Assembly: GCA_038853715.1 (NCBI GenBank)
Contig: JAWCJE010000001.1
Coordinates: 117,963 to 181,962, forward strand
From: Candidatus Nezhaarchaeales archaeon
Lineage (GTDB): Archaea > Thermoproteota > Methanomethylicia > Nezhaarchaeales > JAWCJE01
Length of the DNA: 64,000 nt
Direction of reading: 5' to 3'
Under the pieces are notes generated by a model that made no database searches, was not told the origin of the DNA, and worked only from the letters and a program-made list of their open reading frames with translations. Within the stretch, counting starts at the first letter, position 1; each line of letters starts with the position of its first letter. This document shows, piece after piece, positions 1-64,000 of this stretch. Position numbers and translations under genes: made by a program.

Positions 1-969
1 AGTGCAGCTATGGCCGGGTTTAAGGTTGTCGTCGTGCCGACTAGGGGTGACGGCTGCATCGACATGGAAGCGTTAAAAAGCGTACTCTCAAACCGAACGG
101 CCGGTTTAATGCTTACCAACCCTAATACGTTAGGGGTTTTCGAGAAGGATATCGTGGAGATAGCGAAGATGGTACATGAACAAGGCGGACTACTCTACTA
201 CGATGGGGCGAACCTAAACGCTATACTTGGTAAGGCTAGGCCGGGTGATATGGGCTTCGACATAGTACATATAAACCTACATAAGACGTTTTCGACACCC
301 CATGGCGGCGGCGGGCCCGGAGCGGGGCCTATAGGCGTTAAGAAGCATCTTGAGGAGTTTCTACCCGTACCCTTAGTTAGGTATGACGGTAAGAAGTATT
401 ATTTGGACTACGACTTACCTCATAGTATAGGTAAGGTTAGAGCCTTCTACGGCAACTTTGAGGTGTTAGTACGTGCGTTCGCGTATATCTTAAGCATGGG
501 CGCTGAAGGGTTAAGGAAGGCGTCCGAGGTAGCGGTGCTTAACGCTAACTATTTAGCGAGGAAGGTGTCAAGGATTGAAGGTTTAACTGTACCTTACGGC
601 GGCTTAGTTAAACACGAGTTTGTAGCTAGCGCCTCTAAGCTTAAGTCGGCTACTGGCGTTGAAACGAAGCATGTAGCGAAGAGGCTACTGGATTACGGTG
701 TTCATGCACCTACCGTTTACTTCCCGCTTATAGTTGGCGAGGCGTTAATGATTGAGCCAACCGAAACGGAGGCCTTAGAGGAGATCGATAGGTTCGCTGA
801 GGCCTTATCTAGCATAGTTAATGAGGCTCGGGAGAAGCGTGAAGCCGTTCTTAACGCGCCCCATTCGACGTCGGTGGGGCTCCTGGACGAGGTTAAAGCC
901 TCCCACCCTAAGACTTTAAGCTTAAGCTGGAGAATGATGCGTAAGCGGCTAAAAACTTTAAGAGGGTGA
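1..969 (+). CDS. gcvPB: Glycine dehydrogenase (decarboxylating) subunit 2, C-terminal part. The ORF is open to the window start, so it is a partial gene.
   Basis: Shows the PLP-lysine motif '[16 protein letters not shown]' and the typical P-protein subunit 2 C-terminal region. It is followed 25 nt later by gcvH. Confidence 0.85.
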
Positions 970-993
970 ATTCTAGCTTTAAGCGGGTGGCAT

Positions 994-1413
994 ATGTTGA
1001 AGGTTGACGACGTAAACATACCCGATGATTTATACTATAGCCGTGAGCATGAATGGGCGAGGGTTGAAGGTGAAGGCGTAGTAAGGATCGGCGTAACCGA
1101 TTACGCTCAGAAAATGCTTCACGAGATAGTGTTCGTCAACCTACCTAAGGAGGGGGTAAGCGTAAAGCAGATGGAGGCCTTAGGGGCTGTAGAATCGGTT
1201 AAAGCGGTCTCCGACGTATACTCCCCGGTATCAGGACGCGTAGTAGCCGTAAACCAAGAGCTTTTAAATAGCCCGGAGCTAATAAACCAGGACCCCTACG
1301 GTAAGGGGTGGATAGCGTTAATACAGCCAGACAACCTTAAGGATGATCTAGCCCGCCTATTAACAGCTTCACAGTACGCGGACTACGTTAAACGGCTTCT
1401 TAAAGAAAAGTAA
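994..1413 (+). CDS. gcvH: Glycine cleavage system H protein (lipoyl carrier).
   Basis: 139 aa. Conserved 'EHEWARVEGEG' N-terminal region and the lipoyl-lysine context 'VESVKAVSDVYSPVSG'. Confidence 0.9.
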   Translation: MLKVDDVNIPDDLYYSREHEWARVEGEGVVRIGVTDYAQKMLHEIVFVNLPKEGVSVKQMEALGAVESVKAVSDVYSPVSGRVVAVNQELLNSPELINQDPYGKGWIALIQPDNLKDDLARLLTASQYADYVKRLLKEK

Positions 1414-1416
1414 AGA

Positions 1417-1878
1417 TTATAGCTTCTTATATACGAATATTTTATGTGTACACCAACGGTCGTAAACCTCTTCGACGCGCCAAGGACGCCAACCAGGAAC
1501 CTCGAAGTCATGGGAAACAACTCGCGCTCCAGGTTTAAGCTCTCTTTCAAGCTTTGGCCTTAATTTTTCGTTAACGCTCGTTAAAAGGTACATCGTCACG
1601 ACGTCGGCTTTACTTAAATCCACATCGTAAAAGCTTCCATGGATTACTTGAACCTCGGAGTTTAAATTGTAAAGCTTAATTTTCTCCTCTATCTGCGAGT
1701 ATAGATCCTTCCTTATTTCAACGCCGATGGCGTGAGCGCCAAACTCTTTAGCAGCTATAAACAGTATTCGTCCATCCCCAGCGCCTAGGTCGTAAACAAC
1801 GTCGCCGGGCTTAACCTCGGCTAATTGAAGCATCCTTCTTACTACGTGTTCAGGGCTACTAACGAAGGGAACGTCCAA
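1417..1878 (-). CDS. Class I SAM-dependent methyltransferase.
   Basis: Motif I 'VYDLGAGDGRILF' (GxGxG) with a downstream acidic strand. Size 153 aa. Confidence 0.7.
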   Translation of the reverse strand: MDVPFVSSPEHVVRRMLQLAEVKPGDVVYDLGAGDGRILFIAAKEFGAHAIGVEIRKDLYSQIEEKIKLYNLNSEVQVIHGSFYDVDLSKADVVTMYLLTSVNEKLRPKLERELKPGARVVSHDFEVPGWRPWRVEEVYDRWCTHKIFVYKKL

Positions 1879-1914
1879 ATGTAATCCCCCTAGGGGGTTA
1901 AGAGTAGCACTTCT

Positions 1915-2046
1915 TAAAGTTTTTTAATGAAGCGGAGAGGAAATACTTAAAGCTATGTTTAACTCCGAAGCCTTCACCATGATAGGGGGAAGACACACCG
2001 TAGCCGTAGCTAAGCAAGTAGGCGTTATAAATAGTATAAGTTACGC
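1915..2046 (+). pseudogene. Duplicated fragment of the pgk 3' coding region; a non-functional gene fragment sitting in an intergenic region.
   Basis: About 130 bp at 1915-2046 aligns at roughly 90% identity with pgk 36705-36843. It would encode 'EEILKAMFNSEAFTMIGGRHTVAVAKQVGVINSISY' against the PGK sequence 'EEILKAMANSKAFTMIGGGHTVAAAKQVGVIDSISY'. No ORF context surrounds it. Confidence 0.5.
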
Positions 2047-2169
2047 ATTAAGGCCAGCTTCCGAGCCCGAGGGCCCTTAAGCATCAATACGTGTTAAGCG
2101 TACGAAGAGCCTTTGATGGGAGGGAAAGTATAAAAGGGTGAGGGCTGCTGATTTAGCAGGTTTAGCCTC

Positions 2170-2571
2170 ATGCATACGCCTGAAGCAGTTTTCCTAAAAA
2201 GCTTAATGGATTGGGTTGAGGCCCAGAAGAAGATCTTAAACGCCTTTAAAGAGGCAGATAAGGAGCTTGAAAACGCGGATAGGTTAATGCAGGTGTTAGC
2301 TTCTAGGAACGCCTGCTTCCATATAGCTAGAACCATTAAGGGCTTCGAAAGCTGGCTTCAAAACCCTTTAGTAATAGGGCTTATGCCTAAGGAGATGGCC
2401 GACGAGGTTCGGAGGAAGCTATGGGACCTCATGAAGGAGGTAATGGAGTTCGATATAAAGCATACGAGCGACTTCACGAACCTACTGAAGAAGATGAGCG
2501 ACGAAGGCAAACTTCCACGCGTTCTCTTCGAGAAAAGGGAGGAAGCACGAAGAGTCCCCTATACGCTTTAA
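2170..2571 (+). CDS. Hypothetical protein, predicted helical.
   Basis: 133-aa ORF with normal codon usage and no recognisable motif. It overlaps a shorter antisense ORF, which I rejected. Confidence 0.4.
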   Translation: MHTPEAVFLKSLMDWVEAQKKILNAFKEADKELENADRLMQVLASRNACFHIARTIKGFESWLQNPLVIGLMPKEMADEVRRKLWDLMKEVMEFDIKHTSDFTNLLKKMSDEGKLPRVLFEKREEARRVPYTL

Positions 2572-3086
2572 AGGGTAAGTAGCGCCGTGAAACCCCCCAT
2601 TACTATGACTCCAGCCGCTAATACTCCTAAGGCTATCGAGATCAAGGCGGTCCATTTATCCATACCTAGTAGGTACGCCGCCAATGAAGCGGTCCAAGCA
2701 CCCGTTAAAGGTAGCGGTATAGCCGTGAATAGGGCTAACCCTAAAGGACCGTAACGATTAACGTATGGAATAACCCTCCTCCGCGTCCGCTCTAAGTATG
2801 TTGAATACGCGTTAACAATGCGTAAAGCTAAACCGGCGGAAGAAGCGTTAAAGGAAGCTTTACGCCGCGCCATTAAACATAGTGAGTCCTCCACGCTTTT
2901 AAGCGTAAAGAGTATTAAAGGCACCGGTAAAATATTACCGGTTATCGCCGTTACGTATACGAGGATCGGGTTAACGCCGGCTGCTAACCCTACCGGTATA
3001 GCTCCTCTAAGCTCCGATAATGGGAGCATGGAAAGCACGAAGATCAGTATTAAGACCTGTAGCTGATCCTCAACCCCCACCATCAC
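2568..3086 (-). CDS. Small multidrug-export-like integral membrane protein (COG2426-like).
   Basis: 172 aa with 4-5 predicted TM helices. The N-terminal 'LSELRGAIPVGLAAG' and the 'YGPLGLALFTAIPLPLTGAWTASLAAYLLG' pattern are typical of this family. Confidence 0.5.
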   Translation of the reverse strand: MMVGVEDQLQVLILIFVLSMLPLSELRGAIPVGLAAGVNPILVYVTAITGNILPVPLILFTLKSVEDSLCLMARRKASFNASSAGLALRIVNAYSTYLERTRRRVIPYVNRYGPLGLALFTAIPLPLTGAWTASLAAYLLGMDKWTALISIALGVLAAGVIVMGGFTALLTL

Positions 3087-3320
3087 CGCTCGCCAACCAA
3101 CCCCTCTTTAACACCTTAAAGGCTGGAGGCCCCTATAAAGGATTTAAGGGGAAGTATCATAGCTACGCGTCGACCTTACGGTTTTAAGGCTTAGAAAAGC
3201 CACACGGTTTTAGATCGTTAAGCGTTTAATGGGGTACGTGTCCTCCTAGCTGAGCCGGGAAACCGGAAACTTCTATACGTAGGTGTTTAAGTACTTAGAC
3301 GGCGCGGTTGAGGTGTTACC

Positions 3321-4325
3321 GTGAAGCGTAAGAGGACGGTTACCGCTTCAGCCCCTGGGAAGTGTATTATTACCGGTGAACACTTCGTCGTACATGGTGA
3401 GCCGGCGTTAGTTATGGCTATAAATAGGAGGGTGTATGTAGAATCGCGACTTAAAGAGGGGTCCGATGTTCAAATCGCTTCCGAGGACCTAGGCTTAGCT
3501 GGCTGCTTCATCGATGACGAATACAAGCCAATCCTAGGCGGAATGAGGGGGGAGGCCGTATTAAAACCGGTTAAAGCCGCGGTTATGGAGGTTTTTAAGG
3601 AGGCTAAAACCGTTAAAGGCTTAGATTTAAGGATACGATCGCAGATACCGGTAAGCTCAGGGCTAGGATCATCGGCTGCCTTAGTAGTAGCTAGTATCGC
3701 GGCCGTAAGTCGACTCTTAGAGGTTGAACTATCTAAGGAGGAGCTTTTTAAGCTAGCGGTGGAAGCTGAAAAGGTTGTCCACGTTAAACCTAGCGGAATA
3801 GACCCCTTAATATCGATAGGGGGAGGGATTATCGCCTTCCGTAGGGAGGAGGGATTCCTACCAGTTAAAAGCCCCGTATCGCTACCCCTGGTTTTAGGCA
3901 ATACGAAGACGCCTAGGTCAACGGGGGAGATGGTTAACCGTGTAGCTAAACTGAAGGAGAAGTACCCCGAAATCATTGATCCCTTATTTCATAGCGCTGG
4001 GCGCTTAACCATTAAGGCTATTGAAGCGGTTAGAAGCGGCGACTTAGTTACGCTGGGCGAATTAATGAACATAAACCACGAGCTTCTAAGCGCTATAGGC
4101 GTTTCAACCCCGAAGCTGGATAACCTAGTACGTAAAGCTAGAGAAGCGGGTGCTTTAGGGGCTAAGCTTACTGGCGCAGGCGGCGGCGGCTTCATGGTGG
4201 CCCTTTGCCCTAAGGAACGCGTAAGTAAAGTTTTTAAAGCTATTAAAAACGCTAAGGGAGAACCGTACGAGGCTAGGTTAGAGGAGGAAGGAGTAATCAT
4301 CGAGGAGGACGAACGTTTACGGTAA
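3321..4325 (+). CDS. mvk: Mevalonate kinase (GHMP kinase family).
   Basis: GTG start. Motifs 'GKCIITGEHFVVHG' and the GHMP motif 'PVSSGLGSSAALVVA', with a C-terminal 'GAKLTGAGGGG'. Confidence 0.85.
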   Translation: MKRKRTVTASAPGKCIITGEHFVVHGEPALVMAINRRVYVESRLKEGSDVQIASEDLGLAGCFIDDEYKPILGGMRGEAVLKPVKAAVMEVFKEAKTVKGLDLRIRSQIPVSSGLGSSAALVVASIAAVSRLLEVELSKEELFKLAVEAEKVVHVKPSGIDPLISIGGGIIAFRREEGFLPVKSPVSLPLVLGNTKTPRSTGEMVNRVAKLKEKYPEIIDPLFHSAGRLTIKAIEAVRSGDLVTLGELMNINHELLSAIGVSTPKLDNLVRKAREAGALGAKLTGAGGGGFMVALCPKERVSKVFKAIKNAKGEPYEARLEEEGVIIEEDERLR

Positions 4326-4420
4326 TAGTGAAAACGGCTTAAAACCCGGGGGTTAGGGTGTTGAAGCTTTTGGGAGATTACCAGTAAAGCATAATAAGGA
4401 TGGCCGCCTAACCTTTAGTC

Positions 4421-5605
4421 ATGCCTCCCCTACGCTTATCTTCAGAATTAGCCTGCTTAATACCGCCCTCCGAAACGCTCGGCGTTGTAGAGAGGATTGA
4501 AGTACTTAAGAGGCGCGGCGTGGACGTAGTTAGGTTCGATGTGGGGGAGCCGGACTTTAAAACCCCTGAACATATACAAAGGGCTGCTTTAAACGCGATT
4601 AGCGAGGGCTTCACTAAGTATACGTCTAGTAGGGGCATTCTTGAGTTAAGGCAGGCGATCGCCCTACATGTTAAGGACTGGATAGGCTTGGATTACGATC
4701 CTGAAAGCGAAATTATAGCGACGCCGGGGGCTAAGTTCGCCATATACGCGGCTATTCAAGCCGTGGTTAATAGGGGTGATGAAGTCATCATACTAACGCC
4801 GGCATGGCCGACTTACAAGGCTTGCGTACTAGCGGTTTTCGCGAAGCCGGTGGAGGTAGCGATGCTTGAGTCCTACAAGGTTAACGAGGAGGGGGTTAAA
4901 AACGCTATTACTAGTAGGACTAGGATGATAATGGTGAATACGCCTAATAACCCTACCGGAGGCGTATTAAGCGTTGAAGACTTAAAGTTGATCGCCGACC
5001 TAGCCGTTGACCATAGCCTACTGGTACTATCCGACGAGATCTATAAGGCGTTCGTTTTCGAGGGTAAACACGTAAGCATAGCGTCGTTACCGGGTATGCG
5101 TGAAAGAACCATCATCGTGGACGGATTAAGCAAAACGTACTCAATGACCGGCTGGAGGCTAGGCTTCGCGTTAGCGCCTAGAGAAGTAGTAGATGCGATG
5201 GTTAAAATCCAGCAGGCTTCCACCACCTGTCCGGCGAGCTTCGTTCAAAAGGCTGGAATAGCCGCGCTTACAGGCCCCCAAGACGTGGTTAAAAGGTTCC
5301 TAGAGGAGTACGATAGGAGGAGGAGACGGATTATTAGGGGGCTTAACCAGATAGAAGGCGTTAAATGCAATAACCCCCAAGGAGCCTTCTACGTATTCCC
5401 CGACTTTTCAAGCTTTAATATCCCATCGAAAATGCTAGCCGAACGCCTATTAATGGAGGCCGGCGTAGCCACCGTAGCCGGTAGCCCCTTCGGCCCCGGT
5501 GGTGAGGGGAAGCTTAGAATAGCGTACACTACGAGCATGGATAGGATTGAGGAGGGCCTACGTAGGATTAAAGACTTTGTAGATAAGCTTAAGGGGCTCA
5601 GCTAA
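4421..5605 (+). CDS. Aspartate/aromatic aminotransferase (class I, PLP-dependent).
   Basis: 'NPNNPTG' motif, the PLP-lysine context 'SKTYSMTGWRLG', and a C-terminal 'R' region. 394 aa. Confidence 0.85.
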   Translation: MPPLRLSSELACLIPPSETLGVVERIEVLKRRGVDVVRFDVGEPDFKTPEHIQRAALNAISEGFTKYTSSRGILELRQAIALHVKDWIGLDYDPESEIIATPGAKFAIYAAIQAVVNRGDEVIILTPAWPTYKACVLAVFAKPVEVAMLESYKVNEEGVKNAITSRTRMIMVNTPNNPTGGVLSVEDLKLIADLAVDHSLLVLSDEIYKAFVFEGKHVSIASLPGMRERTIIVDGLSKTYSMTGWRLGFALAPREVVDAMVKIQQASTTCPASFVQKAGIAALTGPQDVVKRFLEEYDRRRRRIIRGLNQIEGVKCNNPQGAFYVFPDFSSFNIPSKMLAERLLMEAGVATVAGSPFGPGGEGKLRIAYTTSMDRIEEGLRRIKDFVDKLKGLS

Positions 5606-5625
5606 AAACGGGTTTAAAATCCGGA

Positions 5626-6306
5626 TTAATACGCGGCCTTACAACTTGAGGCTAGGCAGTATTCCGTTATGTAGTTTAACGCCTTCATAGCCGCTTCTTC
5701 GATAAGCGTAAAGCTAATACCTGGAACCCCGCAGCTTACGAGGAGTACGTTCCGCGTATGTTCGGTTACCTTAGTACTTTCACTATCCCTATAGGGGTAG
5801 ATGGCTACTAGTTTCTCGCTATCGGCTATTACCGGTTCAAGGCCTTTAAGCGTTAACGGGGAGGCCATCCCTATGCCTATGAAAAGCTCCCCGGGTCTAG
5901 CGAACCTTAACGTTAAACCGCCCTTAACCCTATCCAAGTCGAAGGCGGCTATAGCTACCCCGGTTTCAAGTGAAGCTAGGTTGTAGGCGTCCACCACGTT
6001 ATTTACCTGGGGGAAGGGTTTACCGGTTAGAACCCTTCTAACTAATGCTTCACTAGCTGGACGGATCTTAGTTGGATCTATGCCGATACGCCAAAAGAAG
6101 TCGCGGTAGGCCCTAAAAATCGGTTGAAGTCTAACTTCCTCAAGCTTAAACCTTAACTTTAAGGAGGCGCAAACCTCCTCAATACGCGTTTTAAAGCCCG
6201 GTTTTGAAGCTTCAACCTTAACGCCTCTAACCGTTCGAAAAGCCACCGAAATACCCTGAAAACGCTCCTTTAAAGCGTTATCGATAGCTACTTCAGGCGT
6301 ATCCAT
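5626..6306 (-). CDS. B3/4 domain protein (tRNA-binding-like, COG3382).
   Basis: 226 aa with the B3/4-domain pattern '...VVDAYNLASLETGVAIAAFDLD...'. Confidence 0.65.
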   Translation of the reverse strand: MDTPEVAIDNALKERFQGISVAFRTVRGVKVEASKPGFKTRIEEVCASLKLRFKLEEVRLQPIFRAYRDFFWRIGIDPTKIRPASEALVRRVLTGKPFPQVNNVVDAYNLASLETGVAIAAFDLDRVKGGLTLRFARPGELFIGIGMASPLTLKGLEPVIADSEKLVAIYPYRDSESTKVTEHTRNVLLVSCGVPGISFTLIEEAAMKALNYITEYCLASSCKAAY

Positions 6307-6329
6307 CTACCTGCCCTTAACACTTAAAG

Positions 6330-7049
6330 TTAAACCCCTACTTTAATCCGCCGGTAGGCGGCAATAAGCGTAATGGCGCCACTAGCTACTATTACCGTTA
6401 ACACTACAAGGTTTTGGATGTAGATGACGCTAATAGTAACGTTATCGATAATCCAGGCTGCCTCCTCATCGCATGACGGATCGTATAGCGTTAAGTACAA
6501 CTTAATCGTTTGCCCCGCGTAAATCTGGGTTTTAGGCGTAATATCGATGGAGAAGTCCCTCCATTCGGTAAGGCCTTCGAACTGCTCCAGTAATACTTGA
6601 TCGTAAAGTACATTGCCAGTTACATCGATAACCCTAGCCGCTACCAACCCGAACCCGCTTTCCCTCTTTATCGAGGCCTCCAACACTATCCTAGTTAGAA
6701 ACGGGGAGGTTAAGTCTAAAGGACTTAAGTTAACGGGCTGGTATAGGCTTAAGACCCCGCAAGAAGTAGTTGATGAACGTACGCGTATAGCTGGTGGAGG
6801 CTTACCATCATCCTCGACGTATTCCACCTCGAACGCTGGAGTACCGCCTAAGCCCTTAATTGGTAGCTGTTCAACACGCCACTCCGCTAACCCTCTATCG
6901 AAGCTAGGGTTCTTATTTAGGATCTCCCTCGTAATTAAGGATTCGAGGATTTGCTGCCGGTAATACCAAGCGACCATGTTAATGCCTAAGAGTAGGAGCG
7001 TTAAGTTCATTACGTGTAGTAATGGCAGATGGAAGCTTGCCTTAAACAT
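6330..7049 (-). CDS. Hypothetical membrane-anchored protein with N- and C-terminal TM segments.
   Basis: 239 aa. It has an N-terminal hydrophobic segment and a C-terminal TM helix followed by 'RRIKVGV', which resembles an archaeal surface-protein anchor. No catalytic motif. Confidence 0.45.
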   Translation of the reverse strand: MFKASFHLPLLHVMNLTLLLLGINMVAWYYRQQILESLITREILNKNPSFDRGLAEWRVEQLPIKGLGGTPAFEVEYVEDDGKPPPAIRVRSSTTSCGVLSLYQPVNLSPLDLTSPFLTRIVLEASIKRESGFGLVAARVIDVTGNVLYDQVLLEQFEGLTEWRDFSIDITPKTQIYAGQTIKLYLTLYDPSCDEEAAWIIDNVTISVIYIQNLVVLTVIVASGAITLIAAYRRIKVGV

Positions 7050-7089
7050 GGTCGTTAAACCTATTACGGTCTAAATAGTTTTAGCTTTA

Positions 7090-7890
7090 AACTATTTGAA
7101 CCTTTTTATTGACGCTCTCCACGACTATAGACGAGGAGCTCTGTTCTTCGAGCTGAGGCTTTCATTAAGTTCCGGGCTATGTTAAGGCGGCCTACGCTAT
7201 GGAGACTAGCACCATAACCCGCTTAAGAACGTTCATAGCTCCGTTAAAGTCCGCGTTACAGGAATAGCCATGGTTTGAACTTTTAAACAAGCTTCAGACT
7301 TGGAAGCGTCTTGCCTCACGTTCTATGAGTTGGCTTAACCTATGGTATGGGAATCCGTTGCTAAGTTTTTCCGTCGAGGGGTTTGAGTTATGCTTAACGC
7401 CCTACTCGATCCCCCTTCGAAGCAACCAAAGGTTTATGGTGTTTCCACTAGACTCCGATGGAAATATGGTTTTGAACTCAACCGATTAAACCTTCTTCCC
7501 GCTTCAAACTCCACCATAAATTAGGTTTAATGGACGACGAGGCCAAGAAGGCCCTGAGAAGGGCGAGTGAAGCTGGAGGCTGAAGCATGATTGGCGCTTC
7601 GAGAACTTAAAGCGAGGTATGATGGGGGAGGCTTGTGGGGCCATTAAGGCCCGCTTTAAAACCTGAAGGACCTGGGGACGGCCTTCGAGTATGGGTCTAT
7701 GTTCATCTTCCAATATGTATGCTTACGACCGTTGAGCGGCGAAGTATGGGTGAAAGCTTTATAGGTGTTTTAGCTAATCACACGGGCCACTTAAGGTATT
7801 TAGCGCTGCCGATCGCTTTAACCATCTTACGTAAGGCGAGCCTCTACTTCGTAAGGTAATATTGAGTGTTACGCTTCCGCTCTAAAACGG
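7090..7890 (-). pseudogene. Degraded IS200/IS605-family TnpB (OrfB)-like remnant.
   Basis: This is an 860-bp gap with no ORF over 75 aa. Minus-strand translation of about 7213-7275 gives 'NHGYSCNADFNGAMNVLKRVMV', matching the TnpB C-terminal RuvC-III/zinc-finger signature 'C..AD.NAA.NIL.R'. Other frames give 'VKPTHRT..KT' (compare 'V.P.YTSQ.C') and 'VLEG', consistent with frameshift decay. Confidence 0.3.
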
Positions 7891-7910
7891 GATCGTAAGG
7901 TTTATTTAGC

Positions 7911-8618
7911 TTATGCTATTCTTACCGCTGTTTCTACTACGATACCGTAGTCCGTAATTCTATACGGTATAGTCCTTGGCGCGTGATGCATCCTCCTAAG
8001 CTTTTTAATCCTTAAACTTCCTACGGCTTCCGTTTCCTCCTGAAGTAACTCGAAGCTTAAAACGCCGTCGGCGAAGTGCTCGATAGTAGTTATAGTTTTA
8101 GGCTCGTGAAGCCCTGAAATAACTATTAGGAAGTGTAAGCCGCCGCTCCTTCTAACTTGGTGGGTGATTGCGTCTATCGGGTCTAGTAATTCCCTTAAAT
8201 CGTATAGAAGGAGGAAATAGGAGAAGGTGTCAACTACGGACCAACGGCCGTCAGCAATCATACTGGGTACGGTAGTTGATAAAGAGTCCAATAATACTCG
8301 GCGTCCAGATATACCCCTCCTAACGTTCATTCGTTGTGAGTATATATCGATAAACTCCCATAAATCCTTAACCTGATCTACATCCCAGCCGTAAGCCTGC
8401 ATTTCAGACTTAATTTCTTCAGGAGTATCTTCAACGGTGGCGTAGGCAACTTTACCTCCCTCCTTAGCCTTCGCGTAAAGTAGCTGCTGAACGAAGAGCC
8501 TATGACCCGACCCTGGATCTCCCAATACGAGGATGAGGCTACCATTCGGGAGGCCTCCTCCTAATATGTTGTCAAGGGTTTTTATACCGGTACTTATAAG
8601 GGCCTTCGCCGCGCTCAT
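7911..8618 (-). CDS. KaiC/RadA-like RecA-superfamily ATPase-domain protein with a degenerate P-loop.
   Basis: 235 aa with KaiC-like architecture ('GGGLPNGSLILVLGDPGSGHRLF...'). The Walker A lysine and Ser/Thr are replaced (GSGHR instead of GxGK[ST]). Confidence 0.6.
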   Translation of the reverse strand: MSAAKALISTGIKTLDNILGGGLPNGSLILVLGDPGSGHRLFVQQLLYAKAKEGGKVAYATVEDTPEEIKSEMQAYGWDVDQVKDLWEFIDIYSQRMNVRRGISGRRVLLDSLSTTVPSMIADGRWSVVDTFSYFLLLYDLRELLDPIDAITHQVRRSGGLHFLIVISGLHEPKTITTIEHFADGVLSFELLQEETEAVGSLRIKKLRRMHHAPRTIPYRITDYGIVVETAVRIA

Positions 8619-8670
8619 GCTGCGTCATCTTAAGCCTTTTTAACACTAAAAAACACGTTAATGTTGCGGT

Positions 8671-9804
8671 TCAATAAAATTTAAAGCTTACACCCCCTTG
8701 AATTAGTAACGGTTTAAGGTGTTGCCTCCTCATGAAGCCTATTAGCTCGTTGAGGTTTGGGTGGGATCCCTTCTCACTTGATATGTAGTATCCGGCTACG
8801 GCGTTAGCTACTATTAACTTAGCGGGGCTAGGTATATCTAAAGCCCAGCAGTAAACGTTACCAGCGTTCCAAGCGTCGCCAGCGCCAGTTACCCTTTTCA
8901 CCTGTACGTCGAAGGTGGGGAGTAGGGTAAAACCATCCTCCTCAAAGGATGCTGAGTAATTCGCCGTATGAAGGTAAACCTTAACGCGTAGAGCTTCATG
9001 TAGGAGGCGCGCCGCGGTTAATACTAGTTCGTCGGAGGGGCCTTTAGGCTTTAGACGCGCTATATCCTCATTTAAACATGAGGCATACCAGAGGGCTTCA
9101 TTCTCGTTTACGCTAAGGGCGTCGATTAGGCCGCTTTTAAGTACTTCGTCGATAAGCGTCTTAACTTCTCCAGCCCTACGTGATGGATCCCCTGTATCTA
9201 GGAAGATTTTAGGTTTACCCTGCTTCTTTAAGCGTTGAAGTACTGCCTTTATGAGCTCGGTGCCTCTACGGTTGGCCGTCCAGTTTAATAGGCATAATAC
9301 GTCGGCGTCCTCCATTAACGAGTATTCACGCTCGGTTAACCATTCGGGCCCGTATTTAGCTAACGTACCTGGGTCGCTAACCATTATGTTAACTAAGCGG
9401 CCCTTATGCTTTAGCTCGATGGAAACTGTTGACGATAATTCGCCATTACACCTTACGCCGCTAAGGTCGACGTCGAGGCCGGCCATAAACCATTTGAGGA
9501 GGTTTAGCCCGAGCTCGCTGGTTACCGATATTAAACGTACCCTTGCGCCTAGACGGGCAAGCGCTGAAGACGTATTTGCGGCGTTACCACCCCTCATAAC
9601 CATCTGCTTAGTAAGAGGTAGGCTTCCACCGCCTTGATCAGCTAGTAGGGTGAGGTCGGTTAAAAGGTTTGTTAAGTCTGCTTCGTAGCTTACTATTGTA
9701 TCTAGGAAGAAGTCCGGCATTACCGTGATTGTCGGCTTACCTTTAGCTGAGGTTAAGGCTTCAATAGCTTCATTTAACCAGCGGTTCATAGCCACTGGTA
9801 ACAC
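8671..9804 (-). CDS. PfkB/ribokinase-family carbohydrate kinase.
   Basis: 377 aa with the C-terminal signature 'VTGAGDAWNAG' (PfkB motif 2). Confidence 0.75.
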   Translation of the reverse strand: MLPVAMNRWLNEAIEALTSAKGKPTITVMPDFFLDTIVSYEADLTNLLTDLTLLADQGGGSLPLTKQMVMRGGNAANTSSALARLGARVRLISVTSELGLNLLKWFMAGLDVDLSGVRCNGELSSTVSIELKHKGRLVNIMVSDPGTLAKYGPEWLTEREYSLMEDADVLCLLNWTANRRGTELIKAVLQRLKKQGKPKIFLDTGDPSRRAGEVKTLIDEVLKSGLIDALSVNENEALWYASCLNEDIARLKPKGPSDELVLTAARLLHEALRVKVYLHTANYSASFEEDGFTLLPTFDVQVKRVTGAGDAWNAGNVYCWALDIPSPAKLIVANAVAGYYISSEKGSHPNLNELIGFMRRQHLKPLLIQGGVSFKFY

Positions 9805-9821
9805 GCTTAATCAGTTATCGT

Positions 9822-10562
9822 TTAAAAGGCTGGAGAAGCGGTTGAAGGGAGGCTTAGTACGACCTCGACGGGGCATGGTATACCGCTTAAAAGCTTCCTC
9901 CATTCATCGCCAAAGGCTAGTAACGTGAAAACGCCGACTAGCCTAGCTTTCGCCTTCCTAGTTATGTTTATTAGAGCCTGCACCGTTCTACCGGTTCTAA
10001 TCATGTCGTCAACTATTAATACGTCGTCCTTAGCCGTTAAGGAACGCTTTGGGACGTAGAGCGTGGTAAGCGATACCGGGCTACCAGCTGGGTAGGATTC
10101 CTCTATGAATTCTTTAACGCCTATATCCTTAGTCGCTTTAGCTATTACGATGGGGGCTTCAAGCGCTAACGCCACCGCTGTGGTTAATGGGATGCCGTTA
10201 ACAGCCGCCGTAACTACCTTGGTTATCCTCTTACCGGCGAACCTAGTCATTGCCTCGCTGGAGGCCTGCGTAAGCACGTAGGGGTCTTGGATTATGGGCG
10301 TTAAATCTACGTAGCCGTACTCATCGTACCTTAGTAGTGATTTAAGGATTGATGAGAAACTTATATTTCTATTCATGAGGCTCCAGAGGCTTTGAGCTAC
10401 GCTTTCACTAGGTGTTACATCGCCCTTAATGTATCTACATAGAACTGTTTCAGGCTTATTTAACTTCTTTGAGAGCTCCGCGTATGAATACACCTTTTTA
10501 AGGAGCCTTAACTTATTAACCACCATTAACCTAAACTTTAGGTTCTCCTCCTTACGCTTCAT
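9822..10562 (-). CDS. HTH plus type-I phosphoribosyltransferase-domain transcriptional regulator (GfcR/PyrE-like regulator architecture).
   Basis: The N-terminal wHTH region is followed by the PRTase PRPP-binding motif 'VLIVDDMIRTGRT'. It sits immediately upstream of the PfkB kinase on the same strand. Confidence 0.65.
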   Translation of the reverse strand: MKRKEENLKFRLMVVNKLRLLKKVYSYAELSKKLNKPETVLCRYIKGDVTPSESVAQSLWSLMNRNISFSSILKSLLRYDEYGYVDLTPIIQDPYVLTQASSEAMTRFAGKRITKVVTAAVNGIPLTTAVALALEAPIVIAKATKDIGVKEFIEESYPAGSPVSLTTLYVPKRSLTAKDDVLIVDDMIRTGRTVQALINITRKAKARLVGVFTLLAFGDEWRKLLSGIPCPVEVVLSLPSTASPAF

Positions 10563-10876
10563 ATTCCCCCTCTACAAGCCTGACATAAAAAATTGGTTTC
10601 ATCCCCTCTTAAGCTTTCCTTACTTAAATTAAACCGGACGTTGAGAGCCGTCACTACCATATTGATTCGCATTAAGCTAACGCTTTACCATAAGAGGCAT
10701 GCTTGATTAAACGCTACGTTGAAGCGTTACACCTAAGGCGGCATCGAGGCGCTTACGATCCTGAAGTTCCTCGAGCATTAATCCGCGTGAAATTTAATCC
10801 TTAAATTCTCCATTAGAGATAACGGTTAAGAAGCTGCTATCACCCTTAAAGGTCGAGGCTGTACGGTGAAAACGCT

Positions 10877-11794
10877 ATGAGGCCTGAGCTCATCCTTAAA
10901 GCTAGGGAGGCCAAGGCGGAGGAGCTCGAAAATCTAGCTTTAACCGTTAGGGCTATATTGCGTAAGGAAAGGGAGAAAGGTGTTTTCGGCGGCGGAATAG
11001 TGAAGGGGGGACTGGTACAGGTACGTGGATACGAGGAGGCTATAGTGATTGGAGATATCCATGGCGACTTCGAGGCCTTAACAACTATGGTTGAGGGGGC
11101 CGGTATACCCCGTGGTTTAGGTACTGATAGGCTACTAATCTTCCTAGGCGACTACGGAGATAGGGGGGAACAATCGGTTGAGGTCTACTTTCTAATTTTA
11201 GCTTTAAAAGCTTCATACCCCGATGGCGTAGTCCTACTTAGGGGTAATCATGAGGGCCCACATGATTTAGTGGCTAGCCCCCACGACCTTCCATACCAGT
11301 TCGTGGAGAGGTATGGGGATAAAGGGGTAAGGCTTTACCTGGTTATCTCCTCCCTCTTCGATGCTCTCCATCACGCTTTAACGGTTAATGGGTACTTAAT
11401 GCTTCACGGTGGGGCTCCGAGCGGAGCTAAAAGTATTGACGACATAGCGTACGCCCACGAGAAGCATCCGAGCGAAACCAGCCTTGAGGAAATACTTTGG
11501 AATGACCCCGTTGACGACGTACTGGGAACCTATCCATCGCCTCGAGGCGCCGGTAAACTCTTCGGTAAGGATGTAACGGAGCGCGTACTCTCAATGACGA
11601 ATTGCGAAGTATTAATTAGGGGGCATGAGCCCTGCCGTAAAGGTGTTAAAGTACAACACGACGGTAAGGTTTTAACGCTTTTCTCACGTAAAGGCTATCC
11701 ATACTGGAACGATGAGGCAGCCTACCTTAAGATAAACCTAAAGGATCAAGTTCTTAACGCGTATGAACTAGCTGAATCAGCTATCAAGTTTTAA
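10877..11794 (+). CDS. PPP-family Ser/Thr protein phosphatase (calcineurin-like metallophosphoesterase).
   Basis: Motifs 'GDIHGD', 'GDYGDRG' and 'LRGNHE' are all present. Confidence 0.8.
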   Translation: MRPELILKAREAKAEELENLALTVRAILRKEREKGVFGGGIVKGGLVQVRGYEEAIVIGDIHGDFEALTTMVEGAGIPRGLGTDRLLIFLGDYGDRGEQSVEVYFLILALKASYPDGVVLLRGNHEGPHDLVASPHDLPYQFVERYGDKGVRLYLVISSLFDALHHALTVNGYLMLHGGAPSGAKSIDDIAYAHEKHPSETSLEEILWNDPVDDVLGTYPSPRGAGKLFGKDVTERVLSMTNCEVLIRGHEPCRKGVKVQHDGKVLTLFSRKGYPYWNDEAAYLKINLKDQVLNAYELAESAIKF

Positions 11795-11806
11795 GAGGGG
11801 CTTGAC

Positions 11807-12403
11807 GTGAAATCAACTAGCGTTACGTTCCTAGATGAAACACTCAAAGCATCCGTAGTGCTCTGGCGTTTCCTTAACGGGATGAGGAGGCTTTGGGCCC
11901 CTTGGCGTATGGAGTACATAAAAAGCATTAACGAAAAGCCGAAGGGATGCATATTCTGCGAGAAAGCGAAGGAAGCTGATGACGAGAAGAACTTAATAGT
12001 TTATCGGGGTAGTGAGGCGTTCATAATGCTGAACGCCTACCCATATAATAGCGGGCACCTAATGGTTGCGCCATATCGGCATACTCCAAGTTTAACCGAT
12101 TTAAACGATCAGGAGCTCCTTAACGTTTTTAAGCTCGTCAACCTGGGCATTAAGGCCTTAACGCTCTCCATGAAGCCCGAGGGCTTTAACGTCGGCGTCA
12201 ACATAGGTAGGGCTGCTGGCGCCGGCGTAGCGGAGCACGTCCACGTCCACGTGGTTCCAAGGTGGGCTGGAGACACTAACTTTATGCCCGTGATAGGTGA
12301 AGTAAAGGTACTGCCCGAGCTTTTAAGGAATACTTGGCTTAAGGTTAGGGAGGCATTAAACAGTTTAACCTTATGCCGCTCGAGAAGCGATTTAACGCTG
12401 TAG
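11807..12403 (+). CDS. HIT (histidine triad) family nucleotide hydrolase/transferase.
   Basis: Histidine triad 'HVHVHVVPR', with 'CIFC' upstream. 198 aa, though the real start may lie downstream. Confidence 0.75.
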   Translation: MKSTSVTFLDETLKASVVLWRFLNGMRRLWAPWRMEYIKSINEKPKGCIFCEKAKEADDEKNLIVYRGSEAFIMLNAYPYNSGHLMVAPYRHTPSLTDLNDQELLNVFKLVNLGIKALTLSMKPEGFNVGVNIGRAAGAGVAEHVHVHVVPRWAGDTNFMPVIGEVKVLPELLRNTWLKVREALNSLTLCRSRSDLTL

Positions 12404-12556
12404 CCTAGATCCTTGAGCGAGCCGTAGGTAGCTTTACCCTCACCATAGCTTAACCACCATGCTAGCCTTAAACAGCACAGTTGTTCCCTAATGAGGGGGT
12501 TGGGGCCCGATAAAGTTTAAGGGCGAAGGCTGTTTACGTGTAGGCTTTAAAATTGG

Positions 12557-13828
12557 TTAGAGGAGCCCCATAAGCATGGGTATTAAATCGACTCCTCGAT
12601 TTAGTAAGCCTAGTTCGCCGCTTTTACAAGTCGATTCACAGAACTTTGAAGCGCCTCTACCCTTAACGCTACCAGCTATCATGAGTGGCACCGGGTCGTC
12701 GCTATGAGCCCTTAAATCGCATGGGGTTGCGTGATCGGCGGTTACGCATATTAAGCATTCATTAAGGTTTAACGCTTTAAGTAGCTCGCCGAAGAAGGCT
12801 TCATCGATTACGCTTATCAACTCGGCTTTAAGCTTAGCGTCTCCGTCGTGTCCGGGTTCATCGGGTCCCTTAATGTGTACGTAGAAGCAGTCGAAATCTC
12901 GGTACGCGTTTAAAAGCGCTTTAACCTTGAGTTCGCTATCAAGCTTAACGTTACCCGTGGGTGGAGGTATATTAACTACGTCCATTCCGGCTAGCTTTGC
13001 TATTCCTATCTCCACGGGCATTTCAGCTAGGCAGGCGAACCTAACCTTGTAGCGCTCGTTAATGTTGAATAGCTTAGGTAGCCTATTCCCGGCGTCGCGC
13101 GTAAGGATGATGTTGGCCTTCAATAAACCCTTGGAGGCCCTTTTCAGGTTGATCGGGTGTTCCTCGAGGATTAACCTACTTTTAACCGTAAACTCGTTAA
13201 TAAGTTGCGCTGAAATCTTGGAGGTTAGGCTATCGTCTAATGGTTTACACTCCTCCACCTTAAGCTCCAAGGGTATCTTAGCTATGCCTAGCCCTTCAAG
13301 CTTAGCGTAGCTAGGGTCCGTATTGGTTATACTACTCGATAGGGGTATGGTGCTCCTTATAACGAGGACGGCCCTATGCCCTATGGTGCTTTTAAACGTA
13401 AAGCTAGCCGGGTAGGATTCCAGCTTCACCAATCTATTTATGGCTTCGCCTAGGATTGAAGCCTCCTCGCTTGAAAGGCTTCTACCCACCCTCCTATCTA
13501 GGATTTTACCGTTAGGGGAGGCAGTAGCAAAATTACACCTGACAGCTAGGTCTCCATCGTTTAACGGTATGCCGGCGCCATAGGCTTCAATAGGCCCCCT
13601 ACCAGTATGGTACTTAAACGGGTCGTAGCCCAGCATGGATAAAACTGCTACATCGCTCTCCGGCGCAATCCCGCGTTTAACCGTGTATATTAAGCCGAGT
13701 TTAGCGTTTCGAACTAGAAGGTCCATATTAGGTGTATTAGCGTATTCAAGAGGCGTTTTACCGTTTAAAACCGGCGATGGACGATCCCCAGCGCCATCCA
13801 GCATGATGTAGATAAGCTTAGTACGCAT
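12557..13828 (-). CDS. apgM: 2,3-bisphosphoglycerate-independent phosphoglycerate mutase, archaeal type.
   Basis: 423 aa with the N-terminal 'IMLDGAGDRP' and the C-terminal 'VTADHATP' metal-site motifs. Confidence 0.85.
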   Translation of the reverse strand: MRTKLIYIMLDGAGDRPSPVLNGKTPLEYANTPNMDLLVRNAKLGLIYTVKRGIAPESDVAVLSMLGYDPFKYHTGRGPIEAYGAGIPLNDGDLAVRCNFATASPNGKILDRRVGRSLSSEEASILGEAINRLVKLESYPASFTFKSTIGHRAVLVIRSTIPLSSSITNTDPSYAKLEGLGIAKIPLELKVEECKPLDDSLTSKISAQLINEFTVKSRLILEEHPINLKRASKGLLKANIILTRDAGNRLPKLFNINERYKVRFACLAEMPVEIGIAKLAGMDVVNIPPPTGNVKLDSELKVKALLNAYRDFDCFYVHIKGPDEPGHDGDAKLKAELISVIDEAFFGELLKALNLNECLICVTADHATPCDLRAHSDDPVPLMIAGSVKGRGASKFCESTCKSGELGLLNRGVDLIPMLMGLL

Positions 13829-14172
13829 ATCGCCTCGGTTAAAGCTTAACTAGCTATGTTTTTAACCGATCATGAAGGTAGTACGCGTAGCAGAAGGTAA
13901 GCCTAAGGTAAATCCGTAGAAGGCTTCTTAGGTCGTAGTGATCGCGCTAGCTATTAAGGTTCGTTGGGAGGGTTATGGCGGGGTCCGTTATCCGTCGCGT
14001 GGAGAAAGATAGCACCTACAACTAATAGGTACTTCGGAATACTCTATAGCCGCGCTTAGTACTTTACGAAGTATGAGGATCGTTTAGCGTATTAAACCGA
14101 ACGGGTTTAAAGATACGTACTTCATACTTTTAATGGTGGTGAAGCTTAAGCGGTTCTTAAAGACTATTAAGC

Positions 14173-15186
14173 GTGAAGGCGGCGGTATTAATGAGGCTTC
14201 AACTAGCCGTCGATCTATACGACTTAGATCTATCTTTAACGCCTTCCTTCGTCTCATCCGTCTACGAGAGGAAGGCTAAGGGGGAGTGGGTTAAGGTCGC
14301 GGGTTACCTATCGGGTAAGCTTATGATTAAGCAGTTAAAGCCTTCTAAGCTGTTAATTAAGTGTTTAACGGATCAGCCTAAACTTGTTAAGAAGCTTGTT
14401 GAGTATGAGTTAGGCTTATGGCATGAGCCCTTCGAGCATGGTCTAGATAAACTACCTAGAAGCGTTAGAAGCGTTCTAGTTAAGCTAGCTTCAACGTACC
14501 CTGGGCTAAGGCTACCGATTAGTTATAGGGATCAGTTCTACATATTCGTAGCTGTCGTCCTCTCTAGGAGGGCTAATTACGATCGATGGGTGCTTAAATG
14601 GTGTAAGAGGATATGGCGATTGTATGATGGGAGGCTTGAGGCGTTAATTAACGCCGATCGGAGCGAGCTTACGCGGATCGGTTCGAGCTACCAGGTAATG
14701 TTGTTACCAACCCTTTTAAAGGGCCTCCTAGAGGCCGTACGCTGCTTAGGTGGGTTAAGCTCCTTCCTTAAACTTGATCCAAACCTAGCTAGAGCCTTAC
14801 TGATTAAAAGGTGTAAAGGTATAGGGCCTAAGCTTTCCGATTCCTTCGTGCTTTCGGTGTTTAAAGCGCCGCATATCATCCCTTGCGATGTACACCTAGT
14901 GACGGTTGCGTCTAGGATGGGGTTAATCGGTGAAGCCAAGGTAAAGCTGCCATCTAAACCTTTATGCTCTAAATACGTTTGTAGTGAGAAGGCTTCTAGC
15001 TTAACGCGTTTACCTGTATGCCCGAGGACGTCTAGTTGCGTTAGGAGTAGGTTGCAACGGATGGTGGGGGAGCTTGGAGGATGGCTTCAAACGATAACCT
15101 ACCTTCACGGTAGGAGCTACTGTAGGACCCTGAGGCCTAAGTGTAATGTATGTCCTATGCGCGAGGATTGTAAAGGGCGGCCGTAG
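14173..15186 (+). CDS. Divergent HhH-GPD DNA glycosylase with a C-terminal [4Fe-4S] cluster loop (EndoIII/MutY-like) and an N-terminal extension of about 150 aa.
   Basis: HhH motif 'LIKRCKGIGPKLSDSFVL' followed by the catalytic-Asp context 'IIPCDVHL'. The C-terminal 'CRTLRPKCNVCPMREDC' fits C-x6-C-x2-C-x5-C exactly. Confidence 0.55.
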   Translation: MKAAVLMRLQLAVDLYDLDLSLTPSFVSSVYERKAKGEWVKVAGYLSGKLMIKQLKPSKLLIKCLTDQPKLVKKLVEYELGLWHEPFEHGLDKLPRSVRSVLVKLASTYPGLRLPISYRDQFYIFVAVVLSRRANYDRWVLKWCKRIWRLYDGRLEALINADRSELTRIGSSYQVMLLPTLLKGLLEAVRCLGGLSSFLKLDPNLARALLIKRCKGIGPKLSDSFVLSVFKAPHIIPCDVHLVTVASRMGLIGEAKVKLPSKPLCSKYVCSEKASSLTRLPVCPRTSSCVRSRLQRMVGELGGWLQTITYLHGRSYCRTLRPKCNVCPMREDCKGRP

Positions 15187-15254
15187 GTTGACGTTCGCGC
15201 TGAAAACTTAAATTGCCGATGAGGGAGGGAGGGCTTAAGCTTCTTACATAAACC

Positions 15255-16856
15255 TTAAGGCTTCATTAGGAGTTGGGCTGAGGCTACGTAGTTAACGTAA
15301 TCCAGCGCCGCTTTAGCTCCGTTACTAGCTAACTCTATGAGGGGGTATGGGTATACGCCGAGTACGACGGTTGAAGCCGTTAATATCGTTATTGGCGCTA
15401 ACATGGGTAGGCCGGGCTCGCTAACCTGTTTAAGGCTGCTTGGAAGCTTCCCGAAGAAGACGGCGTGAATAACCCTAAACTGAGCCGCTAGTACGATTGC
15501 GCTTGTAACCACTAGGAGGATGGCTCCAACTATCGCTGTAGGGGTAAGCTTTTCGAGGGCCGCTATAACTAGTAGTAGTTTACTTACGAATACGTTTAAG
15601 GGTGGTACGCCGGCTATTGATAGCGCGCCTATAATATAGCAGGTAGCGGTGATAGGCATTCTAGCGTATAATCCGCCGAGTTCACGGATATCTCTAATAT
15701 GGGTTTTATGGATTATACAGCCGACGGTGAGGAAGAGGAGGGCCTTGGTGATCATGTGGTTTATGACGTGTAGCGTAGAAGCCGTTAAGCCTGATTCTGA
15801 TGCTAAACTTACGCCTAGGAAGGCGTAGCCGATGTTAGCGATCGTTGAGTAGGCTAGGAAGCGTTTAATATCGTTTTGTAGTAGCATAGCTAAACTGCCT
15901 AGTAGCATTGAAAGCATACTTAAAGCTGTGACGACTTGGATTGAACTATGTACGGCGTTTAATACCTCCTCGATTACGTTTACGCCTCCATGGAAGACCG
16001 TAAAAAGTAGGCGGATGGACGTGTAAACGGTAACCTTAACGAAGGCCCCTGAAAGTACGGCGCTTATAGGTGTTGGCGCGGCTGGATGCGCATCCGGTAG
16101 CCAAGTGTGTAATGGGGCTAAGGCAGACTTTAAGCCGAAGCTCCATAAAGTTAAGGCCATTATGGCTGGTAGGACGAGAGTTATGCTGGACGGTATATTC
16201 CTTATACCGCCGCTAAGGGGTTCGGGGCTTTGACTATGTAAGCTTATCTTCACGGATAGGTCCGCCATATTAAGGGTTCCGAAGGCCCCGTAGATGAAGG
16301 CGGTTGCGAAGTAGTAGAAGTTTAAGGCTAAAGCGCTCATGAACATGTATTTTAAGCCTGCTTCAACGGCTTCGAAGCTTCTCCTTAGGAAGGCGACGAG
16401 CGCGTAAGAAGGCACCGACATTAACTCTAGGAAGACGAAGAGGTTAAAGAGGTCGCCGGTATATAGTGCACCCATCATACCGGACTCTAAGGTTAATAGT
16501 AAAGCGTAGTATAGGCTAAGGTTACCCTCCCTACTCATGTACTCGGTTGAGTAGATGGTGGCTAATAGGATGATTGCGGCTGACGCTACAGCTATGAGGC
16601 TATTTAGCTTATCCACCTCTAAAACGATACCAACCGGCGGTGGGAAGCCTCCCATCCGGTAAAGTAGGATACCGTTACCTGAGGAGGCGTAAACCATCGT
16701 AAGCACGGCGAATAGTAGTGTAGCGGCAGAAGACATACAGGCGAATACGTTAACCCACTTCCTAGAGATGAAGGTACCTATGGCTGGTGCTAGGAAGCCG
16801 GCGAAGAGCGGTGTGAAAACGGTTAGGATGGCTGCGTGTATTAGGCTAACGGCCAT
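15255..16856 (-). CDS. mrpD: Mrp/Mbh antiporter-like subunit (MrpD/NuoN/MbhH-like); last gene of the operon.
   Basis: 533 aa polytopic protein with NuoL/M/N-family conserved TM motifs. Adjacent to the mrpC-like gene on the same strand. Confidence 0.75.
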   Translation of the reverse strand: MAVSLIHAAILTVFTPLFAGFLAPAIGTFISRKWVNVFACMSSAATLLFAVLTMVYASSGNGILLYRMGGFPPPVGIVLEVDKLNSLIAVASAAIILLATIYSTEYMSREGNLSLYYALLLTLESGMMGALYTGDLFNLFVFLELMSVPSYALVAFLRRSFEAVEAGLKYMFMSALALNFYYFATAFIYGAFGTLNMADLSVKISLHSQSPEPLSGGIRNIPSSITLVLPAIMALTLWSFGLKSALAPLHTWLPDAHPAAPTPISAVLSGAFVKVTVYTSIRLLFTVFHGGVNVIEEVLNAVHSSIQVVTALSMLSMLLGSLAMLLQNDIKRFLAYSTIANIGYAFLGVSLASESGLTASTLHVINHMITKALLFLTVGCIIHKTHIRDIRELGGLYARMPITATCYIIGALSIAGVPPLNVFVSKLLLVIAALEKLTPTAIVGAILLVVTSAIVLAAQFRVIHAVFFGKLPSSLKQVSEPGLPMLAPITILTASTVVLGVYPYPLIELASNGAKAALDYVNYVASAQLLMKP

Positions 16857-17243
16857 TTAACCGGCCAACCTCCTAACGCGTCTTTCATCTACGCTACCGT
16901 AAATCCTGTAGACGGCGATTATTAAGGCGACCGCGAAGGCCGTAACGGCCATATCGATAACTATGGCTGTTAACACTAAGCATTGCGGTAGAGGGTCTAC
17001 GGCTAGGCTTACGTAGCTTGAAATGTCCTCTCTTAACCCGTGCGGTATGACTGGCGCTATAGGGATGTTTGGCCACACTTCGCGGTACCCTAACGTTATG
17101 AAGAAGAGGTTTATGGAGTTCACCATTAACCCTAGCCCTATCAACTTCTTAACGAAGTTAGGCTTAGCTAGAACGCAGTATAACGCTATTAGGAAGAGCG
17201 TTACCGCGGCTAGGTACGGATATTGCTGAATAATGTTCGTCAA
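16857..17243 (-). CDS. mrpC: MrpC/NuoK-like small membrane subunit.
   Basis: 128 aa with a NuoK-like N-terminal region. Confidence 0.7.
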   Translation of the reverse strand: MTNIIQQYPYLAAVTLFLIALYCVLAKPNFVKKLIGLGLMVNSINLFFITLGYREVWPNIPIAPVIPHGLREDISSYVSLAVDPLPQCLVLTAIVIDMAVTAFAVALIIAVYRIYGSVDERRVRRLAG

Positions 17244-17725
17244 CGTTTTTCATCATCCCTACTCGGAGCTATCTCCCTTAAAGCCGTGAAGAAGAGGAAG
17301 GCTGCTAGGAAGCCCATACCAACGTTTATTGATTCACCTAACGCTAGTAGCGGTATTGAACCGGCCGATAAAGCTTCAACTCCAAACCATTTCTCCGGGA
17401 AGAAGCTTAACGGTAGACCCCATTCAGGTTTCGCTTGGTTCTGCATGAAGAAGCCGAAGCAGATACCCGTTAAGCTCGTTAAGGCTATTAAGCTTAACCC
17501 GAAGGCCTGGAACCTTAAAACGTGTTTAACCGGCGTTTTAGCTACGCATTCCTCGTACCCCATAGCCACCACGTAGAGTATGAAGGCCGCGCCTAGTAAA
17601 GCGCCGCCTTGAAAGCCGCCTCCGGGCGTGAAGTGTCCATGCATTATTACGTTAGCCGCTAACACTAAGATGAGCGGTGTTATAAGCCTAGTCGCGGTTT
17701 TAACGATGATACTCATCCCGCTCAA
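17240..17725 (-). CDS. mrpB: MrpB (MnhB-domain) subunit.
   Basis: 'HGHFTPGGGFQGG' signature of MnhB. Confidence 0.75.
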   Translation of the reverse strand: MSGMSIIVKTATRLITPLILVLAANVIMHGHFTPGGGFQGGALLGAAFILYVVAMGYEECVAKTPVKHVLRFQAFGLSLIALTSLTGICFGFFMQNQAKPEWGLPLSFFPEKWFGVEALSAGSIPLLALGESINVGMGFLAAFLFFTALREIAPSRDDEKR

Positions 17726-17991
17726 CTAAACCTCCTCCTTGAAAGTAGGGTTAAAACCCCTATTACGGCTATGAAGAAGACGCTGGTTTCCCCTAAAGTA
17801 TCGTAACCCCTATAATCCCATACGAGGGCTTGAACGGCTTCAGTAGCGGCTGTCTGCGTTAAAGTGTTGTTTAAGTAGTAGAGGGCAAGGGGACGTATGA
17901 AGCCGAAGCTTGGTAGCCCTACTACGCCGTAGGCTAATGTCAACCCTAGGACGGCTATGAAGGTTAACGCTAAAGCCTCCCTAACGTTCAT
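17722..17991 (-). CDS. MbhE-like small subunit (MnhB-related).
   Basis: 89 aa with the motif 'VWDYRGYDTLGE', which I recall as the MnhB-related family signature. Confidence 0.6.
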   Translation of the reverse strand: MNVREALALTFIAVLGLTLAYGVVGLPSFGFIRPLALYYLNNTLTQTAATEAVQALVWDYRGYDTLGETSVFFIAVIGVLTLLSRRRFS

Positions 17992-18245
17992 GGCTCCTCG
18001 AACCTCAAAGTCTTCTTTACAACTATAACGAGTAGGGCTGTCCCTACACCCGCATCTATAACTACTTGTGTTAACGCTATATCCGGGGCTTGAAGAACGT
18101 AGAATACGGCTGCTAATGCAACGCTTTGCATCGAGAGGAATATGTTAGCAGCTAGTAGGTCGCGCGTCCTTACGGCGAGAAACGCGAATATCAACATTAA
18201 CCCTAGTAACGCTACTAGGACGGCGTGGAAGACCTGCGGCGTCAA
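17988..18245 (-). CDS. MbhD-like subunit (DUF4040, MrpA C-terminal-like).
   Basis: 85 aa, two TM helices, with the conserved 'PDIALTQVVIDAGV' pattern. Confidence 0.6.
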   Translation of the reverse strand: MTPQVFHAVLVALLGLMLIFAFLAVRTRDLLAANIFLSMQSVALAAVFYVLQAPDIALTQVVIDAGVGTALLVIVVKKTLRFEEP

Positions 18246-18619
18246 GGATTTTCATCCTCCTTAAGCATATCGCAAGCCTTAGGCTCAAACTTAACGCCGG
18301 ACTTATACGCTGCCCTCGCGATCGCGTGGGCTCCGACGGGGGATGTTAAAACGATAAGTACGGCTACGAGTATGCATCCAGTAGCGATCGGCAGTTTAAC
18401 CTCAACCGGCTCGTTAAGAGTTAACGCTATTAACGCGACGCCTAGAATCGGATAGAAGGCTCCTCCAATACTACTAACCGTAGCAGCGTGGAGGCGGACG
18501 TAGAAGTTAGGGAACCTCACCATCCCGATGGCGCCCACCACGTTACAGAATAAGCCTACCCCGAGTAACGTTAAACCTACAACCTCCAGCGCCGATCGGA
18601 TTAACGACATTAAATCCAC
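18242..18619 (-). CDS. mrpG: MrpG (MnhG) subunit.
   Basis: 'GMVRFPNFYVRLHAATVSSIGG' matches the MnhG core motif. Confidence 0.75.
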   Translation of the reverse strand: MDLMSLIRSALEVVGLTLLGVGLFCNVVGAIGMVRFPNFYVRLHAATVSSIGGAFYPILGVALIALTLNEPVEVKLPIATGCILVAVLIVLTSPVGAHAIARAAYKSGVKFEPKACDMLKEDENP

Positions 18620-18894
18620 TATTCTCCAACCTCCCTACCTTCAAGGTACTTAGCTATATACAATGTTCCGATAAACCCTAAAACGGCTAGGGAGACTGCT
18701 ACCACGATGAAGAACGTGGAGGAATAGTAAAGGGCTAGGAGGACGAAGATTAAACAGGCCGCCGCGGAAGCAACATCTAAGGCTAAAACGCGGTCAGGTA
18801 TTGTAGGCCCGGCGGCCACCCTAAAAGCTAGGAGGGCTAGTGAAGCTAGAAGTGGAGCCATAAACCATATTAGGATGGCTTTATCCATTAGCAT
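18619..18894 (-). CDS. mrpF: MrpF (MnhF/PhaF) subunit.
   Basis: 91 aa with the 'GPTIPDRVLALD' motif. Confidence 0.7.
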   Translation of the reverse strand: MLMDKAILIWFMAPLLASLALLAFRVAAGPTIPDRVLALDVASAAACLIFVLLALYYSSTFFIVVAVSLAVLGFIGTLYIAKYLEGREVGE

Positions 18895-19421
18895 TACCCG
18901 AACACCTTTAGGAGTTTTTCGTCGAAGGCCTTATTGATGCTTTCGTAGCAAGCCTTAAGGTCCATGGAGGTAACGTTTATCCAGTTTACGTATATAACTC
19001 CACGTCCCGTATCGGTTTCAACGCTAACGGTTCCCGGCGTATTCGTTATGGAGCAGGCTACGGCGGTTAAGCCGAAGTCCGTTTTACACGTACATGGGAC
19101 CTTAACGATGCCCGGGTTTATCGGCATCCTTGGATGCAGTATCCTGTAGATTACGTCCTTATGGGCTAGGTACTCAGCCACCGTAAAGTAGTAGGCTACG
19201 TACTTCATACCCTCAATGAGGCGGCGAAGATTAAGCTCGGGGCGGCCCTTAAAGACGATGTCACGCGTGAAAAAGGCGAGTATTAATGAGGCTATTACGC
19301 CTAGTGAAACCTCGTCAGGCCTCACGTTACCGGATAGGAGAAGCCAGAATAGTAGGTAGAGGGAGGTTAAAACGGCGATTGCTGAAAGACCGTTTAACAC
19401 CTTCATTACCACCACCGCCAC
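18894..19421 (-). CDS. mrpE: MrpE (MnhE) subunit.
   Basis: 'ITNTPGTVSVETD...VIYVNWINV' matches the MnhE pattern 'TLTPGT...HWI'. Confidence 0.7.
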   Translation of the reverse strand: MAVVVMKVLNGLSAIAVLTSLYLLFWLLLSGNVRPDEVSLGVIASLILAFFTRDIVFKGRPELNLRRLIEGMKYVAYYFTVAEYLAHKDVIYRILHPRMPINPGIVKVPCTCKTDFGLTAVACSITNTPGTVSVETDTGRGVIYVNWINVTSMDLKACYESINKAFDEKLLKVFG

Positions 19422-21487
19422 GCGAATAGTAATACGATGAACATTAAGCCTGCGAAGGCGTAGAGGAGGTACGTAGCTAGATCGCCTAGGTGAATCGCCC
19501 TAACCCCCCTCGAAGCCTTTAGGAGGCTAGCCCCAAACCCATGGACTGATCGATTTATAAGCTTAAGCTCGAAACCCTTAAACGCGGCCCCCATACTCTT
19601 AGCGGTAAATGGGACCGCTAAGTAGTGGGACCTATCAATTACGCCTAACTCAACAATGTTGAAGAAGGCCTTAGTAAGCCTTAAGAAGCCGTAGACGAAG
19701 ACCTTGTAGTAAAACCTATTAATATACCACCTATTGAGTAGGAAGGACCTAATGGCTGAAAGCGTTGGATACGACTTTAATAGGCGGTCGGTATCCACCT
19801 TGGCTAAAACGTATGTTAAGGTGCCGGTTAAACCTCCAACAGCCAACATGGCGAAGGAGGTAACGGTTACAAGTATGCTCGACGCGGCTTCAACGTGGCT
19901 AGCGGCGTCGTGAACGTGGAGGACGCTGTGAAGAGCTGGTTCAACCCATGGGGCTGAGAGGCCTAAGGCTAAGGTCGCTAAGGCTAATAGGGCGTAGGGG
20001 ATTAGCATAGTGGCGTCCGCCTCTTCAACCTTATGCCCGTGTTTAAGTAGTTGTGAAAGCCATGCGCTTTTAGGGCTTAGGAATATTAATGATAGGTACC
20101 TTAAGCTGTAAAACACGGTTAAAGCCGAAGTTAGGGCGGCTAGGGCGAATAGTTCGACGCGGCCCGATGCTAAGCTTGAAAGTAGTACCGCCTCCTTACT
20201 GTAGAAGCCGCTGAACGGCGGTACTCCGGAGAGCGATAAGGCGGCGAAAAGCGTAAAGGTGAAGGTTAGGGGCATATACCTCCTTAACCCTCCAGCCTCT
20301 AGGATGAACCTTGACTCCGTAGCGTGGATAACGGCGCCGGCCGATAGGAATAAGGCGGCTTTAAATAGGGCGTGGCTAGTAAGGTGGAAGAAGCCCGCGG
20401 TATAACCCGTTAACCAATCTTCAGGTGTTAGGCCGGCGGAGCCTAAGGCTAGGAACATGTAGCCTATCTGGCTAACCGTTGAGTATGCTAAAACCTTCTT
20501 AATCTCGGTGGAGACTAAGGCTTGGGTTGCCGCCATGAAGGCCGTGAAGGCGCCGATGGAGGCGGCCGCGTAGAAGAAGAGGGTTAACTCCTTAAACCCG
20601 TGTATCCATGTAATAGTCCAGAACGTGGGGAGCATCCTAGCTAGTAGGTAGACGCCCGCCTTCACCATGGTTGCCGCGTGGATTAAGGCGCTAACCGATG
20701 TTGGGCCCGCCATAGCGTCGGGGAGCCATTCATGGAGGGGGAACTGAGCTGATTTACCGATCGGCCCCATGAGGAATAATATGGCTACCGGTAGCAGTAA
20801 ACCGGCTTGATGAAGCTTTAAGGCCCACTCCTTGGAGGTTTCGTAGAGCCCCTCATAGCTAACGGTGCCAGCAGCTAAGTAAATGGTTAGAATGGCGGCG
20901 AGGAGGCATACGTCGCCGACCCTAGTCGTTACGAAGGCTTTCATACCTGCGTGTGAAGGCGGGTAGGCTTCGGGCGGTTCACCGACCCAACACCTCCGCC
21001 AATCCTCCTTTAAATCCCGGTACCAGTAGCCTATGAGAGCGTAGCTACAAAGCCCTACGCCCTCCCAGCCAACATAGGTTATTACTAAGTTATCCGACAT
21101 TACGAGTAGGAGCATGCTGCCCACGAAGAGGTTCATGAAGAACCAGTACCTAGTTAGGCTTAGATCGCCGCGCATATAGCTTAAGCTATAAACCATTATT
21201 AATAGCGATATCCAAGACACTACGTTAGCCATTAAAACGCTTAAAGGATCCACTAAGACGCCTACGCTTACACCGTAAATCGGGTTCCATGGGAGTTTAA
21301 GGATGGAATGCTTTAAACCTCCGAGGGCTAGGTCTAAGAGCATGGAGGCTGCCGATAGTGAAGCGCCTAGCGTAAAGAGTGGAGCGGCGTAATCCCTAAG
21401 CTTAACGTTAAGCATGCCGAGTAACGGTGTAAGTAAGGCACCTAGTACTGGGAGCATCCAGGTAAGCCATGGGGCGTAGGGTATCAA
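19406..21487 (-). CDS. mrpA: MrpA/NuoL-like large antiporter subunit with a C-terminal extension.
   Basis: 693 aa NuoL/MrpA-type polytopic protein with a long C-terminal amphipathic region. It overlaps both the upstream and downstream genes, implying translational coupling. Confidence 0.75.
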   Translation of the reverse strand: MIPYAPWLTWMLPVLGALLTPLLGMLNVKLRDYAAPLFTLGASLSAASMLLDLALGGLKHSILKLPWNPIYGVSVGVLVDPLSVLMANVVSWISLLIMVYSLSYMRGDLSLTRYWFFMNLFVGSMLLLVMSDNLVITYVGWEGVGLCSYALIGYWYRDLKEDWRRCWVGEPPEAYPPSHAGMKAFVTTRVGDVCLLAAILTIYLAAGTVSYEGLYETSKEWALKLHQAGLLLPVAILFLMGPIGKSAQFPLHEWLPDAMAGPTSVSALIHAATMVKAGVYLLARMLPTFWTITWIHGFKELTLFFYAAASIGAFTAFMAATQALVSTEIKKVLAYSTVSQIGYMFLALGSAGLTPEDWLTGYTAGFFHLTSHALFKAALFLSAGAVIHATESRFILEAGGLRRYMPLTFTFTLFAALSLSGVPPFSGFYSKEAVLLSSLASGRVELFALAALTSALTVFYSLRYLSLIFLSPKSAWLSQLLKHGHKVEEADATMLIPYALLALATLALGLSAPWVEPALHSVLHVHDAASHVEAASSILVTVTSFAMLAVGGLTGTLTYVLAKVDTDRLLKSYPTLSAIRSFLLNRWYINRFYYKVFVYGFLRLTKAFFNIVELGVIDRSHYLAVPFTAKSMGAAFKGFELKLINRSVHGFGASLLKASRGVRAIHLGDLATYLLYAFAGLMFIVLLFAWRWW

Positions 21488-23019
21488 GGGGTACCACCCA
21501 TTAAGGCGAGTATGGCGTCGGCGGCTAGCTTAAATGGGGGTAGGAATAGATGTGGAAAGACACCTAATAGTGTAACGAAGAGGGCTATTAGCATCATGGG
21601 CACCACCATAACCAGCGGCGACTCCGAAACCATTTCAAAGGGCCTCGGTACCCCTTCATCCGGGATCTCGATCCGCTTAACGTACCTTTCGTAAAGCTCG
21701 TCTAAGCCCCACGCTCTTTCACCGAAGAACATACGTCTCACCGTCCAAAGGTAGTAGGCAGCCGTTAAAGCCGTGGAAGCTAAGCCAAGTAGGCATACGA
21801 GGTGGAAGCCCGCTTCAAAGGTCCCGGTGAAAAGCATTAATTCGCTAGCGAATCCTCCTAGCGGAGGCGTACCGGCTATCGATAAGGCGCCTATTAACGC
21901 TACTGTAGCCGTTATCGGCATCTTCCACGCGAGGCCGCCGAGCTTATCAATATACTTGGTGCCAGCTGAATGTACAAGGGAGCCGGCGCAGTATAGGAGG
22001 GAGCCTTTAGCAACTCCGTGGGTTAACATGTGGTATAAGCCACCTACAACGCCGATGGGTGTTAAGCTGGATATTCCTAGAAGGATGTAGCCCATCTGAT
22101 TAACTGAGCTATAGGCTAAAACCCTCTTAAAGTCCCTTTGGACGAGCGCCATTAAGGCGCCCCAAAACATGGTGATTAAAGCTAAAACCGATAACGCTGG
22201 AGACCAGCCCTTTATAACTGAGGGGAAGAAGGTGAATACGACGCGTATAAGCCCGTAGGCTCCGAGCTTTATCATAACCGCGCTTAATAAGGCATGTATT
22301 GGGACCGGGGCTTCACCGTGGAAGTCGGGCAGCCAGCTATGGAAGGGGAATACCCCCATTTTAACGGCGAAGCCTACGAACATGAGGAAGGCGATAACCC
22401 TCGCCGAAAAAGCGTCAACTCCGTTTAAAAGCCCTCTAGGAGGGTTAAGGTCTAGGGTACCTGTAAGCGAGTAAAACCATAGGATGCCGGCGAGGAGGCA
22501 TAACCCTCCAGCCACCATGTAGAGGATGTACTTAACGCCGATCACCCTAGCTTTACGCGTACCCCAAAGCGAAACGAGGAAGTAGGCGGGTATGTTCATA
22601 GCCTCGAAGAATAAGAAGAACTGTATTAGGTTTGTTGAAAGAGTTACGCCGAGCATACCTACCGCGTAGAATAGGAGTAACGCGTAGTAGAGCTCGATGT
22701 CATGCTTATCCTTCATATATTCGAAGGAGTAAACCGACGATACTAAACAGAGGCTGGCTATTGCAAACGCTAACGGTAGGTTTAACCAGTCTAAGAAGAG
22801 GTCGAAGCCCACGATTAATCCGCCCATCCTAATCCACCCGTAACCTTCGTAGGCGGGTATCCCGCGTAGGACGCTTAATAGCATCATGATGAGTGAAAGG
22901 GATAAGGCGGTGGAGGAGGCGAGGCACGCGTAAAACCTACCAATACGTAGGCCTCTAGCCGTAAGTATCACTATGAGCATAGCTATTAAGAGCGGTAGTA
23001 GAAGCGTTAAAAGCATCAA
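21484..23019 (-). CDS. mrpD: MrpD/NuoM-like antiporter subunit (paralog 2).
   Basis: 511 aa with conserved NuoM-type TM helices. Overlaps its neighbours by 4 nt. Confidence 0.75.
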   Translation of the reverse strand: MMLLTLLLPLLIAMLIVILTARGLRIGRFYACLASSTALSLSLIMMLLSVLRGIPAYEGYGWIRMGGLIVGFDLFLDWLNLPLAFAIASLCLVSSVYSFEYMKDKHDIELYYALLLFYAVGMLGVTLSTNLIQFFLFFEAMNIPAYFLVSLWGTRKARVIGVKYILYMVAGGLCLLAGILWFYSLTGTLDLNPPRGLLNGVDAFSARVIAFLMFVGFAVKMGVFPFHSWLPDFHGEAPVPIHALLSAVMIKLGAYGLIRVVFTFFPSVIKGWSPALSVLALITMFWGALMALVQRDFKRVLAYSSVNQMGYILLGISSLTPIGVVGGLYHMLTHGVAKGSLLYCAGSLVHSAGTKYIDKLGGLAWKMPITATVALIGALSIAGTPPLGGFASELMLFTGTFEAGFHLVCLLGLASTALTAAYYLWTVRRMFFGERAWGLDELYERYVKRIEIPDEGVPRPFEMVSESPLVMVVPMMLIALFVTLLGVFPHLFLPPFKLAADAILALMGGTP

Positions 23020-24461
23020 GGCGTTACAGCCTCCACGACAGGGTATAATACCTCTAGAACGGGGCTTGGAGCTACGCCTAGTATTACTGTTGCTAATCCG
23101 AGTGGAAGCAACGGTATTAACGTCCTCCAGTTTGCCTCCGTAACGTTTTCAAGGCTCCTAATGCTACTCGAGACGAACATCCTATATATGGCCCAGAGGA
23201 AGTAGGGAAAGGTAAGTAGGGCTCCAGCTACTGCTAGTAGCGCGTAGATCCAGCCGCGTTGAAAGCCGCCGCCGAAGAGCATCCATTCCCCTATGAAGCC
23301 CGCGAAGGGAGGTAGGCCTCCGAGGCTTAAAGCAGCTAATAGGAAGAAGGTACTGGTTAAAGGCATTTTAACGGCGACCCCTCGAAGCTCCTCAAGGTCT
23401 TCGCTAAACGCTTTCTCGCCGTAAACACCTGAACACATGAAGAGGAGCCCCTTACAGATCGCGCTATTTAAAGCGTAAAAGATGCTTCCAGCTAAACCAA
23501 GCGTCGTAAGGGTGGAGGCTCCGAACACCACGTAGCCAGCGTGGCTTATGCTTGAATATGAAAGCATACGTCTAAGGTCGCGTTGGGCTAGGGCCATGGC
23601 TGAGCCGTAAACCATACTGACTACGCCTATCAACATGAGCTGCCCAGCGAAGCCTGAAGCTAAAACCCCTAAAACGCCGAAGGGTATCCTAAATATGCCG
23701 TAGGTGGTAGCAACCATCATGACAGAGCTCATAACTACTGTTAACGGTAAAGGGCTGTAGCAGTAGGCATCGGGTAGCCATGCGTGAAGGGGGAAGACGG
23801 CTAACTTGATTAAGAAGCCTATCGTTATTAGTAGCGTAGCCTGAGTAAGTACTACGTCAGTAGCTCCGCTTAGCTTAAGCGTTATGTCAGCCATGCTTAA
23901 CGATCCGAGCCTTAACCCGATCATGATGAAGCCTATTAGGATGAGGATGGAGCCTACGTGGGTGAAGAAGAAGAACTTATACGCCGTTATATGCGCTCTA
24001 CCGGGCGAACCCCAAAAGAGTATAATGAAGAAGCATGGAACAAGCATCAACTCCCAGAAAACGTAGAACTGGAGGAGGTCGACGGCTAGGAGGACGCCGA
24101 TCACGCCGGCGTAAAATAGGGAGAAGCAAAAGTAGTACTCAGGGCTCCTAACGGTAAGAGCGCTGTAAACCATTGAGAGAAGCGTTATCGAAGCCGCGGC
24201 CACTAGGAGGGGTAGGCTTAGACCGTCAAGTAAAAGCCCGAAGCTAACCCCGTACTGAGGTATCCAGCTATACTTAAAGCTTAACGATCCGAGCCTTGAG
24301 AAGTCGACGGCTAATAGAAGTAGCAAGATAAGGGAGGTGGACGGGATGATGGAGAAGAGCTTAACGAATGAGGACTTAAGCCTCTTAGTTAACGCGTAAA
24401 GCGGAAATGGAAGCGCTACGGATGTAGCTAGCAATAGACATAGCCCTAGTATAGCCTCCAC
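23016..24461 (-). CDS. mrpD: MrpD/NuoN-like antiporter subunit (paralog 3); first gene of the operon.
   Basis: 481 aa NuoN/MrpD family protein. An AT-rich TATA-like sequence lies upstream. Confidence 0.75.
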   Translation of the reverse strand: MEAILGLCLLLATSVALPFPLYALTKRLKSSFVKLFSIIPSTSLILLLLLAVDFSRLGSLSFKYSWIPQYGVSFGLLLDGLSLPLLVAAASITLLSMVYSALTVRSPEYYFCFSLFYAGVIGVLLAVDLLQFYVFWELMLVPCFFIILFWGSPGRAHITAYKFFFFTHVGSILILIGFIMIGLRLGSLSMADITLKLSGATDVVLTQATLLITIGFLIKLAVFPLHAWLPDAYCYSPLPLTVVMSSVMMVATTYGIFRIPFGVLGVLASGFAGQLMLIGVVSMVYGSAMALAQRDLRRMLSYSSISHAGYVVFGASTLTTLGLAGSIFYALNSAICKGLLFMCSGVYGEKAFSEDLEELRGVAVKMPLTSTFFLLAALSLGGLPPFAGFIGEWMLFGGGFQRGWIYALLAVAGALLTFPYFLWAIYRMFVSSSIRSLENVTEANWRTLIPLLPLGLATVILGVAPSPVLEVLYPVVEAVTP

Positions 24462-24499
24462 CCGCCGTCAAACCCCTACATGAACTAAGAGAGCGTGGA

Positions 24500-24530
24500 A
24501 AACCGAGTTTAAATAATTTTTTACTGTACG
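24500..24530 (-). promoter_or_regulatory. Putative BRE/TATA promoter for the Mrp operon.
   Basis: Reads 'aaaaaattatttaaa' on the minus strand, about 50 nt upstream of the 24461 ATG, in a 260-bp divergent intergenic region. Confidence 0.3.
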
Positions 24531-24721
24531 TAGGTTTAGACGTTCAATCCCCTCCTACCGGCCGGGATTAATGCGGATAACGTAAAAATAGTAAACACTA
24601 CCTTGAGGAGCTACTAATACGCTTCACGTAGACCTGCTTTATTACAGTATTTCGATGAGGGGTCCTAAAGCTTTATTTTAGGTAGGTTTAAGCATCTTAA
24701 ACGTCGTAGTAAGGTGGTGGG

Positions 24722-25270
24722 GTGTTCGTCATGAACGCCTTTGCCTTAAAGGGTAAGGCTCCATCGTTTGGCGTAGGGGTTTTTGTAGATCCTACCGCTA
24801 GGATTATAGGCGACGTCGAGGTTGGGGATTACGCCGCGGTTTGGTACGGGAGCATCGTGAAGGGTGAGGATGGATTAACTAGGATTGGTGCTAGAAGCGT
24901 GATTATGGAGCAATGCTTAGTGGAGAATTCACAGTTAGGGGAGAAGGTCCTTGTAAGTCATAGGGCCGTGTTGCATAGGTGCGTAGTTGAAAGGGGTGTG
25001 CTTATAGGTATAGGTGCTATAGTACTTGATGGAGCCCGTATAGGCGAAGAAAGTATTGTAGGTGCCGGTAGCTTAATAATGGGTGGGTTTCGAGCGCCCA
25101 GGGGAAGCCTTATTGTAGGTAGTCCGGCGCGGGTTTTAAGGGAGGTAACCGATAAGGATAGGGCGTTCCTTGAAAAGGCCTTTAATGAGGCTTCGCTTAA
25201 ATCGAGGCTTTACGCTGAGGTAATAGGTACTGCTACATTTAGAGGGTATAGTAAATCCGCTGCTGATTAA
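24722..25270 (+). CDS. Gamma-carbonic-anhydrase-family / hexapeptide-repeat (left-handed beta-helix) protein.
   Basis: 182 aa with repeated [LIV]-G-x-x-x-x-I hexapeptides ('IGDVEVGDYAAVWYGSIVKGE...VLIGIGAIVLDGARIGEESIVGAGSLI'), typical of Cam/PaaY/CaiE-type proteins. The real start is possibly the ATG at 24731. Confidence 0.65.
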   Translation: MFVMNAFALKGKAPSFGVGVFVDPTARIIGDVEVGDYAAVWYGSIVKGEDGLTRIGARSVIMEQCLVENSQLGEKVLVSHRAVLHRCVVERGVLIGIGAIVLDGARIGEESIVGAGSLIMGGFRAPRGSLIVGSPARVLREVTDKDRAFLEKAFNEASLKSRLYAEVIGTATFRGYSKSAAD

Positions 25271-25285
25271 GGGTAGGCGTTAACG

Positions 25286-25975
25286 TTGATAGCGGCTTGT
25301 AGAAGTAATATGGTAAAACTCTTATTATCCATATTAAGCGAGGAGGAAGGTGTAGAAGAGGATACGTTAAGGCTTAAGCTGGGGGTTAATGAGTTAGATT
25401 TAAGCTTATTAAGGGAGTTGGCGGAGGAGGGCTTACTAAGCCGTGAGAATGGGTATTGGTGGATGCGTGATAAGTTTGGCTTAGCCCTTAAAGCTTTAAG
25501 GCTGGGCGCTAGTATTGAAGCTGTAGCTCAATCATTTACTTGGCGCGACTTCGAATGGTTCTCCTCTAAGGCTTTTGAGGCTAACGGCTACGAGGTGTTA
25601 AGGAGTGTGAGGTTCAGCTATCAAGGTAGGCGTTACGAAGTGGATGTAGTAGCCGCGAAGAAGCCGTTAGTAGTACTCGTGGATTGTAAGAGTTGGGGTA
25701 TAGTTAGCGGTAAAGCTTCGAGACTGAGAAGTTGTACGCTTAAACATGTTGAACGCGTTAAAGCCTTTAAGGGGTCTTTAAGCGAGTTGAAGCGTAAACC
25801 GAACATGGAAGGGTGGGATAAGGCGTACTTAGTGCCGGTGGTGGTAACGATCTTCGAGGAGGCGGTTAAGGTGCACATGGGCGTACCTATAGTCCCGATA
25901 TTTAAGTTGAATAGCTTCATTAGCGAGCTTGAAACGTACTTGGATACGGTTAACGCCGAGCTTATTACGCTTTAA
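25286..25975 (+). CDS. Restriction-endonuclease-like (PD-(D/E)xK, Mrr/NERD-type) domain protein with an N-terminal wHTH-like region.
   Basis: 'FEWFSSKAFEANGYEV...RRYEVDVVA...VLVDCKSW' fits the D...E-x-K nuclease core. 229 aa. Confidence 0.4.
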   Translation: MIAACRSNMVKLLLSILSEEEGVEEDTLRLKLGVNELDLSLLRELAEEGLLSRENGYWWMRDKFGLALKALRLGASIEAVAQSFTWRDFEWFSSKAFEANGYEVLRSVRFSYQGRRYEVDVVAAKKPLVVLVDCKSWGIVSGKASRLRSCTLKHVERVKAFKGSLSELKRKPNMEGWDKAYLVPVVVTIFEEAVKVHMGVPIVPIFKLNSFISELETYLDTVNAELITL

Positions 25976-26152
25976 AGGCTGGATACGCGCGTCGGGTCCA
26001 TCCATTGCGGGTATTAATCGTTATGGATGTTAAGCTCCTCCTTCAAGATGCTGAAAATTTTAAGGATTCTTATTGTGAGGCCGACTTGGGTTATTACCGT
26101 AATGCTTTATTAAAGCTATCTTTAAGCTAGAGTTTGAGGGGTTGATGTAGGC

Positions 26153-27034
26153 TTGTTTATCGGCGTTATCCACGGGTTAAGTACGCCGGATCATCCTTCA
26201 TCGGAGCTTCTTAAAGCGTTAAGGGATCGGGGTGTTGACGCCGACCTCTTAACGATATCTAAGATTACCGCCCACGTAGGCGCGAAGCGTTCCTTTAGCT
26301 ATAGGGGTAGTCAGCTTAAGCTTGATGGAGCCTTCGTACGCTCCTTAGGCTCCATATTAACCGCGGATCAACTCGTAAGGCGTATTAGCCTCTTAAGCCA
26401 CATGGAAGATGAAGGGGTAACCCTCATGAACCCCTTAGACCCTCTACTTAACTCTAGGGATAAGTATCGGTCCTTATGCATTCTTGAGAGGAGCGGATTA
26501 AGGGTTCCTAAGACCATTATTACTGAGGATCTTAAAGTAGCCTACGAATGGGTGAAAAAGGTTGGACAAGTAGTTATAAAGCCCGAGGTAGGATCGAGGG
26601 GCTATGGAGCCGTGAAGACCGATGACCCCGAGGTTGCCTTTAGGATACTTAAAACCCTGGCCTCCTTTAGGCAGCCGTTATACATTCAGGAGTACGTAGC
26701 GAAGCCGGAGCGCGATATTAGGGCCTTCGTCGTGGGGGATGAGGTAATAGCCGCCATATACAGGGTGGCGAGTCCATCTGAATGGAGGACTAACGTAGCT
26801 CAGGGGGGTAAGGCTAAACCGTTAAAGGTCACCGCTGAGGTCAGCGAGGTAGCGTTAAAGGCTACTTCATGCTTAGGGCTTTGGTACTCCGGCGTTGACA
26901 TAATAGAAGCCGCGGAGGGATACATGGTACTCGAGGTTAACGGATCCCCAGAGTGGGCTGGACTACAGGAGGCTACGGGAGTAAGGCCGGCTCCAATCAT
27001 GGTGGACTTCCTAATATCGAAGCTGAAAAGCTAA
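26153..27034 (+). CDS. RimK/LysX-family ATP-grasp ligase.
   Basis: 293 aa with the ATP-grasp motifs 'VVIKPEVGSRGYGAV' and 'LEVNGSPEWAGL', plus the 'IQEYV' hinge. Confidence 0.75.
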   Translation: MFIGVIHGLSTPDHPSSELLKALRDRGVDADLLTISKITAHVGAKRSFSYRGSQLKLDGAFVRSLGSILTADQLVRRISLLSHMEDEGVTLMNPLDPLLNSRDKYRSLCILERSGLRVPKTIITEDLKVAYEWVKKVGQVVIKPEVGSRGYGAVKTDDPEVAFRILKTLASFRQPLYIQEYVAKPERDIRAFVVGDEVIAAIYRVASPSEWRTNVAQGGKAKPLKVTAEVSEVALKATSCLGLWYSGVDIIEAAEGYMVLEVNGSPEWAGLQEATGVRPAPIMVDFLISKLKS

Positions 27035-27101
27035 ACCGTAACGCCTAAGCGTTTATGAAACGCTTAATTTAACGAAGCCTTAAAAAAACCTCCTTGACCC
27101 G

Positions 27102-27512
27102 GTGAATAGGATGTCCTGCCCCTTATGCGGTTCGTTTAGGCCTGAATACTTATGCATCCGATGTAGGAGGAGTGTTTGCGCTAATTGCTGGGATAAGCAG
27201 TGGCAGCTATGTAAGGAGTGCGCCCAATGGAAGTGGGCGATACTTGAAGATAGGCATAGGCAGCTTAACATACTGGTTCAACACGCTAAGGTCGCTAAGG
27301 AGCTTGTAAGGAAGGGTTGCGATTCATGCGTAATTCTAAGGGAGCTATTCCTCAGCTACCTAAAATGGCTTAAAGAGTTAGAGTTGGAAGCTGAAAGGGA
27401 AAGGTTTAATGAGGTCAAGGAGAGGATACCTCAACTTAGGAGGATGGTAACCGAAGTAACGCTACGCGCTTTGGTTAAGCAGGGTCTAAGTGTTGGTGAG
27501 GCTTGGGAATAG
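27102..27512 (+). CDS. Zinc-ribbon protein (4 x CxxC) with a helical middle and an acidic C-terminus ending ...GEAWE.
   Basis: Cysteine pairs 'CPLCGS...CIRCRR...CANCW...CKEC' at the N-terminus; the C-terminal pentapeptide 'GEAWE' precedes the stop. It lies 68 nt downstream of the ATP-grasp gene on the same strand. Confidence 0.5.
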   Translation: MNRMSCPLCGSFRPEYLCIRCRRSVCANCWDKQWQLCKECAQWKWAILEDRHRQLNILVQHAKVAKELVRKGCDSCVILRELFLSYLKWLKELELEAERERFNEVKERIPQLRRMVTEVTLRALVKQGLSVGEAWE

Positions 27513-27761
27513 GGTTAACGCGAACCTCCTCCGATACGCTTGACTTTTTAGCCTCGAACCAAGACGTTAGGAGTGTATGGCGTCATACGTTAAAGAGGTA
27601 GATAATCCGAAGGCTCCATAGCTGGAACTTCGAGAGGCTGCAGTTCTACATCGAGTACGAGTCTAAGCTAAACAGGTTACCAGGCCGTTGCCTCAGGAAG
27701 CCCTCAATGATCCCTAATAATAAAGATGAGGGGGGAGATCGATAAATCCAGCAACGGTAAG

Positions 27762-28304
27762 CTACTCCCAGAACTTTTTATGCCGCGGCATAGCTATTAG
27801 TTCTACTACTTCGAGCCTCCTATCGATAGGGCCTGTGAACATCTCGCTTGAAGACGAGGCCTTTACAATCACGGCCGTGTCGGCGCCTACATCGGTACCT
27901 CCAACCGATATTACCTGCTCTCCTACCTTTACCAATCCCTTATCAACGGCTATCAACGTGACCTCTACCGCCACCTTAAAGCCCTGCCCTAACGTGTAGT
28001 AAGCGTTCCTAGCTAGGTCTACGCCTTTAACGTGTAGGGGTAGATGGCAACGTTCCACCACTTCAACCCCTAGGCTCTTCAACTCGCCTACTATGGATGG
28101 CTCCATGTCTCTATATGAAACCGCTATTATACTCGCTTTACCCTTAAGGGCTTTAGCGAACTTTAACGCCGTACGTCCGCTAGTGCTCGCTACTATTACC
28201 TTCCTAATCCCCGTTTCATTTATCCTAAGGCTCACGGCTTCAATCACACGGTCAGTGTTAAGGGGGCCGGGTTCATCGAAATAGTAGTCGATCCTAGTGG
28301 ACAA
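27762..28304 (-). CDS. Pyruvate-kinase C-terminal (alpha/beta) domain-like protein.
   Basis: 'VIVASTSGRTALKFAKALKGKASIIAVS' and 'VGEQVISVGGTDVGADTAVIVKAS' parallel the PK C-terminal domain strands. This is a stand-alone 180-aa protein. Confidence 0.45.
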   Translation of the reverse strand: MSTRIDYYFDEPGPLNTDRVIEAVSLRINETGIRKVIVASTSGRTALKFAKALKGKASIIAVSYRDMEPSIVGELKSLGVEVVERCHLPLHVKGVDLARNAYYTLGQGFKVAVEVTLIAVDKGLVKVGEQVISVGGTDVGADTAVIVKASSSSEMFTGPIDRRLEVVELIAMPRHKKFWE

Positions 28305-28500
28305 GTCTAACCCTACGACCCCCAGTTCAAGGGCCTATATAAACCTAGCCTAGACGAGCTATCTTCTACCGCTTCAACGTCAGTTTAACGGCGTTAAAGC
28401 TGTTAGACTTTAGGAGGCCAATACTCATTACCGCTTTAACCGGTACCGCTTTAAGTATGCCTTACAGCTTTAGTTGTAGGACTTCGACGTGGTCTAGCTG

Positions 28501-29130
28501 ATGAGCGTTATCGAAAGCATAGCTTCCAACAGGTTAAAGGCGGGAAGGGGGCCTAAGATCAATATAGGGGTGGATAAAATAGTTTTAGCGTTAATGATTA
28601 TAGACAGGGAGGGGCCTATTGGGCGATATAAGCTTTCAAATGCGTTAAACGTAGGTGAAGGCGTAGTTAAGGCCCTCTTAAAGAGCTTTAAGGAGGGGGG
28701 GCTCGTAAAGGTCGCCGCGGGCCGTGGATGTAGTTTAACTGACAAGGGTCGAAGGGAGCTTGAAGGCTTTCTAAGTAGACGTCGGATAGCTTCGATTAAA
28801 CCGGTCGAAATGAAGGAGCTTTCACTAGGAGGGATTGAAGTAGCCGTACACTTAAGGGGTTTAGCTGGTAAGATTGGTAGCGGCATGGAGCAACGGGATG
28901 AAGCTATTAAGGCTGGGGGGCGGGGCGCTATAACCATAGTGATGCGTGGACGAACCTTAAAGGTGCCCGGGGTCTACGAGGACCTAGCTGAGGCCTATTC
29001 GGATGTAGCTAAAACCTTGCTTGAAAGCTTCGACTTAAACGAGAATGACGTACTAGTGGTATGTTCAGCTGATGACTACTGGAAGGCTAAGAGGGTTACA
29101 CTCGCCGTAGCTTTAAGCTTAACTAGCTGA
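28501..29130 (+). CDS. Hypothetical wHTH-containing protein (archaeal DUF-type putative regulator).
   Basis: N-terminal 'IVLALMIIDREGPIGRYKLSNALNVGEGVVKALLKSFKEGGLV' looks like a winged helix. The C-terminal domain is unknown. Confidence 0.4.
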   Translation: MSVIESIASNRLKAGRGPKINIGVDKIVLALMIIDREGPIGRYKLSNALNVGEGVVKALLKSFKEGGLVKVAAGRGCSLTDKGRRELEGFLSRRRIASIKPVEMKELSLGGIEVAVHLRGLAGKIGSGMEQRDEAIKAGGRGAITIVMRGRTLKVPGVYEDLAEAYSDVAKTLLESFDLNENDVLVVCSADDYWKAKRVTLAVALSLTS

Positions 29131-29769
29131 AGGACAGTAGCTTTTAACTGGGCATTCTAAACATAACGGCTTCCTAGCCTTACAGTAAGCCCTCCCTAAA
29201 GCTATTAGGAGTAAGTGCAAATCCAGGTAGTCCTTAGGTTCGTAGAGTTTTTGAAGGCTTAAACGGACCTCTTCATAGCCTGCGTCCTTAGGAGCTAGTC
29301 CTAAACGTTTTGAAACCCTATTAACGTGCGTATCGACGGGGATGGTCGGCTTATCGGAGCAGAAAGTGAGTAGGACGTCGGCAGTTTTAGGTCCAACCCC
29401 GGGTAGCTTCATTAACTCGTCTCTAGCCTGTTCTAAGGGTAGCTCGAGGACCTTATTTAAATCTCCGTTAAAACGTTTCAATATCTCTTCGGCTAGCCTC
29501 TTAAGGGTCTTGGACTTGTTCCTGAAGAGGCCTGCTACCTTTATTGCGTCGGCTATACGTTGCTCCGAGGTTGAAGCTAAGGATTGCGGTGTTGTTAACC
29601 CCTCCTTCTTTAAGCGTTGGTAAGCTTTAACGGTGTTTTTATCGTTAGTATGCTGGCTTATCACCGTTATAATTAATACTTGGAAGGGGTCTTTAGGGAT
29701 GGATAGCTCCGGCTTATTAAAACGCTTCTTTAAGGCAGTGTAGATTGCTAACGCGCGGCTATCGGTCAA
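29119..29769 (-). CDS. nth: Endonuclease III (HhH-GPD, Fe-S).
   Basis: 'LPGVGPKTADVLL', catalytic 'VDTHVNRV', and the C-terminal 'CKARKPLCLECPVKSYC' cluster loop. Confidence 0.85.
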   Translation of the reverse strand: MTDSRALAIYTALKKRFNKPELSIPKDPFQVLIITVISQHTNDKNTVKAYQRLKKEGLTTPQSLASTSEQRIADAIKVAGLFRNKSKTLKRLAEEILKRFNGDLNKVLELPLEQARDELMKLPGVGPKTADVLLTFCSDKPTIPVDTHVNRVSKRLGLAPKDAGYEEVRLSLQKLYEPKDYLDLHLLLIALGRAYCKARKPLCLECPVKSYCPSAS

Positions 29770-29779
29770 CGCGCATCAC

Positions 29780-30733
29780 TTATAAGCCTAGCCTTTCATA
29801 GAGGCTGGCTACGATTATTGGGAATATGATTGTTGCGTCGCCTTCGACTGTTACCTGTCTAGCTTTACCCTTAATCTTGCCCCACGATATCGCTTCCCTA
29901 GTTCTAGCTCCTGATAGGCTACCGTCGTACTCGGTAGCGGTGGTTATGTAGACGGCGTAATCAAGCCCTCCTTTAAACTGGCTAAACCATAGGGTATGAT
30001 GCTTTGAGATGCCGCCACCGAGGATAAGGGCTCCGATCCTCTTAGAATCGTAAACTATGTTTAGTAGCTCTTTCTCATCCTTGATTAGGTCCAGTTCGAG
30101 CTTACTGAACTGGGAGTGTATGGTTAGCTGTGTTCCGAAGGCGGAGTCGAGTAAGCCGGGTGAATAGATGGGTACGCCTTTTTTAGCCGCTTGGCGTAGA
30201 ATCGAGCCTTCATCGGTGAGCCTACGCCCAAACTCTTCAGCCAGCTCCCTACATGAATACTTTAATTTAACCTTGCATAGTTCATCTAGTACTGGTTTTA
30301 CGCCCTTCTCTATGAGGGGGCCGTAGCTATCCACGGGTATGAAGATGTTGCCGAGCCTCTGAATACGAAGCTTATGTAGCTCTACGTCGTCGACGTGGAA
30401 TGACCCATGGTAGTAGGCGCCACCCAAAGCTCTAGCTAGGTCGTGGTCGAAGGTTCCTCCGGTCGTTATAACGACGTCAACTAATCCCTTACCGATCATA
30501 TCGGCTATTAAGCCTCTTACCCCGGTAGCTACTATGCAGGCTGGGAAGGCTAAGAAGAACGTACATTCTTCATCCCTAACGGTCGCCTCTACTATGTCCA
30601 CGGCATCAGCTAAATGCTTAGCGCTAAACCCTCCTGCTTTAGCGAGTTGAAGGATGAGTTGGTTAACGGTCATACCCTTATGAACGGAGATATCTTCAAC
30701 CCTTAAGGTTAGTAGGGATCCTTCCCCAACCAT
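29780..30733 (-). CDS. dys: Deoxyhypusine synthase.
   Basis: 317 aa with DHS-family conserved regions ('GGTFDHDLARALGG', 'ILGGGISKHH'). Confidence 0.75.
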   Translation of the reverse strand: MVGEGSLLTLRVEDISVHKGMTVNQLILQLAKAGGFSAKHLADAVDIVEATVRDEECTFFLAFPACIVATGVRGLIADMIGKGLVDVVITTGGTFDHDLARALGGAYYHGSFHVDDVELHKLRIQRLGNIFIPVDSYGPLIEKGVKPVLDELCKVKLKYSCRELAEEFGRRLTDEGSILRQAAKKGVPIYSPGLLDSAFGTQLTIHSQFSKLELDLIKDEKELLNIVYDSKRIGALILGGGISKHHTLWFSQFKGGLDYAVYITTATEYDGSLSGARTREAISWGKIKGKARQVTVEGDATIIFPIIVASLYERLGL

Positions 30734-30737
30734 TCAG

Positions 30738-31124
30738 CTACACCTTCATCCAAGCTTCATAAGCGTCCGCTAAACGGCGAAGGGCTCGTGCAAACTCCCT
30801 ACTAACGACGTATAAGCCCCTCTCACTATCGAGGCTTAGTAGCCCCATGGGGATGAGGAACTCCCTTAAGACCTTGTAGGCCGTACTACGCCTATTCTTC
30901 CCAAAGCTCCTATTAATGAAGCTTGAAAGCTCGCTTCTACTTACTGATAGTTCGCTTCTACCGTTTTCAATAGATACGTCCTTAATCCATGTTAGAACCT
31001 CGAGGGCGATCTCGCGGTACGAGGCCGACGAGGAGAAGACGATATCGATTATGTCGCGGATGCTCATCCTACTTTTAACTTTTGCTACTGGTAGGTACAT
31101 ATAACCCGTTGAACGCTTATTCAA
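30738..31124 (-). CDS. Hypothetical small protein.
   Basis: 128-aa ORF directly downstream of dys on the same strand. No motif recognised. Confidence 0.35.
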   Translation of the reverse strand: MNKRSTGYMYLPVAKVKSRMSIRDIIDIVFSSSASYREIALEVLTWIKDVSIENGRSELSVSRSELSSFINRSFGKNRRSTAYKVLREFLIPMGLLSLDSERGLYVVSREFARALRRLADAYEAWMKV

Positions 31125-31205
31125 TCATAACCCCGTTAACGCTAAAAGCTATAGCCTTATTTAACCTTAAACAGCTTAACGGAGCCTCTACATAGCCTAG
31201 TAGGC

Positions 31206-31655
31206 TTGGTGGAAGTTTTGATCCCTGATCTTGACGTCTTGGTGATTAGGAAGGAGCACGTTAAAGCCTTGGTTAAGGAGGCGTTAAGGGATTTAACCGT
31301 TGAGGCGTGCGGCCTTTTAATCGGTAGAGTTGAAGGTGGGAGGGTTATGGTGGAGGAGGTGTTAATCGGTGAGAACGTAAAGCGTTCATCGACTAGGTTT
31401 GAGGTTGACCCCGGCCTTGTATATCGAGCTATAATTCAAGCCGAAGCTAGAGGCCTTGAACTAGTGGGGGTTTTCCATTCGCATCCAGCTCCCCCAATTC
31501 CTTCGCAGGTAGACGTTGAAGGTATGCGGCTTTGGCCTATTGCTTGGCTTATTGTAAGCACGTTGGATGGGAGTTACGCGGCCTATACGCTTAAAAACGG
31601 TGAAGTAAAACCTTTGAGGTTAGAGGCCGCTGATGAAGCTTTTTTCAACCCTTAA
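31206..31655 (+). CDS. JAMM/MPN+ metalloprotease (desampylase/deubiquitinase-like).
   Basis: 'EACGLLIG' and the JAMM motif 'HSHPAPPIPSQVD' (HxHx7Sx2D). Confidence 0.75.
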   Translation: MVEVLIPDLDVLVIRKEHVKALVKEALRDLTVEACGLLIGRVEGGRVMVEEVLIGENVKRSSTRFEVDPGLVYRAIIQAEARGLELVGVFHSHPAPPIPSQVDVEGMRLWPIAWLIVSTLDGSYAAYTLKNGEVKPLRLEAADEAFFNP

Positions 31656-32132
31656 TACTTCATGGCTACCTTTAGCCTTTGAGTAGGCTTCAAGTAGCTC
31701 CTTGTTAAGCTTTAGGAAGGTATCTCCCCATTTAAATATTGAAATCGTTTTAAGGGCTTCCTCCTTAAAGCCTGTGATGTAGAGGGCTGCGGCTAAGGCT
31801 TCAACTGTTGAAAGCTTACCGGGTTCACCGTAATTAACTGGGTTACCGGCTACTAGGTAGGGGAGGCGGCGTTTAACGCCGCGAATCCTCCTTTTAAATA
31901 CCTCCTCAGCCTGGGACCAGGAGCAGTCAACGGCTAGTAGGCCTCGAGCCTTAACGAGGCCTTCATCCTCGGGTGATAAAACCTTTAAAGCGAAGGGGTT
32001 AAGCACTACTAAACCCCTGGGTATCTGAGATAGCCTATATACGGGTTCAGCTAAGCCAAACCTCTTAAGCTTAAGCCCTGAACACTTACCGGGGTCGCAT
32101 TGATCTAGAAGGTATACGACGAGGCGGATCAA
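31620..32132 (-). CDS. Tsr3-family 16S/18S rRNA aminocarboxypropyltransferase.
   Basis: 170 aa with 'CDPGKCSGLKL' and the 'AVDCSWSQ' motif. Confidence 0.65.
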   Translation of the reverse strand: MIRLVVYLLDQCDPGKCSGLKLKRFGLAEPVYRLSQIPRGLVVLNPFALKVLSPEDEGLVKARGLLAVDCSWSQAEEVFKRRIRGVKRRLPYLVAGNPVNYGEPGKLSTVEALAAALYITGFKEEALKTISIFKWGDTFLKLNKELLEAYSKAKGSHEVLRVEKSFISGL

Positions 32133-32303
32133 GCGTTAAACCCTTCCTTAATGCTTCTCCCCATGCTATTTAAAGAGGCCTGTAAATAATTGTTTAATAG
32201 GCTTGCTTATTGAAAAGTTAAACCTATACCCCGGCTATGAGGGGGAGGGAAAAACTTAAAACCGCTCTCCTCCACTTCTCCTTCCGGAGGCATAAGAGGG
32301 GAG

Positions 32304-32855
32304 TTGAATACTAACTGTCCCCATGGGATTTTTCTACCTAAGTACTTCTTCGTCACTAGCGGTAAAGCCGTAAGCTCCGAGTCCCCGTTAAACGCCTTCG
32401 ACCTAGCCTTAATGGATGCGAAGATTGATCAATGCAACATAGTCTCCGTTTCCTCCATAATACCGCCTGACGCTAAACAGATAGACCCTATAAATATAAC
32501 TCCTGGCACCATAGTGTTCGCGGTTCTAGCTAGAATGGATGGAGCGAGTGGTGAAACCATAGGTGCAGGTATAGCTTGGGCGTGGGGTACTAGGAATGGG
32601 GTGGATAAGTACGGCGTAGTAGCTGAAGCCCACGGCTATAAGGATAAGCAAGCACTTGAAAAGGAGTTAAAGGCTAAAATACAGATGATGGGTAAAATAA
32701 GGAGGTTATCGTTCACTGACATATACACTAAGGTTGAAAGCATTGATACTATACCTAAGGGTAAGTATGGATGCGTAGTTAGCGCCTTCGTCTACGTACC
32801 TTGGAGCGAGAAGGAAGGCGGTAGGAACGTAAACCCTACAAGTATCAAGCAGTAA
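32304..32855 (+). CDS. pdaD: Pyruvoyl-dependent arginine decarboxylase.
   Basis: 'KYFFVTSGKAVSSESPLNAFDLAL', with the Ser-Ser self-cleavage site context. Confidence 0.8.
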   Translation: MNTNCPHGIFLPKYFFVTSGKAVSSESPLNAFDLALMDAKIDQCNIVSVSSIIPPDAKQIDPINITPGTIVFAVLARMDGASGETIGAGIAWAWGTRNGVDKYGVVAEAHGYKDKQALEKELKAKIQMMGKIRRLSFTDIYTKVESIDTIPKGKYGCVVSAFVYVPWSEKEGGRNVNPTSIKQ

Positions 32856-32953
32856 GCCTAGAGGAGGCTAAGAGTTAAATCTTTTAGTTAGGTATTACTA
32901 CTTTTAACGCCATTTAACCCAACTACTACCTTAACCTCTTCAACGTTTAACAG

Positions 32954-33026
32954 TGAGTCTATTGCAAAACTCTATTACTTAAGTTGATCGGTCAAGTATT
33001 TACTAAGAGTTTTGCAATGAGTTCAG
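32954..33026. repeat. Inverted-repeat element copy A (13-bp perfect arms 'attgcaaaactct'/'agagttttgcaat', about 35-bp spacer). This is a diverged member of the family also seen at 42071-42157 and 57627-57725.
   Basis: Arms were read directly from the sequence. The spacer 'cggtcaagtatttact' resembles the spacers of the other two copies ('cggtcaattagttatt', 'gtcaattgattatc'), and the right arm shares 'GAGTTTT..A..GAGTTC' with them. Confidence 0.5.
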
Positions 33027-33751
33027 TATTAAGCAATTGGAGCAGCGCGTACCGTACTTGTTAGGTTGCCGCTGATGATCTATATCTAGGCGTATAAGTT
33101 ACCAGGACTTCGGCGTAACGGAAAACATTCTCATCGGGTATATTGGGACGTACCTGTTTAGAGGGCTCCTAAAAGCCCATAATCTACTTCAGTTTCAGTA
33201 GGTTGAACTACTAATATGTAAAGAAAAAATAGAGGATAGGTTTTGAATGTTTTACCAGATCACGTTAAAGTTGCATGGACATACTTGAACTTCGCGGGGT
33301 AGTTTTAAGCCGCACCTACTGCATACTATCCATTCCGCGCTAGTCTTATCGGATCCCTTTAATGAAGGGTGAGGCGTAGAAGGCTTTGGCTGTGAAGAAT
33401 CTTTCTGGTTAACGTTTACTGGTGAAAACGTGGCACGCTCCTTGGTAAACCCCTACCCTCCGCACCGAAATACCTCCGGGGGTCTAGGCTTCCCAAGATA
33501 CATATAAACCTTTTCGCGTTGATCCGGGTACTATCAAGTTCTTTCAGGGTTTAAATATTAACCTTAAGCATCTCCAGATATAAGATAAAAACTTAATAGT
33601 ATCTCGATCAGCGTTAAGGGATACCTTTTGGATTACTTAGTTGTGCTTCGCGAGGCTTTACCGTGATTATGAGGTGTTAACGCCACTTGAAGTATTAAAC
33701 GTATACGTGGCTTAAGCTGGATTAGACGTTTATGCACTTTAACTTAAGGCT

Positions 33752-35494
33752 TTAGAGGGCGCTGGTTGGAGCCTTGAACTCGATGTCGTATAGCTCGCGG
33801 ACCTTATCGATCGTATCGGCTTCAAAGGGGCCTTTATCCTCCCTAACTCTAAGGATACGTGGGAATCTTAAAGCGTAACCAGCCCTATAGTGAGGGCTTC
33901 TCTGTACTTCTGCGAAGCCGACTTCGACAACGACTTCAGGTTTAACTATTAGGGTACGTCCGTACTTAGCTATGCTTAAAGCTTTAAGCCTCTCGGTCAT
34001 GTAGATGATTTCGTCATCCCTTAAGCCTGTGAAACACTTACCGACGGGTTCAAAGGCCCCGGTTCGAGGGTTGTAAGCAGCTAGTGTGTAGTTACTTAAC
34101 CACTTATAGCGGTAACCGTAACCGTACTCGGCGGCTACTATGACTAGGTCTAGGGTTAGGGGGGTTGCTTTAACCTTAAGCCACCTCCTACCTCGAACCC
34201 CGGGTGTATAAGGTGATTGAAGGCTTTTAGCCATAACCCCTTCACAGCCTATGCTTAAGGCCTCCTTAAAGAAGGCTTCAGCCTCCTTAACGTTCCCGGT
34301 GATTAACCGCTTAACGAGCGGTATATCGCCGGCCACTTGTTCAAGGAGGTCCCTACGCTTCACGTAGGGTTCGTCGATGAGCTCTTTACCGTTCATGTAG
34401 AGGACGTCGAAGAGGTAAAGCTTAACTGGTAGTTCCTTAACCATCTCTTGAATATCCTTAACCCTTCTAAACCTCCTCATAACGTACTGGAAGGGCCTTA
34501 ACCTACCGTCGACGCCTAGAGCAACTACCTCCCCTTCAACTATGCATGATTCGGCGTTTAACTCGTTAAGCGTGAGGCTAACTACCTCGGGTATGGACGT
34601 GGTTATATCCTTCAGGTGCCTACTATATATTCTGATTTCTCCGCCGCGTTTATGAAGCTGAACCCTTGCACCATCAAGTTTATACTCGAGGGCGGTGGTG
34701 TAGCCATGCTCCTTAAGGGCTTCGGTGATGCTTCCGACGTTTTCGGCTAGCATCGGTTTTAAGGGATGAAACACTGTTATGCTAAGGCTTCTTAAACCGT
34801 TAACGCCGTATTTCATGGAGGTTTTAGCTACTAACCCTATGTCGCTCGTAATCATGTTAGCCCTTCTAACGTCCTCCAGCGGAACATTAAAGGCTCTAGT
34901 TAAGGCCTCTTCTAGTAGGTTTTCCCCAAAGCCGTACCTCCTCTCCTTAACGATGAGTTTGGCAGCATACTTAGCCTCAAGGGGTGTTAAACGGCTGAAT
35001 AGGGCCTCCAACAACCTTTCCTTAACCCTCCTAGAGTAGAGGCCTTTAGCTTCAGCCATCTTAACTAGGAAGCCGTAAACGTCGGTAACGGTTAATGCTT
35101 CACTGCTCGGGGTTAACGTGTATTGTTTTACGGGCTTCTTAGCCTTGAAGAGCCCCATTAACGTGTTTCCTAAATCTCCCGTTTCGTTAAAGGCTTTAAG
35201 GAAGTCCTCGTCGCCTATCTTAAGCAGACGTTTAACCACCTTTAACAGTGTTAAAGTGCTAATATCGAGTTCCCGTTGATCCCAAGCTGGAAATACTTCG
35301 CCGATCACCATAAGCGCCGCTATAGGCAGCGAAGCCTCATCGAGCCTCCTAAGGTAGTCAGCCGCCAAGTTCACCATAACCGTCCTACTTTCAGTTCTCT
35401 CAATACGCTCGCAGAGGTTACAGAGCTCCATAAAGCTCGACAAGCGTATCACGCTTAAACTAAGGGATCTGATTATAGGAATCGTGGGGGCCAT
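33752..35494 (-). CDS. lig: ATP-dependent DNA ligase.
   Basis: 580 aa with the adenylation motif I 'EYKLDGARVQLH' (KxDG) and conserved downstream ligase and OB-fold regions. Confidence 0.9.
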   Translation of the reverse strand: MAPTIPIIRSLSLSVIRLSSFMELCNLCERIERTESRTVMVNLAADYLRRLDEASLPIAALMVIGEVFPAWDQRELDISTLTLLKVVKRLLKIGDEDFLKAFNETGDLGNTLMGLFKAKKPVKQYTLTPSSEALTVTDVYGFLVKMAEAKGLYSRRVKERLLEALFSRLTPLEAKYAAKLIVKERRYGFGENLLEEALTRAFNVPLEDVRRANMITSDIGLVAKTSMKYGVNGLRSLSITVFHPLKPMLAENVGSITEALKEHGYTTALEYKLDGARVQLHKRGGEIRIYSRHLKDITTSIPEVVSLTLNELNAESCIVEGEVVALGVDGRLRPFQYVMRRFRRVKDIQEMVKELPVKLYLFDVLYMNGKELIDEPYVKRRDLLEQVAGDIPLVKRLITGNVKEAEAFFKEALSIGCEGVMAKSLQSPYTPGVRGRRWLKVKATPLTLDLVIVAAEYGYGYRYKWLSNYTLAAYNPRTGAFEPVGKCFTGLRDDEIIYMTERLKALSIAKYGRTLIVKPEVVVEVGFAEVQRSPHYRAGYALRFPRILRVREDKGPFEADTIDKVRELYDIEFKAPTSAL

Positions 35495-35511
35495 TTTAAG
35501 GCTTAAACAGC

Positions 35512-35536
35512 CTTACATTTTTAAAATAAAAGCCAG
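35512..35536 (-). promoter_or_regulatory. Putative TATA/BRE promoter of lig (short or leaderless 5' UTR).
   Basis: 'cttttattttaaaaatg' on the minus strand, 20-40 nt upstream of the lig ATG. It lies in an AT-rich divergent intergenic region shared with pgk. Confidence 0.35.
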
Positions 35537-35697
35537 TGGAATCCCTTAGTATTCTTTCAATGTTTTAATAAATCTCTTTTAATGCTTTAATAATCTTTAG
35601 GCGAGCTTAATCAGGAAGGGTGATTCCGCAGGTTAAGCAACCTTTATTACTTACTTTTCCTTTTTGATCGTGGGCTAGGTTCGAGGCGGCTTGGCCT

Positions 35698-36936
35698 ATG
35701 TCCAAGCTGGATTTTTTAACGATGGATGATTACGACTTTACCGGTAAGAGGGTGCTTTTAAGGGTTGACATGAACATACCGGTGGATAAAGCTACGGGGC
35801 GGCTTAAGGAGACTGCGAAGATATATGAGCATGCTAAAACGATTTTGGAGTTAGTTAGGAAGAAGGCTAAGGTGGTTGTCTTAACACATCAAGGTAGACC
35901 GGGTGAATCCGACTTTATACCGCTTGATCAGCACGTTGAAGTTTTAAGCTCGATAATAAGCCGCGTGAAGTACGTTAAGGACTTAATGGGCGAGGAGGCT
36001 GAAAGGTCCATAAAGGAATTGAAAAATGGAGAAGTCTTAGTCCTTGAAAACGTGAGGACGTGGCCGGAGGAGCTTAAGGAGCAACCTCCCGAAGAGCTTG
36101 CTAAGTCTAAGCTGGTTCAGAAGCTAGCCCCCCTCTTCGACGTCTTCGTTAACGATGCCTTCGGCGCCGCCCATAGAAGTCAAGCGTCCTTAGTGGGGTT
36201 CGCCGAAGTATTACCCACCGTCGCTGGGAGGCTTATGGAGTGGGAGCTTAAAATGCTGGTTAAAGCCGCTTCTAAACCTGAGAGGCCCTCAATATACATA
36301 CTTGGAGGGGTTAAAGCGGAAGACGCCGTAGAGGTATGTGAAGGCGTACTATCCAGGGGGGTAGCGGATAAGGTTTTAACGGGCGGCTTAATAGCCTCCA
36401 TATTCCTAACGGCTAAAGGATATAGGCTTGGAGAGCCTAATGAGCAATTGATTGAGAAGAAGGGCTTTAAAAGCATGGTTCCCGATGCACAAAAGCTACT
36501 CTCTAGGTTTGAAGGAAGGATCGTAACACCGGTGGACGTAGCCGTTGAAAAGCCTCGAGGTAAACGTAGCGAGGTTAAGGTAGGCGACCTACCCGTGGAC
36601 GCCCTAATAAAGGATGTAGGAGCTGATACGATAAACCTCTATAAGGAGGAATTAAAGGACGCTAAAACCGTGGTGTTTAGCGGCCCCCTAGGGGTTTTCG
36701 AGGAGCCCTTATTTATGAGGGGGACAGAGGAAATACTTAAAGCTATGGCTAACTCCAAAGCCTTCACTATGATAGGGGGAGGACACACCGTAGCCGCGGC
36801 TAAGCAGGTAGGCGTTATAGATAGTATAAGCTACACTTCAACGGGTGGTGGAGCGTTAACAGCCTACTTAACGGGGAAGGAGCTACCAGTAGTAACCGCG
36901 CTTAGAAAAGCCGCTCTAAGAAGACGGACTGGCTAA
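35698..36936 (+). CDS. pgk: Phosphoglycerate kinase.
   Basis: 412 aa with the N-terminal 'RVDMNIPV', 'GGGA' and the C-terminal 'GGGHTVAAA' PGK motifs. Confidence 0.9.
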   Translation: MSKLDFLTMDDYDFTGKRVLLRVDMNIPVDKATGRLKETAKIYEHAKTILELVRKKAKVVVLTHQGRPGESDFIPLDQHVEVLSSIISRVKYVKDLMGEEAERSIKELKNGEVLVLENVRTWPEELKEQPPEELAKSKLVQKLAPLFDVFVNDAFGAAHRSQASLVGFAEVLPTVAGRLMEWELKMLVKAASKPERPSIYILGGVKAEDAVEVCEGVLSRGVADKVLTGGLIASIFLTAKGYRLGEPNEQLIEKKGFKSMVPDAQKLLSRFEGRIVTPVDVAVEKPRGKRSEVKVGDLPVDALIKDVGADTINLYKEELKDAKTVVFSGPLGVFEEPLFMRGTEEILKAMANSKAFTMIGGGHTVAAAKQVGVIDSISYTSTGGGALTAYLTGKELPVVTALRKAALRRRTG

Positions 36937-37056
36937 ACGTTACATACCACCTTTTTAATCTTTTTCATGGTAGATCGTCCGGCTGATCGTTGACATTATG
37001 GGCGTTAAAGCCGGCTTTAAGTGGTAAGACTTAATTGGAGTTGCCCTACTTAGTAG

Positions 37057-38103
37057 GTGGTGTTTGATACGCCTAAGCCTATGGTTAAGGTATGTGTTAA
37101 CGGTTACGGCGTTATAGGTAAAAGGTGTGTTAGCGCCATCCTTAAGCAGAACGATATGAAGCTTGTTGGCATTAGCGATGTATCTGCTGATTGGCGTATT
37201 AAAATGGCGGTTAGGAAGGGGATACCTATCTACGCGGCCATTCCAGAAAGGGTGGAGGAGATGAAGAAGGCCGGAGTGGAGGTGGCTGGATCCTTAGAGG
37301 ATCTACTTAAGCAGGTCGACGTGGTTATTGATTGCACTCCAGCTAAGGTTGGAGCGCGTAATAAGGAGCTCTACGTTAAGTTGGGGGTTAAGGGGATATT
37401 TCAAGGCGGGGAGAAGCATGAGGTTGCGGGGACAAGCTTCGTAGCTCAATGTAACTACGAAGAATCCTTGGGGAAGGCCTTTACTAGGGTGGTGTCCTGT
37501 AATACGACGGCGCTTTGTAGGGTTTTAGGTGCCATCCATAAGCGGTATGGGGTTAGGAAGGTACGCGTCGTTATAGTTAGGCGCGCCGTGGATGTATGGG
37601 AAAGTGGACGCACTGGGATCATGAACACCGTGGTACCCGAAATAGGCGTGAGCCATCACGCCCCGGACGTAAAGACTGTAATTCATGACCTCGACATAGT
37701 AAGCATGGCCGCTAAAGGGGCCCATAACTTATTCCATCTACACTTCGCCATACTTGAACCGAAGGTTAAATTATCCAAGGATGAAGTGATTACTGCTCTA
37801 CGTGAAGAGCCGCGCATAGCATTAGTTAGAGGGGCTGACGGGGTCGACGGTCTCCACTCGATATTCGAAATAGGCCGCGATACCGAAAGGCCGCGAGGCG
37901 ATATATATGAGATACCGGTGTGGGAGGACGGAGTAATGGTGATCGGTGAAGAAGTATACTTAATGTGGGCAACCCCGAACGAGAGTAACGTAGTACCTGA
38001 GAACGTTGACGCGGTACGCGCGTTAACCGAAACAACCTTAGATTGGCGTGAATCCGTAGCTCAAACGGATGAGGCGTTAGGCATAACGAAAAACCTCTAC
38101 TAA
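37057..38103 (+). CDS. gap: Glyceraldehyde-3-phosphate dehydrogenase, archaeal type II.
   Basis: 'KVCVNGYGVIGKR' Rossmann motif and the catalytic 'SCNTTAL'. The true start is probably the internal ATG at 37081. Confidence 0.9.
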   Translation: MVFDTPKPMVKVCVNGYGVIGKRCVSAILKQNDMKLVGISDVSADWRIKMAVRKGIPIYAAIPERVEEMKKAGVEVAGSLEDLLKQVDVVIDCTPAKVGARNKELYVKLGVKGIFQGGEKHEVAGTSFVAQCNYEESLGKAFTRVVSCNTTALCRVLGAIHKRYGVRKVRVVIVRRAVDVWESGRTGIMNTVVPEIGVSHHAPDVKTVIHDLDIVSMAAKGAHNLFHLHFAILEPKVKLSKDEVITALREEPRIALVRGADGVDGLHSIFEIGRDTERPRGDIYEIPVWEDGVMVIGEEVYLMWATPNESNVVPENVDAVRALTETTLDWRESVAQTDEALGITKNLY

Positions 38104-38104
38104 C

Positions 38105-38854
38105 CTACCTTCCATTTTTGTTTAAACCATTAAAAGCCTTAGCTGCGGCTTCCAATACTTCTAACGCTTCAGCCTTAGAAGTTACGCCGACCGCTACGGA
38201 TTCCACGAACTTCACCTTAGCTATAAAGTTGAAGGCTTCAAGAGGCCTTATAACGCCGGCTCCGAGCACCTTCTTAGCTATCACCGGTTTTCCGAGCCTC
38301 TCAATCAACGGTATTACGTTTTGAGGTGGAGCATCCATAAATATGCCCTTACTATTCAAGGTTAGCATTACAAAGTCGTAGTCGAACGGAAAAGCCTTTG
38401 AAAGTAGGCGTTTAAGCGTAGTGTAAGGCTTATGTGTTGCTAGCCCCGCTAACATACCGCGCTCCTTAACCTCCTTAAGGAGGCGTTTTACGACGTCAAT
38501 TCTAGCCTGATCGGTAAGTGAAGCGTGAAGGACCGCCGCTTTACTGTTAACGTCCTCTAAAGCCTTAATATCATCGTTTAGGTTGCCTACGCCTACGGAT
38601 CCAACGATGGTAAAGCTAAAACCCCTACGCTTAACCTCCTTAACCGCTTCAATCAATGGCTTGAAGGGTAAAAGCTGCAACCCTTCAAAGCCGATCTTAG
38701 CGCATTCCTCGAGTAAGGCTACAATGTTGCCCGGGTTTAAGTAGAAGTACGCGTAGTATTCGTAGGCTTTCCACCCGAACTGGCCAGCCCCTATGAATGG
38801 TGAGCTACCTACCAGCAGTCTAGGGAGGTTTAAGGTCAACTTTAAGCGCTCCAA
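38105..38854 (-). CDS. Hypothetical protein (possibly TIM-barrel-like), in an operon with surE and an amino-acid-kinase-family gene.
   Basis: 249-aa ORF with a 2-nt gap to surE. No confident motif. Confidence 0.4.
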   Translation of the reverse strand: MERLKLTLNLPRLLVGSSPFIGAGQFGWKAYEYYAYFYLNPGNIVALLEECAKIGFEGLQLLPFKPLIEAVKEVKRRGFSFTIVGSVGVGNLNDDIKALEDVNSKAAVLHASLTDQARIDVVKRLLKEVKERGMLAGLATHKPYTTLKRLLSKAFPFDYDFVMLTLNSKGIFMDAPPQNVIPLIERLGKPVIAKKVLGAGVIRPLEAFNFIAKVKFVESVAVGVTSKAEALEVLEAAAKAFNGLNKNGR

Positions 38855-38855
38855 G

Positions 38856-39656
38856 CTAAAGCTGTCCTACACCCTTAAGGAGGATGTTAAGGTTAAGCCT
38901 TGAGGATGGGAACAAGGCTTTAAGGGGGGTTATCGTTAAGAAGCCTTGTTTAAGCGCACCCACATCAGTATTAATCCTATCATCGGGGTAGACGCTTAAA
39001 TCCCATCCCCTTACATAGAAGCTTCCACCGTTCTCCTCTACGTGTATATCTTCACGAGCCTTACGGGAGGGTGTGGTTACCTTAACCCCAATCCAACCCC
39101 CAGGCGGTACGTTTACTGATAGTAAGTCTACCCCTTTAGGCATACCGTTAACTAGTACGGCTTTAGCTATCCTCCTCAAGGCCTCCATGGATGGCTTTAA
39201 CTCTTTAATGCTTACCTTTAACCCACGTTTTAATGGATCCCTGCTTAACGCGTAGGATAACGCTACCGACTTAACGCCGTGAAGCGCGGCTTCTAAAGCG
39301 GCTCCAACCGTAGCTGAGTCTAAGAGGTCCTCCATTCCAACGTTAGGCCCTAGGTTTATCCCTGAAACCAGTAAATCTGGTTTACCCTTTAATATCTTGA
39401 AGAGCGCTATTAACACGGCGTCGGCCGGCGTCCCATTAACCACGTAGGCTTTAGAGCCGTCAGCCAGCTTAACTTCGTTCACATGTAAACGCTTAGATAA
39501 CGTTAACGCTTTACCCATACCACTATACTCCTTATCCGGGGCGACTACTACTACGTTGCCTAAGCCTTCCAATGCTTTTTTAGCCGCCAATAGCCCTATG
39601 GAGCTAAAACCGTCATCATTGGTCAGTAGGATAACAGGCATGGTTAAACTCTCCAC
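38856..39656 (-). CDS. surE: 5'/3'-nucleotidase SurE.
   Basis: N-terminal 'ILLTNDDGFSSIGL' and the conserved 'GTPADAV' region. Confidence 0.85.
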   Translation of the reverse strand: MESLTMPVILLTNDDGFSSIGLLAAKKALEGLGNVVVVAPDKEYSGMGKALTLSKRLHVNEVKLADGSKAYVVNGTPADAVLIALFKILKGKPDLLVSGINLGPNVGMEDLLDSATVGAALEAALHGVKSVALSYALSRDPLKRGLKVSIKELKPSMEALRRIAKAVLVNGMPKGVDLLSVNVPPGGWIGVKVTTPSRKAREDIHVEENGGSFYVRGWDLSVYPDDRINTDVGALKQGFLTITPLKALFPSSRLNLNILLKGVGQL

Positions 39657-39673
39657 TCGGCTACTTGAAGCCT

Positions 39674-40492
39674 TTAAGCGGTAATCGTAGTACCGAGCCC
39701 CCTAATCCCCATTAAAGCCTGCTTTAAAAGCCCGGGCTTTAACGCGTTAATAACCTCCGATTCCACCCCTAACTTAGCTAACTCGTATAGTTCAACCACC
39801 TTATGTAGCATACCGCCTGTAACGTCCGGAGAGGTTGAAGGTGTCATACTTTCCAATATGTTCGGCAGGTTGCTTGAACATACCTTCCTGATGAGCTTGG
39901 CGTCCGCGTACCTTTTAGGGTCCTTATCGTAGACGCCGTCAACGTCGGTACAAACGATAACCTTACTAGCACCTAGCTTAACGGCTAAATGCCTAATTAT
40001 CCTCTCAGTGGATATTATGGTGAAACCTAGCTCTTCATCCATTACGGCGTCGCCGAAGGGAACTGGTATTAAACGATGCTTTAAAAGGGCTTTAACGGGT
40101 TCCAAGAAGGAGGATACGATTACCCTGCGCCTAGCTATTAGGAAGGCTGATGGTTGAACTGATACCGCCGGTACTCCATGCCTTAATAGGCTGCTGACGA
40201 TTACCCGGTTTAAACTGGATGCGGCGTCCTGGGTTAAAGCGTAACCCAAAACGCTCCCCCTATGATTAACCCCCTCCTTTAACCCCTCATGAACCCCGTA
40301 CTTAGCCGCTATGGGGTGAGGGAAGGAGCCACCGCCGTGAGCTACTATTAACGCCCCATTGAACGATGCGTAAGCCTCCGATAACTCCATCGATAACCTA
40401 TCGATAACCTCGTAGTTAGCTTTGAAAGGCCTATCCTTAAAGGTTATTACGGACCCTCCAAGCTTAACCAAGATGAGGCCGGCCAGAACCAA
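39674..40492 (-). CDS. Amino-acid-kinase-family protein, probably isopentenyl phosphate kinase.
   Basis: 'LVKLGGSVIT' plus 'VAHGGGSFPHPIAAKYG' (IPK-type His motif) and a C-terminal 'VTGGM'. Confidence 0.6.
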   Translation of the reverse strand: MVLAGLILVKLGGSVITFKDRPFKANYEVIDRLSMELSEAYASFNGALIVAHGGGSFPHPIAAKYGVHEGLKEGVNHRGSVLGYALTQDAASSLNRVIVSSLLRHGVPAVSVQPSAFLIARRRVIVSSFLEPVKALLKHRLIPVPFGDAVMDEELGFTIISTERIIRHLAVKLGASKVIVCTDVDGVYDKDPKRYADAKLIRKVCSSNLPNILESMTPSTSPDVTGGMLHKVVELYELAKLGVESEVINALKPGLLKQALMGIRGLGTTITA

Positions 40493-40746
40493 CCCCCCCT
40501 AAAACCCGGGAAACAGGCCTTTTAAGTTATAAAGGAAGAAGGCAGGCGCTTCACCCACTACTTCAGAGGTCGTGAAAAGAAGCCGTCGTCTGAAGGCGCG
40601 TAAGCTTCAGGCGAACGAAGATTGCGCATCCAAAAACTTCAATCCCTCTTTAAAGAGGCCTCTAAGGGCGTAAACGTCGTAGGCCTTAACAGTTAAGGGC
40701 ACAACTTTAAATACGATACCTCCGAATCTTTATAGAGGCGAATGAA

Positions 40747-41586
40747 GTGGGGCCGTTAAAACGCGAAATCCTAGAGCTGCTAGATAAGGATTTAGAGTTC
40801 CGCTACGCGATCGCAGGATATCTAGGGTTATCTGAGGTCTTAAAGAGACTTAATGCCTTAGTCGAGGAACAAGTAAAGCTTAGGGAGGAACAAGTAAAGA
40901 TATGGAGGGAAATAGCGTCATTAAGGGAGGAACAAGCGAAGCTAAGCGAGGAACAAGTAAAGCTTAGGGAGGAACAAGTAAAGATATGGAGGGAAATAGC
41001 GTCATTAAGGGAGGAACAAGCGAAGCTAAGCGAGGAACAAGTAAAGCTTAGGGAGGAACAAGTAAAGATATGGAGGGAAATAGCGTCATTAAGGGAGGAA
41101 CAAGCGAAGCTAAGCGAGGAACAAGTAAAGCTTAGGGAGGACTTTAATAGGATGCTTGATGAACTCAAGCGTCTCAACGTTAGACTCAGCAGGGTTGAAA
41201 GAACGCTGGAGAAGCTTACCGTTGACGTTGAAGATGAGGCTAGGTCTGTCCTCAAGCATAAGCTTAAGGAGATGGGTATAAGCGTTGAGTTAACCTCTTT
41301 AACCCTTCCAGGATTAGAGCTTAATATTTACGGCGCTTCGAACGACGTCTGCCTAATCGGTGAAGCCACCGTTAGGGCTGGGGCAGACCTTGCGGATGAA
41401 CTACTAAGGAGGCTTGAGAGGCTTAAAAGGGATTACCCTGAAAAGCTTAGAAGGAAGGTCGTGCTCGCGATTTACACCTCATTACCCATGGCCGAGCTCG
41501 TGGAGAAGGCTAAGGAGAAAGGGATCTGGCTCCTAAAAGCCACAGAAGAATTTCATAAACCCGAAAAATTATTCATAGAGCTCTAA
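40747..41586 (+). CDS. Coiled-coil protein with three identical 28-aa repeats and a C-terminal alpha/beta domain (possible PD-(D/E)xK-like 'ELNIYGASNDVCLIGEATVR').
   Basis: The repeat 'EEQVKLREEQVKIWREIASLREEQAKLS' occurs three times. The C-terminal 150 aa is non-repetitive. Confidence 0.6.
   Translation: MGPLKREILELLDKDLEFRYAIAGYLGLSEVLKRLNALVEEQVKLREEQVKIWREIASLREEQAKLSEEQVKLREEQVKIWREIASLREEQAKLSEEQVKLREEQVKIWREIASLREEQAKLSEEQVKLREDFNRMLDELKRLNVRLSRVERTLEKLTVDVEDEARSVLKHKLKEMGISVELTSLTLPGLELNIYGASNDVCLIGEATVRAGADLADELLRRLERLKRDYPEKLRRKVVLAIYTSLPMAELVEKAKEKGIWLLKATEEFHKPEKLFIEL
40864..41141 (+). repeat. Perfect direct tandem repeat of 84 bp, 3.3 copies, inside the CDS.
   Basis: Units start at 40864, 40948 and 41032 and are identical at the nucleotide level. 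A partial fourth unit runs to about 41141. Confidence 0.9.
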
Positions 41587-41826
41587 AACATGAGGCATTA
41601 CGTAGGCCGCCCCATGAAATAGCTACACCCACTCCGACCTTAGCTACCTTCACGCTGACCGTTAAGAACCTCTAAGCACATATCGCCATGTGATAATGTT
41701 AAACCTTGAAGGCATGGGCTTCTCGGGGTGGAGCTCGTTAGAAGGGCTTAGTGATGCAACCCCGGATCTAGCAACGAACGGAACAATGGTATTCCTATTC
41801 GTTAAGGGTACAGGCGGAGACTATGG

Positions 41827-42045
41827 ATGAACACGTACTTTAACGGGTGGCAAGGATGGCAACAGGTACCGGGAGGGTTAACGGATGTAGGCCCGGCGGT
41901 AATGGCTTACGATGGTGGATTGATGCTCGTGGTTAAAGACGCGGGACTCGGAATATGGTACAACACCTACAACGGCTCATGGAGAGAGTGGACCCTAATA
42001 GACGGATTAACAAACACACAACCGGAACTAACACCAAGCCAATAA
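41827..42045 (+). CDS. Small Trp/Gly-rich hypothetical protein, possibly the distal part of a frameshifted beta-propeller/lectin-like gene.
   Basis: 72 aa ('WQGWQQVPGGLTDVGPAVMAYDGGLMLVVKDAGLGIWYNTYNGSWREWTLIDG'). An upstream 39-aa ORF in another frame (41706-41825) overlaps by 'atga' and would continue the same blade-like repeat. A T-rich palindrome follows the stop. Confidence 0.3.
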   Translation: MNTYFNGWQGWQQVPGGLTDVGPAVMAYDGGLMLVVKDAGLGIWYNTYNGSWREWTLIDGLTNTQPELTPSQ

Positions 42046-42070
42046 AAACACTCCTCTTTTTTAAAAAAAG

Positions 42071-42157
42071 GTTCGTCTGAAAACCCTAGGCTGATCTTGA
42101 AACCCTAACACGTTAAGTTAGCCGGTCAATTAGTTATTAGGAGTTTTCAGACGAGTT
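42071..42157. repeat. Inverted-repeat element copy B ('gttcgtctgaaaaccct' ... 'aggagttttcagacgagttc').
   Basis: IR arms of about 15-17 bp separated by roughly 50 bp. The spacer contains 'cggtcaattagttatt'. Related to copies A and C. Confidence 0.55.
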
Positions 42158-42285
42158 CTTTGCAACAGACTCTTTTAAAAGGAGTTAAAGATTGTATGGA
42201 AGAGCTAGTTAAGGAAGGCTATATTTTACAGCAAATTAGGCCGGGGATGAAACCATGTTAAGGCAGCCCGTTTCTTCAAGGTTTT

Positions 42286-42864
42286 TTACGTTGCCTCCAA
42301 TATCTTGTTTAACGTTTCAAATAGCTCCAGGTACCTTCCTTTGGCTTGGGATTGCCACCCTTTGAGGGCGTTGAATATGTTGCCTATATCGTAGACCGAG
42401 GTTGCTTCCCGAGGGAGGCCGTCCTCCTCGAGTAAGCGTTTAAGCTCCCGCTTTAACGCTTCCTTATCGCCGCCTAGATTATACGAAGTCGCTACCGCAA
42501 CTTCCGAAGGAGTGCAAGGCCCCTTCACCCATGTGAAGCCCGCGCGTTCCACCTTACCCGGTTCCATGAAAAACCTGGCTGCGCGTACCACTTGACTAAG
42601 AGCTTCTTTAAGCTTGCTTTGAAGCTTACTCACTTTAACCTCGGCTACCGCGAACTGCTTCTGGCTAGCTAAGGCAGAGGCCGCGTCAACCTCCAACTTG
42701 TCAATTTTTAGGGGGCCCCTCGTAGCCTTCCACACGGGCTTGGTTTGGCTGAGAACCCTGCCGAGCCACCAAATGCATAGCGGCTCTCCTAACGACGTTC
42801 GCACATGACCCGGGTTCCTTCTGAGAAACTTAGTAATCCACGGAATGCTTTCGGGCTTCGCCAC
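42286..42864 (-). CDS. Hypothetical protein.
   Basis: 192 aa (GTG start, with an in-frame stop 90 nt upstream). No motif recognised. Confidence 0.4.
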   Translation of the reverse strand: MAKPESIPWITKFLRRNPGHVRTSLGEPLCIWWLGRVLSQTKPVWKATRGPLKIDKLEVDAASALASQKQFAVAEVKVSKLQSKLKEALSQVVRAARFFMEPGKVERAGFTWVKGPCTPSEVAVATSYNLGGDKEALKRELKRLLEEDGLPREATSVYDIGNIFNALKGWQSQAKGRYLELFETLNKILEAT

Positions 42865-43072
42865 CTCGAAGAACGCTATCAGAACCTTCGTATGCCTTAG
42901 AAGCTCGTTCGTAAAGCCCTCGACGAGGACATCAAACTCGTCTACTTAGATACGTGTCCTTCAAGGATCGCGGAACTCCTTAGAGGATGAAGTGGGTTTT
43001 CCTGGAGGTTCGGCTATGCCCGGATAGCTAGAAAAGCACGGGGTTTTACATGGATTTTGACGTATTTAGTTA

Positions 43073-43387
43073 TTACTTCTTGTTTACGGAGACTTTATCC
43101 AATCCGAGTTCACTAATAACTCTTTTTCCCTTTGCGGTTAAACGGAACATTGAAATTTTCTTACTTCTTCTCTTGTACTCACTTTCAACTAATCCGACAT
43201 CCTTCAGTACACCTAGATGATAAGCAAGCAATCCCTTTTCAATGCTAGTTTCCCTCGCAAGATCATTAAAGGCTATATTTGGTTTATTAGATAACGTAAT
43301 TAAAATGTTAAGCCTACAATCGTTATCTAATGCTCTGTAGACCTTTAATTTTTCACGCAACTCCATATTTACGGACGGTTTCTCCAT
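43073..43387 (-). CDS. ArsR/SmtB-like winged-HTH transcriptional regulator (low-GC islet).
   Basis: 104 aa. 'LDNDCRLNILITLSNKPNIAFNDLARETSIEKGLLAYHLGVLKDVGLV' is a typical ArsR-type HTH. Local GC is about 37%, against about 50% in the flanks. Confidence 0.6.
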   Translation of the reverse strand: MEKPSVNMELREKLKVYRALDNDCRLNILITLSNKPNIAFNDLARETSIEKGLLAYHLGVLKDVGLVESEYKRRSKKISMFRLTAKGKRVISELGLDKVSVNKK

Positions 43388-43459
43388 TTAAACCATCCCG
43401 TGGAGGTATTTCCCTCTAAATGATTAGCGCTACAGGTATAAAATTTTTTCTCTGATAAA

Positions 43460-44002
43460 TCATATTTTACCTAATGCTACCAATTTTCTATACCGCATGG
43501 TTATTGTAATGACTATTCTTTCGGAAGTAGGAAAGACGCTTTTGCCCTCATCATCGTAAGCGTAAACATGTCCATACTTCACTACATGATTCAGGTATAC
43601 GTCCGTTAAGTAACCGGTAGAGTTCCCATATATAGGATGGTATTCGTATGGAGTAAGTACTCTAAGCTTCGGGGCAATATTCCTCTTATCATGAAATTGT
43701 ACGAATTCGGTAACAGATCCCCAGGATGTTGTGTCAACAAATATTAAATCCACGTCGGCTCTTTCTAAAACAGCCTCCTCGATTAAACTTGGTGCCACAT
43801 CATCGGAAACAAAGTCATCTTCAGGTATTAAACTAAGTATTCCTTGTTCTTCGAGCATTCTATCAAGCTTTCTTCTTTTTTCAAGCCCCTCTCCTCCCGC
43901 TCCCAATAATACTACGATTATGCATGTCTCCTGTACGCGTTGTTCTAATTCTTGTCTCGTTTTCTGAATATATTCCCTCGCTTCTTGAAGACTTTTAAAC
44001 AT
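43460..44002 (-). CDS. Hypothetical alpha/beta (Rossmann-like) protein in the low-GC islet.
   Basis: 180 aa with a 'CIIVVLLGAGGEG' strand-loop and 'VDLIFVDTTSWGS'. No confident family. Confidence 0.4.
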   Translation of the reverse strand: MFKSLQEAREYIQKTRQELEQRVQETCIIVVLLGAGGEGLEKRRKLDRMLEEQGILSLIPEDDFVSDDVAPSLIEEAVLERADVDLIFVDTTSWGSVTEFVQFHDKRNIAPKLRVLTPYEYHPIYGNSTGYLTDVYLNHVVKYGHVYAYDDEGKSVFPTSERIVITITMRYRKLVALGKI

Positions 44003-44211
44003 TTAAATAGACCTCTTTGAGGGAATTCAAAGAAAATGGAATTCGTCTTAAAAAACATTTCCCTTACTCCTACCAAGCTCTTCAAGTACAGCTTTCCGCT
44101 GCTTTTCTATAAAGCCTTCGAAAGGCTTAAGAGGAAGATTGAAGCCTGCTTTAAACCCTAAAATTTTTTCTCGGTGCTTATCGCGGTAGCTACGCGAGAA
44201 GGTGTTAAGCC

Positions 44212-44937
44212 GTGAGGGTTATACCGGTGATGGACTTGTCCAACGGCGTCGTTGTTCACGCTGTTAAGGGTGAGAGGGAGAAGTATAAGCCGTTGAGGAG
44301 TAGGATTTGCCCTAGCTCTAACCCGGTGGAGGTTGCGCTTGCCTTTAAATCGTTAGGCCTTAAGGAGCTGTACGTGGCCGACCTGGACATGATACGCGGT
44401 AGGGGCAGGAACCTGAACCTGCTCCCCACCATTAAGGGGTTGACAGGGTTAAGGATTATGGTTGACGCCGGCGTAAATAGCGCGGCGGAGGCTGAGGAGG
44501 TTTTAAGGAGTGGGGCTTCAAAGGTTGTTGTAGGCACGGAGACGTTGAGGGGGCTTAACGAGTTAAGGGAAATACTGGAGGCGGTTGGTAGCGATAGGGT
44601 TGCTGTTAGCGTGGATTTAAAGTTTGGCAGCATAATTTCGTTAAGCACGGAGTTAAGCGGTATGGGGCCCCTTAACCTCGCTAAGACGCTTCAAGAAGTA
44701 GGGGTTGGGGAGCTTATAGTCCTTGAGCTTACGAGGGTTGGTAGTAGGCTGGGCCCAGACGTAGAGTTAGCCGAGCTCGTAGTAGGGGCGGTTACCGTCC
44801 CGGTTATCGTAGGCGGAGGCATACGGAGCGTTAACGATATCCTCGAGCTTTTAAGAGTGGGCGTATCCGGGGTTTTGGTGGCGACGGTCCTACACGATGG
44901 GGCGTTAAAAGCCGAGGATCTAGCCCGTATATTATAG
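44212..44937 (+). CDS. HisA/HisF-family (beta/alpha)8-barrel protein lying outside a his operon.
   Basis: 'VIPVMDLSNGVVVHAVKG' N-terminal and C-terminal 'VIVGGGIRSVNDI' phosphate-binding motifs. Confidence 0.6.
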   Translation: MRVIPVMDLSNGVVVHAVKGEREKYKPLRSRICPSSNPVEVALAFKSLGLKELYVADLDMIRGRGRNLNLLPTIKGLTGLRIMVDAGVNSAAEAEEVLRSGASKVVVGTETLRGLNELREILEAVGSDRVAVSVDLKFGSIISLSTELSGMGPLNLAKTLQEVGVGELIVLELTRVGSRLGPDVELAELVVGAVTVPVIVGGGIRSVNDILELLRVGVSGVLVATVLHDGALKAEDLARIL

Positions 44938-45041
44938 CCTGTTAAGCGCGGTTTTAAGCGTTCCCGGCTTCCTTAACCGTAAGGAATTTATATTGAAGCA
45001 ACCTCTTCAGGTCTCGGTGTTAAAAGGCAAGGGAGGGAGGT

Positions 45042-46388
45042 GTGATGGAGAAGGTTAGGTACTGGGATCCTAAAGTGGAGCTAATGTCCGTCGAGGAAAT
45101 GAGGAAGCTGCAGTTAAAACGGTTAAAAGCAGTCCTTAACTACGTTTACGAGCGTAGCGCTTTCTACCGTAGGAAGTTTGATCAGGCCGGGGTTAAACCA
45201 GATGACCTTAAAACCCTTGAAGACTTAAGGAAGTTCCCCTTCACCGTTAAGGACGATCTAAGGGAGTATGGCTATCCGCATGGAGGTGACTTCAGGTGTG
45301 TACCTATGGATGCTACTCCATACTTCCATTGTACCTCGGGGACCACTGGTAAGCCTACGGTAATGTACTATACGGAGAAGGATAAGGGGACTTGGGAGGA
45401 TTTAGGGGCGCGCTCATTAACCGCCGCTGGCGTTAGGAAGGGTGACATAATGCTGAACTGCTACGGCTACGGTCTATTTACCGGTGGATTAGGATTCCAT
45501 TACGCTGGTATTAGGGTTGGGGCGGTCGTAATACCTTGGAGCGTGGGGAGGACGGAGGCTATGATACAGGCGTTGAAGGACTTCAAGGTAACAGTATTAA
45601 CCGGAACCCCGTCGTACGAATACTACATAGGCGAAGTCATCGGTAAGATGGGCCTTGACCCCGTTAAGGACTTATACTTAAGGGTAGCGCTACCTGGAGC
45701 TGAAACGTGGACCGAGGATATGAGGAGGAGGATTGAGGAGAGCTTGGGGCTAAAGGCCCATGGTGGTGGAGCCGTTAACTGCTACGGTCTAGCCGAGATG
45801 GGCGGCCCCTTCGTGGGTATGGAGTGCGTTTACGAGAAGGGGGTACACCTATGGGTTGACAGCTACTACGTTGAGGTAATAGATCCTGAAACCGGTGAAG
45901 CCTTAGAGCCTGAAGAGGAGGGGGAACTCGTATTTACGAACATGGCTTATGAGGGGATGCCGATAATACGCTACAGGACTAGGGACATAACCAAGCTGAT
46001 AGTGGACCCATGCGAATGTGGTAGAAAGGCGTTTCCACGCTTCCCTAGGATCGTGGGGAGGACCGATGACTCCTTCTCGTATAAGGGTACGAAGATATTC
46101 CCATCGGCCGTTCACGAAGCCGTTATGAAGTTCCCAGAGGTACAGGAGTTTCAAATAGTGGTTGATAAAACAGTGATGCCATACACGATGGTCATAAGGG
46201 TGGAGGTACCGAAGGATAAGCAGACTCCTGAGTTAAAGGAGAGGATCGAGAGGGAGCTTGATAGAACGTTATTCGTGGCTCCACCAGTAGAGATAGTGGA
46301 CGTAGGCGTCCTTCCAAGGTTTGAAGGTAAAGCTAAACGCGTCATATTTAAAGAGCCCGCTAAACCTGAAGAGCTAAAAATTAGGTAA
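45042..46388 (+). CDS. Phenylacetate-CoA ligase-like / coenzyme F390 synthetase-family adenylating enzyme.
   Basis: 448 aa with 'TSGTTGKPTV', 'YGLAEMGG' and PaaK-type C-terminal regions. Confidence 0.8.
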   Translation: MMEKVRYWDPKVELMSVEEMRKLQLKRLKAVLNYVYERSAFYRRKFDQAGVKPDDLKTLEDLRKFPFTVKDDLREYGYPHGGDFRCVPMDATPYFHCTSGTTGKPTVMYYTEKDKGTWEDLGARSLTAAGVRKGDIMLNCYGYGLFTGGLGFHYAGIRVGAVVIPWSVGRTEAMIQALKDFKVTVLTGTPSYEYYIGEVIGKMGLDPVKDLYLRVALPGAETWTEDMRRRIEESLGLKAHGGGAVNCYGLAEMGGPFVGMECVYEKGVHLWVDSYYVEVIDPETGEALEPEEEGELVFTNMAYEGMPIIRYRTRDITKLIVDPCECGRKAFPRFPRIVGRTDDSFSYKGTKIFPSAVHEAVMKFPEVQEFQIVVDKTVMPYTMVIRVEVPKDKQTPELKERIERELDRTLFVAPPVEIVDVGVLPRFEGKAKRVIFKEPAKPEELKIR

Positions 46389-46470
46389 AGCTAAACACTC
46401 CATCCTTTATTTTCCCCCGGTAAAGACGAGTTTTACGAAGTATCGACGCTTAAACATTATTAGTTTAAGC

Positions 46471-46573
46471 GTTGCTTTGTGGCTTAATTCCTAGCCCTAC
46501 ATTAACTCCACATGAGTTAACGTGAGGTATTTAATGTGGGATTAGTGAGGAGTACATAATTAAGCCACAAAGC
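46471..46573 (+). ncRNA. Copy 1 of a roughly 103-nt structured element (16-bp terminal stem 'GCUUUGUGGCUUAAUU'/'AAUUAAGCCACAAAGC' plus internal hairpins). It is a candidate small RNA or MITE.
   Basis: About 92% identical to 57444-57546. The differences keep the base-pairing intact (a t>c / a>g pair in the outer stem, and U.G to C-G or C-G to U.G changes in the inner stems). It is flanked by the palindromes 'gcttaaac...gtttaagc' and 'aagcgtttaaacgctt'. Confidence 0.5.
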
Positions 46574-46824
46574 ATAAGCGTTTAAACGCTTCGCTAGGTG
46601 TTAACCGTTGGGTTACGCCTTTATCTTCCTTAAAGGTTGGAAGCTTAAAATCTTAAGCGAAGCTAATTTAAGCTTAGAAAAGTAACGGCGCTGGACTTCG
46701 ATAGGTTTTAACGTCGTTGGCTTAAACCCTAACTCCCGTTTTAACTAAGGTTAAAGGTAAGCTTTTAGTAGTAAAGGCCTTAAAGATGTTTTGGCGCCTT
46801 TAACCGTTAAAGGCTGGGGGCTTC

Positions 46825-47316
46825 ATGATCTTCGAAGTTATAGTTAGGGCCTTAATCCATGATGGTGAAGGGAGAATCCTCATAGGTAGGAAGAGGCGGG
46901 ATATACCTCACCCCCTTCAAGGCCGATGGCATTTTATAGGTGGAAGACTGGAGTACGATGAAGACCCTTGGAACGCCGTAGTAAGGGAGGTTGAAGAGGA
47001 GGTTGGGATTAAGGTGCGCCCGGTTAGGCTGATAGACGCCTACCCCGAATTCTTGGTTTGGCCGATGGAAAGCGGTATACCCTCCCAGTATACTTTACAT
47101 TTAGTCTTTGAATGTATGGCTACTACGCTGGAAACAGTTAAACCTAGCGATGACGTGGAGGAGGCTAAATGGATTAGAGTTGAGGAGTTAAGGGACTATC
47201 TAGATGATAGAGAATCGTTGCTTCGTTCAAGTAGGGTGGTTAGCTTTATAGAGTTATTGAAGGGGCGGGGCGATGCCATGCCTTTAAGCAGTATAGAGGG
47301 GTTGGGGGATCGTTAA
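46825..47316 (+). CDS. NUDIX hydrolase.
   Basis: Nudix box 'GGRLEYDEDPWNAVVREVEEEVGI'. Confidence 0.8.
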   Translation: MIFEVIVRALIHDGEGRILIGRKRRDIPHPLQGRWHFIGGRLEYDEDPWNAVVREVEEEVGIKVRPVRLIDAYPEFLVWPMESGIPSQYTLHLVFECMATTLETVKPSDDVEEAKWIRVEELRDYLDDRESLLRSSRVVSFIELLKGRGDAMPLSSIEGLGDR

Positions 47317-47317
47317 A

Positions 47318-48088
47318 GTGAAGCTAGGCGTCTCCATACTACCCTTCATAGATAAACCCTTTAAAGAGGCCGTTAGCTTCATCAGCGAGGCCGGAGTAAC
47401 GCATCTAGAGCTACTGGATGAAGCTAGGATTAGGCTAAATAAGGAAAGGATAAGGGTTCTAGAGCAGCTTAAATCCACGCTTAACCTAAACTATACGCTT
47501 CACGCGCCCTTCGTAGATATAAACGTAGCTTCGTTCAACCCATACATGAGGCTGGCCGCCTTAAGGTATTTAGAGTCATCGCTCCATCACGCTAGTAAGT
47601 TGGAATGCGCGATCTGGGTATTACACGCCGGTTATTATCCGCATCCGAAGACGGTTAAGCGGGCTTACGAGATAAGCTTAAAGTCGATAGAATACCTAGC
47701 TAGGAAGGCTGAGGGGCTAGGTTTAACTGTAGCGGTTGAAAACGGCTCTACGGATTTCAACTACCTCTTCGTTAAAGCCGAGGATTTTGAAAGGTATTTT
47801 CAAAGGCTTGAAGGGCTTAATAACGTTAAGGTATGCCTTGACGTAGGGCACGCGAATACAGCTGGCCAGATTAATGAGTTCTTAAAGCGTTTATCGAGTC
47901 GGATAGCTCACGTACACGTACACGATAACCATGGATCCTCCGATGAACATCTACCGTTATATGAGGGGAACGTGGATTGGAAGGGGTTTCTAACCGAGCT
48001 TTCACGTTTAGGCTTTGAAGGGGTTGTGGTCGTTGAAACTATGAGTAATCCCCTTAAGAGCCTTCAACTCCTAGAAAGCCTACTGTAA
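47318..48088 (+). CDS. Sugar phosphate isomerase/epimerase (xylose-isomerase-like TIM barrel).
   Basis: 256 aa with 'HVHVHDNHG' and 'LHAPF' motifs. Confidence 0.7.
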   Translation: MKLGVSILPFIDKPFKEAVSFISEAGVTHLELLDEARIRLNKERIRVLEQLKSTLNLNYTLHAPFVDINVASFNPYMRLAALRYLESSLHHASKLECAIWVLHAGYYPHPKTVKRAYEISLKSIEYLARKAEGLGLTVAVENGSTDFNYLFVKAEDFERYFQRLEGLNNVKVCLDVGHANTAGQINEFLKRLSSRIAHVHVHDNHGSSDEHLPLYEGNVDWKGFLTELSRLGFEGVVVVETMSNPLKSLQLLESLL

Positions 48089-48283
48089 CCTATTCAGCCG
48101 ATACCTTTAACCCTGCATGTAAGCGTATTTCGATCATCGGCGTAATAGGTTCTACTACGCCTTTTAAAGAAGCGACGCGAATACGTACTGGTTAGGCCGT
48201 TTCCGTTAAACGTGTTCGAGCTAAGTAGGTTAACGAGGTAGGCTTTTTAGCTTGCCTTACGTTCTTACTACGGTGCTTAAATA

Positions 48284-48877
48284 ATGGTTAAGCTCGAGGT
48301 TAAAAGGTTATGGGAGTTTTTCCGCCTACTCTACCCATGTCAGGTGGTGTTTATCACTTGTTATGCTAACGGTAGGTCGAACGTCATGACGTCGTCGGCC
48401 CTACCGGTATCCTTTAAGCCCCCGCTTTTAGCCGTAAGTATAGCTCCAACTAGGTATTCCTATCACCTCATAAGGATGGGTAGGGAGTTCGTAGTCAATA
48501 TTCCATCGGCTAGCTTAATGGAGAAAGCCTTACTCTGCGGTATGACCTCCGGGAGGGGGATGGATAAGTTTAAGGAGCTAGCTTTAACCCCTGCTAAAGC
48601 TAGATTGGTGGCCGCTCCGATTATTCAGGAGTGTATAGCTCATTTAGAGTGTAGGTTGGTTAAGGAGGTGGAGGCGGGTGATCACGTACTGTTTATCGGT
48701 GAGGTACTTACGGCTTACGCTGAAGCGGATCTAGTAAGTGAGGACGATGACGGTATACTGGTTTGGAACTTGGAGAAGGCTAATTTACTACTACACGTAG
48801 GAGGGAGGATTTTCACCGTTCCCGGGAAACCCGTGAAGGCTTTAACCGCGTACTCATTCTTTACTAGGTTTAATTAA
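48284..48877 (+). CDS. Flavin-reductase-like FMN-binding domain protein.
   Basis: 'NVMTSSALPVSFKPPLLAVSIA' split-barrel flavin reductase pattern. 197 aa. Confidence 0.65.
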   Translation: MVKLEVKRLWEFFRLLYPCQVVFITCYANGRSNVMTSSALPVSFKPPLLAVSIAPTRYSYHLIRMGREFVVNIPSASLMEKALLCGMTSGRGMDKFKELALTPAKARLVAAPIIQECIAHLECRLVKEVEAGDHVLFIGEVLTAYAEADLVSEDDDGILVWNLEKANLLLHVGGRIFTVPGKPVKALTAYSFFTRFN

Positions 48878-48925
48878 ACTCTAGGGTAAGGTTTAATTGC
48901 TGGTCCTCCCCCCACTTCGACGGCC

Positions 48926-49489
48926 ATGAGGATAGTGGTCGGTATTTCGGGGGCTAGCGGCATTATCTACGGGGTTAGGTTATTGCAGGCTTTAAAGGAG
49001 TTAAACGTGGAAGTACATTTAACCATGACTAACTTAGCTGTAAAGATCGCTAAGCTTGAAGAGGATATCGACAGGGAGGATATCGTTAAGCTAGCGGCTT
49101 ACTACTACGATGTTGACGACTTAACGGCTCCTATAGCGAGCGGCTCCTTTACGCACGACGGGATGGTTATAGCTCCGTGTAGTATGAAAACGTTAGCCGG
49201 AATAGCTAATGGCTACGCTGACAACTTACTATTGAGGGCTGCCGACGTAACCTTAAAGGAGGGGAGGAAGCTTATCTTAGTGCCGAGGGAAACGCCGTTA
49301 AGCGTAATCCACTTAAGGAACATGTTAACACTAGCGGAAGCCGGAGTAATCATACTGCCAGCTATGCCAGCGTTTTACGGTAGGCCGAAGAGCATTAAAG
49401 ACCTGGTAGACTACGTGGTAGGACGCGTACTAGACCAGTTAAAGATACGGCATAAGCTATATGAAAGGTGGGGAGGTCCACGCGTTTAG
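48926..49489 (+). CDS. ubiX: Flavin prenyltransferase UbiX (prFMN synthase).
   Basis: 'MRIVVGISGASGIIYGVRLLQAL' and the conserved 'IAPCSMKTLAGIANGY' motif. Confidence 0.85.
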   Translation: MRIVVGISGASGIIYGVRLLQALKELNVEVHLTMTNLAVKIAKLEEDIDREDIVKLAAYYYDVDDLTAPIASGSFTHDGMVIAPCSMKTLAGIANGYADNLLLRAADVTLKEGRKLILVPRETPLSVIHLRNMLTLAEAGVIILPAMPAFYGRPKSIKDLVDYVVGRVLDQLKIRHKLYERWGGPRV

Positions 49490-49734
49490 GTATGGCCTCC
49501 ATTAACGTTTAAATGTTAATTTAGACGCGGATGCTTCATATCCGATTACGATTCCAACGTTAAACGTATTACTCTACGCGAAGTTATCGTAGGGTTAAGC
49601 GTAGGCTTTAATAGAGCTACTTGAAGGCCTTGAAGTCGCCCATAACCTTTAATACTTACGCGTTTTAGGGCTTTAACCTCGCATCGTTAATTAAGGTTCT
49701 AATAGATGCGCATTGAGAAAGACTTTGACCGTAT

Positions 49735-51000
49735 ATGAAGAACGTGGTGATCGTTGGAACCCTTGATACTAAGGGGGCTGAAATTCTCTACTTAAAGGAC
49801 CTCATATTGAAGCGGGGGCATAACGCCTTAGTGATGGATTTAAGCATGGGGCGCGAACTTAGACTTAAAGGTGAAATCACGCCGGAGGAGGTAGCTAAGG
49901 CTGCCGGCGTGGATATAGAGGAGGTTAGGGCTTTAGCGGATAGGGGGCAGAGGCTTAAAGCCAGCGAGCTAATGGTTAAAGGCGCTATTGAAAAGGTTAA
50001 GCAGCTTTACGCGGAGGGTAAGCTACATGGTATAGTCGCGCTCGGAGGCCATACCGCTACGGTAACCGGTACTACGATTATGAGGGCTTTACCCTTCGGC
50101 GTCCCGAAACTTATGATATCCAGCACGGCCGGTATGCCGGCCTACGTAGCGCAGTACATAGGTACTAACGACGTAATGCTGCTTCATTCAGTGCTAGATA
50201 TAGCTGGTTTAAACGACTTCATAAAGAACGTCCTCGAACGTGGAGCTGGAGCAATCTGCGGCGCTATCGAAACCGTAACGACTACTACGGCCGCCCTACT
50301 AACTAAGAAGGAGAAGCCGCTAATAGCCATAACGGAGTTCGGTTTCTCGGAGAAATGCTGTACGAAGGTTAAGGAACTACTTAAGCAGAAGGGCTACGAG
50401 GTAATAGCGTTCCACGCTCAAGGAGTAGGGGATAGGGCTATGGAGGACCTCTTAAGGCAAGGCTACTTCGACGGCGTCATAGACGTCGTACCGGCGGGCG
50501 TTAGCGAAAACCTATTTAAAGGTAATAGGGATGCCGGCCCGAATAGGCTTGAGGCAGCCGGGGAAAGGGGGTTACCGCAGGTAGTAACGCCCTGCGGCTT
50601 TGAAATGATAAGCTGCGGGCCCTACCCGGAGAGGACGAAGCAAATAGTTCCAGACTACGAGAAGAGGAAGATGGCGTTAATAGATCCGTTAAGGGCTCAA
50701 GCGAGAACAACGGCTGAAGAGTTGAAGAAGGTGGCTAAAGTGGTAGCTGAAAAGCTTAATAAGGCTAAAGGCCCCGTTAAGTTCCTAATACCGCTTAAAG
50801 GCTGGTCGTCGCTATCTAGGCCCGGCGGTCCACTACATGAACCTGAGACCGATATGGTTTTCGTAGAGGAATTAAGGAAGCAGTTAAAGCCCGAGATTGA
50901 AGTAAGGCTAATCGACGCCGAGCTTAATGACCCCAGCTTCGCTGAAGAAGTGTTTAAAGCGTTTGAAGAAGCCTTTAAACAAGCAGTTAAAAAGCCTTAA
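49735..51000 (+). CDS. UPF0261 (Tm-1-like) family protein.
   Basis: 421 aa. 'VVIVGTLDTKGAEILYL' N-terminus and the 'MRALPFGVPKLMIS' motif, which is shared with the paralog at 63126. Confidence 0.6.
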   Translation: MKNVVIVGTLDTKGAEILYLKDLILKRGHNALVMDLSMGRELRLKGEITPEEVAKAAGVDIEEVRALADRGQRLKASELMVKGAIEKVKQLYAEGKLHGIVALGGHTATVTGTTIMRALPFGVPKLMISSTAGMPAYVAQYIGTNDVMLLHSVLDIAGLNDFIKNVLERGAGAICGAIETVTTTTAALLTKKEKPLIAITEFGFSEKCCTKVKELLKQKGYEVIAFHAQGVGDRAMEDLLRQGYFDGVIDVVPAGVSENLFKGNRDAGPNRLEAAGERGLPQVVTPCGFEMISCGPYPERTKQIVPDYEKRKMALIDPLRAQARTTAEELKKVAKVVAEKLNKAKGPVKFLIPLKGWSSLSRPGGPLHEPETDMVFVEELRKQLKPEIEVRLIDAELNDPSFAEEVFKAFEEAFKQAVKKP

Positions 51001-51107
51001 CGGGCGCCTAAAACCTACGACCCTTTATAAGCCGTAGACGGGTAGTAGTGGATGGAAGGCTGGGTGTTAGCACTTTAGGCTTAATCGCTCCTCGGGAAAA
51101 AAGGCTC

Positions 51108-53438
51108 CTACTCGAGTTTAAAGAGTTCTTTAAACTCCTTTGGTTTAGGTAAGCCTTTTTTCTCAGGGTTCCATTCTTCGTCCGATACTTTGTACACCTT
51201 ACATAGGAAGCCTCTAAGAGTCCAGCAGCCTAGCACTTCGTCGCACCACTTATCGGGATCGTCATCGGTTAGAACGTTTACGTTGGAGATCCAAACGCCG
51301 TGAAGGTATGGTTCCTCACCAGGCATTTCAGGGTACCACCAACCGTGTTGCGCATGAACTACGTTGGGGTGGATGCCGTCGAATAGCTTAGCTTTCTGCA
51401 TGATCCTACCCTTCTTTGTTTCAATCCACGTCCAGTCGCCATCACTTATCCCTAGTTTAGCCGCCGCTTCAGGGTGTATCTCGACTCTAGGCCATGGGTA
51501 TATCCTCCTAAAGGACTCGATTTGACGGTGCTCGGAGTGGAAGTAGGGTAGGAACCTACCGCCGGTTATCAGTATGAACGGATACTCCTTAGCTAGCTCC
51601 GGAGTACTAATGGGGCTTTCGGGAGGCTCCTTATAGTAGGGGAGTGGGTCGTAGCCTAGCTTCTCCATGATGGTGGAGTAAAACTCGATCTTCCTAGTCG
51701 GGGTGCCGAACCCCATCTTCTCGTACTTCTTATACTCGGGTGGAGGAGCGTATATGCCGCCGGTCTTCTCGATGAACTCCTTGAAGGATGAATAGCCTAG
51801 GGGCTTAAGCCTATAGTCGTATACTTCCTCAACGGCCCTCCAAGGCCAGTATTCACCCTGTCCAAGCCTTACTGCTAAGCCCCTCCAGAACTCGTAGTCC
51901 GTACGCCTTTCGTATTCACCGGGCTTACTAGCCGGTAATACCGCCTCGCATGCTTTAATACTAGGAGAGTTTGTTCTAAACTCGTAGAGGGTAGGTCTTT
52001 CAAGCCAGGAAGCGGCCGGGAAGACGTAGTCGGCTAGCTCAGCGCTAGGTGTTAGGAAGTAGTCAACCACTACGTAGAGGTCTAGGTTCTTTAAGGCTTC
52101 ATACACTAGCTTAACGTTCGCCTGAGTGACCATCGGGTTGCTGGACATAGTTATTAAGGCCTTAACGGGGTAAGGCTTACTAGTGATTATAGCCCTGTAG
52201 AGTAGGGGTGCGTTAGCTAGGCACGTATAGGCTTGTAGGTCTCCGCGCTTACCCCATACCTTCTCCACGTTGCCCTGTATAAGCTCGTAGCCTGGCCATG
52301 ACTCTAGCTTAAACCTATCTGATCCTATCTGCTTTTTACGCCGTTCAGGGGGTAAAGCGTTAGGAAGCTCCATTTCGTGCTCGGTTATCAATTTAGGGTT
52401 AGGGCCAGCTAGCTGATAGCCTCCAGGTATGTCGATGCTCCCGGTTAAGGCGGTTATAATGTGACAGGCGTGTATTACTGAGTGGGCATTATACTGATGC
52501 GCGGCGCCCATCCCTTCGATAGCTACCGCTGGCTTATTTGCCGCGAAGGTTCTAGCGGCTTCAACTATCTTCTCGGCTGGAACCCAGGTTATCTCAGCGG
52601 CCTTATCCGGCGGATACTGCTTAACGCGTTCATGAAGCCTATCGAAGCCGTAGCACCATTTCCCCACGAACCCTTTATCGTAGAGCCCCTCCTCTATGAT
52701 CACGTTCATCATGGATAGTAGCAACGCTACATCCGTACCGGGCCTTACCTGTAGCCATAGATCGGCGTTTCTAGCGGCTTCACTCCTCCTAGGGTCTACA
52801 ACTATTAACTTAGCGCCCTTCTTCTTAGCCTCCCTAATCGCGTCCCAGATTGTTTGATGGGCAGGTGGAGGGTTCCTACCTACTAGCATTATGCATCGAG
52901 AATACGTTAAGTTCTCGCCTGGGTACCACCATGGGAACCAGCCTAATACTGCTAATGCAACCGTGGCCGAATTACCGTGGCATATATGGGCCTGGCCAAC
53001 CTGGTTAGGGCTACCGAGGAGGTTAAGGAAGCGGTACCTAAACTCTTCGTAGGTTCTACAGGTACCGTGGGTTACCGCTACGGCTTCGGGGCCGTACTTA
53101 CTAATGACCTCCTTAATCTTGGAGGCTACTTCGTCTAGTGCTTCGTCCCACGACGTCGGCTTCCACCTGGCTTCACCTCTTTCGCCTACCCTTTTCAACG
53201 GGTACCTAAGCCTTTTAGGATGGTGGAACCACTCCTTAAAGGAGCGCCATCGAGGGCAGTCAGCCCTAGGCGAAGGGCCGGCATCGATAAGGTCGCCGTA
53301 CTTAGACCTCTTCACGTCAACGAAGCACTTCGGCTTACACCACCAGCAAATAGCTTTCCCTACGTATACTTCACTCACGAAAGCCGCGCTGACGTAAGCG
53401 TCGCTACCTTCTTTCAAGCTCCTTTCTCCTAAGTTCAA
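51108..53438 (-). CDS. Molybdopterin (Mo/W-bisPGD) oxidoreductase of the DMSO-reductase superfamily, cytoplasmic; substrate unknown.
   Basis: 776 aa with the N-terminal cysteine motif 'CWWCKPKC...C' (Fe-S) and MopB/molybdopterin-binding regions. There is no twin-arginine signal. Its start overlaps the upstream ligase gene by 35 nt. Confidence 0.7.
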   Translation of the reverse strand: MNLGERSLKEGSDAYVSAAFVSEVYVGKAICWWCKPKCFVDVKRSKYGDLIDAGPSPRADCPRWRSFKEWFHHPKRLRYPLKRVGERGEARWKPTSWDEALDEVASKIKEVISKYGPEAVAVTHGTCRTYEEFRYRFLNLLGSPNQVGQAHICHGNSATVALAVLGWFPWWYPGENLTYSRCIMLVGRNPPPAHQTIWDAIREAKKKGAKLIVVDPRRSEAARNADLWLQVRPGTDVALLLSMMNVIIEEGLYDKGFVGKWCYGFDRLHERVKQYPPDKAAEITWVPAEKIVEAARTFAANKPAVAIEGMGAAHQYNAHSVIHACHIITALTGSIDIPGGYQLAGPNPKLITEHEMELPNALPPERRKKQIGSDRFKLESWPGYELIQGNVEKVWGKRGDLQAYTCLANAPLLYRAIITSKPYPVKALITMSSNPMVTQANVKLVYEALKNLDLYVVVDYFLTPSAELADYVFPAASWLERPTLYEFRTNSPSIKACEAVLPASKPGEYERRTDYEFWRGLAVRLGQGEYWPWRAVEEVYDYRLKPLGYSSFKEFIEKTGGIYAPPPEYKKYEKMGFGTPTRKIEFYSTIMEKLGYDPLPYYKEPPESPISTPELAKEYPFILITGGRFLPYFHSEHRQIESFRRIYPWPRVEIHPEAAAKLGISDGDWTWIETKKGRIMQKAKLFDGIHPNVVHAQHGWWYPEMPGEEPYLHGVWISNVNVLTDDDPDKWCDEVLGCWTLRGFLCKVYKVSDEEWNPEKKGLPKPKEFKELFKLE

Positions 53439-55083
53439 CCCTTTTAATTTTCCCAGTTTCGGTCTTTGGTAGTTCGGTAACGAACTCTATTTCTTTAGGG
53501 GCTTTGTAGGGCGCTATCAAACCTTTAACGAAGCCCCTTATCTCCTCCTTTAGTTTATCGCTTGCTTCATAGCCGGGTTTTAACACTATGAAGGCTTTAA
53601 TCGCTTGTCCACGTTCAGGGTCCGGTACACCTATGACGCCGGCTTCAGCTATAGCTGGATGCTTCACCAGGACCTCTTCAACCTCGTGAGGGGATACCCT
53701 ATAGGCCGCCGTCTTTATTATGTCGTCACTCCTACTAACAAACCAGAAGAAGCCATCCGCGTCCCTATAACACACGTCGCCTGTATAGTTCCATCCATCC
53801 TTAACGGATTCCGCTTGCTTCTCAGGCTTCCTCCAGTACCTTATTCCTACGGGGCCTATTACCGCTAGATGTCCAACTTCGCCTACGGGTTGCTCTCTAC
53901 CTTCATCGTTAAACACCCTTACATCGTAGCCTGGCACTGGGAGTCCCATGGAGCCCGGCTTGATTTGTCCGAACCTCGATGATATGAAGCCGTCGAGGAG
54001 CTCCGTACAACCGATATGCTCGAGGACTTCGCAGCCGAAGAACCCCTTTACCTCATGGTATAATGAAGGAGGACAGGGTTCACCGGCGGTTACACAAACC
54101 CTAAGCGAGCTGAAGTCGTATTTTTTACGTTCCTCCTTTAAGGCCACCATGGCCCTATAGGCCGTAGGAACGGCGTAGAGGATCGATATCCTATGCTTCT
54201 CTATGAGCTCGAACATGAGTATGGGGTCAAACCTCCTAGGCCCTATTAACGATGCCGTCGCTCCATGACGGAGGGGGTTGCCTATCAACCCCGTATGTCC
54301 GTAGGCGAAGGCCATGGTGGGTGGGCCTCCCCATACATCCTTTTCATTGGCCATTAAAACGTTCTTCGCGTAACAATCGGCTATGGCTAAGTAGTGCCTA
54401 TGCGTATGAATACAACCTTTAGGAGGCCCAGTGGTACCCGACGTGTATAGTAGTAGTGCGATTTCATCCTGATCGACGCGAACGGGGTCTAGCTTCGTAG
54501 CGTCCTTAAACCTATCCATGAGGTCGTCGAAGGCTATGTACGGATCCTTAACCTCGCTTGGCTTAACCCCTGCTAATACTACGTGTCTAACCGTTTTAAG
54601 CTCGTCCTTAACTTTTTCAACTTCTTCAAGTAGGGGTGGGGTCGTAATGAGGATTTTAGCTTCACAGTCGTTAGCTATGTATGAAATCTCCTTAGCTCTA
54701 AGTAGGGTGAACGTCGGGACGCTTATAGCGCCTATCTTTTGGGCTGCTAAGCTACTTACTACGAACTCAGGTATGTTAGGGAGCCTTAACATTACGCGGT
54801 CTCCGACTTCAACGCCTAGGCTTTTTAAGGCGTTGCCGAACCTATTCACCATTAACTGAAGCTCGCCGTAGGTTATCCTACGTTCGTCGATTAGGATAGC
54901 TGCCTTACCCCCATACCCCTTCCTAGCGTTTTCGTCTACCAGGATCTCGGCTATGTTGAGCTTAGCAGGCCAAGTTTTAGCCTCGGGGAAGTCCAGTTTA
55001 AACCTCGGCCACATCTCCTTCGGGGGGCCGTACTTCTCGATTAACGACAACCCTTCCCACCCTACGGGAAGAGTTCCTTCCAC
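53404..55083 (-). CDS. AMP-dependent synthetase / acyl-CoA (aryl-CoA) ligase.
   Basis: 'LYTSGTTGPPKG' AMP-binding motif, 'YGHTG' and the C-terminal 'GKIKRVEL'. It overlaps the UbiD-like gene by 22 nt. Confidence 0.8.
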   Translation of the reverse strand: MEGTLPVGWEGLSLIEKYGPPKEMWPRFKLDFPEAKTWPAKLNIAEILVDENARKGYGGKAAILIDERRITYGELQLMVNRFGNALKSLGVEVGDRVMLRLPNIPEFVVSSLAAQKIGAISVPTFTLLRAKEISYIANDCEAKILITTPPLLEEVEKVKDELKTVRHVVLAGVKPSEVKDPYIAFDDLMDRFKDATKLDPVRVDQDEIALLLYTSGTTGPPKGCIHTHRHYLAIADCYAKNVLMANEKDVWGGPPTMAFAYGHTGLIGNPLRHGATASLIGPRRFDPILMFELIEKHRISILYAVPTAYRAMVALKEERKKYDFSSLRVCVTAGEPCPPSLYHEVKGFFGCEVLEHIGCTELLDGFISSRFGQIKPGSMGLPVPGYDVRVFNDEGREQPVGEVGHLAVIGPVGIRYWRKPEKQAESVKDGWNYTGDVCYRDADGFFWFVSRSDDIIKTAAYRVSPHEVEEVLVKHPAIAEAGVIGVPDPERGQAIKAFIVLKPGYEASDKLKEEIRGFVKGLIAPYKAPKEIEFVTELPKTETGKIKRVELRRKELERR

Positions 55084-56489
55084 CTTGATTTAACCTTCTC
55101 CACTACTGCCTTATCTAGTTCTACGGGTACTGGCTTCTGCCTCCACTCGTAGGGTATGGTGGCGTCGATTATAATCCTCGAGGTTATTAACCTAGCCTCC
55201 GGGTCTATTGGTAGCGATGGGTCGAGTGGTGTGGATCTACCGCGCTTAATTATCTCGGTACTCCTGTAGGGCTGGTATCTAACACTTAAAGCCCACAGCA
55301 CCCTTGATAGGTCGGATGGATCTATGTCGTCGTCGACGACTATAACGGTTTTAAGCCCATAGGCGCCCATCTCGGTCGATATGGCCGCCGTCCCAACCTG
55401 GATTGAATGGCCCGGGTACATCTGCTTAACAGATATTATGGCTATGTAGCGGCCGGCGGCTTCGGGAGGACAGTATACAGCCTTAATGCCTGGTATCTTC
55501 ATCTCCTCAAGCTCGCTCCAGAGGGAGGCGGTATAGGTTAACGCCATAACCATGTGGGTATCGGTTACAGGCCTACCTACGCTGGTCATCCAGAAGATCG
55601 GGTTATCCCTATAGGTAACGCAGTTAACCTTTATGAAGTTCCTTTTAACTGCGCCAAGCCCTGAATAGTAGCCCGTGTACTCGCCGAAGGGCCCCTCATC
55701 CCTAAAGGCCGAGGCATCCACCTCTCCTTCGACGACGATCTCGGCCCCGATGGGTATTGGTAGATCCACCGTTTCACCTTTAACCACCTCGACTGGTGAA
55801 CGCCTAAGCGCTCCAGCGTAGTCGTACTCTGAGCGCTCGGCAGGCAACCTTGAAGCGGAGACCAAGAATATTATGGGGTCCACGCCTACGCATACCGCCA
55901 CCGGCATGGGCTCCTTTCGCTCAGCGTACTTCTTTAACATTAAGTCTGCGTGTTTACCCGGGATGAACTGTGTACCTAAGGTTTGCCTATCGAGTAGTTG
56001 AAGCCTATAGGTCCCTATGTTAACCCAGCCGCTTTCAGGATCCTTGGTTATAACGCAGACAGCGGTTCCGAAGTAGCGTCCTCCATCGCGAGGGTATAGG
56101 TGTGGAACCGGAAACTTAGTGAGGTCAACCTTATCACCTTCGTCTACGTTCTCCTTGCAAGGAGCTTTACCCTCCTTAACCCATTTCGGGGGTATTAGCT
56201 TATCAGGCTTGGTTCTTTCAACCCATTCCTTGGTGAGCTGCGGTAAAATGCTTGTTTTAGGCATTTCCATTGCTAATGCAAGCCTACTTGTCGTGGTAAG
56301 GGCGCTAGCGAAAACCGGGGTTTTATAGCCTTTAACGTTCTCGAAGAGGAGTGCGGGTCCATCCTTCTCCTCGTTCATTTTGGCTATGTGGGCCATCTCT
56401 AAGTACCAGTCGACCTCGGCTTTTACCCTCCGTAGCTCCCCTTCACCCTCAAGCCTGGCTATAAAGTCTCGAAGGTCCTTATAAGGCAT
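55062..56489 (-). CDS. UbiD-family (prFMN-dependent) reversible (de)carboxylase.
   Basis: 475 aa. 'MPYKDLRDFIARLEGEGELRRVKAEVD' N-terminus and UbiD conserved regions throughout. Confidence 0.85.
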   Translation of the reverse strand: MPYKDLRDFIARLEGEGELRRVKAEVDWYLEMAHIAKMNEEKDGPALLFENVKGYKTPVFASALTTTSRLALAMEMPKTSILPQLTKEWVERTKPDKLIPPKWVKEGKAPCKENVDEGDKVDLTKFPVPHLYPRDGGRYFGTAVCVITKDPESGWVNIGTYRLQLLDRQTLGTQFIPGKHADLMLKKYAERKEPMPVAVCVGVDPIIFLVSASRLPAERSEYDYAGALRRSPVEVVKGETVDLPIPIGAEIVVEGEVDASAFRDEGPFGEYTGYYSGLGAVKRNFIKVNCVTYRDNPIFWMTSVGRPVTDTHMVMALTYTASLWSELEEMKIPGIKAVYCPPEAAGRYIAIISVKQMYPGHSIQVGTAAISTEMGAYGLKTVIVVDDDIDPSDLSRVLWALSVRYQPYRSTEIIKRGRSTPLDPSLPIDPEARLITSRIIIDATIPYEWRQKPVPVELDKAVVEKVKSRWKELFP

Positions 56490-56591
56490 AAGGAAAACCT
56501 CATACGTTCTATTCTTTCATTCTTAAAAAGCTTTTTAACGGTTAAGCGTTAATGGTAACCTTTAAAACCTCCTTAACCTACCTTATCTATT

Positions 56592-57440
56592 GTGCGCAAT
56601 CGCGATGAGAAGGTCGTCGAATGCTTAATGAGGCTGGGCCTTCCAGCTGCTGAAGCTAAGCTATACGCGTTCCTACTTAAAAGCCCGGGGCTTAACTTAA
56701 GGCAGATTAGCGAGCACCTTAAAATCTCGATTCCTAGGGTGTACAAGCTTATCGCCAACCTTAAGTCGAGGGGGTTAATGATTAGCTCACCGCGCCAAAG
56801 GTCTAAAGCCTACTTCGTAGTGCCCCCAGCCGTAGCTGCATCGGTTCTAACTAAGGGTTTTGAGGAGAAGTTCTATACGGCCTTAAACCTAAAGGACGAG
56901 TTAGTAAGGGAGGTTAAAGTACTGGGTCAACCGTGCTTTAACGACTACTCCCTCTTCGAGTACACGAATAGGCACGCGATTATCCATACGCTGAAGAACC
57001 TTATTGAGGAGAGTAGGGGCGAGCTTATGAGCATTATGACGGCCGGCTGCCTTATACGATCCGTGTACCTGTTTAAGGATGAAATTAGGAGTGCTACGTC
57101 GCGAGGTGTAAAAGTATTCATCCTCGCGCCCTTCTCCAAAGCCCCCTACGGGGTTATGCTCGAGGCTATGAGGTGGGGGGAGTGCAGGGAGGTTGAAGAG
57201 GTTGAAGCTAAGGTACTACTAAAAGACTCTGAAGAAGCGTTTTTAACGCCGGCTAAAGAAGCGCTTAACGAGGGGGATGCCTATGAGTATGGAGTACACA
57301 TACGGAACAGGAGCATTGTTAACGTTTTAAGGAGGATGTTTACCTTCCTATGGCATTCCTCCCAACCCATAACCCCTCAACGCCTAAGGGATGAGGTAGG
57401 GGCTAAAGTAGGAGTAAGTAAAGCTACGCTGAAAGCCTAA
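56592..57440 (+). CDS. TrmB-family transcriptional regulator, transcribed divergently from the UbiD operon.
   Basis: TrmB-type N-terminal HTH 'LGLPAAEAKLYAFLLKSPGLNLRQISEHLKISIPRVYKLIANLKSRGLM'. The likely true start is the ATG at 56630. Confidence 0.6.
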   Translation: MRNRDEKVVECLMRLGLPAAEAKLYAFLLKSPGLNLRQISEHLKISIPRVYKLIANLKSRGLMISSPRQRSKAYFVVPPAVAASVLTKGFEEKFYTALNLKDELVREVKVLGQPCFNDYSLFEYTNRHAIIHTLKNLIEESRGELMSIMTAGCLIRSVYLFKDEIRSATSRGVKVFILAPFSKAPYGVMLEAMRWGECREVEEVEAKVLLKDSEEAFLTPAKEALNEGDAYEYGVHIRNRSIVNVLRRMFTFLWHSSQPITPQRLRDEVGAKVGVSKATLKA

Positions 57441-57443
57441 CGG

Positions 57444-57546
57444 GTTGCTTTGCGGCTTAATTCCTAGCCTTACATTAACTCTACACGAGTTAGCGTGAGG
57501 TATTTAATGTGGGATTAATGAGGGGTACATAATTAAGCCGCAAAGC
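57444..57546 (+). ncRNA. Copy 2 of the roughly 103-nt structured element; begins 4 nt after the TrmB-like gene stop.
   Basis: See copy 1. The outer stem is 'GCUUUGCGGCUUAAUU'/'AAUUAAGCCGCAAAGC'. Confidence 0.5.
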
Positions 57547-57626
57547 TAGAGAAATATAAAGGAATTAGTCTCACAGCACATTCAAGCAAAGCCTAGAAGA
57601 ATCTCGCTAAAATTTTACGAGTTATT

Positions 57627-57725
57627 TCTGAACTCATCTGAAAACTCATTAGTCGCTTTTGAGGCTTTAGTAGGTTAAAATAGCTAGTCAATTGATTATC
57701 AAGAGTTTTCAGCCGAGTTCTCTGA
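57627..57725. repeat. Inverted-repeat element copy C ('tctgaactcatctgaaaactc' ... 'gagttttcagccgagttctctga').
   Basis: 18 of 20 bp in the arms are complementary across a roughly 55-bp spacer containing 'gtcaattgattatc'. The right arm supplies the last 9 codons and the stop of the 57699..58154 gene. Confidence 0.55.
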
Positions 57726-58154
57726 CAATTTTGAGAATAGGGGATCAAGATATTTTTCCGAATATGCAGACAGATGTATAAATAGAGATGAGCGAATGTG
57801 GAAAACTAGGTTTTTTGCTGGTACCCGCATCTTCCCAGCTTCTTTCTCTGCTATTTGTAATGAAACCTCATTCAGCCTTTTCACTAATGGATGCTCTGTA
57901 TTTATCCTGTATAGCGTTGCTCTTCCTATGTTTCTTGAAGGCTTAACTATTTCTAACTCCTCAAGGTCTTTGAAGTTCTTGTAGAAAGTTTGCTTGCTCA
58001 TTCCTAACTCTCTTACAACCTCGCTCTTGCTGAAGTCAAAGTATGGGTTATCTAGGAAAATATCTAATATTCTTAGCTTAGGTGAGTAGCCTAACATCTT
58101 TACGAAAAGGGTTTCCCCGAGATCCTTGTACCTTACTTCCGACATCTCAAGCAC
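57699..58154 (-). CDS. Winged-HTH transcriptional-regulator-like protein (low-GC islet).
   Basis: 151 aa. 'KLRILDIFLDNPYFDFSKSEVVRELGMSKQTFYKNFKDLEELEIVK' looks like a wHTH. GC is about 40%. Confidence 0.5.
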   Translation of the reverse strand: MLEMSEVRYKDLGETLFVKMLGYSPKLRILDIFLDNPYFDFSKSEVVRELGMSKQTFYKNFKDLEELEIVKPSRNIGRATLYRINTEHPLVKRLNEVSLQIAEKEAGKMRVPAKNLVFHIRSSLFIHLSAYSEKYLDPLFSKLSENSAENS

Positions 58155-58314
58155 CGTAGTTTACATTCTTCTTAGAATTGATTAGAAATTGAAGTATTTG
58201 AATCTCAACCGTTAATGGTATTATAAGTGTACTATGTTTCCTCTAAGCGTAAATAGAGAAGTAAGGTTATGGTTCTGAGTAAGTTAAGGAACAGGGTGTT
58301 GGGATGCTATATAC

Positions 58315-58494
58315 ATGCCTCTCGATAGCCTTGCGCGATGGCTCAGCAGGAAGATAAAGCGGAATGGAAAAAGGGTTCAAAGAGCTATAAGGCAACTCGT
58401 CAAAGACGGATATCTCATACTCCACAAAAGGGGAGAAACGGCCTCATTAAATCCAGCAAGAAGTAGGGAAACCTTAGAGCTTATCGGAACTTAA
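58315..58494 (+). CDS. Possible 59-aa small wHTH-like protein (below the ORF-track cutoff).
   Basis: 'MPLDSLARWLSRKIKRNGKRVQRAIRQLVKDGYLILHKRGETASLNPARSRETLELIGT', found by translating by eye within the low-GC islet. Confidence 0.25.
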   Translation: MPLDSLARWLSRKIKRNGKRVQRAIRQLVKDGYLILHKRGETASLNPARSRETLELIGT

Positions 58495-58775
58495 GGAAAC
58501 TCCACGCATCAACAGAACTCTTTTAGAGCATAGTGAATCTTTCCACATGGTAAATTATGAAAGGCAGTTTTACATACTAACAGGAAACTTTCTTCTTTCG
58601 CTTTGGATATTCTCCAAAAGTCTAGCAGACCTCTTAACCCTCAATTCCGATCAGGAGAAAGTAGCCCCAACTTGCTTGTAAACTTGCTAGACTCGAACTA
58701 AATTTGTGGCGCCGCCTACTCGAGGCCTTACCCTTCGTTAAGCCTTGCGGTAACTAGTAAAAAAATGGCGGGGTT

Positions 58776-59900
58776 TTACCGCCCTTGATCAGGTGGAGGC
58801 GTACCCGGCGGCGCCGGTAGGGTTAGGGGTGTTCTAAGCCAAAACGCGTTATGAGCTATGAGGGCTGGGGCTAGTACGCATAGGTTAAAGTATATTATGG
58901 CTAGGTTCACGTCGAAAAACGCGAGTCCTACAGCAGCTGCAGTAGCTGCTAGCGGTGAAAGTATTAGGGTTAGTAGGGAAGCCCAGATGGCTGTTAGTAC
59001 GATCACGATGACGAAGCTAAGCATACCCCTCTTCGGCTGCTTATACTGAGCTACGCCGGTAAAGGAGAACATCCAGGAGAAGGTTAAGGACCAGAATATT
59101 ATCGACGACGCCACGGCCCCGAAGGAGAAGGTGGGGCTTACCCCCGCCCTTAAACCGCCCTCCCAGCATACGTAGGCCAGTACGAGGCTAACCAGTGTTT
59201 GAGCAACCGCCATACCCGGCTGCTTAAGCTTTCCGAAGGGCCACCCCTGGGTTACGAAGATGGGTGAGAACACGAAGAACCACGCTATATGCCACACTAA
59301 GAAGCCCACCAACCAGTCGATTGGGATGGGCCCCTTAGGGTCAAAGGGTGTTCCAGCCAGTGGTGTTCCCTGTAGGTTTACTAGCGTAAGCCACATGATG
59401 GACGCTACTAGGTAGATAACGACGGCCGCTATCGGGATCATGGCCCACGGCTTAACGCGGCCGGCGAAGGGCCAGCAGCCCCAGTTAATACACCAGAGGA
59501 GGGTCGTCCAGAAGGCTAGTACGCCGAACCAGAGGAAGAAGGGGAATATCGGCCACCTCGGGTATACGTAGTGCATGAAGGCTACGTTCACCGCTACTAT
59601 AATCCACCAGATAACGGTCATACCTAGGCCCGTTAACCCCCTACTTACGCCGGGTTTCCACCTTCCAGCTGGAGGAGCTAGAGGCCAGTTTCCACCGGCA
59701 ACAGCCAGTATTCCGAGCCAAACCAACATTATGAGGGAGCCCGGTAGAAAGCCTGTTACAACTAGGCCTACTGAAGGTAGGTATGTGAAGGCCGCTAAGC
59801 CGAAAACGGTGAGGGCTACGAACTGGATTAACGCAGCCTTAGGCCCGGTGGGGCCTATACCTATTTTAGGAGGAGCTTCCTTCCCGCTCACCTTTTCCAC
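58776..59900 (-). CDS. Polytopic, Trp-rich integral membrane protein, a possible transporter. A hairpin plus T-tract terminator lies at its 3' end.
   Basis: 374 aa with about 10 hydrophobic helices. The hairpin 'ggcggtaaaaccccgcc' followed by 'ttttttt' (minus strand) sits at the stop codon. Confidence 0.55.
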   Translation of the reverse strand: MEKVSGKEAPPKIGIGPTGPKAALIQFVALTVFGLAAFTYLPSVGLVVTGFLPGSLIMLVWLGILAVAGGNWPLAPPAGRWKPGVSRGLTGLGMTVIWWIIVAVNVAFMHYVYPRWPIFPFFLWFGVLAFWTTLLWCINWGCWPFAGRVKPWAMIPIAAVVIYLVASIMWLTLVNLQGTPLAGTPFDPKGPIPIDWLVGFLVWHIAWFFVFSPIFVTQGWPFGKLKQPGMAVAQTLVSLVLAYVCWEGGLRAGVSPTFSFGAVASSIIFWSLTFSWMFSFTGVAQYKQPKRGMLSFVIVIVLTAIWASLLTLILSPLAATAAAVGLAFFDVNLAIIYFNLCVLAPALIAHNAFWLRTPLTLPAPPGTPPPDQGR

Positions 59901-60054
59901 CTAGGTTAGGTTTAGAACGTTGAAGGAAGTATTTATGCATGTTTAACGCTTTACGGTTAATAGCCTCAACATTTTTCGAGTCCATTTAACCGTGAAACGT
60001 TAAACAATACATAAGTATTGAGTCCACACCACCTCTACTTCAAGGTGGTTTTTA

Positions 60055-61917
60055 ATGAGTAGGGAGGAACGCTTTCCATTCCCCGAGGAAGTAAAGATAC
60101 CTCCGGAGCTAGAAGGATGGGAGGAGATGTATCCTTCACATTACCTCTTCAGTAAGGAGAGGGAGGAGTGGGAGAAGAGGCACTTCTGGTACCACGATAA
60201 AATACACGGCCCGGACCCAATGTACCCGCTGGATTTAATCTTTCACGAGGCGTGGCAAGCAGCCCTAGCCCAGTATACAACGAGAACGTTCGCGATACCG
60301 CCAGCTCAGGGAGTAGCTCAGAGGATTTTGGGCTGCTACTTCTACATAGCCGCGGTTGAACCGCCGCCCGAAGAGGTTGTAAAGGAGAAGGCTGAACTGT
60401 TTAAGAAGCGCGTGTTGGACTTCGTCTTTAAGGAGTACGGCCCTAAGATGTGGGAGTCGTGGCTTAAGAGGTTTAGGGAGCTTGGTGAAAAGATGGCGCG
60501 GATCGAAGTACCCCAGGAGCTACCGAAGTACGAAAGCGACGACGTAGTTTTCCCAGAGCCGCGCGGGTATTCAACGGCGCATAAACTTGTGGAAGCGTGG
60601 AACGAGTTAATTAACTACCTGTATAGGGGGTGGCAGTACCACTTCCAGTACTTAAATTTAACCTACCTAGCGTACTTGATGTTTACGGATCTTTGTAAGA
60701 AGCTATTCCCCGGAATTAGCGATAGCGCCATAGGGAAAATGGTGGCCGGAGCCTACGTACAAATGTTCCGCCCGGAGGAAGAGCTGTGTAGACTGGCTAG
60801 GTTGGCCATTACCTTGCCGGGTGTACCCGAGGTCCTGAAGAAGGATGTTCCGGCTAAGCAGAAGATGGAGGAGCTCTCTAAGTTTACCGAGGGAAAAATA
60901 TGGCTTGAGGAGTACAAGAAGATAGAGGACCCGTGGCTATACGTTTCGTGCGGTAGTGGATGGTACCACTACGAGGGAAGCTGGATAACTCACCCGGACG
61001 TACCCTTCGGGTACCTCAAAAGCTACATTGAAAGGTTGGAGAAGGGGGAAAGGATCGAGAGGAGGCTCGAGGAAATAGATAAGAGGAGGGAGGAAATAGT
61101 TGCCGAGTACCGCAAGCTTATAAAGACCGAGGAAGATAGGAAAGCCTTCGACGAAGCCTATAGGCTATGTAGAAGGATTTACACCTACGCCGAGGACCAC
61201 CTCTTCTGGGTGGAGCACTGGTTCCATACTATCTGGTTTAGGAAGGTGAGGGAGTTTGGAAACGTATTCGTTAAGTACGGCTTCGTAAAGGAGGTGGACG
61301 ACATATTCCTGTTTAACAGGTTTGAGATACCGGTAATGATCGAGGACTTAAACATTGCGTGGTCGCTGGGTGAAGGAGTACCTCCGAGGGCTAAGTACTG
61401 GCGGGAGAAGGCTGAGAAACGTAAGAAGATTCTAGAGGCAGCTAAGAAGTGGACGCCACCACCGGCGCTAGGAATACCCCCGAAGGAGGTTGTGGAGCCC
61501 TTCACGGTAATGCTGTGGGGTATTACAACGGAAAAGGTGAAGGAGTGGTTGAAGGGAGTTGTCGTTAAGCTGGAGGAAATAACCGAGATTAAGGGGTTCC
61601 CGTCCTCCTCAGGCCTCGTTGAAGGGCCCGCCAGAGTAATTAAGCTGGTGGATCAGATAGGAGAAGTACAACCCGGTGAAATTCTAGTGTGTCCCAATAC
61701 CAATCCTGCGTGGGCACCCGTGTTTACGAAGATTAAAGCCGCCGTAACCGATATCGGCGGGATAACTTCTCACGCCGCAATAGTAAGCAGGGAGTACGGC
61801 CTACCGGCGGTAACGGGTACAGGTATTGCCACCTCGGTGATTAAAACCGGAGACATGATAAGGGTTGATGGAGATAGGGGAGTAGTTACAATCCTAAGCC
61901 GAGCCGCGCAAACGTAA
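60055..61917 (+). CDS. PEP-utilising-enzyme mobile (phosphohistidine) domain protein, phenylphosphate-synthase alpha-subunit-like (lacks the ATP-grasp domain).
   Basis: 620 aa. The C-terminal 'TDIGGITSHAAIVSREYGLPAVTGTG' is the phospho-His swivel domain of PEP synthase/PPDK. It has a long unique N-terminal region. Confidence 0.7.
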   Translation: MSREERFPFPEEVKIPPELEGWEEMYPSHYLFSKEREEWEKRHFWYHDKIHGPDPMYPLDLIFHEAWQAALAQYTTRTFAIPPAQGVAQRILGCYFYIAAVEPPPEEVVKEKAELFKKRVLDFVFKEYGPKMWESWLKRFRELGEKMARIEVPQELPKYESDDVVFPEPRGYSTAHKLVEAWNELINYLYRGWQYHFQYLNLTYLAYLMFTDLCKKLFPGISDSAIGKMVAGAYVQMFRPEEELCRLARLAITLPGVPEVLKKDVPAKQKMEELSKFTEGKIWLEEYKKIEDPWLYVSCGSGWYHYEGSWITHPDVPFGYLKSYIERLEKGERIERRLEEIDKRREEIVAEYRKLIKTEEDRKAFDEAYRLCRRIYTYAEDHLFWVEHWFHTIWFRKVREFGNVFVKYGFVKEVDDIFLFNRFEIPVMIEDLNIAWSLGEGVPPRAKYWREKAEKRKKILEAAKKWTPPPALGIPPKEVVEPFTVMLWGITTEKVKEWLKGVVVKLEEITEIKGFPSSSGLVEGPARVIKLVDQIGEVQPGEILVCPNTNPAWAPVFTKIKAAVTDIGGITSHAAIVSREYGLPAVTGTGIATSVIKTGDMIRVDGDRGVVTILSRAAQT

Positions 61918-62009
61918 GTAGCTTTAACCCCTTTATCTACTAGATAACGGCTTTACTTACTCCACAACCTTTTTTAACCTATAAAACAGGGGATTTATGG
62001 TGGAACTTA

Positions 62010-63068
62010 TTGAGCTACGCGTTAAGGTTTGAAGAAATAGATAAGTCCTCCCTACCCTTGGTAGGCGGTAAAAACGCTAGTCTAGGGGAGTTGATTAAAG
62101 CAGGCTTTAGGGTACCTCCAGGCTTTGCTGTTACTACCGCTAGCTACATTAAGTTTATTACGGCGACCGGGATTAAGGAGTCGATATACGAGGCGCTGTC
62201 AGCCGTTAAACCTGACGACGACGCTTCAATTAACGAAGCCAGCGCAAGGATTCGCAGCCTATTCGAGAAGGCTCAAATACCTAAGGACGTCGAGCAGGAG
62301 ATAAGGAAGAACTACCTTGCCCTATGCGAGGTATGCGGACGTGAAAACGTACCAGTAGCGGTACGATCCAGTGCTACCGCCGAAGACGTACCAACGGCGA
62401 GCTTCGCCGGGCAGCAGGAAACATACCTATGGGTTAGAGGGGCTGACGAGGTGACCGGTAAGGTTAAGAAGTGCTGGTCAAGCCTGTTTACCCCCCGCGC
62501 TATATCCTACAGGATAAGGATGGGCTTCCCCCACGAAAAGGTCTTTATGAGTGTTGGTGTTCAAAAAATGGTAAATGCTAAGTCAGCCGGGGTAATGTTC
62601 ACGCTTGACCCTACAACCGGCGACCCCTCTAGAATAGTGATTGAGGCTAACTGGGGCTTAGGCGAAGCCGTGGTTTCAGGCTCCGTAAACCCCGATAGGT
62701 TCTCCGTGGATAAGGTACTGCTTGAAATAAGCGAGAAGAAGATATCGGTTAAAGAGGTAATGTCGGCCTTAGACCCCGTGAAGAAGGAGGTAGTATTAGT
62801 AAGTACGCCGCCGGAGAAGCGAAATAGCCCCTGCCTAAACGATGAAGAGGTTATAGAGCTGGCGAAAAACGGGAAGCGGATCGAGGAACACTACGGATGC
62901 CCCCAAGACATCGAGTGGGCTATAGACCTCGACCTATTCTTCCCCGATAACGTGTTTATCGTTCAAAGCCGTCCCGAAACCGTTTGGAGCCAACGTAAGA
63001 GGGAGGTAATTTTTCGCGGTAAAAGCGTAAACGATTTAATATGGGAAAGCGTCTTTAAAAAGCGTTAA
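62010..63068 (+). CDS. PEP-synthase/PPDK N-terminal nucleotide-binding (ATP-grasp) domain protein, phenylphosphate-synthase beta-subunit-like.
   Basis: 352 aa with a TTG start. 'LPLVGGKNASLGELI' is the pyruvate phosphate dikinase PEP/pyruvate-binding (PPDK_N) signature. It is a separate polypeptide from the His-domain protein. Confidence 0.7.
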   Translation: MSYALRFEEIDKSSLPLVGGKNASLGELIKAGFRVPPGFAVTTASYIKFITATGIKESIYEALSAVKPDDDASINEASARIRSLFEKAQIPKDVEQEIRKNYLALCEVCGRENVPVAVRSSATAEDVPTASFAGQQETYLWVRGADEVTGKVKKCWSSLFTPRAISYRIRMGFPHEKVFMSVGVQKMVNAKSAGVMFTLDPTTGDPSRIVIEANWGLGEAVVSGSVNPDRFSVDKVLLEISEKKISVKEVMSALDPVKKEVVLVSTPPEKRNSPCLNDEEVIELAKNGKRIEEHYGCPQDIEWAIDLDLFFPDNVFIVQSRPETVWSQRKREVIFRGKSVNDLIWESVFKKR

Positions 63069-63125
63069 CGTAGCTGTTACGTATTCTACTTCCGTAATAG
63101 CTATAAAACTGGTAAGTCAAGGTGG

Positions 63126-64000
63126 CTACCGGCTAAATACCTTTTCAAGCTCCTCTACCAAGGCCTCCGCGAAGAATGGTTCGTTTATATGGGCCTCTAC
63201 TTCCACTATCGGTATCTTCGGGCTTAAGCGTTTTCTTAACTCCTCTACGAAGAGTTCTATGAGCCTCCTACTATAAAACCCCGTTTTCTCGCTATCCACC
63301 TCTGACCATCCTTTAAGCGGGACTAGGAAGCGTGTTGGCCCTCGAGCGTTGTTAAGCCTTTCAGCTATGAGTTTAGATAGAGTTAAAAGATCCTCCTCTG
63401 AGGAGCGGATAACGAAGCGGAAGTCCTTCTTAAAGTGCGGCCGGCTTTTTAACTCGCTTCTTAGCTCCTTTAAAACTATGCAATCTAAGCCTCCGGGGGC
63501 GACGATTAACGGTATTCCTCGTTGCCCCGCCTCCTTAAGCCTATTGGGTTTAACGTTGCCGCAGAAACCTCCATACATACTATCTAGGAGTTCGTGGAGC
63601 GTTACGTCGATCACGGCGTCTAGGAGGCCCTGCTTAACGAATTCCTCCATCGTTGAGCCTCCTATACCGTTAGCGTGGAACGCGACCGCCTGAAAGCCTT
63701 TACTATTTAACCTAGGTTTAAGCTCGTTAACGCAAGGAGTCGTATAACCGAACATGGATACGCCTACCTTAGGCTGTCCGGTTAAGCGTAACGGCTCAGC
63801 GTTATTAGCCATTCCGGCTATAGCCCATGCAGCCTCTGAAAGTAGCCTCCTACTTAGATCGTTAAGGCCTGCTAAATCAACGACGCAGTGCATCATACAT
63901 ATGTCGGAGGTATCTACGAACTCGGCGATATCCCTCGACATGACCGTTGATAGCATAAACTTAGGCAGGCCGAAGGGGAGGGCCCTCATAGCCGCGGTGG
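63126..64000 (-). CDS. UPF0261 (Tm-1-like) family paralog; the N-terminus lies beyond the window end.
   Basis: 'MRALPFGLPKFMLS...' and the C-terminal region are homologous to the 49735..51000 protein. The ORF is still open at position 64000. Confidence 0.6.
   Translation of the reverse strand, partial: TAAMRALPFGLPKFMLSTVMSRDIAEFVDTSDICMMHCVVDLAGLNDLSRRLLSEAAWAIAGMANNAEPLRLTGQPKVGVSMFGYTTPCVNELKPRLNSKGFQAVAFHANGIGGSTMEEFVKQGLLDAVIDVTLHELLDSMYGGFCGNVKPNRLKEAGQRGIPLIVAPGGLDCIVLKELRSELKSRPHFKKDFRFVIRSSEEDLLTLSKLIAERLNNARGPTRFLVPLKGWSEVDSEKTGFYSRRLIELFVEELRKRLSPKIPIVEVEAHINEPFFAEALVEELEKVFSR

Follow-up and report, generated by a model that had tools for sequence, protein, structure and literature searches.

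A probable MITE-like family of palindromic repeats in archaea of the order Nezhaarchaeales

The repeats described here are closest in kind to the Sulfolobus MITEs SM1-SM4, of which SM1 is about 80 bp long, and to several bacterial families of palindromic elements. For SM1-SM4, partner insertion sequences are known and 25-44 copies per genome have been reported (Redder, She and Garrett 2001, cited in PMC10969869). The bacterial MITEs in which the palindrome spans the whole element include ERIC/IRU (127 bp), Correia/NEMIS, RUP, and RU-1, RU-2, and RU-3 (PMC3184786, PMC2229807, PMC2759123), and copies of such elements can join open reading frames, adding C-terminal residues (PMC2759123). A further class, the REPs, comprises sequences of 20-40 bp with a GTAG or CGTC tag at one end, associated with RAYT transposases (PMC3733652).

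The 64-kb window analyzed here (that is, the whole stretch of DNA under study) contains three related hairpin elements in one shared orientation, named A, B, and C, and two further copies, D and E, lie outside it (Table 1). We regard A-E as probably representing a new MITE-like family of small, non-coding palindromic repeats of 70-91 bp. MITEs were among the explanations offered in the original prediction and are the best fit, as there is one real family, it has more copies, and the corresponding sites of relatives are empty. Like SM1-SM4 and other archaeal MITEs, the elements are short and non-coding, belong to a Thermoproteota thermophile, have terminal inverted repeats, and occur as diverged intergenic copies, in the size range of the smallest such elements. 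Unlike SM1-SM4, to which they have no sequence similarity, they were seen in only four to five copies, with no partner insertion sequence found and a possible 3-bp duplication in two of five. With ERIC, Correia, RUP, and RU they share an imperfect palindrome that spans the whole element, would give one long RNA hairpin if co-transcribed, and is intergenic, often at gene 3' ends; here, however, the sequence is unrelated, and the overlap with a gene stems from a frameshift that lies upstream of the repeat. Correia elements are known to carry an IHF site, to duplicate a TA target, and to be processed by RNase III. The resemblance to REP/BIME elements lies in the extragenic palindrome, the bias in strand and orientation, and a possible role in the stability of mRNA 3' ends, but at 70-91 bp, without a GTAG/CGTC tag and with no RAYT gene seen, these repeats are not REPs.

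The three inverted-repeat copies originally predicted in the window are all present, and their cores were refined by alignment and profile search. The arm pattern GAGTTTTCAGNCGAGTTC, searched in the window with up to three mismatches, gave three matches (one in B and one in each arm of C, the left arm on the other strand) against 0.07 expected from shuffles; it misses copy A. A profile built from the three copies recovers just A, B, and C in the window, all on the + strand, with E-values from 1e-27 to 3e-19. A structural scan of the window, for which AAAAC...GTTTT plus at least eight of ten outward pairs was required, returned A, B, and C again, against 0.06 expected in shuffled sequence. It is thus confirmed that the family is not in the window by chance (fewer than 0.1 copies expected), and its members bear arms at both ends, as MITEs do, at a chance expectation of 0.06-0.07 per window. 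A conserved spacer had also been claimed: the motif CGGTCAATTnnTTAT does stand in register in A, B, and C, but it is not significant by itself, with 12 matches vs. 16.8 expected. As had been noticed, A, B, and C each lie between convergent ORFs, and the association with low GC roughly holds (0.38 at 43-44 kb and 0.43-0.44 at 57-59 kb, vs. about 0.48 for the window). In keeping with small non-coding elements of MITE size, no ORF crosses them apart from one of 26 aa, one of 51 aa, and the gene for a helix-turn-helix (HTH) regulator, which does so with its frameshifted tail.

Table 1. Positions of the repeat copies and associated features (window coordinates unless a locus is named)
Feature	Position	Strand	Description
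Copy A	32955..33024	+	70-nt core, arms GAGTCTATTGCAAAACTC / GAGTTTTGCAATGAGTTC; found by profile and structural scan
Copy B	42070..42158	+	89 nt; found by arm pattern, profile, and structural scan
Copy C	57630..57720	+	91 nt, arms GAACTCATCTGAAAACTC / GAGTTTTCAGCCGAGTTC; found by arm pattern, profile, and structural scan
Copy D	~450 bp past the right end of the window; L027 1267-1352 = L034 12434-12523	same orientation as A-C	Fourth, more diverged copy
Copy E	L001 6639-6726, MAG GCA_038894875.1 (another Nezhaarchaeales)		Between the start of an ACR3-type gene and tRNA-Arg
Winged-HTH regulator gene	57699..58154	-	35-aa read-through tail; ends in the right arm of C
Frameshift site	57806..57816	-	A6 run (T6 on +, 57811-57816); ancestral TAG 57806-57808 out of frame
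Left-junction island	57609..57629	+	21-22 nt abutting the left edge of C
Second hairpin family	46473-46574 and ~57446-57547	+	~102 nt, arms ~40 nt, 92% identity between copies

All five copies have inverted arms of 18-20 bp that enclose a partly conserved core. The consensus of the terminal inverted repeat is GAACTCnnCTGAAAACTC (18-20 bp), the core measures 32-55 bp, and its right half is conserved as TTAAGTTAGCCGGTCAATTAGTTATTARGAG; the ends by which a matching insertion sequence would be recognized are GAACTC..CTGAAAACTC. A, B, and C all fold into long hairpins, with z-scores from -3.1 to -5.6. The best hairpin of the set is that of copy B (-33.5 kcal/mol, z = -5.6), which sits between a 72-aa ORF (41827-42045, +) and ORF 42286-42864 (-), and in whose left arm the outermost 5 nt have diverged. 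Copy A, which starts 100 nt downstream of pdaD (stop ending at 32855), is a variant in which both arms have changed together (ATTGCAAAACTC / GAGTTTTGCAAT), with a covarying GCAAT in each. The copies are best read as three diverged subfamilies, A/E, C/D, and B.

The proposed check for additional copies brought to light D, just outside the window, and E, at an unrelated locus of another genome, and the family thus has several dispersed copies, as MITEs do: four in 74 kb of the host species and one in a different species. When 185,579 representative genomes were searched with a 21-base pattern, a single locus in one species matched, which is copy E. The cores of A and E are identical at 72 of 75 positions by hand count, i.e., 96%, loops included, and when the 8-kb locus of copy E is compared with the 64-kb window, the element is the sole similarity (92% over 78 nt). 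Apart from A-E, profile and structural searches found no copies in about 170 kb of Nezhaarchaeales and related loci, and none are present in about 74 kb from six other related loci; on these sequences, the distribution of the family across the order is patchy. A metagenome scan with an 18-base pattern returned 25 loci that we take as chance hits, because the profile match was limited to the pattern itself. Two scans of viral contigs produced 43 arm-only chance matches, and the A-type core had no match in the viral-contig scan. Copy D lies within a gene-free stretch of 1.4 kb (L034 12304-13698, about 300-1700 nt past the window's right end), and the 55-aa UPF0261-family fragment after it looks like a decayed duplicate of the neighboring UPF0261 gene. 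Within the window, positions 1936-2051 duplicate 36726-36841, a 116-nt coding fragment of pgk (about 90% identical, translation EEILKAMFNSEAFTMIGG...); the duplicate lies 35 kb away from pgk, in the spacer that separates a methyltransferase gene from a DUF2153 gene.

The host species, a Candidatus Nezhaarchaeales MAG lineage to which protein look-ups assigned the window, has been sampled in many assemblies (99.9% identity), and among conspecific MAGs no insertion polymorphism was seen for A (seven loci), B (five loci), or C, which is present wherever it is spanned. Copy A is identical in seven of seven loci, and B is identical in four of five and present in the fifth. Contigs that end inside an element are a usual signature of repeats, and contigs of independent assemblies end inside A (L095 and nine similar places), while two independent assemblies (L030 and L031) break inside C. 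The number of repeats in a different sequence does vary among conspecific MAGs or assemblies: in ORF 40747-41586, an in-frame tandem repeat of 84 nt (4 x 21) at 40842-41162 encodes the coiled-coil motif EEQVKLREEQVKIWREIASLREEQAKLS, and the region is 184 nt shorter in L092 and 28 nt shorter in L090.

A comparison with the orthologous regions of relatives, also proposed at the outset, showed that they are without the element at the sites of A and C. The MAG that carries copy E (GCA_038894875.1; locus L039) keeps the synteny Tsr3-pdaD-DNA ligase, at 56-58% amino acid identity to the window. There, pdaD (8729-9250) shares 4 nt with the ligase gene (9247-10944), leaving no intergenic DNA and no element, and the site of A is therefore empty. 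In the window the interval between the two genes is 896 nt and holds copy A plus about 720 nt of gene-free DNA. The relative lacks this DNA, which runs from copy A to the ligase stop (33025-33751) and contains no ORF above 34 aa; it has no Rfam match and no similarity to any of the retrieved loci. The context of copy E is lineage-specific too, because the HD-domain gene that lies beyond the tRNA is directly preceded by other genes in three further relatives: by UbiD in L042 and L043, and by a partial gene with no family assigned in L041. Presence and absence thus differ between genomes as expected for a MITE: the site of A is empty in L039, E is in an unrelated context, and there is no element downstream of the HTH gene in two relatives (L032 and L033). 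Confinement of the motif to three places, with the same sequence at the orthologous loci of relatives, had been named as the outcome favoring a conserved regulatory site, and it does not apply since extra copies exist and the orthologous sites lack the element.

These empty sites bear directly on the idea that the repeats are a conserved protein-binding palindrome (operator) or a terminator-like hairpin for the adjacent genes. Such a function would suit copies that are palindromic, intergenic, and placed between convergent genes, with B and C near small winged-helix regulator genes, and yet we consider it very improbable: the orthologous intergenic regions of relatives are without the sequence, the genes adjacent to the copies are functionally unrelated, arms of 18-20 bp spaced 32-55 bp apart are unlike known archaeal operators, and copy E is beside a divergent gene start instead of a 3' end. 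Both alternatives had been raised in the original prediction; the regulatory palindrome is disfavored by the empty orthologous sites, and the terminator by the lack of a consistent T-run after the copies, archaeal termination relying on T-runs. An origin-recognition box was also considered, as CTGAAAAC weakly resembles ORB cores, and was rejected: no orc1/cdc6 gene was seen, the arms are 32-55 bp apart, and there are four sites in 32 kb.

At locus C, the element overlaps the winged-HTH regulator gene, and it had been claimed that the last nine codons and the stop lie in the repeat, as if an insertion had replaced the original 3' end. The stop (TGA, 57699-57701) is indeed in the right arm of C, but only the last six codons are in the core arm (about nine by the boundaries first drawn). 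The proposed replacement is not upheld, as a +1 frameshift upstream explains the tail and C gives just the last ~6 codons and the new stop. The regulator is highly conserved; its close homologues have 116 aa and the C-terminus ...RVPAKT-stop, and among the best 120 homologues listed most have 109-125 aa (range 90-148), covering about 59-83% of the 151-aa query. At the frameshift site the window reads GCAAAAAACCTAG, vs. GCAAAAACCTAG in L032 and GCAAAAACCTAA in L033, so that the relatives have A5 and the window species A6. The gene ends in copy C only because this separate +1 frameshift (A5 to A6) removed the ancestral TAG, and the 35-aa tail crosses about 78 nt of former 3' UTR, conserved in relatives, before it reaches the element. 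The longer form is seen in all assemblies of the species, including independent ones, and is therefore a real allele. Public annotations of the same species call a 148-aa form of the gene, best annotated as a frameshifted 116-aa protein; exact look-ups with the 151-aa, GTG-start HTH ORF and with ORF 10-969 returned no record.

The flanks of C show that the history of the locus was not simple. L032 and L033 match the window at about 80% identity across the HTH gene and some 75 nt of 3' UTR, and the homology stops at precisely the right edge of C. The island abutting the left edge is identical, in L032, to the end of a 61-aa Zn-ribbon gene, from its last codons through the stop into the 3' UTR; in L033 there are one or two mismatches. 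In L032 this gene lies downstream of the HTH gene; in the window its body has been lost, leaving a remnant in inverted orientation with respect to the HTH gene. Locus C cannot be described as a simple empty site, since the left flank is inverted and about 370 nt (the spacer and the Zn-ribbon gene) are missing, and more than one event must therefore have taken place there.

Direct repeats of 3 bp adjoin two of the copies. Copy A is flanked on both sides by AGT (32952-32954 and 33025-33027) and copy C by TCT (57627-57629 and 57721-57723), in each case exactly at the arm ends, and nothing comparable is found at the arm ends of B, D, and E. Two exact 3-bp matches in five copies have a chance probability of about 0.002, with the boundaries set by eye and after inspection; for that reason, a 3-bp target-site duplication in two of the five copies is suggestive only. 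Neither the window nor its 10-kb extension encodes a transposase, and no autonomous element with matching ends was found there.

A second hairpin family, with two copies in the window, provides a useful comparison. It is like the first in its size of about 100 nt, its whole-element palindrome, its intergenic location, its position on the + strand and its better folding on that strand (by about 10 kcal/mol in both copies), and it adjoins copy C. It differs in its unrelated sequence, its arms of about 40 bp, and a clear 7-bp duplication that the focal family lacks. This is a perfect direct repeat, TAAGCGT, at 46466-46472 and 46575-46581 around the first copy, and it leads us to conclude that cut-and-paste MITEs have been active in this genome. 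Between the two copies there is one compensatory change, T-A to C-G. The other copy, some 80 nt away from copy C, follows the TrmB stop by 4 nt, and a JGI contig (L029) ends inside it.

The strand on which the elements fold best raises the question of whether they act as RNA. They might constitute a family of structured RNA genes, or of elements acting as RNA, about 70-95 nt long and read from the + strand, in which stem and core are kept by selection on the RNA, with roles such as a stabilizing 3' hairpin, an antisense or a guide RNA, and with A/E, B, and C/D as functional variants; we think this unlikely, but it accounts for several features. All copies are predicted to fold better on the + strand (summed minimum free energy -143.9 vs. 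-119.4 kcal/mol), and the stem of copy D is held by four G.U pairs (-31.9 kcal/mol on +, -17.7 kcal/mol on the other strand). Mismatches in the outer stem, counted on the + strand, are ten G.T (G.U) against three A.C, and such strand-biased mismatches would fit selection on RNA, or on one DNA strand, better than an element that is purely double-stranded DNA. This 10:3 bias is weak, however (one-sided p of about 0.05), and the excess of G.T may equally be a C-to-T mutation bias because the + strand is G-rich, with a positive GC skew along the window. The arms covary between subfamilies (CAGNC/GNCTG vs. GCAAT/ATTGC), and B, C, and D can form two small inner hairpins with two compensatory pairs; against this, three to five sequences give little power to a test of covariation, and the inverted ends of transposons covary trivially. 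A single orientation is common to all four copies in the host species. The A-type core is conserved at 96% between genomes whose amino acid identity is 57%, but such identity, loops included, exceeds what vertical descent of an RNA gene usually leaves, and recent transfer fits better.

Other observations speak against RNA genes. Among the five copies there is no consistent TATA/BRE-like promoter upstream and no T-run terminator downstream. The gene context varies, three copies being downstream of co-oriented genes and D and E beside divergent gene starts, and within the order the family occurs in patches instead of being conserved. With Rfam 15 the window has no match at gathering thresholds, and permissive searches around A, B, and C gave hits at chance level, far below threshold; a tRNA scan found no match to the elements. 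By inspection of the five copies, C/D-box sRNAs were rejected, as UGAUGA is absent from both strands and CUGA is inside a perfectly paired stem, and so were H/ACA sRNAs, as an ACA is found behind the stem in just two copies, B and C, and its distance from the stem differs between them. Mobility and RNA function could also be combined. The elements would then be lineage-specific mobile hairpin-RNA genes, transcribed from one strand, under selection tolerant of G.U pairs, with A/E, B, and C/D as functional paralogues and with horizontal exchange in Nezhaarchaeales, a proposal that we judge distinctly unlikely. If it were true, they would be mobile units and, at the same time, RNAs serving the cell or themselves, and not inert transposon debris.

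The same strand asymmetry could be explained at the level of single-stranded DNA, by a REP/BIME-like element or one derived from IS200/IS605 (PATE-like), whose hairpin is read on one strand by a Y1 (HUH) transposase. This would explain one orientation relative to replication and the tolerance of G.T on one strand; the four focal copies and both copies of the second family are on the + strand, the cumulative GC skew rises uniformly across the window, the stability of the hairpin is strand-biased, and three of the five copies are without a target duplication. Its probability is nonetheless small. A palindrome that spans the whole element and measures 70-91 bp is larger than REPs (20-40 bp) and unlike PATEs, whose two ends each bear a small hairpin of their own. 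The five copies have no conserved GTAG/CGTC-type tetranucleotide at the foot of the stem and no conserved target tetranucleotide in their flanks, and the window contains no tnpA, RAYT, or tnpB gene. Moreover, a 7-bp duplication such as that of the neighboring second family is what cut-and-paste DDE transposition typically leaves, unlike single-strand transposition.

We therefore return to the MITE-like element as the best explanation of the family. A transposase encoded outside the window would recognize the inverted ends and move the element to AT-rich intergenic sites, where 3 bp of the target may be duplicated, and the copies would then decay into the subfamilies A/E, C/D, and B. Recently, the A-type subfamily may have moved, or been exchanged, between two Nezhaarchaeales lineages that are distantly related, and the insertions, with associated rearrangements, would reshape the 3' flanks of genes. 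If RNA polymerase reads through a copy, the transcript is predicted to form a stable hairpin, more stable on the + strand, which could affect transcript 3' ends. Counting against the MITE reading are the failure to find a partner insertion sequence in the window and its 10-kb extension, the absence of target duplications in three of the five copies, the lack of polymorphism among conspecifics, the one orientation of all four copies in the species, and a total of just four copies in 74 kb.

The palindromic family is previously undescribed, in a class that is itself ordinary and well known. We know of no existing mobile-element inventory for Nezhaarchaeales, an uncultured order of hot-spring archaea, in which two palindromic families are now documented, the focal repeats and a second, clear MITE family. 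Such repeats break assemblies, make long gene-free spacers, and mark the junctions of rearrangements, and together with a frameshift a repeat can add residues to proteins. Finally, that a distant relative has an almost identical copy is a hint of recent DNA exchange between co-occurring lineages.
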